Shown: positions 1 to 64,000 of the stretch, piece after piece | Position numbering within the stretch: position 1 is the stretch's first letter | Layout: the number at the start of each line of letters is the position of its first letter | Source of the DNA: Amoebophrya sp. A120 | Lineage: Eukaryota; Protista; Dinoflagellata | Assembly: GCA_905178155.1 (NCBI GenBank) | Contig: CAJINV010000014.1 | Span: 437,023 to 501,022, forward strand | Length of the DNA stretch: 64,000 nucleotides | Direction of reading: 5' to 3' | Notes under the pieces: model-generated | Seen by the model: the letters and a program-made list of their open reading frames with translations, nothing else | Databases searched by the model: none | Told to the model about the DNA's origin: nothing | Made by a program: the position numbers and the translations under genes

Positions 1-12526: not shown

Positions 12527-13750
12527 TCAGGTTTTGCTTGCGCTTGTACCGGTACCGCCTCCACCTGCTGTTGACCAGGGATTGCTGTTTCTGCTTCCAT
12601 ACACGTCCTCGACGCTCTTTGGGCGCTGTACTACCTGCATCTGTCGCAGTTCACGGAGGAGCTTCGCGTTTTCCTTCTGCAAAGGCTCCACGTTCGCCGG
12701 AGTTTGCGCCCGCAGCTTGGTTAACTCTTGGAACATGCTGATGTGTGAATCATGGATGTTATCATAACATATGGCAGATCTTATGCCATCTTCGTCGCAT
12801 GAACGTGAAAAAATTAGTGCAAGAATACTATTGATGGTCGGTATTCTAGCATCCGCATTCATAAAACCTATTGCTATCTTAATCTACCTTTACTTCACAG
12901 AGGAACGATAGTTCACTAACATCCTGCGTAACAACAATAAATTTCTACCTTGTCTTCTCCCTTTGCAGGCTACGAATCAGCATCTCCTTTTTCGCCAGAG
13001 TGGACTCGTGTGCCCGCTTTTCGGTCTCGAAGCTATATATTCTCGCCTGCGCTTCCTTCTTGTACTCGCTACCCATCAGAACCTTTTGGAGAGTAGTTGC
13101 AGGTGATGTTGAATTTATTTTCTGCTCAAGTACGAAGTGGTGGCGCGGCCGCTCAGCGAAAATGTTAAATGCCCGAGCCATGTTGATGCGCAGGGGCATG
13201 AGACTGGACTAGTAGTTCTACCCGATGGGAAGAAGGAAAATAATTTTCCTACGCCTGATGCAAGAACTGCAAGTAAAACGAGAACTACAACCAACCACAC
13301 ATGAAAGATTGAATAAACAGGACATCAAACAAGCAACTCTAGTACTTTGTGTTCCGCGACTTTCAATTTTCGTGCCAGCGCGTCCCTTTGGTCTTTGAGC
13401 ACGGAAAGTTTCGTGTTGCCCAGGTCCTTTTTCGTTCTCAGCCACGCGTTTTCGACGGCATAGTCCTCGGCCTCCATCGCCTTTCGCTCCAGATCCGTGG
13501 TGAGGTTTAGGATGTGCTGCTCCTTCAGATACCGCAGCTCTGGCACGAGCCGCTTCTCGATTGTCTCCTTGGCTTGTCGCGCGTCAAACTCCGCTTTGTT
13601 TTTCTCCTGTACCAGAATGTCGCTTTGCCGCTTCTGCTGTGTTAGTTGCGTTCGCAGAAATTCGTTGTTGTCGAGCGAGTCTTGGAGCTGCTGGGAAAGC
13701 TGCTGGTAGTATGGAAAGGAAGAGGAGGAAGAACAAAATGATGCAAACAA
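12527..13750 (-). CDS. Coiled-coil protein, 3 or more exons (~13330-13715, ~12945-13100, ~12527-12735); 5' end unresolved, may continue the 15000-21230 gene
   Basis: Consecutive minus-strand ORF segments with heptad-like, charged sequence (QQLQDSLDNNEFLRTQLTQQK, EYKKEAQARIYSFETEKR, FQELTKLR) separated by AT-rich gaps. Confidence 0.55.
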
Positions 13751-14999
13751 CTGGTCTAGTAATAGGTTTTCTTTTTAGTTTTACATGAGCGAGGGAACAA
13801 GGACGCTGCTGTCTATAATCTTGTAGCTGCAAAACACAAACAGAAAACTAGCTAGAGAGTAAGGTGATGCAGCATGTGCATGCTGAGCAAGGCAGCCGTA
13901 GACCACCACAGCACGGTGAGTAACAGTAAGCAGCATGGTATCTACAATTTCTTCGGCGCATCGAGGCGAACAGGGTATCTTTGTCTACCACAAACGCAGC
14001 ACAATTAAAGAGGTAGACCTTCTCCAGCAGCGAGCGACCTTCTAAAAATTTGCAGCACGAGTATAGCGTCGTGAGTAAGCTTATGCTCGATGGCGCGCTC
14101 GTTTTTACGACAATACGACTACGATACCATGGTGAGTAAGATTATCCAGCATGCTTCTCTTCACCATCATTCTGTCTCTTCTCCTCATCTGATAAGTTTT
14201 CGTCTTCCAGCTGTTTCCACTTGCCGCCAAGAAAAACCGACATCTTTTGATCTTATTTGCAAATGCTTTGTTCGGAGGATGGTTCTGATGCTACTCTTTC
14301 TTTAATACAATCACCCAAAGAATAAACACGCTTAAGCCTTGTTTTTTCTGCTTTTTTGTAAAGATAAAGGTCGTGATTGCGCGCACACACAAAGAGCGAC
14401 GCATCAAATCTCCTGCTTGTAGTGCTCAAAGGGCAAGCACAGCGGCCATTTTGCAGTATCTCTCTCGACACCCAGCTGACCCAACGAGCATGTTTTGACA
14501 ATGTCTTCCACTCTACTCCGCGAGCTGAGTAAATTGATACCCGGTTTGATGCAACGTGGTTTTTCAGTCGTTGTGTCATATGTCGAGGAAATCCGTTCGC
14601 AGACGACCGCTTTTAAAACCTGACGGAACCACAAAAAGACAAAACACGAAGTTTGCTGCAGACAACACTGCAGGACGAACACATACAACATGAAAGTGTT
14701 ATCGCGGTCGCGCTTGATTGATAAAGACCGATGCACCTATGAGAAGAACATCATCATTTCAAAATAGAACAATAGAGCAGCTGCAGCTTTTGCTTTTGCG
14801 TGCTGCGCCCGAAACCAGATGAGGTGTGAAGAACTTCTTGGCGCCCTCTGCTACGATATTTCAAAAATGGCATACATATACAGAAGATACGAAACAGTAC
14901 TTACAGTTGGTTGCCTTTCCGGCGGAGCCGTTCAGTTGGAGTGGATCCAAAATCGGGGCCTCGACTCGGCTACTGCCTTTACACAACTCTTGTTCACGT

Positions 15000-17900
15000 T
15001 CACAAAAGGTCGTAGCGGGCAAGAATGTCGATCGGCATGGGACGAGTAGCCCGGGCTCTGTCTGTCTCGTTGTGAGGATTCTTGTCGACGTGTTTCACGT
15101 TGTTCCTTCGCAGCTGGTGCCAGTCCGTCCTCTGTCCCCGCGGGGGTCCTCGTGGTCCACCTTCCGGTCCAAACTCGGCCAAAAGCTGCTGTCGCGACCA
15201 CAAGGCGTAAAAAATCATACTCAGGCCGAGAAGAAACAGAAAAAGGCAGAAGCGGCTCATGGAAAAGCAGCTTCTTGTGCCGGTTGTTCTCCAGCCTGAT
15301 GATCGCGGTCCTACTTCTATCGGGGAAATAAATCCTTGTCCTCCACAGCTGGTGCTTTCCAACATCTCGGCAAGATTCGCTGGGGTTGTAACTCCTGCTG
15401 TCGCAGCTACCTCGTCGTGCTCGTGCGCAGTAAAAACGTCCATCTGGTGCAGCTGCTCCAGGGTAGTTTTACTAGGTGTGGATGGTGACCTCCACACAGC
15501 GTCATCTTGTGCTAGCAGCTGGTGGTCTTGTTGCTTGTTGAACTTCACTGCTTCCACCTCCACGCTCGTCTTAATCGTCGGGGAAAGAGCAAAGTCGTGA
15601 TGCAGTTCGCTTTCCTCTGTAGAAGTCCGATCAAGATTTAGATTTTTTCCTTCACCAAGTGATAGAGGGTTTTTTTCTTCACGGCCATGACTCTCCATCA
15701 TCGCCCGCGCCCTCTGCAGCTCTCCGGCCTCGTCTTCTGCTTCTTCTGCAACGCTGACCCTGAAGGAGCTTTTTTCATCGATTATTGCGTCATGGATTTT
15801 TCCCTGTGGCGAACTGCAAGAGCCGCGTTGCGATCCACAATCATCTAAATTTTCCATGCGCAGGTCCAGCACCTCTCCGGCCAGCAGCATCTTTTTTACC
15901 TGCTCTGTTACGAGCTGCTGGAGGTGTGCTTCATCGAGCGAAGGCGGTTGAAAGTTGTCTGATATGCACGAAGTCTTACGCGGCAAACAACCTGGTGTGT
16001 TCTCTACTGCTCCATCGTGCTGCTGTAGTTGAGCCTGCTGTTGATGGTGTTCCGGAAAAAACAGCACCCGCGGAGTCGGTTTTGGATAAAACTCATTCTC
16101 GCTTTTATTTTCGCGATGCCTTAGTAAGACACTGCTTCTTGTTGACGCATCCAGCAGGGTAGTGGTCTCACCGACTGCCGCCGCTTTGTCTTTCGAATCA
16201 GTCGCAGCAGTGGTCCCGGTGAAAATCGCAGAACTGGTAAGCGGTCTCAAGTATGATTTATTTCCGTCGCAGTGCATCAATGAAGCTGGAGCTGCCCCCT
16301 CTTGCTCACCTACGACAGAATAGCGGCAACTCGCCCCTGAAATGTCAAAATCAACAACTGGATCATCACTAGAGCTACTACCCGCAGCTTTTGGACTTGG
16401 AGTGGACGTAATCACCACCTGGCCCGACTGGTTCAGGGACTGGATAATCTTCGGCAAAAGCTTTTCGATTAAAGCCACGTGCTGCTGATTTGCGGCTTCC
16501 GCAGTTATTGCAGCTGTTCCGGTTCTACTTTCGGTTTCGTTATTCTTAGTGAGGGAAGTAGACGATGATGTTGTGGTCGTACAGCGAGCAGTTGTTTCCA
16601 CAAACGGAGAAGTTTCGTGCCTTTTGTCCACAAGGCGCGGTGTGATGAAGGAGTTTGGTGGAAGGTTCAACATTTTTCCGGCGCAAAGTGTGGAAGAAGG
16701 CGGTAATTTTGTCGCGCCGACACTGTTCCTTGGAAAGGATGTGGAATGAGGAACCCCACCGTGGTTCTGATGCTGCTTTATCAGCCCAGGAGTCTGTTGA
16801 GAGTCCTGCTCGCTGCAGTCGTTGATATCACAACTACCCGCTGACGAAAAGAAGATACCGGTACTTTTGGAATCGGACGAGGAATAAACTTCATCTTCGT
16901 AAAACACGACCGCACGAGCAGCCCCCGGGTGCTGCTGCACCTCCAATTCGTGCAGCTCAGACATACTCGGCTGCAACTCTCCTACGGCGGGAATTTGGGG
17001 CATCAGCATAGAAGAGTGGTCCAGCATCTGGGTAGACTCGTTCGCATCGGAGGTCACGTCCATTTGAGAAGTGCTTGTATCATTTTGGGGCACTTGCGAG
17101 ATGAACTGCTCGTCCGTGCAGCTAGAGGACGAGACCGCGATCGTTTTCATCACGTCCGCCTCCTCTTCTTCCTGAAATAAAGCACCACTGTTGCAGCTTT
17201 CCATACTCGGAGATGACGCAATTTTTCCAAAAGTGCAGGCATTGCGCGTCCTCGACTGCATCTCGATCGGATTTTTGCTATCATCACTTGATGATTTTCC
17301 AACACTGCGGCCGGCAACACGTTTTTCGTCATGTGGGTGGCTCGGCAGCATCTTCGTCGCCGGTCTTTCGTCCCCATGTGAAGCACTTGTCGGAAGCTGC
17401 AACGCGGCCGAGCTACTCCAGTGAAGCAGCATGGCAGCGTCGACGCTTCCTTCTTCTCTTTGGTGTTCCAACTGAGAAGATGACGTGGGGCTACACATCA
17501 CACGCAGAGAATTTAGTTCGCCAGCAGTTCTTCCCTCAGCTGACTGGTCAGGGCGGTGCGCGTGCGTCCCCGCTGGGGGGCTTTGAGTTTGACCAGTATG
17601 ATTCCCATTAATGTCCTCGTCCAAAGCCGCGGCACTACTTGATTTGTGCTTGTTGTTGGAAACAACGGTACTACTATGGCGGCGTCAACAATCTCACCAC
17701 TATAGTATATCAAAAAAAAATTCATATCGTATTTATGTAGCACCTATTTTGAGCTACCACTTTAAAATAGATATGCAATAGTAGCGACTTTGAGCTAGCT
17801 GCCTTGAGCTAGCTAATTCTTCCTCCTCTTTACCAACGCGCAAGCCTCAAAAAGCGCGCTTTTTCTGCTATCCTTCCAAATTTAGCACCGCTGCTAGTGA

Positions 17901-20900
17901 GCTTCGAGCCTAGTTTTTTTCGATAACGTGCTCACTTTTTGGAGGACGTCCCCCGAGGTCGTCAATCTCAGTTCAAAAAGTGCTCGCTTGAGCACAACAA
18001 ATCCTGGCCATTTTGGAGAACCGTGGGAAAACGTGGCGCGCCAAGAGATGAATGATGAAGTAGAAACGATATAATTTTTTTTTTGATATACTATGGTGGT
18101 GAGATTGTTGACGCCGCCATAACTACTGCTCTTTCCGAGAACGTTATACCCCGAGGCCGTTTTCAAGGTGGAAGTCGAAGTCTGCGAGTAGGAGGTTCGC
18201 GGTTCTCGCAGTGGCACTCTGGTGTTGTTGTAAAACGCATAGTTCGACGACGCCGTACAGTGCAGCTCGTGCTGCTGCTCTTGTTGCAAGCCTGCACAAC
18301 TGCTGCCCATCAGTAAGTCATCCTGATTTATTCCTGTGACACAATTACCACTCTGCTGTTGAAGCTGATCCTCCAAAAAATGCCCCGGACGCTGCAGCAG
18401 CGGTTGCGTGCGCGCTTCTTGTTGCTCGCTGTATGACACAACATAATGACCACCACCCGACGGAAGTAGACCTTGAGACTGCCGCTCCATTCTCAGCATC
18501 ATGTCCGTGTCGTGCGAGGGACAGGATGAACGCTGATCAAGAAAAAGAACCCCGGGATCATCATGATGATGACCCTGAATAAAATGCGCACCACGGGGAG
18601 AACTGCCACCAGCAGAGGACTGGGTTGCCGCCAAAGCAGTAGATAGCGCTTGTTGATGCAGCAACTGCATTCGTGGTACTAGCGCTTGTTGCTTCATCTC
18701 CATAGCAACTTGATGCTGGTGGTTCAAGTGCATCAGGTTGCTGGCTTGTTCCTTTTGCACCATATTATCCCGCACCACAGCCCCCGGACAGCACGACGCG
18801 AGGGCCATACTATTTCGCAGGGTCTTAATTTCCTCTTCCAATAAATGAACCTTTGTGTTCATTTTTTCCTCCTGTAGCTTTTTTTCAACCGCTTTCTCCA
18901 CATAAAACTGGTTCAGAAGATACGAATGCTGGTGGTCTTCTTGCTGGCCTGTCGTGTTCCTCCTGTGCGGAAGTAGATGAAGATTCTGGTCGTGCGACAG
19001 TCGTTGTTGAGGAGAGTTGCTGTTGTACTTGTTCCCTGTCCGAGAAGATTGGTGCTCTGCTTGACGCCGCGGTCCACGGACTTCATGTGCTGTCCCTTGT
19101 CGATGCTGGTGATCCAGCAGCAACACCTCTTGCACTTCATCCGGTGCTGGTCGCGCTTTGGGGTGAAGAGAGGTGGTGGACGAGACAGCTGTACAAGCAG
19201 AAAGCGACAACCGTGAGGACGCTTCTTCGCGTTGGTGCAACTGCCTCGGTGATCGGCAGGTTCGATCTGGTTCCACCTCGGAATAAGACGATTTTTCGAA
19301 CACTGTCGCAGCAGTAGTTCCTCCTCTTTCTGGTCCATCGGGCGAAGATATTAGCGGTTCGTTTAGTCTTGGCTTTCGCTTCCTGCTATGATCCGTTTCC
19401 AAACCGCGAACAGACCCAGGTCCGCGATGCGAAGACACAAAGACATGACCATCTTCCCTCTGGACGACGCCATTGCCTTCTCGCCGGAGCAGTCGTCGCT
19501 TCTCGTACTCCTGCTGCGTCTCGTCCCTATTGCTACTGCATCCTAGAGAGGACCTAGACATCAAAATGGCCGACGAAGAGTTGTTCTTTTGCTTTTGCAT
19601 ATTATTTACGATCGCACTTCCAGCACCAAGCTCTTCGTCCTCTTCCAGATCCAACAGTGACGTTCTGGAGTTCACCACACGCAACACGACTGGCGCTTTC
19701 ATGTCATCAACCTTTGCGACTGTTCCTGTAGCGAGAATCGGATTCATTTTACTGCCGGTGGATGTAGTTCCCTGCTGGAAGGTCTGGGATTGTTCTTGCG
19801 AAGCTCCCGTACCTGAATGCGAAGATGAAAAGTCCCTTTCTACTGCTCCCGCGTGCGGGTGCAGATCATGGCGGTCGTACACACGAACAACAGCAGAGGG
19901 GGTTTCTGCATAGTGATCTTCGTGAGCCGCTTTTAGTTTTACCCCGCCCTCGTGATCTTGCGGCGATTGTTGTCCTTCTAGCTGCCGCCCCTTCCTCGGC
20001 ACGACCGATAGAATCACGTTCTTGCAGTCTTCGTGGTTTTCTTGTCCTGGTCTGTTCTCGAACTCCTGTGGCGTCGGCACGACGCGAAGCTGACACTGAC
20101 TCGTCCCCGTACTGCTTGCAGCTCGCCGAAAATTGAAATTGGTATCAGTCCTGCTCGGTGTTTTTGCTTCTCCTACTCCAAAAGAGAGTGGCGTGGTGAC
20201 CACGCCACTCTTCGGAGAAGATATTGCGAGTGCGGGATCGTCCTGTTGTACCAACCCGCGGTTCATCGGTGATGAGACTAGCTCGTTGCAACTTGCGGAA
20301 GAGACTGAAGTTGAGGACAAGTTTGTGGTGTCCGAGGGCTTAACAGCTGGTCCAGCAGCACCCATCTTGCCCAACCCACCTTGTTGCTGCTGCGGCGCTG
20401 TCGGCCGGCGGATCCGGGATCTTTTCCGCAGTTCCTCCTCCTCCCGGGCCTCGCGCCACTTTTCCTGCGCCAGCTCCTGGTTGCGCTTGCGCTGCTCCTC
20501 CTGAAGTCGCCGCTTCTCCGCGTGTTTGTTGAAGTAGGTCGCTTTGGAGGTAGTTTTCTCGCTGGACGTGTTCGGAAACGGAATGCTCCACGCGGCCGGT
20601 TTGGAGCTGCCTGATGAAAGGTCGTTGCTCTTTATTTCGTCGCTCTTATTTTCAACAAGATCACCCGTTCTCTTGTGCCCTGGTTGATAATGTTTACCTT
20701 GTTGCCCCGACGTACCTACATCAAGAACGGTTCCACCCTTCGGGCAGCCCGGCCCGGTTTTCATTTTGCTGTTGGTGGCCACGTTCGAAGTATCCTGGTC
20801 CGCCTTCATATTTCGGGGTAACGTTGAAGATGCGTTCTGCTCCCAACTTGCTTTAGTGCCACCAGCACCTCCGCGTGGAAAAAAATTTTGGTTGAACTCC

Positions 20901-21230
20901 GTACTCAGTCGCAGATTCGCCTGCTCTTCCTCCAATCGGTCTTTTTTGTCTTGTAACCGCTTCTGCTCCCGCTCCCGGATCTGCTGTCGGATATGCAATA
21001 CAGATTTACTGCACGTGCACACGTACAAAATGCATCACACTAATGTTCAGAAACTCAAGTCATGCAGTCAAGTGTCATGCTCAGTAGGCTTGCAGAAACA
21101 TCGTTTTGTTGTGCGGAAGCGCAAATTGCATGCTGTGTACGAAAACAAATCTACTGTTGATATCGGAGTTCCTCGCCGTAGGCGAGCCGGGACCGCGGTG
21201 GACTACGGTCGATCAGGGACATTGCTTTTG
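15000..21230 (-). CDS. Large low-complexity protein with an N-terminal coiled coil and a C-terminal TM segment; unknown function
   Basis: ORFs 17894-21028 and 15000-17624 join in frame after removing the introner at 17675-18121 plus one ACTAC (…GKSSS|TVVSNNK…). Likely short first exon ~21153-21225 (MSLIDRSPPRSRLAYGEELRYQ). TM segment FCLFLFLLGLSMIFYALW. Confidence 0.7.
17675..18121. mobile_element. Introner, TAT…ATA type, ~55-bp TIR, 5-bp TSD ACTAC
   Basis: tatggcggcgtcaacaatctcaccac… and …ggtgagattgttgacgccgccata; ACTAC at 17670-17674 and 18122-18126; removing 452 nt restores the frame. Confidence 0.9.
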
Positions 21231-21929
21231 ATGTTGAAGCGAACGTGGAGTAAATTACTTTGTTCAACAGTAAATAAATATGATGTACAAAAAGCAAAAC
21301 GATTCTTTTTGACAAATTGAACGAAAGAAGATAACCTCGCTTGCCTGCTGTTTTTGTTGTGGTTTTCCCAGTAGCATCAATAACTTGGCGGAAGCAAAAA
21401 AATATCATGCCGGCTGAGACGGCAAAAACGTGTTTCGACTTGTTCCGATGCAATGCAACAATAACTAATACAACTCGTCATCAGCTGGTTACTTGTTTCT
21501 AACTTGTTCGTGACACCTCGCACGCAGCTGGCAGCACACACGGCATTTCGTCGTGCTGCCACTGTTTTTGATCTTTTATCAACAATTGTAGCGGCAGTAA
21601 ATGAATCTTCAGTAAAGATATGCGTTACTCATTGCAAAAGTCCAGTGCGCCAATGATATTCAAAAGCAAAATCTTTGAAGAGTATCACGATGAAGAAAAA
21701 ATACTTTTCTTTATACTTCGAACATTACCAAAAAGATAATCTTGAAAGCAAAAAAACACATATTTGCGTGACGGCTACAAAAGGTAGACCTTAAACATGT
21801 GCGGCTGTGAGCCTGGTGTCTCATGTCTCATGTCTTGGAGCCGTGTCATGACATGAGGACACGAACATGGACATGACACGGCCGTTTTCATGTCCATGTC
21901 TTCATGTCCCGACATCCCAAACCAGGACA

Positions 21930-23620
21930 TGAGACATGAGACATGAGACATGAGACATGGCCAATGTTCATGCTCATGTCCCATGTCCGCGACACGAGAC
22001 ATGAGACATGGCCATCCGCGGCCGACTCTGGTCCAGACCGGAAGACATGAGACATGGGACATGGCGTTCTCATGTCTCATGTCTCGTGTCCCAAGACATG
22101 AGACATGAGACATGGCCATCCGCGGCTGACTCTGGTCCAGACCGGAAGACATGAGACATGAGACATGGGACATGGCGTTCTCATGTCTCATGTCCCAAGA
22201 CATGAGACATGAGACATGGCCATCCGCGGCCGACTCTGGTCCAGACCGGAAGACATGAGACATGAGACATGGGACATGGCGTTCTCATGTCTCATGTCTC
22301 GTGTCCCAAGACATGAGACATGAGACATGGCCATCCGCGGCCGACTCTGGTCCAGACCGGAAGACATGAGACATGAGACATGGGACATGGCGTTCTCATG
22401 TCTCATGTCTCGTGTCCCAAGACATGAGACATGAGACATGGCCATCCGCGGCCGACTCTGGTCCAGACCGGAAGACATGAGACATGGGACATGGCGTTCT
22501 CATGTCTCATGTCTCGTGTCCCAAGACATGAGACATGAGACATGGCCATCCGCGGCCGACTCTGGTCCAGACCGGAAGACATGAGACATGAGACATGGGA
22601 CATGGCGTTCTCATGTCTCATGTCTCGTGTCCCAAGACATGAGACATGAGACATGGCCATCCGCGGCCGACTCTGGTCCAGACCGGAAGACATGAGACAT
22701 GAGACATGGGACATGGCGTTCTCATGTCTCATGTCTCGTGTCCCAAGACATGAGACATGAGACATGGCCATCCGCGGCCGACTCTGGTCCAGACCGGAAG
22801 ACATGAGACATGGGACACGGCGTTCTCATGTCTCATGTCTCGTGTCCCAAGACATGAGACATGAGACATGGCCATCCGCGGCCGACTCTGGTCCAGACCG
22901 GAAGACATGAGACATGAGACATGGGACATGGCGTTCTCATGTCTCATGTCTTGTGTCCCAAGACATGAGACATGAGACATGGCCATCCGCGGCCGACTCT
23001 GGTCCAGACCGGAAGACATGAGACATGGGACACGGCGTTCTCATGTCTCATGTCTCGTGTCCCAAGACATGAGACATGAGACATGGCCATCCGCGGCCGA
23101 CTCTGGTCCAGACCGGAAGACATGAGACATGAGACACGGGACATGGCGTTCTCATGTCTCATGTCTTGTGTCTCGTGTCCCAAGACATGAGACATGGGAC
23201 ATGGCCATCCGCGGCCGACTCTGGCTAAGGCCGGAAGACATGAGACATGAGACATGGGACATGGCGTCCCCATGTCTCATGTCTCGTGTCCCAAGACACA
23301 AGACATGAGACATGCGACATGAGACATGACCGCCCGCGGCCGACTCTGGTCCAGGCCGGAAGACATGAGACATGAGACATGGGACATGATGTTCTCGCGT
23401 CTCATGTCTCGTGTCTCAAGACACAAGACATGAGACATGGGCATCCGCGGCTGACTCTGGTCCAGGCCGGAAGACATGAGACATGGGACATGGTGTTCCT
23501 ATGTCGCATGTCTTGTGTCTCGTGTCCCAAGACATGAGACATGGGACACGACCGCCCGCGGCCGACTCTGGTTCAGGCCGGAAGACATGAGACATGGGAC
23601 ATGGCGTTCCCATGTTTCGT
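21930..23620. repeat. CATG-rich tandem array, ~15 units of 104/111 bp built from GACATGA heptamers in both orientations
   Basis: Unit ggccatccgcggccgactctggtccagaccggaagacatgagacatg…; length variants differ by one 7-mer; central copies are homogeneous and edge copies diverged. Confidence 0.95.
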
Positions 23621-23739
23621 CCTGGGATGTCGGGAATGGGACACCCATTTCACCAACCAACCCAACCAAACCTCAACCAACCCACGCGAAGTGTCGCCAC
23701 CAGACCATCCGGCCGCGAGCGACCGATGCTGCCCCAAGC

Positions 23740-24630
23740 TGCAGCTGGCTCCTCTGGCCGCCCCTGACCAGACGACTCGTGCCGCTGCTGGCCCGAGCCG
23801 CCTCTGGCTCGTCTGGCCGCCCCTGACTCGGAGGCCGCCGCTAGCCCGAGGGCCTCGCGCCGCCGCTGACCCGAGCCGCCGCTGGCTCGTCTGGCCGCCC
23901 CTGACCCGACGGCTCGTGCCGCCGCTGGCCCGAGCCGCTGGCGCATCGTGGGCCGCCGCTGGCTCGTCTGACCGCCCCTGACTCGGAGGCCGCCGCCAGC
24001 CCGAGGGCCTCGTGCCGCCGCTGACCCGAGCCGCCGCTGGCTCGTCTGGCCGCCCCTGACCCGACGGCCCGTGCCGCCGCTGGCCCGAGCCGCTGGCGCA
24101 TCGTGGGCCGCCGCTGGCTCGTCTGACCGCCCCTGACTCGGAGGCCGCCGCCAACCCGAGGGCCTCGTGCCGCCGCTGACCCGAGCCGCCGCTGGCTCGT
24201 CTGGCCGCCCCTGACCCGACGGCTCGTGCCGCCGCTGGCCCGAGCCGCTGGCGCATCGTGGGCCGCCGCTGGCTCGTCTGACCGCCCCTGACTCGGAGGC
24301 CGCCGCTAACCCGAGGGCCTCGTGCCGCCGCTGACGGAACCGAGCCGCCGCTGGCTCGTCTGGCCGCCCCTGGCCCGACGGCTCGTGCCGCCGCTGGCCT
24401 GAGCCGCTGGCGCATCGTGGGCCGCCGCTGGCTCGTCTGTCTGACCGCCCCTGACTCGGAAGCCGCCGCTAGACCGAGGGGGGGCCTCGTGCCGCCGCTG
24501 ACCCGAGCCGCCACTGGCTCGTCTCATGTCTCATGTCTGCGCTGACCGCGTGCCGCCGCTGACCCGAGCCGAGGGCCTCGTGCCGCCGCTGACGCGTGCC
24601 GCCGCTGACCCGAGCCGCCACTGGCCCGTC
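23740..24630. repeat. GC-rich tandem array, ~155-bp unit, ~5 copies
   Basis: gcgcatcgtg recurs at 23941, 24096, 24251 and 24410; units are made of gccgccgctg / cccgagcc sub-repeats. Confidence 0.95.
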
Positions 24631-25507
24631 TCATGAGATGTCATGCGCCATGTCTCGTGTCTCGTGTCCTAGGGCACGAGACACGGGACATGGAGATGCC
24701 ATGTCCCGTGTCCCATGTCTCGTGTCCTGGGACACGAGACATGGGACACGGACACGGACACACGGCGATGTCATGCCCCATGTCTCATGTCTTGGGACAT
24801 GGAGATGCCATGTCCCGTGTCTCATGTCTCATGTCCTGGGACACGAGACATGGGACACGGACACGGCGAAGTCGTGTCTCATGTCTCATGTCCTGGGACA
24901 CGAGACACGAGACATGGGACACGGACACGGCGATGTCATGTCTCATGTCCTGAGACACGAGACATGGGACATGGGACACGGCGATGTCATGTCCCATGTC
25001 TCATGTCTTGTGTCCTACAGCCTCAGCCAGAAAGTGTCGCGGATGCCCATGTCTCATGTCTCATGTCCTGACTTTCGGGTCCACCAAGACATGAGACATG
25101 GGACATGAGCAGATCATGTTCCTCCGACCCAGGGCCGGTACGTGTCGGGACATGAAGACATGGACATGAAAACGGCCGTGTCATGTCCATGTTCGTGTCC
25201 TCATGTCATGACACGGCTCCAAGACATGAGACATGAGACACCAGGCTCACAGCCGCACATACCCTAGACCTTAGGACGTCGGACGCAAATTCATCACGAA
25301 TTCCATTGACAACTACATTTACAAAAAAATAATCACCGCGAGCCGATCATTTACAAACTTACGACCGCTTTTGGCGCGCTTTGATTACCAGATTTGATCA
25401 CGCATTTGGTGTGACGAGGAAAATCTAAATTATCTACAACTCGAACGAAGGAGTACATTCCTTATTAAATTAGAGCCACACATCATCCTGAAAACCGAAA
25501 ATTTTTT

Positions 25508-26080
25508 CCATTCACGACTGCGAAAAGCCATGCGATCTGTCCACGAACACACGAACCTAACTTCCATCGGATCTCGGAAGTGGTTCTGATTCAGATTCCG
25601 CTTATCTGTAGAATCGATGTCGCGCTATTGCTGTTGCGTATGCGTAAAAAGCAGATTATAAAACAAGGTGCTCGTCTCTCTGGGTCTGAAAGTACACACA
25701 ATTTTAAGCTCAAGAGTTCGTCCCTTCCTGTTGCACCGGAAGGCGATAGTACGCCGTCAAAAACTAGTGCTATGAATGCTCTGCAGCGAGCGCGAAAGCT
25801 GTAGCAACAGGAGGAGTGCTGGCCTCTACTTCTTTATTCACTGATGCTGCTGTGGTACTACAACTTGCTGGTGCTGCGAAGGTTGTCCACCAGTTCCATC
25901 AGGACCAGTTCCCCTACCTCCGACACTGCTATAATCGCTGTTGTTTCCGCCGCTGGAGCTTATTACACTCGTCCCTCGAGGACTACTGTTAAGTCGCAAG
26001 CTAAACTTGTTCACTTTTCAGAGTCAGAGGGCGGCTGGTGGTGCTGCTGCGTCGTGTCCATTTGTCTTCCTGCTCCACCT
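25508..26080 (-). pseudogene. Degraded copy of the 3' coding end and 3' flank of the 28789-34141 gene
   Basis: Aligns to ~28486-28990 (e.g. gtggtactacaacttgctggtgctgcgaaggtt; gtcgcgctattgctgttgcgt). Encodes …GTGGQPSQHQQVVVPQQHQ* but has stops and frameshifts upstream. Confidence 0.7.
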
Positions 26081-27478
26081 GCATGAAGAACATGAATCAT
26101 ATTTGCGCGTTTCCTTCTGGGTTAGAGAAGAACAAGTGCTGTCGAAAAAGCACAAAGTCGTGCGAGAAAATTGATGATAGTAAGGATAATATCCTGCTTT
26201 GCAAGCCATAGCCAAAGCCATTGTAGTATGTGTAGAAACGGAAATGAAAATCTTGTGTGCGCAGAAGGATGATATGTAGTGTCCCTTTTATTTGGAGAAC
26301 AATTATATTCAAACGAAGGCATCTCTTTACCCCGCGGCCGGTTAGCTCCTGCTCCAGCATACGCAGCAGCCCGCTCGCTTAAGATTGTGCGCGCCAGATC
26401 TGCTTCTGGCCCATTACTGGCGGCCACAGCACGGAGTTCCGCACTTGATCTGGGGTCTTGTGTTACCCTCCAAGTAAAAGTATGAAGGAACAAACATACG
26501 ACCTTGCGACGTAACCTATCAAAAGGAAAAAGAGGCCCCCGAGCCGCGGGAAAAAATGGATCGCCGGAAGAGGCTCCCTTGCTCCGGACAGATTCATTGG
26601 CTCTCTGAAGGTCCGTGCGCGCGAAAGACCTTCAACTGTCTCGAAGTAGTGGCAACTTCTGCCCTGAATCGCAATGCTGCGAGTCTTCGAACCACATTCC
26701 AGCCTCTGGGTGAAAACTTTGGACCTCTTCGCTTTTTGGTGTCATCTGAGTCGAGAAGATTCTAGACTTAGGACCCGTCTACTGGGTCGAGATTCTCAAC
26801 ACCGACCGGCAGCTGCTTTGCCGGCTCAGCAGAGTCCGCACTGCCCACGCAGTGCCGTGGCCACGCCACTGAGCGGAGCCCTCGCCGGGCTTTCTAAAGG
26901 CATTGAGCCGGGCACGTTCTCGCTTTTTGTTCCCGTTTTTGGGGCGTCTAGCGGTGAGGTGCAAAAAAGCTTTTGGCTACGTCACAAAGTCATAGTTTGT
27001 TCCTTCATATGACCAAGCCTCCTCTTGTACCGCAGGGTCAGGGGGGGCAGCGCCGATGTTCACCTGTGCTTAGGGAGAAAAATTGTAATTGAGCTGCAGT
27101 CCTCAACCTTCCTATGAAACTTTGTTCAAGGAGCTGAAGCTGGTGATGCACTGACTGGAGTTTTTCTTCCATATTTGTTTCTCTCTTTCTTACTTTATAT
27201 TCATTTTCGCGCATTGTGTTTGGATTTCGAATTTGCAGCCTCTTCTCTTTCATTTCATTCTTCGTTTATATTCTTTTCGCTGTCCTCTCACTCTCTTGCA
27301 CGACGACCACGACGGCGCTTGTTTAATATCTGGATGTCTTTGGATATCTTGATCTTCGATATGTGGAAATAACAGTTCCAAGTTTATATCGTATGCTACC
27401 CAGCTTCAAAACAGCCCAAGATGATATGACTTCGAGTTCGAGTACGTCGGTGGTGATCCCTCTTGCTCTTAAGTATAA

Positions 27479-28052
27479 TTATATATAATTATTGAAATGC
27501 GTTGCTGTTACTACTCTGCTGCTCGTTCCTCCAGTAGTTAGACGTTCCGCCAGCCGGCTCGCTAAACCACGAAATCCGCGTCGCTGGCTTGTGGCCGCTT
27601 CTTGTTTCCCGCCGGGCTTTTCTTCTTCATCCAGAAATGCCTGCTCCACGACCGGCTGCTCGTCGGTAAACTCGCTTTCCCCATCGGCGTCGACCGCGGT
27701 TGTGCTTTTCCCCTTGTTGTCTTCGAAGTCGTGATCGTCCAGCACAGCGGTGGCGGTGCAGAGGTAGACTGCATTACTCCCTGCCAGCATCTTCAAGCCT
27801 TTCTGAACGCCTCTCGGAAGTGCAACGCCGGATGAAGCTGCTCGTCGACTCGTTGCGATCGTCGATTTGTGAGGTGAGGTGAGGTGAGGTGATCGTCAAT
27901 TTGTGGTCGACCACCCGTTCATCCTGGTGCACGGGGGCGACGTGCCCGCCGCGCGACGGCGGGCACGGGTCGGTGGCTGACATGTTGTCGTAGCTAGAAG
28001 TCACTTAACGTTCTTTACGGCTCGGAAATGCTAGGATCTTCTCTTGTTCCAT
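27479..28052 (-). CDS. Possible small acidic protein or gene remnant in two overlapping frames
   Basis: GC-rich, coding-like ORFs 27479-27796 and 27774-28004; no recognisable domain; frame junction unexplained. Confidence 0.3.
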
Positions 28053-28788
28053 CAAAAAGGTATTTCTCGCTGAACAAAAAACGAGCCCAGAAATGTTTGC
28101 ATTGCTAAACAGCGAGGACAGGTGGTATGAGTGCTCCACCTTGAGATGGTCTCACATACCACGACATCAACGAGACGAAGACGATCCCGACCCCGTGGAT
28201 TTTTTTCCCGCTCATTTCGCACTCAAGCTACTTTTTTTTCTTTCAAGACAACGCTCTCTTGATGCACATACAACGAGAATGACGATCCCCCGTTTCTCTT
28301 TCTTCACTTACGCTTACCAAACTAGTACGAACTGCATTGTTTGCAGAAATATCACAGAACTGGATCATTGACGATGAGAGGACTTATCCGAAATTATTAT
28401 TTGACGCAGTAATAGAGGACAGCAACAAGCGCGATGAATGAACGTGATCGATAGACCTGGTGAAGAGACCCGAGTCTTTCCTTCCTATTCATGACTGGAA
28501 AGAATTATGCGATCTTTCCACGAACACTCCCCGTTCATCGGATATCGGAAGTCGAAGTTGTTCTTTTGCCTGTACTTGGTACAGGTTAATGTAGTCGCGC
28601 TATTGCTGTTGCGTCTTGCGTAAAAAGCAGCTGCATGAAGCAGAGTCGTGTTTAGTTCTGGTACACCACACAATTTCAATTCTCCAGAGTTGATCATTTG
28701 CCCTTAAAGTGTGCAGTTCTTGGCAAGAACTACTTCTTGCATGGAACTGCTGTTTGCTGCCGCAATGGTGCTGTAGCAGCCCCTGCAT

Positions 28789-31700
28789 TCACTGATGCTG
28801 CGGCTGTGGTACTACAACTTGCTGGTGCTGCGAAGGTTCTTGTCCACCAGTTCCACCAGGACCACCTCCCCTACCTCCGACATTGCTATTGTTGCCTCCC
28901 CCGCCAATCACACTCGTTCCGCGCAAAGAGACATTTGAAGTTGCTCCCGGATGTTGATGATGCTGGACAGTAGTTGTACCACCTCCAGCACCGCCCCCAC
29001 CCCCCATCGGCGGATCGAACTGCGACTTCTGCTGTTGCACGATGCCCTGCGGAATAATGATGCGGTCGTCGCGCTGGAGAAGCAGAAGTCCCATGTTTTG
29101 ATGAATCGGGTTGCTCCCGGTCGCGGCGGCTGCGTTGGCAGCACTACTAGCCGCCCCCGGTGTGACGACGCCACTGCGGATCCCGGACACCGTGCCACTC
29201 TGCAAATTGGAATTTTGGTACAGGGCCTGTGCTACATTCATCGTCGTCCCGGTTGGGACGCCGAAGTTGTTGTGCGGTCCTGGAGGAGCTGCAGCTCCTC
29301 CCGGACCCGGGCCGGCGGCCGCGTGATTGATCGGGATGAATCTCGGCGTTTGCTGTCCGGACAAAAAGGTCGCCGTGCTCGTGCCCGAGCTGTTTTGCGC
29401 GGTCCGGAAGTCAAATTGAGTGATGGGGATCGTCGAGCTTTGGATCGCGGGGTGGGTGAAGATAATCTGGTGCTGCTGCTCTTGCGCCTGCTGCACAAGA
29501 CCAGTGTTCATGCTCAGGCTCTGGTGGTCCATCGTGCCAATCGTGGCTGCGACGCCTTGCGAGGACTGCGTAGGAACAGTAGAAGTACTACATGGTCCCC
29601 CATTCGCACCAGCTGAAACAAGGTTGTTCGCCGCGCCTCCGCCAACCAGGCCCGCGTTGAGGTCGAAATGCGGTGGCGGACTGGAGTTCGCGAGCAGGGA
29701 GAGCAGGGAATTCGAATTGCCGGAGGACGTACTGGACCGGCCCGCACTGCTTGGATGGTTTGTTGAATTTGAAGTCGCGGCCACGCCGGTGCTGGTCGAA
29801 CTACTGCTGTGAGTTGCGGACGACAAGATCTCCCCGCCCGGGCCGCCCTGGACCAGGAGGGGTCCACCTCCGCCCGCAACGTTTTGGTGATTGTTCTTGT
29901 TCATCACGGGTGTGTGGGGTGGCGCGATGGGTTGATGTTGATGCACCAAATGGTTATTCGTACTAGTTTGTTGATGCGAAGTGGAAACTACAGCACCAGA
30001 TGACACGAGTTGCTGGCGCGCGCCCGCCCCGGCTGGCTGCTGCAGCGTTGACGAAGTTGACATCATTAAACTATCCTCATCCACCTCCTTTATCGTGTCC
30101 CCCGCTCCACCTCCCGTCGTCGGCCCCCGACCTCCCCCGAGGTTCGTGGTCGCGACCACTTGACTCAGATCCATGCTGTCGGCCCGCAAGGTCTGCAAAC
30201 TCCACCAGTTCGCGTCGGCGAGGGACTTCAGGTACGTCTCGTGCGCCTTCTGGTTGAACTCCGCGATGCGCTTCTTCAGCTCCACATTCTCGACCCGCAT
30301 CTTGCGTAGCTGGTTGGACAAGCGCGCATCGTTGTAGCCGGCAACCTCCAGTTTCAGCTGCAGTTCCTCGTTCTGTTGCTTCAACTGTTGGTTCTCTGTG
30401 AGCAGAAAGGACTTTTCGGTCTCCAACTTTTCGATCTGGCCCTGCTGCTCCTGATTTCTGCGCGTCGTCGTTTCCACTTTGTGATGAAGCAGATCGAGAT
30501 TGGCAGAGAGGGAGCAGTGTTTGCGATTTTTCGCTTTCGATGTGCTCGTTTTATTTTTCACCGTGGTCGTGGTCTCTGATGTCTCAGGTTTAACATTGCC
30601 GGCGCTGGTGGAAGACGAGGAGCTGCTCGAAGATGCAGAAGGATGTCGTCTTGGTTGCTTGTTTTCAGGTAGTGGTGGGGGTCCCTTGTGCTGTTCCACG
30701 AGCTTCTGGGAAGCGACACGCGCGGTGTCCTCCGGTTCTTCTTCTTCCAGAGCGGCAGCGCTCGTACTCGTCCTTGCCCCGTCTGGATCTACTTCTTGCG
30801 CCTTGATCGTGTTCTCTTCTGGTCCTCCGTGACCTCCTCGTCCGGTTTCCGACTTCCAGCGCCTTTTTGACGCTTGATTTTTACCGCTTGGAGGCGACAA
30901 GCCCGAACCGGTGGCGTTCGTGATTTCGTCGTTCTTCACGTTCAAACTGCAATTCTTTCCGTCGCCCTTGTCATCCTCATTTTCCTTCTCTTCCGGAGGA
31001 TGATCCCTAGTTCGCCGCGACTCAGTGGAGACCATCTCGTGAACTGTTTTTGCCCGCCGCGGTGGAAGTCGCTGCTTCAATGTATGATCAAAATCCTGAT
31101 CCTGTAGTTCTGATGTGGCACTACCAGAACTCCTGCTCGCGGTGTTGTAATCCTTAGCGTTCGACGTCCTAGAAGTACGACTACCCGTCCGATGTTGAAG
31201 CAGCTCTGGTGATGTTGATGGTCGTCTCTTGTTCGCACCGGTGGCGGTTGCTGTAGCATTTTTTTTCTCGTCGGTGAACTTCATATGGTCTTGTTCCGAA
31301 GATGCTGCAACGACCGGAAGATGTTGTTCCGGTGGCGGCACTGTTGGAATTCTACTCTTCAACGAAGCTGCAGATGGAGAACCTCCGACCTCCTTATTTC
31401 TCGCTGTAGTTGATGCCGTTCTTGCGCTTGAAGTTCGCTGAATATTCTGACCTAGATTCTCCCTGCTACTCGACGAGAAAAACGCGGGCGGGGGTGGAGG
31501 TGGCGGGACCTCTTCATCCGCTTCTTCCTCCACGTCGGGGAGCTGGAAATGACTGGCCGCCGCGTAGAAGAGGTCCTCGTGCGGGAGGTAAGATGGTGTA
31601 GTTGTAGCCGGACTTGTGCTACTTCTGGCGGTGTTATTTGAGAATTGTTGCGCAGCCGCTGAAGCGGATCCCGGGATCTGCGGTCGTTGCTGTTGCCCCG

Positions 31701-34141
31701 TACTAGCAACAGCTAGGTCGCGAAAGTTCGTCCCGACATGACTGGAGGAGGCCGAGCTATGATTCATCAATCCGCCAGAAGTCTGGAAGCCTTGATGAAA
31801 GAGCGGCGGGTAGTTGCTGTGCATGTGCTGTTGCTGCTGTGACGCGGTGTGGTCGACGAACAAGCCCGTATTAGGTGGTCCTCTCGCTTGTGTCGAAGTT
31901 GTTCTCGGCTGCACAACGTGGTCGTGTCTGTGATCCACAAGCACGTGCTGTCCACCCACGTTGACATAGCTGTAGTACCCACCGTTGTAGGTGTCGTAAT
32001 AGGTCGTCGCCGGCGGGGCCGCACCTCCGCCGCCGACTGCTCCTGACGCAGCTGTAGCAGAAGCCCCTACAACAACGGCACTGCCAGCTGTAGAGGAGAT
32101 CGGTACAGGGTAGTACGCACCCATCGCATCCGGGCCGGCAAGCACGGTGGTTCCCGAGTTGATGTCGTGATAGGGAGGGGTCAGGAGGTGCGCCGAGGTT
32201 GATGTGCTTCTATCCGCCGCATTGATGTCGTGGTGGTCCACAAACTGGTAGGGGTTCGGCGCAAATTCCGCCCCGGAAGTCGTAGTTACAGGAAGATCTG
32301 CTCCCGTCTGTGTGGTCCAGAGATAGTGTGGATCTATTACCTGCTGCTGCTTAGTATTATCATGATAGCCCCCGCCAGTCTTTCTTGCACCGCTGAGTTT
32401 TTTACCATGTTTCAAATGTTTCCCGCCGCCGGTGAGAATCTCCACGACACGAGCTCCCCCCGAGGACGAGCCGCGCGAAGGACCAGGAGCCTGCTTACTA
32501 CTAGAAGACGTTGCACCTCCTCCTCGGCCGCTGTACTTACTCGCGCCGTCTCCAACCGATGAAAGTTGTATTTCTTTGATGTGAAGATTCTGCTTGTTGC
32601 TGCCTTTTGTCCTTTCCTTCCTTCTACCTTTCTGTTTCTGGATTCCGTTTTCGTCCTGGTTATCTTTTTCATCCCCGTCTTCTACCTGTTGCTTCGCACC
32701 TTCTCTTCGAGGTGCATTTTCCACGAACTCGTCCTCTTGCTGACGCAGCTGCGTTTGCCCTTTTGCTACAGCCTTTGGCTTTGCGCTTCCTTGTGCGCCA
32801 GTAGTTCTTGCGCCGCTTGCATTCTCTTCCTCGTTCACGACGAGGGCTTGCGCTTGTGCCGTCTCACCAACATCTACTCCTGTAGCCACTGCGTCTGCGT
32901 CACGAGGATCATCTGCTGGAGCGCTGCTATGATGATCCTGCTCGACCAAAACAAGGTAAAAATCGGTTCGCGCTGGTTCGGGTATCAGCTGCAACGCCTG
33001 CAGAGACGAAACTTCCACCTCCACGCCGTGGTCCTCATCAGTGGATAAGAAAATATCGCAGCTCTTGAGTTCGGCCGCTATGGGTTTTCGAAACTCCTGT
33101 TTGACAACAGGTCGTGGTCCACCTGCAGTAGAAGTAGAAGAAGAACCGCCGTCCTGCTGGAACCAGCACAGGCAGTCCTCGAGAAAATGCCGAATCTTCT
33201 TGTACTTTTGCCCAATGTAGGCCTCGAGCTCCAGGAGTTGTTCTTCCTCCAAAATTATACAGTCTCTGTCTTTTTCCACCTTTTCGAGACCTACACCTGC
33301 AGCTGCCGCAGCGAAGAAGAGGGCCTCGCGCAGCTGGGACAGCTGTGCCCGTTTCCTCTTTCTGACTACTTTCTGCAGCGCGATGTAGAAATTTTTCCAA
33401 ATTCGTTTTTCCTCATCCGTTGTCGGCTGGCGAGAGCCGCTGATGGGTTTCGCAGGTTTAGAAGCGCTTGTTCCTGTTGATAGGGGGGCCGTCGCCGCTG
33501 CTTTGGGGTGACGCAGAGGAGGAGCATCTTTTGAGGATGACGTTGTACCATTTTTTGGATCGGAAGACGCTTTCTTCTTCTTCTGGCTGACTGGTCCGTT
33601 GCCCTTGAGTCTATTATCCACCGCTAGAGGTCGCTGCAGCACGCCTGAAAAATGAGAGAATGAGAAAATTATACGTCGTCTCTTTTTTATTCGTAAAAGT
33701 AATTCTCTATGATCACCAGCAGGGGAACTACACTGGCTCTGCGATTTTCATAGTTCTTGTGCACATCGTCTTGGAAACTTGTTAAATGACACGAAGTACG
33801 TAGACACAGCGGACATATACTCAAGTCAACAAGTTGCACTCAGGTTATCTTCAATCTATACCCTGATGCGACATAGGCAATGCCCTGCTTTCACTTTGTG
33901 CTGCTGGCCTCGGAGTCTGCTGCTCTCCTTCTGGTCGCGGACCTACAGCTCTTTGTTGAGAGGAAGAAGAAGAGGACGCAGCACCGTCCTCAAGAAGCGT
34001 TGGCCCATCAGGAACGAGCGGTCCATCGTTCTCAACGTCAAGGATTCCACCCAGATGACTAGCAGTGTCGGAATGAAATTGCTCCCCATCAGGAGGAGTA
34101 GCCGGCGTAGTACCAGTAACAGCAGGCATTTTTTGATGCAA
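28789..34141 (-). CDS. ~1,700-aa low-complexity protein with a central coiled coil; unknown function
   Basis: 1617-codon ORF preceded by a pyrimidine-rich acceptor (ttctctcatttttcag, minus strand, ~33646). Upstream ATG exon ~33870-34141 (MHQKMPAVTG…). Coiled coil EQQGQIEKLETEKSFLLTENQQLKQQNEEL. Confidence 0.75.
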
Positions 34142-35756
34142 CTACGTCTACCACGTGTGAAGAAGATGTAGTGGTCCTGCGACAAAAGCACACAGTTTCG
34201 AGAGCGGACTGCGCATGCCCCCCGATACCGATTTCTTGTAGTAGTAGTGGTTGTGCGAATTATTTTTTGTAATCGCAAGCGACATGTTGATTTCGTGATT
34301 GTAGCATCGGAGGTGGGATAACTGGCGTTTACAGGGGGTTGGTGGGTTGATCGCGCCGATCTCAGACTGTACTAATCGTAACGTATCAAACTGGCACAGA
34401 CAAAACTTCACCAAGGAAGGATAAGACCAGAGCCAATATTGTACACAGAACTTTACTGAAAGCCAGCGTGGCTCCTAAAGTGGTTCCACAGTCAAATCAC
34501 AAAATCTTCGTGTACTACTATACTTACTAAAAAAGCTTGGGTATGGGTTAACTGCCTCGGTCGTGCGCAACTAGAAGAACTATGGGGAACTCGAAAACAG
34601 GAAGGGTGTAAAAGCGGGATCATCTCTTCTCTATCGGGTTCAGGGGTGCCTGTGAAATAAAATGAACGTCAGGTCGCGTTGGAGGACAACGTCGAAACAG
34701 AGCGAAATCCAAAATATGAGTGCAAATACAAACACTTCTGCAAGTAAACAGGATCAGCTTTTTCTCATTTGGTTTTTCTCGAAGTCGAAGGGACGAATCT
34801 TTCGTTTTTTGACATGATGAAGCGCGGTTGTTCATGATGCGCTTGCGCATTGTTCTGTTCTTGCGAACGGAGAGTAGAACGATGTCGTGGAAAAAACAAG
34901 CACGAACGACGACGAGAGCAATTGATTCCACAATTTTCATGGGAACGAGAGGCAAGGAACAAATACAAAGGACAACCGAATAAATCTGCGTAATATTATG
35001 CGACGTTCTCTGAAATAAAAGCCTGGGCAGAAAATTCGTTGCGAATAGAACGTGAACCTCCGCTACAACCTCCTACAAATTCCAAGCGCAACGGTCATCT
35101 TGATCGTTATCACTGCAACTGCTACTTTTCAATCTTTTGACATTTGCCTTTGAAAAAGATGAACAGCACGGGCTTTTCAGAACAGTGCTTCGAGAAGATG
35201 ATCAGAGCGACATCAAAGCCATTCTCTCCAGCATAGCGCTTGTTGGTATTTTACGTTTTTTTCCGATCCAGCTCAAGCTTGCAGCGTACGTTAGAATAAT
35301 ACCAGTTGTTCCCGAAGATTCTCGTCCCTGTAAAAATCCGCAACACGGAAGATTCATGGACTAGACATGGTAAAAGCATTTCGTGTAAACAAAAGAGTGT
35401 AAGGATATTGTCTTGTCCGTCTGAGAATCCATTTATCATCAAGAAATGCGCGATAAATTTCTCAGCGGAGCGACGTGTGACACAGTGACAATGTGAAGAA
35501 CTGCGATCGTGGGGTCATTTTGACATGATCTCTCTGGTGGGTTTGCATTTTTGTTATGGAAGGAATGCACAAGCACAAAATCTTGGTCTTATCTAGTTCC
35601 TGCCCGATGAAGCTACAGGATAATCGCTTCATCAATGTGCATTTTGATTCTTACAACTTCATGAAAACTACGAAGCGCAGTCATTTTTATTTTGACCAAG
35701 GAAAAATTTGTACAAACACCGATGCCTCCTTCGAGTTGGTACTATCCACCGTTCTT

Positions 35757-38508
35757 CTATGCGCCCCCGATTTTTCCCGCGGACGCGCGCTCCTTTTCTG
35801 CCGAGACCTTCAGGGAGTCGATCAGGAGGTCGATCTTGCCCATCCATTTTTCCAACACGTTGTCCAAGTGTTGCCACTCCTTCTGCCCGAATTTCCGCTG
35901 CAAGACGGACTGCACGGTCAAGATTTGCCTGACCTCGTCGATGCGGCCCACCAGCACATTGTAGTGCGTGGCCTCGATGATCAGATCGTCGACATCCTCG
36001 ATCTTCAGCGCCTCCCGGATCTCCTTCAACGGGACCTCTTGCCTCCCCTCGCACAGACTGCACAAAGTCAGAACGCGGAGCTTGTTCTCAATGCAGGATT
36101 CGGGGACCTGGTGGAGTTCCGATAAGAAATTGTTTGGGGTATTTCAATAGCTATGTTGAGATATTTTGCGTCTCACTGTACTAGCTAACAAGAAGACCAG
36201 GAAATTGATTTCCAATTGTCCAGGTTGGCGGCGCCAGATACTACGTGCAAAAATCTATCAAAAAAAGGGGAATATTATACATCCAGCTCCTGCAAAAATC
36301 CGGTGTGTTTTGACTTAAAGGCGGCCAGGTCGGCAATGGTGCCGCTAACGAAGAGCTGCAAAAGTGCAACCATCTTTGCGACCTTGTCGTTGCTTTTGGA
36401 AGCCTTCTGCAGAACCTCAATTTCGAGGAGACCCTCGACCTGTGATAATTCAAATTTTCAAGGGAATCTATCTCGCAAAATGAATTGCTGCGAACAAAAT
36501 GTTCTTGGAAAATCAGTAACAATTTCACTTTCATCTTCGAGCAGTTCCCGCTTCCGTCTGTTGTCATGCATCTATATGCATATTCTTTACATCGTCATCG
36601 TGATCGTCCTTGTGGTAAGATTGCAGTACCTCAAACACGCTTGGCAGCTTGATGACTTCTTGCACGAAGAGTTTTATCGCGGCGAGACTCCTGTCGTTGA
36701 CTTCCGTTTCGTATCGCAGGTATTTCTCCAGCCACTGGAACGCGAGCTCCTCCGGCAGGGACGCCATGGAGAGCTTGACCTCGGGCTTCAGTTTCGGGAT
36801 TTGCATGGCGATCAGATGGTAGAGCTCCTTCTTGTCTGCCCGCTATCCTGAGTAAAAACGTACCCACACCAGAGTCAGGATGGGGATTTATTTGCAACAC
36901 AACCCTAGGAGTTTTGTGAGTCACGCATGACAAGCCACACAATGCAGTGTAGTGCAGGTTAGCAAGTGCAGCCGCATCACAGATTCATCTGCTCATCCTG
37001 TTCACAGCATCACAAATTCCAAAACACGATTAGAAATGGCTCTCATCGGGATGCGCGTTACAAGTCTTCCCGTCTTTGCAAATCTGCATTACAACTCTGG
37101 CGTGGGTACGTTTTTACTCAGGATACCTCCGCGTTGAAATCCTCATTGTCTTCCAGATGCTGTGCCCACGTGCTCATCCACGTTTCGAAATCATTCAGGT
37201 ACACAACCATTTCCTGTTGATGGATAGTTTTTTTCTATATTCATTATCTATCTCTATCATGCATGACAAACCCACATAATCGATTCTCGGTATTGTATCA
37301 TTACGCAACACAAACAATTGTTTGAATACGTGAAAGAGCTCGTTATCCGCTGCGAAGTTCAAGACGCCGAAGAAAATTTTCCTGGAGACTTCTGCTGCTA
37401 CTATCCAAGGAAAGCACTGTGTTAGTCGTGTAGGCGTCTTGGAGTGACAGGATGACACATCTTTTGCTCTTCAAGACAGGGAAAATGTAGAACTGTCATA
37501 CATGGCTAGTACGTGCTCGTGCACAGCACGCGGACATGGCAAGAGAATGAAAACTTCATTGGTGTGGTTTGCATGACAAGAACTGTAATCCCTATTCTTT
37601 TTGCAGTTTCTGCATCACATACTTAATACACGTAAACACAGTTTATTTTTTCTTGCATAGTTACTCCTGTGATGGGAATACTGTTGTATGTCTGCATCAG
37701 CATCTTCAATCGAAGCTGAGGGTATTCCTGTCCGGAAAGAAGCAGCTCGACGACCTGCGAACGTGAAGTGTTGTCAAATTCAAGAGAATGAAAATGGATA
37801 TGTTACAAGTTGTAAAGTAGCAAAACAAAAAACTTCATCAAGCACTATCGTGCAATTAATGTCGGAGTAAAAACAAATTTCTAATGCACACCACGTCAAA
37901 TAGGGCACAACTGCAGGGTAAAAAAAACCTAATATACCTTCGAAACTGCGGCTTGGAGTTTTGGGACGGTATCCATAGCATTCCCGAGCATGTAGATCAG
38001 CGTTGAAAAGTAGCACTCGATCTGTTATTTTGTTTTTCGTAAATAACTCTTCACGTGGGTGTAGTGATGCAATAGACATACAGCAGGCACTGCTCCAAGA
38101 GCAATATCTTGCACGAAATATCACGTCCTGGCCGTCCTACTAGTTGTAGAAAGCTCCAGTACTGCCATTCTGAAACTGAATGCACAAACCAGCACTGGAA
38201 CAAAATAAAACCTGTTTATTGCCAATAAGCACCAACACACAGCATACCTTTTCCTGCACGCTGCCGATGCTGCTTCCCCCTACTCGCTTCTTTTCCTGCT
38301 GGGTGACGATGAGGTCGCATTGTTCCGCGAAGAGCTGGAAGATGGCGTACCCGTTGTCTTTCTCGATTTCCGAGACAAAAGACTGTTCAAACTGCTCGAT
38401 CTTTGCGTCTGGCGTGTTGTTATCTTTCATCAGTTGCTGGATCATCCGAGCCACCGGGAACACGTCCTGGTTTTGGTCGTCATTGGGGGCAGCGATGATC
38501 TTCGACAT
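35757..38508 (-). CDS. EIF3M: Eukaryotic translation initiation factor 3 subunit M-like PCI-domain protein, multi-exon
   Basis: C-terminal PCI/winged helix ENKLRVLTLCSL…VDDLIIEA…LVGRIDEV…RKFGQKEWQHLDNVLEKW; LRLKMLMQTYN (~37690-37760); VFEVEGLL; LLQLFVSGTIAD. GT-AG introns at 36108-36280, 36440-36629 and 36843-37126; first donor at 38247; exons between 37400 and 38247 only partly resolved. Confidence 0.8.
36843..37126 (-). mobile_element. Introner, TAT…ATA type, ~32-bp TIR, spliceable as canonical GT-AG
   Basis: tatcctgagtaaaaacgtacccacaccagagt (36844) and actctggcgtgggtacgtttttactca ggata (37125). A flanking G on each side gives GTAT…ATAG and joins DFNAE|RADKKELY. Confidence 0.85.
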
Positions 38509-39585
38509 GGCTTGGGGGTTTTATGCTTGAAGGAAGCTACAGAAAATACGTATGCACTACTAGAAAAAACGCGTAAAAAGAAAACACCTCCGGCGGTTCG
38601 TTGCAATTCATGGATATGCCTGATCAAGGCTTTTCTATACCTACGATAAGGACTTCTAAATGCACAAAAAGGCCTGTGAAAATAAATTCAAATTCAATGA
38701 AGCATTAGATTGGAAAACGGCCATCAGGTCGTGCAGGACAACAGCCCCTACACGAATATCGTATGCCAATTCATCAATTTCGTTCAGTAGTGCAGATCTC
38801 GCTCGCACTAGCAGGAATGAGCAGGATCTTTTTTCTTTCAACTTTCTTCTCGAAAGTGTTTTTTCGTTTGAGTATTTCTCTATGATCCTGTGCCTCTTCA
38901 GCCTTGCTTGTGCAGATCTGCTGGATGAAGTCTTCAATCATACAGCGTGTGTGATGTGATCATACCACCAGAAACTTCTGTTTACCACCTGTGCGGATCT
39001 TTATTTTTCAGTGAAATGAAAAGTGAAAAAGAAGAAGTGCGCACGCTTTCTGGGGAAGCTGTAGGATCTTGGATGCTCGACTTCGGAAAGGAAAAACGCA
39101 CTGCACATGAGCGTGAACCACATGTTGAACAAGATTGATCGAAAAATATAAATAATTGCAGCCATCAAAGATATATAAATCGCTTGCGCTTCTCCGAAGA
39201 TGAAAAAAACATTTATAGCTGTGACACTTCTTGGAAAGACACTGACACGGTGGGATTTCCACTTTCCCTTTATCTCCATGCTCTGAAATATGCTAATGCA
39301 GAAGCATGTCCGTAGTACTTGCGCATACGCGGTTTACTGGTTTCCGTCGGTTTTGGTTTTCTTTTTCTCTTATAAAAGAAACAACCCCGCCCAGCTCCGC
39401 CCGCTAAGCAAGGGCGTAAACTTGAGCTCGAGGAACTGCTTCCCGTTAGAGCTTGTTGCAATGGCGAATTGTATGCGTTAGGAGCTGCACGACGGAATCC
39501 CCGTGTATCCGCACTTCCAGGTGTGGACACGACAGTGCCAGGCTCGTCTGTCACCATAGCTGCGCCACTAAAATTGCTACCCCAA

Positions 39586-42500
39586 TTATACCCCCCACGC
39601 ACCTCCACCAGTTGCAGCAGGCGACTCGCCGTTGTCGAGACTGTACGGGCTAGGGCTACCGTATGTGGAGGCACCTTCCCCTCCGGAGCCTAAAGCATAG
39701 TAATGCTGTTCGGCGACCGGAGCAATATGCTGTTGGTGGTTGTATTGTTCGTACTGGTTCGACGGTGTGTAGGACGATGCTGCGCTTGGCGTCGGCGTTG
39801 CTGCCTGGCTATGATTGTTGTAGCCACTATAGCCAACATTGTGGTAACTATTATAGCTGCCCTGCCCCTGCTGCTGCTGGTCATAATGAAAATTATTATC
39901 ATACTGCCGCTGTTCCTGCTCCCAGTGCTCCCGTTGCTGTTCCTCCCACTGCCTCTGTTGTTCCCGTTGGTCTAGCCACTTCAAGTTTTTTTGCAACATC
40001 CGCTCCGTCCAAAAGTTATTAAGAGGAAAAATCCCCCCTCCCCATATCGAAAAGGTATGCTTCCGGAAATTTGTGATGCTGATTTGCGACCTCAAATCAC
40101 GTCTGTCTTGCAAGAAGGCAACTCGACAAGCTACGCAGCATTGTGCAGGCGGTTTGTGATGCTGATGGGCCTACAGCACGGACGTTTCTCATGCTAGACG
40201 CCTAGGCCAGAGCCTCTCTACTCAGGCTTAGTATGGGGCTGCATTCCTCTCCAGCAAGACAGATCTTATTTGTGTCCGCAAATCCTGCATCAGAAACTTC
40301 GTTTTGATATGGGGAGGGGGGAAGGGGATTTTTCCTGTTGATAAAAGTGCCGGTCTTGCACGACCCGAGCCTTGTACTTCTCGAACGTGCTACTGACGTA
40401 ATTATCCACAGTAAATTTCCCGTACACGTACAAATGCAGTCTCTGCATGACAAAACTTGCCTTCAGTCCTAGTCTAGCATGACAAGTTGGACACTGCAAG
40501 TTAGCGAAATTTGCCATGCATTTTGTACATGTACGGGATATTTACATTGCATAATAATGGAGTGCATTCACCACCTCTTCCATTCCATACCCATCGTAGT
40601 GCTCCTGCAACACCGCGCGTCCCTTCGGCGAAAAGTCGCAGGGTCGAAGGTGGTCAAAGAGGTAAGCCTGCAGCTTTTGTAGCAGAGGTGCGGCCGCAGC
40701 GGATGAGGATGTCGTCTTGGCCGCGCCGTTCTTTCCCGACACAGTGACCGGCTCCTGGGGTCCGACGTTCAGTGTGGTTTTCAAGAATTCCTCGAAGCTG
40801 TCCTCTTCGTTCGAGGTTTCGGTCAGCGCAGACAGCATGCTGTTCGGCTCCTCGAGCTGGATATTCACATGACTTTCGTTGTTTGCTGCACTTGATTCTT
40901 GTGGTCTTGTACCACCAGCGGCGAGGATGTCCTCGACAGAAGCTGCTTGTGAATGATCGCTTTCCAGATCATGACCGTCGGCACGACAAGTTGTACTTGT
41001 TCCGTCTTGTTTGCTCTTCTGTTCTTCCGCTGCGAGAAGTAGTACAACTTCGTTCTCCCTTTTCTCTTCGTACCCCAGTAAAATCGCTTTCCGCACGTGC
41101 TCAAACAGCCCGCCTGACAACGTTTTCACAAAATTCTGGTCTTCTTTGTAAGAACCTCCCCACAAGGTTTCGTAAATGGCCCTCTCGTATCAAATGTAAA
41201 AATGTCTGGGTCTGGAAAAATGCACGTTTGTCATGCTTGTCTGGCATGACTCTTTAAATCTGTCATGCACGTTACCCAAGAGCTTCGTTTTTCTGTGATG
41301 CAGAAACGCAGTTTGTCATGCAGAATAGGCAACACCTGGAAGCTCAGAAACTTGTGATGCTGAGCCAGCATTTGTGGCCTCAGCATGAGACGCCACCCAG
41401 CATCACAAGTTTCCAGACATCCAGGGATTTTTACATTTGATATCTCGACTGCACTGGACCCCGCCAACGTTGCGAAGTCAATCAGGCTGCCCAGGTCCCG
41501 CTCCGGGTTCGCCTATGGATGTGTCAGGATCGAAATCGACAAAATTGAAAGATTTGCGATGCATAAAATGTAGGGCACTTCTGAAGGCCTGTATTGGGGA
41601 GCAGGCAAATGGGACCGATTGCAAGCCTCTTTAGGGGTATGCAATGCGCTGCCAGAGTAGCTGCACGACAGGAGGAGTCTTCTTTGCCCAAACAGCATGA
41701 CAGACTGGATCTGGGTGCTCCCGAAATTTGTAATGCGCCACTTGGAAACTGAGGCTCTAACTGACATCGATTTTGTGCATCACAAGTTTTTCGATTTTGT
41801 CGATTTCGATCCTGACACATCCATATCGCCAATTTGCAGAGGATTCGCTCCACGGTGCGGATCAACACCGCGTTCTTGAACCTCTCCCGCTGTTCCTCCT
41901 GCAGTCTCTTCTCCCGCTCTTCCGGCTTTTCCTTACTCGTATTCGCCTCGAACATAGCGACGGCCCGGGACAAACCGACCACCCGAGACACGAACAAGGA
42001 CTCAAAGTGGCGCTTCATAGCCAGCAAGTAAGACACGTCGACCGCGGCGTACGCGAGTAGAATTCCCTGCATGGGCCGCTCGGCCCAGACGTGGTAGCCG
42101 CCGCCGCGGCGGGGGTCGTAGAGAGCTTTCCCGCGCTCCTTCAAATCGGAAAACACGTCGCCGAGGTTCACTTCTTGATGGTGTGCGTTATTTTGCTGGA
42201 GGTTCATCTGTTCTTCTTCTTGCGAAGATTTTTCATGATGGGCGTTTGAAGAAGCTGCATGCTTTTCTGGTGGTACAACCTGGTGGTCGCGACTTGTTCT
42301 ACTAGCGTCCTCGAGCAGATGAGGTTGCACAGAGTTCGGTCCAGGACTAGCACCGGAGCGGCCGGTCGTATGGCTACAACTAGGCGCAGGAGTTGTACTA
42401 CTAGTCGCCTCATCAAAGTACGCCCCGAGCGCTTTGGGCAAGCCTTTCAGGTGTCGCGCGTAGTTTTGCCCGACCGACTCGGATATGCAGTGTAAAAGTA

Positions 42501-45500
42501 TCGCACTCGTATAAATGCCAGACTAGCATGACAAATCTGGTTTCTTACGTATTTTAGCATGACAAACTCAATTTTCATGCTGAGGAAATTTGTAATGCAT
42601 TTATACGAGTACGATACTTTTGCAGTTCATATCGGAGAGCAGGAACGAGATCTGCAGGTCGTACACGTTCCGCGGCATCACGCCGAAGTGGAAAAACACT
42701 GCCTCAAAGTCCTGCCGGCAGTCGAAGAGTACTTTTTGGCACTGCTCGCTCTCCAGCACGGTTTTCAGGTTGGGGTAACAAATGTCGTCGTCAAACGCCT
42801 TCTTCTGCAGCTCCACGAGGTCGACCAGGTAGACGGTTTTCTCCGTTTTCAGAGTCGTGGGTGGAGATATAGATATTGTCGTACTAGCGGTGTTGCTGAC
42901 ACAAGAACTTGAGGTGCTGCTTCCGGTGTATTCATGAATTTGGTTGTACACGTCGGGGTTTTGGTCCCTGTGAGCAGGGTCCAAGCAGAACGGCCCGTCT
43001 TTGATTTCCGTTTCCACGGTTTCCTCCACCATGATCTGCATCAGGCACACCTCGCCGGACTTTCCCAACTCCACGCCCTCGACGTCCATACCAAGCAGGC
43101 GGAAGGGCTCCTCTCGTGAGGACGATGCTGTTGCTAGCCCACGACCAGGGTCTTGATCTTCGGTAGTTCCTGTTCTACTTGTCGTATCTCCTTTTATTAC
43201 AGAACGAACAGAGGATGAAGATGCATCACCTTCGGTCGTAACGGAGGTGGTAATCAAAGAACCTTTATTCTTGTCGTCCTTCGGCGAAGTAGATGTAGAT
43301 CTAGAAGGAGTTGCCAACAATCTTTCCGCCAGCTTCTGGACTCCAATCACCGACCCCACCCAGACTATCCGCGGCAGGTGAGCGCGCCAAATTTTCTCCT
43401 GCTCAGAGATCTTTTGCCTCTCCGCCTCCGCATCGAGGAGCTCAGAAGATGCAAAAGCGCCATTTGGCAAGTTTGCTGCAGCTGCACCATTCAGCTGCAC
43501 CCTTTTCAGCAGCTCATCTGTCTTTCTCCTGGATTCCGGGGAGTAGGGCAAAAACCCGCTCGAAGGATTATTTGAAGATGTAGTCGTTTCCACTCCTGCT
43601 CTTTGTCGTTGATGCGCCGACGTCGTCGAGGAAAAGTCGCGCAAATCCAGTTTCTTCGGCATCGGCGGTCTCTCGAATTTCGGGCTCTCGAGCTCTTTCC
43701 CGGTTCGACGATCGATGATTTTGGCGAAAAAAGCCGCGTGAAGAAACCCCTTCGCGTCTCCGGGCGTTAGGAAAACCCCGTTGCGCGCCTGAAAAAAACG
43801 GAGTCCCGCCTTCAGCGCCAACGCAAAATCCACACAAATGATCGCGTCGCAGTCGTCGCGCATGCCGGATATTACGGTTTTTGTGGTTGATGGGGTGGGT
43901 GCTGTTGAGGTAATCATTTTCGACGTATTACTGGAGGTCAACGCAGACGTTGGCTTTGTTACGATTTGAGAACGTCCTTCATGGCCTTCGGCTGCAGCAC
44001 TAGCAACAGACGAGTCCTCGGGCTTCATCTTCTCGGTAGGGGGCTGAGCCTCTTGATGAGGTGGATCTGCTTCTTCTTTCACCTCCTCGTCCTTCATCTT
44101 GAAAAACCCCAGATCTTCCTCGTCTGGGCTATCTCGTCCAGAAGATGACTTGGCAAAGAAGTGAATGTGCTGCCTGGACATTCGGGAAAGACCACCGGAG
44201 GATAAGATATCCGGAATGACGGCGAGGTAGGTTCCGTGGTAAAGGAGGGGGGTGGAAGACGAAGTAGCTGTTGGGGGCCCGTTCTTGCTGCTGCTTGGTA
44301 CCACATCGTTCTTTTCGTTTTCAACACCAGCACCGCGAGGGGCTACCTCTGATGAAAAAGCGGAAAACACGGGCGTCATCAAGGCTTCCTCGTTGATCAT
44401 GTGGTCCGGCAGGCTGTGGCCCTGCACAGCTCGGACGAACCAAGCGTGCTGCTGGTCTTTTTCACCTCCACGACCTCCCGCAGCAGTAGGAGCGTCGTCA
44501 TCTTCTTCGCCTGGAGGTCGTGCCTCTTCATCTACATTTTCTTGCCCAAGAACATCTACGACTTCTTCCCGGTGCAGCAGCTGAAACCGCTGCTTGTCAT
44601 TGTGAACGCACACCCAATAGAGCTCCTCGAATGTCAGAGGCACCACGACCGGAGGAGCTGTGTCTTCAACCTTGTTCTGTGTGAGATCCGCATTCGTACT
44701 AGTACCCGCCGTACTGGTGACATAATTTTGTGTCTTGCTTGTTTGCTGTTCAACTTCAAGCCCTTTGGTCGTTTTAGTTCTACTAGCACCACTTGTACTA
44801 GTACACCTGACTATCTCCGGCATACCCAGGAAGCCTCTGTAGCAGTCCAGTAAGTGTCCGCAGTGCACATACCCATCTTTTGAAATCTTCAGCTTCTGCC
44901 GGTCCGCGCGGTGTCTCAGCGTGGCGGTAAGTTCCCTGCTCACCCATTCGCCTCGGCCTTGCGGGATCTTGTTGTACGCCGATCCGCGGCCCGCAGGGGT
45001 GTAAGCGGTGATGGAGAGGGAAACTAAAACTATTTGTATTTTTCCGGCGTGCTCTCGTGCGTTATTTGTTTCTGCACCATCTTCACAGCCCGACACAACA
45101 GTCCACTCCGCCTGCTCGGGCGGGCAGTAGACTTTTGCGCCGTTCACGTAGACAAAAGCCTCGGATTCCGGCACGGTAGTCGTAAGGATGGTTTTTGTCG
45201 TGATAGACACATCCGGGCTGCTCGGCGCGGAGAGCGGTTCTTTCACAGGAGCACTCGAGGTGGTGGAGGACATCAAAGCAGTCGTACTGTCAGTAACAGT
45301 GTCGCTCGTGGTGGTACCTTTGCACTGCACGCAATCCTCGAGTAGCTCCCACAGAACGAACTGTTGGTGTTGATTTTGGGGACCAGGTTTTACTTGTGGC
45401 GTTCTTTTAATATCATCTTCTTCCGCACGGGGACAGGAACTGCTTGACGCTGACGAGGAGGAGGCAGCAACTTCTAGTACTCCTGCCGGTCGTACGGACT

Positions 45501-46515
45501 CTGGCTCTGCCTGCCTCGGTATTTCCTCATGATCAGCTAGAACAATCTTGGCCTCCAGGCGGTACGGGTACTCGTGGTAGGCTCTGGATCCACTGCTGTA
45601 CAGCCACTGTCCCGTGAGCGCAGATTGGAGGCGATGGAGGAGCAATGGATCAGGAGGCTCCTGTGCTGGTGAGTGCTGGTCCGTGGCGTTGGAAGTAGAA
45701 CCGTTAGCCCTGCTTGAGGTGGAGGAAGATACAGATACTGCAGTGGCGTTAGTCGTTTCTGGTATCGTCTTCACCGCACAGATCTGCACCCCTGCGTGAC
45801 TCGAATGGCGCCAACTCAGCGACGGACCGATCATCTTTTGCTGCCTACTTTTTATTGCAGGTGTGACAGGGCCCTGAGGCTCTTGCGAATCAACTGGACC
45901 TTGATCGTTTTTAGTTGCGGAGGGCTGGTTGGTACAACCATTGTTTCCTGGCGCGAAAGAACGCGAAGATCTTGCTCCGACTTCTATGGCAGTACCAACA
46001 TGCTGTGGCTCCTGTGCAGGCGCGGCATCTTCAGACACGACCCCAAGAACGTTTGAAGATGTCGCCCCAAGAACGTCTTTCCGTTCAACCGCCGCAAACC
46101 TTCGCGACCACTCAGCCACGGCCTGGAACTCTGGCGTGTTTTTTTTCGGTCTTGCTACCCTCCCCGTCGACTTGTAGCACTCAGCGTCCGCTCGGTGCAG
46201 GAAAAGGCCAAAGATCCCGGTAGTACGTGACTCTGCATACATCACGCCGGAACTTTTCGCCACTTCCTTTAGCACCGTCCGCTCGCCAGTGTTCAGGTGG
46301 CGGCTTGGGGGGAAAAGGTAATGGATGATCTTCGGTGCTTGTTGATCTTCGCCAATGCATTTGCCGTTGTCGGTTGATGTTCCGGCTGTCTCCGGAGGTC
46401 CTCTGTGGTCATCTTGCTGCAGCTTAGGCTTCAGCTTGTTTTCATCTTTTTCGTCTCTTCCTTGCTGCAGCAGGCGGCTGCATGTCGCCTTGATTTCTTC
46501 CCGGAAATCCGTCAT
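39586..46515 (-). CDS. TPT1: Fusion protein: R3H-like + Tpt1/KptA RNA 2'-phosphotransferase + DEDDy (EXD1/Egalitarian-like) 3'-5' exonuclease + Q/Y/N-rich tail; 6 exons, ~1,915 aa
   Basis: Tpt1 motifs SRELTATLRH, DGYV, NDKQRF, VRAVQGHS, YHGT, GLSRMSRQHIHF, SGMR, NGVFLT (~43690-44950). Exonuclease motifs I DVEG, II FDCRQD, III YAAVDV plus VYDLQI and WAERPM (~42010-43100). R3H-like FPPSRHLNTGERTVLKEVAKSSGV…ES (~46200-46330). Five TIR introns removed in frame. Confidence 0.88.
40017..40343. mobile_element. Introner, TAT…ATA type, 5-bp TSD AAAGT
   Basis: tattaagaggaaaaatcccc…ccccatatc and gatatgggg…ggggatttttcctgttgata; AAAGT at 40012-40016 and 40344-40348; excision gives VVQDRHF|WTERMLQK. Confidence 0.85.
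40410..40545. mobile_element. Introner, CCCGTAC family
   Basis: gtaaatttcccgtacacgtacaaatgca and tgcattttgtacatgtacgggatatttac; removing 135 or 138 nt joins HYYAM to DNYVSSTFEKYK. Confidence 0.75.
41188..41442. mobile_element. Introner, TAT…ATA type, 5-bp TSD TCTCG
   Basis: tatcaaatgtaaaaat and atttttacatttgata; TCTCG at 41183-41187 and 41443-41447; excision gives SAVE|RAIYETLWGG. Confidence 0.9.
41514..41825. mobile_element. Introner, TAT…ATA type, ~37-bp TIR, 5-bp TSD TCGCC; can splice as GC-AG
   Basis: tatggatgtgtcaggatcgaaatcgacaaaat and attttgtcgatttcgatcctgacacatccata; TCGCC at 41509-41513 and 41826-41830; excision gives LCKL|ANPERDLG. Confidence 0.92.
42491..42626. mobile_element. 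Introner, TGCAAAAG family, inside the exonuclease domain
   Basis: tgtaaaagtatcgcactcgtataaatgc and gcatttatacgagtacgatacttttgca; direct repeat TGCAGT at 42486-42491 and 42621-42626; removing 135 nt gives DMNC|ISESVGQNYARHLKGL. Confidence 0.88.
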
Positions 46516-47563
46516 GATATTTCTATCGTGCTCCGGAGTGAATTTTTAGAATTACTACACGTTATAGGTCGGGTGAAACTGGAGCCGGATGAATTGAATG
46601 GTAAAGAAGTACGTCGCGTTCCGCCGAAGTGAAACTAACTACATAGTTGCTAAGCGTCGATCGAGTTTAGAAAAAACTACTTAAAACAGCAGCAAAACGA
46701 ATTTTGATGATGAATGTCGCTGAGATTTCTGTACACGCTGTTTATCATGGCCAGGAACAGGATGTGGTGACCGCTCTTTCGAAGTAGAGGACTTTACTAT
46801 GAGGCGAACTACATCTTGTAGGTGCCGTGCAAAAAGTGTTGTAGTGCTAGGCCAATTTTTTCTGTACCAAGATCTACTTCTGGAGATCCTCATTTTCAAC
46901 CAAAAAATCTAGCAAGTCAGATGAGCTCCAGCACCGGTCGACGAGGGTCTTCACAACTGTTGCAGCCACGATCGTGAGTTGTTGGTGTGCGGAGGTGCAA
47001 TCTTCATCACAGTGCGATCTTCTCACTCTTGTTGTTCGTCGAAGATGATCTCGTTATAGGGAAGAACAAGACCACCACCCTTTGAATTTGATGGAAACGA
47101 TGTAGACCAAGCAATCTGAAAAATCCACACGACGACGATGCCGAGAGGCAGAAAAAACAATATGGCGCAACCTTCTTCGGTACTGTAGTAGCTACCAAGG
47201 TTTTTCTGCCGAGAGGCAGAAAAAACAAACACTGAGGAGCTGAGAAGACCACGAAATCAGAGAGTCAATGCGGTACGAACAAAGTATTGTATTCATTTTG
47301 ATTTTCATGAGATTGTTGACAAGAAAATAACAGGACTCTTAACGTCAGCAGACGTCCAACCACCTGCAGAGTTTGTTAGCAGTGGGAATTTTGCTGAAAG
47401 TGAAAGAATGCAGTATCTATTTAGCTCGTTCATCATCATGTATAGAAGATGAGGCCGCGCACCCACAACAACTTGCCGCACTACATGTTGCGGGAATTCA
47501 TTTTCACGACCCAGCAACAGTACGACTTGTCGTGTCATCAGAAGTCTTGTCACCAAAACATGA

Positions 47564-48733
47564 TCACACTTGAAACGGGTGTTTGTTCCTGACTACTACG
47601 GCTTTCTGTGGTCTGGTTCGACTGATTCTCAGCAGCACGAATCGTGCTCGACGTCGACATGATTTTGCAAAAGATCAAATAAATCCTAAGCAACAAGAAG
47701 AAATACCCAGAAAGATGGTATCACACTCAAAGCACTGCTCGTCCGAAAATGTGTTCAGAATGCTAGCGTCAAGAGTAAGTAGCTTGCATTTAACACTGTA
47801 TCACGTCGTTGTCGTAGTCGCAACTAGTAGAGTTATGCGTGATATCGACGTCGCGATTAATGCGAGTTCACGCACAAAAGCGGGAAGCCATAGAATTAGA
47901 AAGTAGAAGAAAAAAATCAGTCTAAAAGCAAAAACAATGCTATTGATGAGATCTAAATAGGTAATTGACTCGGAGCACCCGCGAGCTGTGAAGACAATCA
48001 CAATTATACCGCCTGAAGAACCAACTCCAATGAGGTTTTGATGTCAACAAGTCATTAGTGAGACGGATGGCCATTCGCCTTTGCTCATGATCTATATCTT
48101 TTTTGTGGATCATCATGCATACACATTCGGAAAGTCTGTCTCTGTCTCTCTGTTCTTCGAGAAAAAAAATCACAATGTTGAGATCCAAACGCCTTGTTCG
48201 CTTTCCCCTTAGATCATCGTTCTGCGTCTTCTACAATATAGTTCTTTCCAGATTCTACATCGGGTTCGGGACTGAGCGAGGAAAAGCGTTTCTTTTACCA
48301 CATCAAGGCGATAAGTTGAGAAATCAACATTGGGTTTTGGAAATCAAAAATTCGCTTCGACGAAATATCTTTTTCCAACACTCGCTGATGTAGGAGAACA
48401 GATTCCTCACGGCAGCGGCTGAAGCATCTCTGGGGGTGCCAGTGCTTTAGAAGAAAGCGCAGAAAGCAGGGTGCTGTGCCCGTTTTCAAATTGAAGACGG
48501 GAACAGTGCCTTGCTGCTCGTTACGATTAACTCAGCCTCCTCGACTTAGCTGGTTTTTTCTACTATCGCTTTTGTTTCTCCGACCGAGCAAAAGTAGGCA
48601 GACCTCACCTCTCTTCTGTTAATTTCAATGGTCACTGCATTTGTCCTAACAAGACAGACATTCACGAGCCTAGTAATCCTCACACTTGAAACGGGTGTTT
48701 GTTCCTCACTACTACGGCTTTCTGTGGTCTGGT
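47564..48733. repeat. 54-bp direct repeat pair (47564-47617 and 48680-48733) duplicating the last 17 codons and stop of the NEK gene
   Basis: One mismatch, synonymous (Val GTG/GTC); both read TRPQKAVVVRNKHPFQV*. Confidence 0.9.
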
Positions 48734-51700
48734 CTTCGCGCTTTTCGGTGACCTCGAAGCGGATGAGCCGGCAGTCGAATTTTTGTACAACTTTCCGTCT
48801 GTTGCTGCAGCGGCGCCAAGGGCGAAATTAGTATCCGGGTGCGGCATTTGTTGCGCCGCGGCCATTTCATTTGAAGATACCACGTTGGCTCCTGCTGTGG
48901 GTTGCTGATATTGTTGCTTTGCTTTTGCACCTTTCATCGTCGGGTGAGGCAGCGGCAATTCCAGATTCTGTTCAGCTGCGGAGGTGGAGCCGCCACCAGC
49001 ACCTGCGGTCGTGTAAAAATACGGAGGCTGCTGCTGCAGACCACCGCTCGACGAGTCGTGTGATGCTACCTGGTCGGAGTCGGAAGCCCCTGCTGCGAGA
49101 GGGAGTTCAGCAACTACGCCAGCGGTTGTTGTTTCACCGACATAATTTAATGCTCCAGGAGCGGCCCCACCCCCGCCCTCTTTCTGATGTTCCTCCCCGC
49201 CGATAGAAACTTCCTGCAGCCGGTATTGCAGAGACTCGATCGTCATCTGCGACTTGTTGATAGCATTCATGCAGGCCTCAATCTGGGCGTGAATCGAAGC
49301 AATCTCATGTCTCCGGGTTCGTGACCTGGAGCTCGTCGCCCGACTCACGGTGTTCATCTTCGTACTCTGCGACGTTTGATGTCGTGGCCCACCTCGCTCT
49401 GGCAGTACCTCTGGCGCTTCGTGCTGGTGCTGATGTGGTGGGGCTCCTACACCCGCTCGTGGTCCAGGGGAGCCTTGCACATGCTTATGCTGCTGCTGCA
49501 TTCGATGCTGTGATGAAGGAGACTGATGCGGCAAACCTGCGACGTTGTCGTGAAGACTAGCTGCAGCTTTATATCCCGCCGCGGGGCCCGCAAAAAGTGA
49601 TGTCCCGTCGTCGGAGAAAACGGGGCTGAGCGGTTCCGGTTCGATGGGCATTTTGGTGGCAAAATTTGCCGTGTTCGGGGGCGAGTTCATCACTTTCGGG
49701 CGGCACGACGAAAACGGATTTCGCAGGTTCTCGTCGGAAATGTGCGCAAACTCGGTTTTCAGCGCTTCCTCCTCCCCGGTTGGTTTGTGGTTGGTGGCGG
49801 CTAGTAGATTATTGCTTTGCAAGTGATTATTTGCAGCTTCTGCAGCAGTTCCAACATCCGTAGCACCAGGATGTTGCCCACCACCACTCCGCGCCGGATC
49901 TAGTACGTGATCTACTTCTCCCCCACTTCTTGGCTCTTGCTGGTCCTGCGTTGTACTACTACTGCCTCTATACGCATTGGGTTCGTCCATTTCCCCCGCG
50001 CCCGCACCATTCAGCGTCCACTGAAGCGAGTTGTCATAGTTTACCACCCGTTGGTCCGGGCTCGTGCTGCGCGTCTGGTTTATGTTGTTACTGCCCATCT
50101 CCTGCCACCAGTGCCGGTGTTGGGACTGCTATCCTGTGCAAAAGTATCGCACTCGTAGTGAAAATTGCAATCATGCATTACAAATCTTGTTCCCATGGCA
50201 AATCTGCATTACAAATTTCATTTCTCATGCTGAGGAAATTTGTAATGCATTTATACGAGTACGATGCTTTTGCAATTCATAACTGCTTTCCGCGAGCGAA
50301 TTTCTGGTCCACATTGTACTTCGGCGACATGGACATAGACTGGTTTTGGTTGTACTGTGGCTGGGTGTAGGGATTCATCGGGTTATTTTGGTTTTGATTC
50401 TGCATTTGGACGAGTTGCTGATGCTGCTGTACCGCCGGACTGTGATTCATCTGCTGGTGCTGCTGGTGGTGCAACCCCCCGCCTCGCAAAACCGGGGACT
50501 GGGAAGAAAACTGCCGCTGTTGTTGGTCTGCTTGCGGGGGTCCAGCAGCAGGCTCCTGCACCAGGTAAGGATTGTAGTTGTCCTGGTAGGTCGTGGTAGG
50601 CGAAAGTGGATGAAGATGTTGATCTGCTGGTGGATATTGAGGGTCAAGAACACCGGTAGTCGAATTGCAAGGCGGCTCGCCAACAACTCCACCTCTATCC
50701 GGCATGCTGTGTCCCCACTTGTCGCTGATCGCTCTTCTCCTCGCCTGCTCCGCTTCGTAAGCGTTCGCTGCCTGAATGTACCGCGCTTCCTGCTCGTACC
50801 TGTGCCGCGCGCTCTGCTCCTTGTACTGCTTTTCCCAGAGAATCTTCTCCTGCTGCGAGCGAAACTGATAGTTGTTCACACCTTGTTGCTGCGGACTCAG
50901 TTGCAGGTGCGGTGGTTGCGAGTGGTTCTGATTTTGATTTATTTGCGGATGATGTGCAGTATTAGCTGCATTTTGGTGTAATGACTCTCCAGGAAGCGGT
51001 ACGGCGACGGTCGTTGTGTCTTCGTTGTTGCCCCCGCCCGCACCGAAATTGTTCGCTGAGCTACTCGTGTAGTCGTCCTCATCTGAGTCCAAGTCCGACC
51101 GGGAACTGCTGCAACTGTCGTCCTCCCCATCCTCGCCGACTTTCAAACTCAGCAGAGTCCGCTTCGTCTCCTCCAAGCAGCGCAGCTGCTCCTCTTGCTT
51201 CGCACGCTCCTGTTTCAGCCGTAAAAGCTTGTTCTGGATGTTCTGCAGGTCGCGCGCCACCTGCTCCTGCACCTTCCTCTGCGCCTGCTGTTCCTGGTGC
51301 TGGTGCTGGCCTGCGAGACCACCGGGCACAGGGGGTCCGTGCTGGTGTTGCTCGCGGTGGTTGATGTTGCTGTTCACCTGGTTGTCTATTTTTCCCGCTG
51401 CGCCTTTATTGTTGTTGCCTTCCTGCTGTTGGTCACGATCGTTGCCTGGCGGCCCTCCGGGTGCAGCTCCAGCAGGTCCAGCATTTGGTACTACCTGTCC
51501 ACCAGCTGCACCTCCCGGCCCGCTTCCCCCGCCCCGCGGCGCTACCAGCTGCCCGAGGCCCAAGCTCGAAAACTGGTCGACGTACATGGCCTGCAGCTCC
51601 TGTCTCTCAGCGCTGTCGTAGGAACTCCCGCAAACCACCATTTTGATCATGGTTTTGATTTTGCGCCGGATGATCGGCAGGTGCAGCATCTCGCTGATGC

Positions 51701-53238
51701 TGGGCCGGTGCTGCGGGTTCACGGACAACAGGGATTTTATCAGCGTTTGGATCTCCTTCGAGCACTTTACGTTGTTCGGAATCGGGGTGAACTTGCCCTT
51801 CAACACCTTGATATGGCGTTCTCAACTGTTACATTCTCTATTGTTACATGGATTTGTGATGCAAGAATGGGAAAAGTGAAAAGGGGGCACTGCGCGTCTT
51901 GCATGACAGATCTGGCGCAGATTATCAGCCTGCTTGGCCCTTCCAGAATTTGCCATGCAGAGCAGCAGCTTGATCCTGTAGATGATAGAGATAGTGGTAG
52001 TTTTGCATGACAAATCGTGTGACAGTTGAGAATGTAACGTTTGAGAATCCCATACTTGACCGCCAGCCCGTTCAAGCTGTTGGCGCCGAACGCGTGCTTC
52101 CCGCAAATCAGCTCGTACAACACGCACCCGATGCCCCATATGGGATTCTCAAACGTTACATTCTCAACTGTTACATGATTTGTCATGCAAGAACAGCAAT
52201 AGGGAAAGGGGCCGGCTTGCAATTCTCGCATCACAAATTCGACACAGATTTAGATGTTGTTTAGCCCTTCGAGAATTTGTCATGCGAAGCAGCTTGATGG
52301 TCTGGCGGCTCATGGTCAATTTGCATGACAAATCATGTAACAGTTGAGAGTGTAACGTTTGAGAGCCCCATACCCCAGATGTCCGACTTGTAGCTGTAGG
52401 AGGCGTTCTTGAACACTTCGGGGGACATGTAGAAGGGGGTCCCGATCTGCGTGCGGGCCAGGTAGTCCTTGCTGCCTTCCAGCACCTTGGCGATCCCGAA
52501 GTCCCCGAGTTTGATCATGCGGTAGTGGGCCGGGGGGAGCGCGACCAAGTGGACCGCAGCACTGTGCGGGTTTTGGTGTTGCTGGGTCTGCTGCGCGGCG
52601 GCCAGGATGCCCGAGTGGAGAAAGATGTTCTGCGTTTTCAGGTCCCGGTGCAGAATGCTCCGCGCGTGCAGAAACTGCACGGCCGCCACGATCTGAATCA
52701 GCCAGTCAATCAGCATCGGCTCCTCGGCGGCGGACTGGATGGGCTGGGACTTTCGGTTTTTCTGCAAGTACGTGTACAAATCACCGGAATCGCAGTACGC
52801 CATCAGAATGCAGAGGTGGTCGCCGTGGAGAAAGTTGTCCCGGTACGCGACGATGTTTGGGTGCCGAATTCCCGCGAGCAGGGCCACTTCTTGCTCCACC
52901 TGAGAGTGTCAAAATGATCGTGTCGGAGGTCGACCACAGATTTTTGTTTTTTCCCACATGCAATTTTACGAAATTATGTCCAGCACCTGCCCCTGCGTCA
53001 CTTGGATTTGCAGTGCATGACTGCGACGAGTATTGATGTGACAACTTCGCAAGAACTCCTAACTTTAGCAATACAGAATCAAGATGAACTTCTATACGCT
53101 GTCCCTCTCCTTCTCATCCAGTGTCGCAACGCTGATCTTCTTCAGCACTGCGGTACTCCCCGTAGCTTCCTCCTTCACGACAAAAATCTGGCCGAAGGAA
53201 CCCGAGGCAAGCGGGCGGATCACTTGGTAGCCTTCCAT
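48680..53238 (-). CDS. NEK: NIMA-related (NEK family) Ser/Thr protein kinase with a coiled coil and long Q/N-rich tail; 5 exons
   Basis: LASGSFG, VLKKI, EVALLAGIRHPNIVAY, HRDLKTQNIFL, KLGDFGIAKVL, IGTPFYMSPE, KSDIWGIGCVLYEL, HRPSISEML. Introns: 52900-53097 (GT-AG), two TAT…ATA introners and one TGCAAAAG introner. Inclusion of the last exon (48680-50130) is less certain. Confidence 0.92.
50131..50281. mobile_element. Introner, TGCAAAAG family
   Basis: tgcaaaagtatcgcactcgta (50137) and tacgagtacgatgcttttgca (50274); shares ~50 bp with 42570-42624; direct repeat ACTGCT at 50125-50130 and 50282-50287; removing 157 nt joins ARGKQ|SQHRHWW in frame. Confidence 0.8.
51812..52054. mobile_element. Introner, TAT…ATA type, 5-bp TSD CTTGA
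   Basis: tatggcgttctcaactgttacattctc and gagaatgtaacgtttgagaatcccata; CTTGA at 51807-51811 and 52055-52059; excision gives LAVK|VLKGKF. Confidence 0.92.
52139..52372. mobile_element. Introner, TAT…ATA type, ~52-bp TIR, 5-bp TSD CCCCA; same family as 51812-52054
   Basis: tatgggattctcaaacgttacattctcaactgttacatgatttgtcatgcaa and its near-perfect complement; CCCCA at 52134-52138 and 52373-52377; excision restores KSDIWG|IGCVLYEL. Confidence 0.95.
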
Positions 53239-54371
53239 GATTGTTTGATATTCAAGTTGAGGAAATGTCTGAAAAATGTACACTTGTGCTTCTTCAAGAA
53301 TATTCCCTGACACTGATTTGCCCCTTACACACGACGGGATGTTCGTGGAATTCCTTCGTAAATATACTTACTACAATGCGCAACGACTGCACGACCGGAA
53401 CGCTCATCAAAAACTGCCGAGACAAACGAAGATAACGAGGACCGTCAAGCTTCAATAAATATACCTAAAAGATTCATTGACTCACTTTCTCGTTCCGCTA
53501 TGGTCACAGCTCTGTAGTTGTCCTCACGGTACGAAGAAACAATAACCAAGAAAAACAAGTACGCCGTGGCAGGTCCACTAGCAGAAGGGAAAAAACAAAG
53601 ATCGCCTTCGAAGTTGTGTCAAAGCTGTCTTCATCCCGAAAAGCTAGAAGAAAAAGCGGCGAGTCAGTCCTCGTCCCTCTGCAGGACCCCACTCGCAACT
53701 TATCATCTTTATCACCCTGACCCTTCCCAATGAAAGGAACGAAAACTACAACTAGCACCCGACTCTCACAACTCTTAAGAAACAATGAATCTACGACGCA
53801 CGACAAGGACTAACATGTCTATTCTGGGCGTCCCAATCCAAACCCAAACAGGATAATGCTGCTGTTTACTGTTCCTGACGATTAACAGAAACAATCCCTC
53901 TCTCTCTTGCAACCTGCTCACACACTTAATCGAGATTCGCAGCTCTATCCCATCAGGATTTTTGTGGCGGGCGAACGCAATGCCAATGCAAGAAGCGCTT
54001 CGAGGACCACATCAACATCATGTTGAGGATGGGCGGACCTACAACAACTTCTGACTGTCGTAATCTTCTCTCTTTCATCCGCGGAAACTTCTTTCGAAGC
54101 ATGAAGTCGCTAAAGATGGGTGCGAGAATTATGGACCTAAACACGCTCCTCTCCCCGCCTTGATGATCAAAAACAAAAGCTTGTTGTGCCAAAACTCGAA
54201 AAATACAGTGCAGTTCCAGAGAATTTTGCTTTTTTTTTTCCATTCACCCTATACTTTCGAGAAAATCTACCTCGCCGAGAAGGCTATAGAGGTTAGAAAG
54301 CTCTAGCTCCCAAAGAACACGACTAGAACTTGACCTTCAGCTTCGGCTGCTACAGTAACACTGATCTAACT

Positions 54372-57300
54372 TCACACCTTGTTCATCGCGGCTGTGGGCG
54401 TGACTAAACCCTGCACAGCACCCCGTGCTGCGAGCGGTGCTGCTGCTGGTGCGTGATTATCATCCGCCAACTTTGAACTCCTACGCAAATCCTCGTCCGT
54501 GATCTCATCCTCTTCTGGAATGTCGCTTTCCGTTTCGTCTTGCTGCCGCGCGAAGACCTCCCGCAGCTCCCAGGTTTTGTCGGTTTTCTGCTTGCACAAA
54601 CTATCCATCTCCTTCACGTACGCAGCATCGTACTCGGACACCGGTAGAATTTCCATAAACTTCTTCGCTTTATTCTTCTGATCCGCGAGGAGGAAGCCGG
54701 CGGTGCCCAGCTTGTTCTCGTTTTTGCTATCACCTCCACGAGCCCCCGCCGCATCTACGTCTCTAGAAGCACCCGCCCGACTGTCCCGGTTTCTGGCGCT
54801 CTTGCCGCCACCGCGACTATCGCCCCGGGGCCGCGGGTCGTCCTTCGCAGGATCACCTCTGCTCTCCCGTCCCTTCCTGGGGGAAGATTTATTTTTGCCC
54901 CCTTTATTCGACGTCTGCTGGTCGTGTTCCTCGTCTTCTTCTTCCCCCTCCTCCTCGTCGTTAATATACGAAACATCCAGCAGACTCGCGAGCGGGTTTG
55001 CCAAATACCGGTCGCAAAACAACGCGCACGACTTCTTCCCGTTCTCTTCGCGCGACAACCAGGACAGCAACAGTTTCGAATTTTCAAAAAAGTCATTCTC
55101 CCGAAACTCGCCCTTGTTGGCGAGAAAGCAGTACGCGGCATCCAAATTCGCCGTCCCGTCCGCACAGTGCTCGTGGAAACAGAACTGGCGCAGAAAATTC
55201 AACTTTTGCTGGTTTTCCAGCCGCTTGACGAGGGCAGCGGTGTCGTCGTCCTCGACGCGTGGTCCTTGTACAGCTGGAGTTGTGTCGTTCCTTCGTTGCA
55301 CCATTTTCAGCTCTTTCAGCAGCAGCTCCTTCTCCTTCTGAAACAGTTCTAGCATGGTGGTCATTTTCTTCGCGAAAAGCGGCGACTTTTTGTTCGGCAA
55401 AAACGCGACCAGTTGCTTTTCTTCGAACAAAAACTCAAACTTCCCGCCTCGGTGCAAATAGTCCCCCTCCTCGTCGGAAGCTAAGCTGTTCAGACTCGTC
55501 CGTCGTTTCTCTTCATCTTCGGCTTCGCTGTTGCGCTTCTTCTTGGTTGATGTAGCGGTCCCCGCTGCGTCGTCGATGTCCATGTCAGCGGCGCCCGCCG
55601 CGGAACCCGCGTTATGATCCACGGACTTGCGACTTTTGTTGGCGAATTTGGTGTGAAACCAGTCCAAGAGTTTGACGTAGTCCTCGTTTTCCTTCTTCGG
55701 CTTGCCGTACATCTTCCGACACGCGTAAATCCGCATACAAAAGTCCTCATCGTAGACCGCAATCAGTTGGATTTTCGCAATCGTTGCGGCGCCACCCACG
55801 TTGATGTCTTGGGCGGTAAGGTTGTTCATCAATGAAGACTGGTGGAAGTCGCGCTCGTCTTTTATCAGGTGATGAAGATCCCAACTATGCAATACAAATT
55901 TCCCGTGCACGACGTACGAAACGCATGACAAATACTTTCGCCAAGAACTATTCACAGCACGCCGCTTGTATGTAATGCTGAGTAGGTGGATTCTTGAAGG
56001 AAAGCTTTTGATGCCTTGATGTCGTGCAGAGGCCGCCTAATTCTAATTTGTACGTGTACGGGAAAAATAAATTTGCTGTGGGTCATACTCACCCGCAGTG
56101 GTCCTTCCAACTCCGGCACCAGCCGCACTGTTCCCGATTCCCCCGCCAGAAGGTCCGCCACCATTTCCGCTACTGTACTTCAACTTTTGCTCGAAGTAGT
56201 CCACCACCTTGTTGTCTTTCACAAACACCTTCACGTAGTAAGTCTTCCTCGCGTCCAGGAAATGCTCCTCGTCGATTGCAGTCGTCGTTGCCGTTGCGGT
56301 TGTAGAAGTTGCGGCCGGATTCGATATTTTTCCATTTTCATTTTCTTTTTCATTTTTCACCCCCGTCGTTACTGCTGTCTGTTGCTCTACTCTCGGGGAA
56401 TTATTCGTCGGGCTAGCACCACTGAGGAGAGTAGTCTTATTCATTCCCGTGGTCTTCACATCTCTCGTCGAAGAGGAGGCTCCTCCGTGCGGACTGCTAT
56501 CACCACTGCTGGCCAGAGGTCGCGTTTTCCGGACCTGTCGCACCCAGAGGCCGTTGAGTAGTTGGTTCCGAAAACCGTAGGCGACGAAGTTCCGCACGTC
56601 TCCCAGGTGCACTTGGTCGTAGAGAGATCCGAGTAACTGAAGATCATCTTCGTTGGCTTCGGCAGGAAGATTTTTGTTACTCGACTTCGTTTTGGTTTTC
56701 TTCGTCTGCTGTTCTTCAGCTTTTTTGAATTCTTGCTGCAGCTTCTCCAAGTCGATAGTTTGCTCCAGATACGCGTCTTCGACGTCCACTTGGCCCGCGA
56801 ACTGCTCCTTCGGCCGCATCACAAACGCGAACTTCTCCTGCTCGACGACTTGTTTGTGGGAGGCGGTAGTAGTATTGTCCTTATCTTCCTTCTTCTTCAT
56901 CTTCGCAGGAGACGGCGCGTGGTTGCCGCCTCTCGCTCTCGTCGGGCCTTTGTTGACATAAGCCTCTCCCGCAGCTGCCCGGCGTTTTTGCTTCGCCTGG
57001 TTCGCAATTTCCTCCGCCTCGCTGCTGCTGGTGTCAAATTCGTACAGTCTGATCATGCTCTCTTCTGTAGTTTTCGGGTTCTTTTTGCTGTCTCGCGTGG
57101 TCGTGTGTGTTCTAGTTCGGTGGTCCCTAGTATCCCTTTTCGTCGTGGTTGCTCCACCTTTAGGATCTTCCCTGGCGGCCCTCGTGGTCCCTTCGTCGCG
57201 TCGGCCATCGTCGCGTCGGCCATCATCGCGACGGCCAGACCGCTCCCGTCGCGACCCGCGCGGCCGATCAGCATCTACAGTGGTCGCATTTCGGGTGTTA

Positions 57301-59102
57301 TCGCGCTCTCGGTCCCGCTGCCGCTCGCGGTCTCGGATATCCTCAACCTTGGACGAGTCACCGCCGCGTACGTGATCTCCCCTCGAAGATGTAGTTCCAC
57401 CCACAGCCCGGTCTCGCTCTCGCTCCCGTTCCCTTTCTGCAAGGCGCGGCCTCTGCACTACGTCCTCGCCGCGACCGTCTCTTCTATCCCTGCTGCGGCG
57501 TTCGCGCTCGCGCTGGCGATCGCGATCCCGATCGATCGGCTGATGTTGTCCTCCGCCGCGGCTGCGGCTGCGCCGCTGGCGTTGACGCTCCCCAGACCGC
57601 GCACGCCGGGCCGCAGCCGGGCGCGGGATGGAGGGAGATTTCGGTCGATCTTTCTCGTTTCCGTGGGCGCTGTTGCCTGCTCCTTCTTCCTGTTGCAGCT
57701 TCGCAGCTCCAGTTGTAGTAAAAGAGCCCCCGCCGGCGCCTCCGAGCGGGATATCGTTTGCACCCGTACCTGCGCCCCCGCGCTTTTTCCAGTTATGTTG
57801 CAGCCCGGTCGTGGTACTATTTCCGCTGCTAGCAAACGCAGAGTAATTCAATTTCTGCCGTCCCTCTCCCTGCTGCTCATTGGTCTCCCGCGTAGGAGCT
57901 TCCTCCAGCATGACCGGCGGTGCCGCTTCCTTCATCATGCGCTTGGGCTTGGGGGCAACCACGGCGGGGGGCTGGTCGTCCTTTACATCCTCCGGGGCCA
58001 CGACTTGGACTTCTTGGACTTCTTCCGGTGGCGCCGCTTCCTTCATCATGCGCTTCTTGGGCCGCGGAACCACAACATCTTCTCCTGTGGCCGGCTGTGG
58101 CGATGACGCGGCTTCAGCTTTAATTTTGGCTTGCTTGTGGTCTTCCTTTTCGAGACTTTCTACAGCTGCTGACCCTGCTGCTGTGGCGTTAGCCTTTTCG
58201 ACGACGTTTTTGTCAGTGTCGCCTTCGTCGTGTACGGGTTCTTCGGGCGGCGGCGCCTCGCGCATCATCTTCTTTGCGCGCGGCACGATTGCTGCGGGTG
58301 AAGACGACGTTCGCTGCGGGGACGAGGGCTGTGAACGCTTGCCGGACGCGCGTGGATCATACATCCCGTCCTTCTCCTTGTCCGCTCGCGGGTCGTACAT
58401 GTCAGTATGACAAAGAACAACTATGTGTTTCCCTCTCGCCCCCCTCATAATTTGTGATGCAAAATACAAAGAACAAGAAGCCCGAGCCCACAACCAGATC
58501 AACATCTTCAAAAAAAATTCGGAAGCAGCTTCGAAAGTACTACAGTCCTTGTATTATATGCAAGAAAAGCCAAAGCGACACTTCATCTTCTCCGTCACCT
58601 TCTGCAACTGCATCTGCCGTTGCGTGTCTTTCTTCTCATGCCCTGCAAACGAGGTGAAAGGGGAAACAGAGGTTTGTGCACTTTCATAATCAGGCTCGTT
58701 GTTCTCAAAATCGTACTCGTCGTCTTGCTATGCATTTCAAAAGTATGATCATGCTCGTGGAAATTGCTGTTAGTAATGGTATTGCAAGCATGTATGCATG
58801 AAAAAAGTGTCAAGCTGAGTCAGCATCTATACCTTCTACAAATGAGAAATTACACCATCATACCAAGAAAATCTGTAGTGCAATTGCCACTAGTACGACA
58901 TTTTTGCAATGCGTACTTGATTCGGCTGCAGATCAACGTTGACCCGCTGGCGCTGGTTTTTGTTTTTCCCATCAGGGCTCATGTCCTCGTCCGGGGCGGG
59001 TGACGCGTGCTCACCCTCGAACCTCGGAGCTGGTCCTTTGGCGGTCGTCCCGCTCTCCTCCGGCAGGATCTCCTGCTGCTCCGTCAATTTCGACGTGTCC
59101 AT
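54372..59102 (-). CDS. Large charged protein with an RD/RE/RS-rich region; unknown function; about 4 exons
   Basis: ATG exon ~58917-59102 (MDTSKLTEQ…), small exon ~58580-58650, then ORFs 56043-58511 and 54372-55955 in the same frame, separated by a TIR element. Confidence 0.7.
55893..56070. mobile_element. Introner, CCCGTAC family (degenerate)
   Basis: aaatttcccgtgcacgacgtac and tttgtacgtgtacgggaaaaata; ends match those of 40410-40545; it contains the only stops between two same-frame ORFs. Confidence 0.7.
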
Positions 59103-60388
59103 CTTTTCCAGTTTTAAATCCTACTGTTTCATGAATTTGCGAGGAACTACTAGTACGCGCTGAGGCTAAGGGACAAGGAACATGATCGGTCGACGTTGGT
59201 ATTAGTGGCGAGGAATGTTGTTGTTACATACAATGTCGAACAATTACAACACCGCACTGCAATCACAATTCCATACCGTTCATTTGAGTTTTGTTTCAGT
59301 ATCTGAAACGTGACATCATCATCAAGTGAAATTGAGCTGATGTGGTTGCTTTATTTGTATCTCCACCCTAGTAGAAGTTCCAAGCAGATAAAGTCAATCT
59401 TTCTTTTTCATCGATCAACAAAGCGCGAATAGAGCTAGAACATGATAACTTTTCCAAGCGAACCGCTACTGCTTGTGCGTCGCTGCTTTTTTCCTTTTGA
59501 AGAAGTAGAATGTTGTTCGGTATTAGGATGATGATCCGATCATACTTTCGTATTGATTGATCCTCACCGTCACCAGGGCGTAGAAGGATAAGAAATCGAA
59601 TAGTTCTCGTATTTCAAGTACACTGTTGATGACGTTTCTTCTAGAAGTTGACATCTCGTCCGTCTCAAGATAGAGAGAGTGTTCCAGAGATGTTGATCTT
59701 ACGATGGTTAGTAACGAAGGTACGAAAATATACACAAGTCTGGAAGTCGTAGTCGACGTTACATGGTGTAGTTGTACCAGTTTGTTTTATCTGCATCTGT
59801 GGTGTTGGAACTTGTCGGTTTTTGGAACACGAAGAGCTTTATCGTGATCCTGCTAAGCAGATGAAGTGGCAACAAAGCTTCATGCGAGTTGCGACAATGA
59901 AGTGCTTATTTCTAGATGCGCGCACGCGTAGGTAGATGGTCTCGTGCTTCCTTTGTGAAAATTCTTGTCCTCCAGCTATGGCTGCTCAACAATGGCAATC
60001 CTGATCTCTGTCTGTCGACAAGAATGACTGTCGTGGTTACGGACAACCAGTACACTAGGAATACTGATCAGAAGCGAATACAGAAGAATATACGTCTATT
60101 TGTAAGAAAGTGGTTCTCCTGCATCCGCTGTCCTACCTTTAGAAGAGCTTCCTTTATCTATGTGTCGACCTCGACGACCTTGACAGTAACCGCCATGGGT
60201 CCTGCTCCAGCAACAACTTTCCGCTTCGGCTTCGGCTGCGTATGAAAGTGCATAAGTCCTCCTTCCCCTCAGTTGCTTTGCATGGCGTGAACAGCTGCTA
60301 TACAAACACCAACACACGCGGAGCCTGTGCATGACAAGTTCGTGCGCTGCATATAATATGATGTCGTTACAACTACTTGGTTTTGTTG

Positions 60389-63300
60389 TCATGCACGAGC
60401 ATAAAAGTAAACACAAGGGAACAACTCGAACGCGCTCGAATATTTTGCATGAGAAATGTTGGCAATGAGGGGGAGTACTAGCTGTGCACTCTCATAACGC
60501 GGCGTTCCGTTTCTGAGAGCCCCTTTCATCGCCTCGAGGCCCTTCACAGTTCGCGGCGTGCTGAGACCACTTCGCTCGGATGAATCGGCGGACGCAGCTG
60601 CACCATTGTCGTCATCGCGAGCTGCAGGTGGTGCTTCATCTTCTTGTTCAGGTGGAGCTTGTTGCACCGGCAACGCTAAGCCATTGCCACGTCGTGGTGG
60701 CGAAGCCTGCTCATGAGGTGGAGCCTTGTTGTACAGCGCATGACTCCTCACTGCTAAGGCGCTCTCTGCTGCTCCGGCAGCAACCACTTGCCTGGGCGAA
60801 CGGCGAGGAGTAGCCTTCCCCTGCAAAAGTTGACGGGGTCGTCGGCCCCTCTTGCTTTGTGTTCGTTCTTCTTCTGTGGAATCCTGTATCACACCAAAAA
60901 GCGTCAAGATCGTTTAGTTGCAAATGTCAGTACTAAATATTTTGCGATTGCGCTCAGGTATCAACGGCGCATGCGAAGTAAAAAAGCCGAACGGTATCAT
61001 GCATAAGGATAAGTACATACAGGTACTTAGAATACATGCTGTCGAACGACGACAAATACGTCTGTCGTGGTGACGTCGCCTGACTATTTGTTTATTACAT
61101 CTCTGATTTTCTTGTAGATGATGATGATGATGAACATTTGCGGTAAGCACGTTGAAAGAACGCTTTTTGGCGTTTGATATCGTGATGGCGATCCACCTCT
61201 GCGTGACCGTGGTGCTCGGCGTCGACCCTGGGCATAAGCGGGCTCGGGATTTGGGGCACCGGCACCGCCAAGCGCGCTTCCGACTCTTCGGCCCGGTGCG
61301 CCATGGCCAGTCTGCTCGGCCGCCCAGTGTGGTGCTTTGTTGCGGGGGCAGTTCTCCTCGAAGGTCGGTCGGGGAGCAGTACTGCACTGGGCATTTGGGC
61401 CACCGAGGGAATCGGGCGGGCACCCCGCCGGCCGCCACTCTGGCTCACGGAACGGCTGCGTGCTGCTTTTGGCGGCTGTGGTTGCTGCCCAACTTGTTGA
61501 AAATGATCAACAGGAAGCTCCTGGGTAGAAGAAGTAGTTTCCGCGAGGGGGCCGGGGCCGGGGCCCCCTCGGCCGTAGTTGCTCCAGGTATAATCCTTCG
61601 GCTTCTGCTCCGCCCCGACGCGGTCCTTGCTCGCGCGACTTCTAGTGGTACTTCTCGTTCCGGCCTCAGCGGTTCCTCGTGGTTGCGTCGGAATTTCTCC
61701 AGCTCGGGCGCCGGAAGATGCAGCAGCTCGAAATTGCGCAGGATCATCTTCAAGATCCTCATCAGCACCAGCAGGTGCTGCTCGTGGAGCCCCCGCAGCC
61801 GTTGTGCTGAGCACATTGCCGCGTTTGTCGACTTCAACCACGACCGACTTTGTGCCTTTCATGTGTTGAGCGGCAGCCAGGATCGCCTTCATTTGCGCTC
61901 CCAACTTTGCCGTGGCTGCACTTTCAAACGCCTCTCCGCTGGTCTCCTGGTCCCGCATAACCTGCTTCAGGACCTCCTCGATATCAGGTCGTGTGTAGCC
62001 GCTGTCCTCCTGTCCAGACATCTCCTCCTGCAATAAGGGCAGAGGACTCTGTGAATGTGATGTGAATGCTGCTTTCTGTTGTCCTGAAGCAGTAGAGGAG
62101 GACCCAAGAAGTGCGCGCTTCTGCGAAGATGGCATGCTATTGCTAGCCGTGCTGGTGCTACCCGCCGGGGGACGACTGCTTTTGTCCGCAAAAGGTTCTT
62201 GTGGTCTCTGTTCAAGAGCATGCCCTGAATTTCTGACGTGGTTTTTCTTTGCCATTCTGTGTTTTGCGAGCAGCCTCGCTACTGCCAACGCAGCACCCGT
62301 GCGCACTCCGCTTGCTGCAGCTCCTGCATCTTTTTCTTTATAAGTTTCCACATGCTCAGGGTGTTTCGGCAGCTTGGAAGATAACCCAGCACCACTACGC
62401 TTTGTTTCATCTTCACGTGTTGTAGTTTCATCATCTCGCCGTACTCTTCGGTCTTGCCTTTGCCGGGGCGGGGATCTCTTTTCTCCAGGTGATACTTTTC
62501 TGCGCGGAGGTTCTTTTTTTCTGCTCCTCGAACCCGAAGATCCACCAACATTTCCCAGCGAAGCACCGGACACTGGCACGCCTCGGCCGTTCAAAACGGC
62601 TGAGGCGGAAAGAATCCCGGACTCGTCCTCGTGCATGCCGAACCTACCCGAATTGAGCTGCGTCACCCTGGTCCTGCTGCCATCCTGTGCTGGTGGAGCA
62701 CACTGCTCATGCTGCTCCTGCAGCTGCGTGGTTCCACTCATCAAGACCACCTGGTCCTTCGCGCCGGCTCTTCTTGTTTCTGCCCCGAGGCCCGGGGCAG
62801 AAACGCAAGCCAAACACCCCAAAGAGAAAAGCCATTTGTCTATTTCATTGCCGTAGCATCTTTGCAAACAAGAAGCCGCGTAGTATCACCTACGAGGCGC
62901 TTGCTCGCGTTGCCAATTTAAATTTTTTAGCTACTATACCACCACAAGAACAAACTCAGGCTCATCCTGGTCCGACGCCGATATGTGAGCGCTGGAGAAT
63001 GTAATCATAGGCACAGGAGCATCGTGCATCTCGTGCCCGGGAGGATGGAGGTTCAGTGCCTTGAAGCACTGGAAGAAATGTAGCGAGATTCCGAAGTCCT
63101 GCCCTTCTCAAATCCTTTCGCTTTTTTGCCTCTCTTGCATTGATACATATAGATATGCTAGTCGTGCTCATTTATCTAATAGATAATGTTTTTTATGGGT
63201 ATTGCTATTGCTACCAGTGCTCTGTTGGAGCGGAACGAAGATCGCAGCCATTTTTCTTAGGGCTGATTGTCTCCCTCTCCTCGGAGCGGAGTTTTCTCAT

Positions 63301-63700
63301 TTAGATTTAGCACGTTGGGACTTAGCGTGGTTCCACTCATCAAGACCACCTGGTCCTTCGCGCCGGCTCTTCTTGAAGTACAACGTGATGCGGCCGCTAT
63401 AACGCCCGGCGCTTTATGTTTTTTTTTTTTTTTGTCAACGTCAAAGCTGCTACCATGTAGTTCATCTTTCTTCTCGGTAATGGAAGGGACGGACGACATT
63501 TTCACGACCCCTCCCGCAAACAAGCTATGGATGGTGTGTAGTTGATCTGCTTGAGGCCGCGGGGACGACGCGCTTGCCACCAATTCCCCGTTTTCGTCGT
63601 AGTAGCCTCCTTGGTCCCGGTTCCAGTCTTCCCACTCTTGGGTGTTATACTTCTTGCCCAGCTCCTTGTCCTCATCTTCTATGAATGTCGCGCCCGAAGG
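60389..63700 (-). CDS. Low-complexity protein, multi-exon; 5' end unresolved; unknown function
   Basis: ORFs 63257-63583 and 61095-62867 join in frame through a GT-AG intron at 62751-63349; 60389-60907 is a probable further exon. Confidence 0.55.
62726..63375. repeat. 51-bp perfect direct repeat pair (62726-62776 and 63325-63375) bracketing a putative intron
   Basis: gcgtggttccactcatcaagaccacctggtccttcgcgccggctcttcttg occurs twice, 599 bp apart. Confidence 0.92.
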
Positions 63701-63755
63701 GCGATATTGGTAACCAAATGCGTGCGCGAAAATCTAACCAGCGCGAGAGCCTAGC

Positions 63756-64000
63756 CAGCCGCGCGGCCAAAGCGCGGCCCTGCGGGCCGCGCTTTCGCCG
63801 CGCGGCTGCCACCACCCTTTCTTTTTAATTAGAACCCCACATCTATCCCGGGCCATCGGAGGCTTCCGGATTCGCATTCAAAGCTTATCGCAGGAGCCTG
63901 CGGGCCGCCGCGGGCTCCACCACTTCCCCGCGGCCCTAAAGGGCCGCGGACAACTACTGTCGCCCGCGGCGGCCCGCAGGCTCCTGCGATAAGCATTGAA
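63756..64000. repeat. GC-rich palindrome cluster with nested hairpins; probably the edge of a mobile element or repeat
   Basis: 25-bp stem 63756-63808 (1 mismatch, 3-nt loop); 39-bp stem 63877-63915 / 63962-64000 (1 mismatch) enclosing ccgcggccc-taaa-gggccgcgg. Confidence 0.85.

What the first reader, a model, noticed from the sequence alone, without database searches (positions are those of the whole stretch)
39586..46515. Tpt1 RNA 2'-phosphotransferase fused to an intact DEDDy 3'-5' exonuclease and an R3H-like domain: candidate single-chain RNA end-healing/decay enzyme
Seen: the Tpt1/KptA domain and exonuclease motifs I and II lie in one uninterrupted ORF (42601-46515), so the fusion does not depend on a gene model. 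Motif III (YAAVDV) is added by an in-frame introner excision. The Tpt1 Arg-His-Arg-Arg tetrad (LRH, KQRF, MSRQHIH) and the exonuclease D-E-D-Y-D set both look complete. Known: Tpt1 uses NAD+ to remove the internal 2'-phosphate left by fungal/plant-type tRNA ligation, and some homologs ADP-ribosylate nucleic-acid ends; EXD1/Egl-type DEDDy domains act on RNA; R3H binds single-stranded nucleic acid (its His is replaced here, ERTVLK). Inference: a ~1,900-aa protein coupling RNA binding, 2'-phosphate removal and 3' trimming. I do not know this architecture from characterised proteins.
Basis: partly seen in the sequence, partly recalled or inferred. Interest (0 to 1): 0.88.

Follow-up and report, generated by a model that had tools for sequence, protein, structure and literature searches.

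The report
Tpt1–exonuclease fusion protein of Amoebophrya
A parasitic dinoflagellate encodes one 1,903-residue protein joining an RNA 2'-phosphate-removing enzyme (Tpt1) to a 3'-5' exonuclease; this exact pairing is confined to Amoebophrya, but similar Tpt1-exonuclease fusions turn out to be common and unstudied in protists.

Summary
Window 39586-46515 (minus strand; Amoebophrya sp. A120) is one gene of six exons and 1,903 codons.

- **Both enzymes in one exon.** Exon 1, a 1,304-codon open frame, holds a Tpt1/KptA domain (Pfam E 1e-34). Its Arg-His-Arg-Arg tetrad is complete (R534, H535, R643, R781). The same exon holds motifs I and II of an RNase D/EXD1-type DEDDy exonuclease.
- **Motif III.** YAAVDV follows after a 153-nt in-frame introner. 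RNA contigs show that introner spliced out exactly.
- **Public annotation.** It splits the gene, and its exonuclease model starts inside the exonuclease domain. RNA covers the whole frame. The AT5.2 strain's model (55% identity) carries both domains in one protein.
- **R3H-like N-terminus.** Pfam misses it, but four weak lines agree, so it is probable (His replaced by Lys).

- The genome has at least six other Tpt1 loci.
- The idea is not unique. More than 100 protein clusters, from trypanosomatids, Chromera, ciliates and algae, fuse Tpt1 to a different 3'-5' exonuclease (ERI-type DEDDh), in both domain orders. The PF01885+PF01612 pair itself was found only in Amoebophrya.

Most likely function is NAD+-dependent 2'-phosphate removal that licenses 3' trimming or decay. 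This is inferred, not shown. It is a new variant of a known, uncharacterised kind.

The parts
39586..46515 (-). Whole gene: 6 exons, 5 introns, 5,712 nt of coding sequence = 1,903 aa plus TAA stop
   Evidence: Public A120 model P0002 (CAD7967406.1) mapped to the window. Exon arithmetic. RNA contigs.
42637..46515 (-). Exon 1 (1,293 codons): R3H-like region, conserved middle region, Tpt1 domain, and exonuclease motifs I and II
   Evidence: Uninterrupted frame. Pfam. RNA contigs of X1 cover 42632-46518 with no joint inside and no coverage upstream of 46531.
46165..46326 (-). R3H-like module (aa 64-117), with the motif Arg kept (R79) and the His replaced by Lys (K83)
   Evidence: Pfam finds nothing even at E<=10. 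ESM atlas top three named clusters are all R3H, scores 0.77-0.80. The AF2 model has beta-alpha-beta-beta-alpha topology, with block-mean pLDDT 64-77 over the structured part. Foldseek's top two hits are R3H structures 2lrr and 1whr, but with E 0.55-0.8. hhalign against R3H modules of five Tpt1 relatives gives P 1.3e-4, and the HMM score exceeds all 1,000 shuffles.
44956..45660 (-). Middle region (aa 286-520), conserved with the AT5.2 orthologue; fold unknown, with low-complexity inserts
   Evidence: Alignment A3 shows 43% identity in conserved blocks. Pfam finds nothing. ESM atlas gives no hit. The AF2 model has pLDDT 48.8 and is unusable.
43759..44946 (-). Tpt1/KptA RNA 2'-phosphotransferase domain, split by low-complexity loop inserts; tetrad R534, H535, R643, R781
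   Evidence: Pfam E 1.2e-34. Three profile stretches in the genome search, 5-103, 97-135 and 135-177 of 177. All family-invariant columns are kept in alignment A1. The nearest solved chains are named tRNA 2'-phosphotransferase 1 (7yw3, 7yw2).
42637..43392 (-). Exonuclease domain, first part: N-terminal helix (IWRAHLPRIVWV), a roughly 70-aa insert, ExoI D1144-x-E1146, ExoII D1269
   Evidence: Pfam PF01612. Motif alignment with 21 homologues. The nearest solved relatives are the T. brucei RNase D-type protein 7c42/7c45, Egalitarian and EXD1.
42484..42636 (-). Intron 1: 153-nt in-frame introner with direct repeat TCCGA, terminal inverted repeats and no GT-AG
   Evidence: the joint skips 153 nt; 5 letters fit either side.
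41998..42483 (-). Exonuclease domain, second part, in exon 2 (41831-42483): WAERP at 42087 and ExoIII YAAVD at 42034-42051
41514..41830 (-). Intron 2: 317-nt introner, direct repeat GGCGA, inverted repeats matching 37 of 40
   Evidence: spliced in an RNA contig.
41188..41447 (-). Intron 3: 260-nt introner, direct repeat CGAGA
   Evidence: spliced in an RNA contig.
40403..40558 (-). Intron 4: 156 nt, direct repeat ATTA
   Evidence: public model only; not covered by the read stretch.
40017..40348 (-). Intron 5: 332 nt, direct repeat ACTTTT
   Evidence: public model only.
39586..41997 (-). C-terminal tail (rest of exon 2 and exons 3-6, about 450 aa; the range also spans introns 2-5): charged and Gln/Tyr-rich, no recognised domain
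   Evidence: Pfam finds nothing on each exon frame or on P0002.

Best explanation
This is one gene for a 1,903-aa multidomain RNA-end enzyme of Amoebophrya. Its order is: an R3H-like single-strand-binding module, a conserved region of unknown fold, a catalytically complete Tpt1 domain, a catalytically complete RNase D/EXD1-type DEDDy 3'-5' exonuclease, and a low-complexity tail.

Proposed mechanism:
1. The Tpt1 domain uses NAD+ to remove a 2'-phosphate. This may be an internal 2'-PO4 at a ligation junction, or a terminal 2'-PO4 left after a 2',3'-cyclic phosphate is opened.
2. That phosphate would otherwise stall a two-metal exonuclease, which needs a clean 3' end.
3. The tethered exonuclease then trims or degrades the RNA from its 3' end.

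Shown: the gene structure, both domains in one frame, both catalytic sets, transcription of the whole frame, and conservation of the fusion between two strains.

Inferred: RNA as the substrate, the order of the two reactions, and their coupling.
For: One frame, two domains:
- Both Pfam domains lie in the single frame.
- The tetrad and all family-invariant Tpt1 residues are kept. The tetrad is essential for activity per PMC6333775.
- The D-E-D-Y-D set is kept, in columns that the 21 homologues also conserve. The corresponding DEDD residues Asp80, Glu82, Asp145 and Asp230 were identified as catalytic in the T. brucei enzyme TbRND, PMC7797062.

One gene, not two:
- The public exonuclease model P0002 starts at M1143, the first residue of the ExoI motif (MDVEG), with the domain's N-terminal helix about 100 aa upstream, so that start is an artefact.
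- RNA contigs (run X1, shown to be RNA by three exact introner joints) cover 46518 down to 42632 at depth 3.4-9.4. The exonuclease contig reaches 43513, which is 424 nt upstream of the annotated start.
- The AT5.2 orthologue P0001 (55% identity) carries PF01885 and PF01612 in one model, and the linker is conserved.
- Strain A25 has fragments of both domains on one contig.

Functional coupling:
- Tpt1 has been fused to another 3'-5' exonuclease family (ERI-type) in more than 100 protein clusters and in both domain orders. The Chromera version adds an MJ1316 cyclic-phosphate-end domain at the N-terminus.
- Some Tpt1 enzymes remove terminal 2'-phosphates (Munir 2019, as cited in PMC10275265).
- The genome holds a Trl1-type cyclic phosphodiesterase candidate, an enzyme type that makes 2'-PO4 ends.
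Against: - No biochemical data exist for this or any Tpt1-exonuclease fusion.
- Short-read contigs cannot prove a single transcript. Depth is higher over the exonuclease part (9.4 against about 4-6), one bin (45562-45755) has no coverage, and the contigs are broken.
- The Tpt1 domain carries four long low-complexity loop inserts that might impair it.
- The genome has RtcB and no detectable Trl1-type ligase domain (with a silent control), so a source of internal 2'-PO4 junctions is not established.
- Tpt1 enzymes can instead ADP-ribosylate 5'-phosphates of RNA or DNA.
- With at least six paralogues, the specific role of this copy is open.
Confidence: 0.55

Rival explanations
1. The Tpt1 domain acts mainly as an ADP-ribosyltransferase that caps 5'-phosphate ends of RNA or DNA. 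The exonuclease acts on the other end of the same molecule, or on DNA. The protein would then be a nucleic-acid marking and processing enzyme rather than a 2'-phosphate remover.
For: 5'-phosphate ADP-ribosylation by a subset of Tpt1 enzymes, including the human orthologue TRPT1, is documented (PMC10275265; titles and abstracts). The Tpt1 domain is closest by sequence to solved chains named tRNA 2'-phosphotransferase 1. RtcB is present and no Trl1-type ligase domain was detected. Other Tpt1 relatives are fused to NADAR, a domain predicted to process ADP-ribose derivatives.
Against: The full tetrad used for 2'-PO4 chemistry is kept. The Chromera fusion adds a cyclic-phosphate-end recognition domain, which points to 3'-end chemistry. 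A CPD-type candidate exists in the genome.
Confidence: 0.2
2. It is a housekeeping tRNA-splicing Tpt1 that happens to carry an exonuclease, for example for tRNA 3'-trailer or intron removal. It would have no wider role.
For: Trypanosomatids splice tRNA-Tyr through a Trl1-type ligase (PMC4931112). The trypanosomatid proteins found here that databases name '2'-phosphotransferase' are exonuclease-Tpt1 fusions.
Against: A120 has at least six other Tpt1 loci, two of them compact and canonical-looking. It also has RtcB. This copy is the most elaborated and insert-rich of them.
Confidence: 0.12
3. These are two separate genes or proteins, as in the public A120 annotation, with an internal start at M1143. 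The shared frame would be incidental.
For: The public model P0002 starts at M1143. A second called fragment, P0003, covers aa 331-1011 only. RNA depth is about twice as high over the 3' part.
Against: M1143 is the first residue of the ExoI motif, with the domain's N-terminal helix upstream of it. P0003 has neither a start nor a stop, and its end lies close to an RNA-contig break. No stop codon occurs in 3.9 kb. The linker is conserved with AT5.2, whose model is fused. The exonuclease RNA contig extends 424 nt upstream of M1143.
Confidence: 0.08
4. It is a non-catalytic RNA-binding scaffold, like EXD1 or Egalitarian, whose exonuclease folds no longer cut.
For: EXD1 and Egalitarian are among the nearest solved relatives.
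Against: All five DEDDy residues and the Tpt1 tetrad are intact and conserved between strains only 55% identical.
Confidence: 0.05

Closest known systems
Tpt1-ERI-type exonuclease fusions of protists (PF01885 + PF00929), e.g. Chromera velia A0A0G4H1V6, Stylonychia lemnae, Amorphochlora, Cymbomonas, and Trypanosoma/Leishmania 'phosphotransferase, putative'
   Same: A full-length Tpt1 domain is joined covalently to a DEDD-superfamily 3'-5' exonuclease. In Chromera an N-terminal RNA-end-recognition domain is added, parallel to the R3H-like module here. Most have the same order, Tpt1 then exonuclease.
   Different: Their exonuclease is the DEDDh ERI1/ERI3 type, not the DEDDy RNase D/EXD1 type. They are 400-750 aa, against 1,903 here. 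Trypanosomatids have the reverse order. No such fusion was seen in A120 itself: its PF00929 hits lie on contigs C1, C12 and C7, none of which carries a Tpt1 locus. All are uncharacterised, and no paper on them was found in six literature searches aimed at such fusions.
Tpt1/TRPT1/KptA RNA 2'-phosphotransferase (yeast Tpt1, human TRPT1, C. thermocellum Tpt1)
   Same: It has the same two-lobe domain and the same Arg-His-Arg-Arg tetrad and HGT / R-x-H-I-H / SGMR motifs.
   Different: Characterised members are stand-alone proteins of about 180-250 aa. Here the domain is stretched over about 400 aa by loop inserts and embedded in a 1,903-aa protein.
RNase D-group DEDDy exonucleases: TbRND of T. brucei (PDB 7c42/7c45), then Egalitarian and EXD1
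   Same: These are the best sequence matches among solved structures. The FDCRxD, WxxRP and YAAxDV motifs are shared. TbRND is an active two-metal exoribonuclease.
   Different: TbRND carries CCHC zinc fingers and trims guide-RNA U-tails. EXD1 and Egalitarian are described as non-catalytic (my own knowledge, not tested here). None is fused to Tpt1.
R3H-Tpt1 proteins (5 of 93 Tpt1 relatives, e.g. P0024)
   Same: An R3H module lies N-terminal to Tpt1.
   Different: In those proteins R3H passes Pfam and keeps the His, sits directly before Tpt1, and no exonuclease is present. In the Tpt1 tree they form a separate clade.

Membership tests
Tpt1/KptA (PF01885) | Profile match above the curated cut-off across both lobes | tested here: met
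   120.3 bits against a cut-off of 26. Profile positions 5-177 are covered in three stretches.
Tpt1/KptA (PF01885) | Arg-His-Arg-Arg catalytic tetrad | tested here: met
   R534, H535, R643 and R781 sit in the invariant or near-invariant columns of alignment A1 and of the HMMER alignment to the solved tRNA 2'-phosphotransferase 1 chains. Their essentiality is reported in PMC6333775.
Tpt1/KptA (PF01885) | NAD+-dependent removal of RNA 2'-phosphate | not testable with these tools
   Needs an enzyme assay or yeast tpt1-null complementation.
RNase D-like DEDDy 3'-5' exonuclease (PF01612) | Profile match above the curated cut-off | tested here: met
   28.8 bits (exon 1 alone) and 36.1 bits (public model P0002) against a cut-off of 23.6.
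RNase D-like DEDDy 3'-5' exonuclease (PF01612) | ExoI D-x-E, ExoII D and ExoIII Y-x3-D all present | tested here: met
   D1144 and E1146, D1269, and YAAVD in exon 2 align with the conserved columns of 21 homologues.
RNase D-like DEDDy 3'-5' exonuclease (PF01612) | Metal-dependent 3'-5' exonuclease activity and its substrate (RNA or DNA) | not testable with these tools
   Needs an assay.
R3H domain (PF01424) | Pfam profile match | tested here: not met
   No hit even at E<=10.
R3H domain (PF01424) | Arg-x3-His motif | tested here: not met
   hhalign places ERTVLK on QRKFIH. The Arg is kept and the His is replaced by Lys.
R3H domain (PF01424) | Beta-alpha-beta-beta-alpha fold and profile similarity to bona fide R3H modules | tested here: inconclusive
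   hhalign gives P 1.3e-4 and probability 54%, and the HMM score beats 1,000 shuffles. The AF2 topology fits but mean pLDDT is 59. Foldseek's top two hits are R3H at E 0.55-0.8. ESM's top three named clusters are R3H at 0.77-0.80.
Tpt1-ERI fusion family (PF01885 + PF00929) | The exonuclease partner is of the RNase_T/ERI DEDDh type | tested here: not met
   The partner here is PF01612, and there is no PF00929 match in the gene. It resembles that family functionally but is not a member.

The most novel reading that the evidence does not exclude
The expanded Tpt1 set of Amoebophrya (at least seven loci), including this exonuclease fusion, might serve a spliceosome-independent cut-and-ligate route. 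That route would remove the hairpin-ended, non-GT-AG introners filling this genome: ligation would leave a 2'-phosphate at mRNA junctions for Tpt1 to clear, and the exonuclease would destroy the excised hairpins.

A more moderate novel reading, at about 0.35 probability: three separately arranged Tpt1-exonuclease fusions reveal a general, undescribed eukaryotic pathway. In it, Tpt1 heals 2'-phosphorylated RNA ends for 3' decay, which would answer the 'puzzle of Tpt1'.
Probability: 0.04. Interest if true: 0.95.

Novelty: new variant of a known kind. Interest (0 to 1): 0.55.

Why it matters
Why Tpt1 is kept in organisms that do not need it for tRNA splicing is a recognised open question (PMC10275265, 'The puzzle of Tpt1 in other organisms'; PMC6333775).

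Gene fusions are strong hints of functional partnership. Tpt1 is joined to a 3'-5' exonuclease in three arrangements:
- Tpt1 then ERI-type exonuclease;
- ERI-type exonuclease then Tpt1;
- in Amoebophrya, Tpt1 then an RNase D-type exonuclease.

This points to a link between 2'-phosphate removal, or RNA ADP-ribosylation, and 3'-end trimming or decay. That link can be tested directly with recombinant protein.

The Amoebophrya case adds the evidence that the exonuclease family is interchangeable. It also corrects a split public gene model. The protein itself is one lineage-specific variant, so the wider fusion class is the more valuable lead.

Tried and rejected
I could not see the official neighbouring gene calls, the A25 locus, or the source organisms of unnamed fusion proteins.
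- **Raw RNA runs X7-X9** did not cover the gene. The 77 reads of X7 hit only a 30-nt introner end at 41188-41217. Only Logan contigs of X1 were informative.
- **Pfam on exons 2-6 and on neighbouring frames** found nothing.
- **BLASTP of the N-terminus against the R3H-Tpt1 protein P0024** was not significant.
- **A first jackhmmer/hhalign attempt** drifted into Tpt1 segments and was discarded. It was redone properly.
- **The AF2 model of the middle region** (pLDDT 48.8) was too poor to search, and the ESM atlas gave no hit.
- **The Tpt1-domain tree** is largely unresolved. It does not show whether Amoebophrya swapped the exonuclease in an ancestral Tpt1-ERI fusion or fused the two anew.
- **The PF09511 (Trl1 ligase) search** was negative, but its control was silent, so absence is not shown.
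- **The candidate kinase-CPD locus** gave no significant match to solved structures.
Exons were searched by reference, and the public models P0001 and P0002 stood in for the spliced 3' part.


Full report
**What is there**

The window belongs to Amoebophrya sp. A120 (RCC4398). A public protein of that strain, CAD7967406.1 (P0002), matches the locus at 99% identity. The genome measures 115.5 Mb in 401 contigs.

On the minus strand, 42601-46515 is a single open frame of 1,304 codons starting at ATG 46515. Pfam finds two families in this one frame:
- PTS_2-RNA (Tpt1/KptA): E 1.2e-34, 120 bits against a cut-off of 26.
- DNA_pol_A_exo1: E 1.3e-6, 28.8 bits against a cut-off of 23.6.

**Gene model**

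I mapped the public A120 model P0002 onto the window. It gives five introns:

| Intron | Coordinates | Length | Direct repeat |
|---|---|---|---|
| 1 | 42484-42636 | 153 nt, in frame | TCCGA |
| 2 | 41514-41830 | 317 nt | GGCGA |
| 3 | 41188-41447 | 260 nt | CGAGA |
| 4 | 40403-40558 | 156 nt | ATTA |
| 5 | 40017-40348 | 332 nt | ACTTTT |

- Each intron is bounded by a 4-6-nt direct repeat. Introns 1-3 have clear terminal inverted repeats (26-37 of the first 40 positions pair), while introns 4 and 5 pair at only 9 and 16 of 40.
- None has GT-AG ends within the shift its repeat allows; I checked the donor side of introns 3 and 5 position by position.
- These are the 'introner elements' already described for this genome. 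More than 60% of its introns are non-canonical, with inverted repeats of 8-20 nt and direct repeats of 3-5 nt (PMC7789003).
- Logan contigs of run X1 skip exactly 153, 317 and 260 nt at introns 1-3. This shows both that X1 is RNA and that the splices are real. Introns 4 and 5 rest on the public model alone.
- With ATG 46515 as the start, the six exons sum to 5,712 nt, which is 1,903 codons plus TAA.

**One gene or two?**

The public annotation does not show the fusion. P0002 starts at M1143, and a second called fragment, P0003, is an internal piece (aa 331-1011) with neither start nor stop. Four observations say this split is an artefact:
1. M1143 is the first residue of the ExoI motif MDVEG. 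Homologues show that the domain also needs the helix IWRAHLPRIVWV... about 100 aa upstream.
2. There is no stop codon anywhere in 3.9 kb.
3. X1 RNA contigs tile the frame from 46518 to 42632 at depth 3.4-9.4. No joints fall inside and nothing is covered upstream of 46531. The contig carrying the spliced exonuclease exons reaches 43513, which is 424 nt upstream of M1143. The end of P0003 (about 43483) lies close to a break between RNA contigs (43501-43513), and its start lies just downstream of the one uncovered bin.
4. The orthologue in strain AT5.2 (P0001, 915 aa, 55% identity) carries PF01885 and PF01612 in a single model, with a conserved linker. Strain A25 has partial models of both domains on one contig.

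Short-read contigs cannot prove a single molecule, so I leave about 8% for separate products.

**Are the enzymes intact?**

*Tpt1.* In an alignment with 13 family members, the window keeps every invariant column:
- L-R-H (R534, H535)
- K-x-R-F (R643)
- R-A-x-Q-G-H-S
- H-G-T
- R-x-H-I-H (R781)
- S-G-M-R

These are shown and in the HMMER alignment to the solved tRNA 2'-phosphotransferase 1 chains. [quoted passage not shown] The domain is stretched by four low-complexity loop inserts, and other eukaryotic Tpt1s also have inserts at these loops.

*Exonuclease.* D1144-x-E1146, D1269 and Y-A-A-V-D align with the conserved ExoI, ExoII and ExoIII columns of 21 homologues. By sequence, the nearest solved structures are:
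- the T. brucei RNase D-type protein (7c42/7c45; the TbRND entries of PMC7797062), an active two-metal exoribonuclease whose DEDD residues are catalytic;
- then Egalitarian and EXD1.

**The R3H-like N-terminus**

Pfam gives nothing even at E<=10, and BLASTP to an R3H-Tpt1 protein is not significant. Four weak, independent lines nevertheless agree:
- The three best named ESM-atlas clusters are all R3H, with scores 0.77-0.80.
- A single-sequence AF2 model has R3H's beta-alpha-beta-beta-alpha order, with block-mean pLDDT 64-77 over the structured part.
- Foldseek's two top PDB hits are R3H domains, but at E 0.55-0.8.
- hhalign against the R3H modules of five Tpt1 relatives gives P 1.3e-4 over 48 columns. 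The corresponding HMM score exceeds all 1,000 shuffles.

The alignment puts ERTVLK on QRKFIH, so the Arg is kept and the His is a Lys. I rate an R3H fold at about 75%.

The conserved middle region (aa 286-520) remains unidentified.

**How unusual is the architecture?**

*The exact pair.* An exhaustive phmmer search of the AT5.2 protein against 1.84 billion representatives returned only Amoebophrya proteins at the top. Re-scoring all listed hits with each domain separately showed that only P0001 matches both. Two word-indexed searches of 5.8 billion clusters gave the same answer. PF01885+PF01612 therefore appears confined to Amoebophrya.

*The general idea.* This is not unique. Pfam scans of the Tpt1 relatives showed fusions to R3H (5 of 93), NADAR (3), RNase_T (2), FHA and a serine hydrolase. 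Following the RNase_T cases gave these results:
- Nearly all of the 120 best clusters listed in the search carry PF01885+PF00929.
- Named sources include many Trypanosoma and Leishmania species, Leptomonas, Chromera velia, Stylonychia, Amorphochlora, Cymbomonas and Heterosigma.
- Their exonuclease is of the ERI1/ERI3 type.
- Domain order differs: Tpt1 then exonuclease in ciliate, algal and chromerid proteins, and exonuclease then Tpt1 in trypanosomatids.
- Chromera adds an N-terminal MJ1316 'RNA cyclic group end recognition' domain.

A120 itself shows no Tpt1-ERI fusion: its PF00929 hits lie on contigs that carry no Tpt1 locus. A Tpt1-domain tree pairs A120 with AT5.2 strongly but is otherwise unresolved, so the origin of the fusion is open.

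Six full-text searches aimed at Tpt1-exonuclease fusions found no paper describing any.

**Genomic context**

- This is not the only Tpt1. At least six other loci match PF01885: two on contig C9, and one each on C2, C17, C5 and C10.
- RtcB is present.
- The Trl1-type ligase domain was not found, but the control for that search was silent, so absence is not shown.
- A Trl1-type cyclic phosphodiesterase tail (PF08302, E 4.9e-10) lies downstream of a P-loop frame on C3.
- Neighbouring frames in the window have no Pfam families.

**Mechanism**

DEDD exonucleases need an unblocked 3' end. Tpt1 removes internal 2'-phosphates, and in some species terminal 2'-phosphates as well (PMC10275265).

The repeated fusion of the two activities, and in Chromera the added cyclic-phosphate-end reader, make the following the most economical reading: a single chain in which NAD+-dependent 2'-phosphate removal licenses 3' trimming or decay, with the R3H-like module holding single-stranded RNA.

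This is an inference. The main rival is 5'-phosphate ADP-ribosylation, also a documented Tpt1 activity.

The idea noted elsewhere in this scan (s1-870704), that the enzyme serves a cut-and-ligate route for hairpin introners, is not excluded. It has no direct support beyond the Tpt1 expansion and the CPD candidate.

**Verdict**

- This is a new, lineage-restricted variant (exonuclease family swapped, R3H-like module added) of a widespread but uncharacterised class of Tpt1-exonuclease fusions.
- Interest is 0.55, and the more valuable lead is the class as a whole.

Noticed in passing
Public proteins P0131, P0081, P0169-P0287 (not in the window): Tpt1 fused to an ERI1/ERI3-type DEDDh exonuclease (PF01885+PF00929) is widespread in protists: trypanosomatids, Chromera, Stylonychia, Amorphochlora, Cymbomonas and Heterosigma. 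It occurs in both domain orders, and Chromera adds an MJ1316 cyclic-phosphate-end domain. No paper describing this was found.
   Followed up: partly
G000:C9:1384852-1385349, C9:1423008-1423508, C2:6482105-6484944, C17:1241462-1242355, C5:6896156-6896359, C10:3867860-3869082 (L001-L007): There are at least six further Tpt1/KptA loci in the A120 genome. The two on C9 are compact, and those on C2 and C17 are insert-rich like this one. Which is the housekeeping copy is unknown.
   Followed up: partly
G000:C3:2821287-2825210 (-) (L010:287-598 and L010:2913-4211): A Trl1-type cyclic phosphodiesterase tail (PF08302, E 4.9e-10) lies downstream of a frame with a P-loop (AAA_17, E 6e-6). This may be a kinase-CPD RNA end-healing protein that would generate 2'-phosphate ends. 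No ligase domain was recognised.
   Followed up: partly
window 42637-46515 against public models: The public A120 annotation breaks this gene. CAD7967406.1 starts at M1143, the first residue of the exonuclease ExoI motif. A second called fragment covers aa 331-1011 without start or stop. The breaks lie close to low-coverage gaps in the RNA contigs.
   Followed up: yes
window 46518-46900: RNA coverage stops within 3-16 nt of the ATG at 46515, with none upstream. This implies either a very short 5' UTR or a trans-splice acceptor just before the start codon.
   Followed up: no
window 41188-41217: 77 raw RNA reads of run X7 match only this 30-nt end of intron 3 and continue into unrelated sequence on both sides. 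The introner terminus is therefore a repeated element transcribed elsewhere, possibly in another strain.
   Followed up: no
window 42484-42636, 41514-41830, 41188-41447: The introners share internal TTGTCATGC-like words as well as their inverted ends (seen while reading). This was also noted by another first-stage reading (s1-870656).
   Followed up: no
Public proteins P0030, P0066, P0077, P0056, P0043: Other Tpt1 fusions occur among the nearest relatives: Tpt1-NADAR, Tpt1-FHA, and a serine hydrolase (FSH1)-Tpt1.
   Followed up: no
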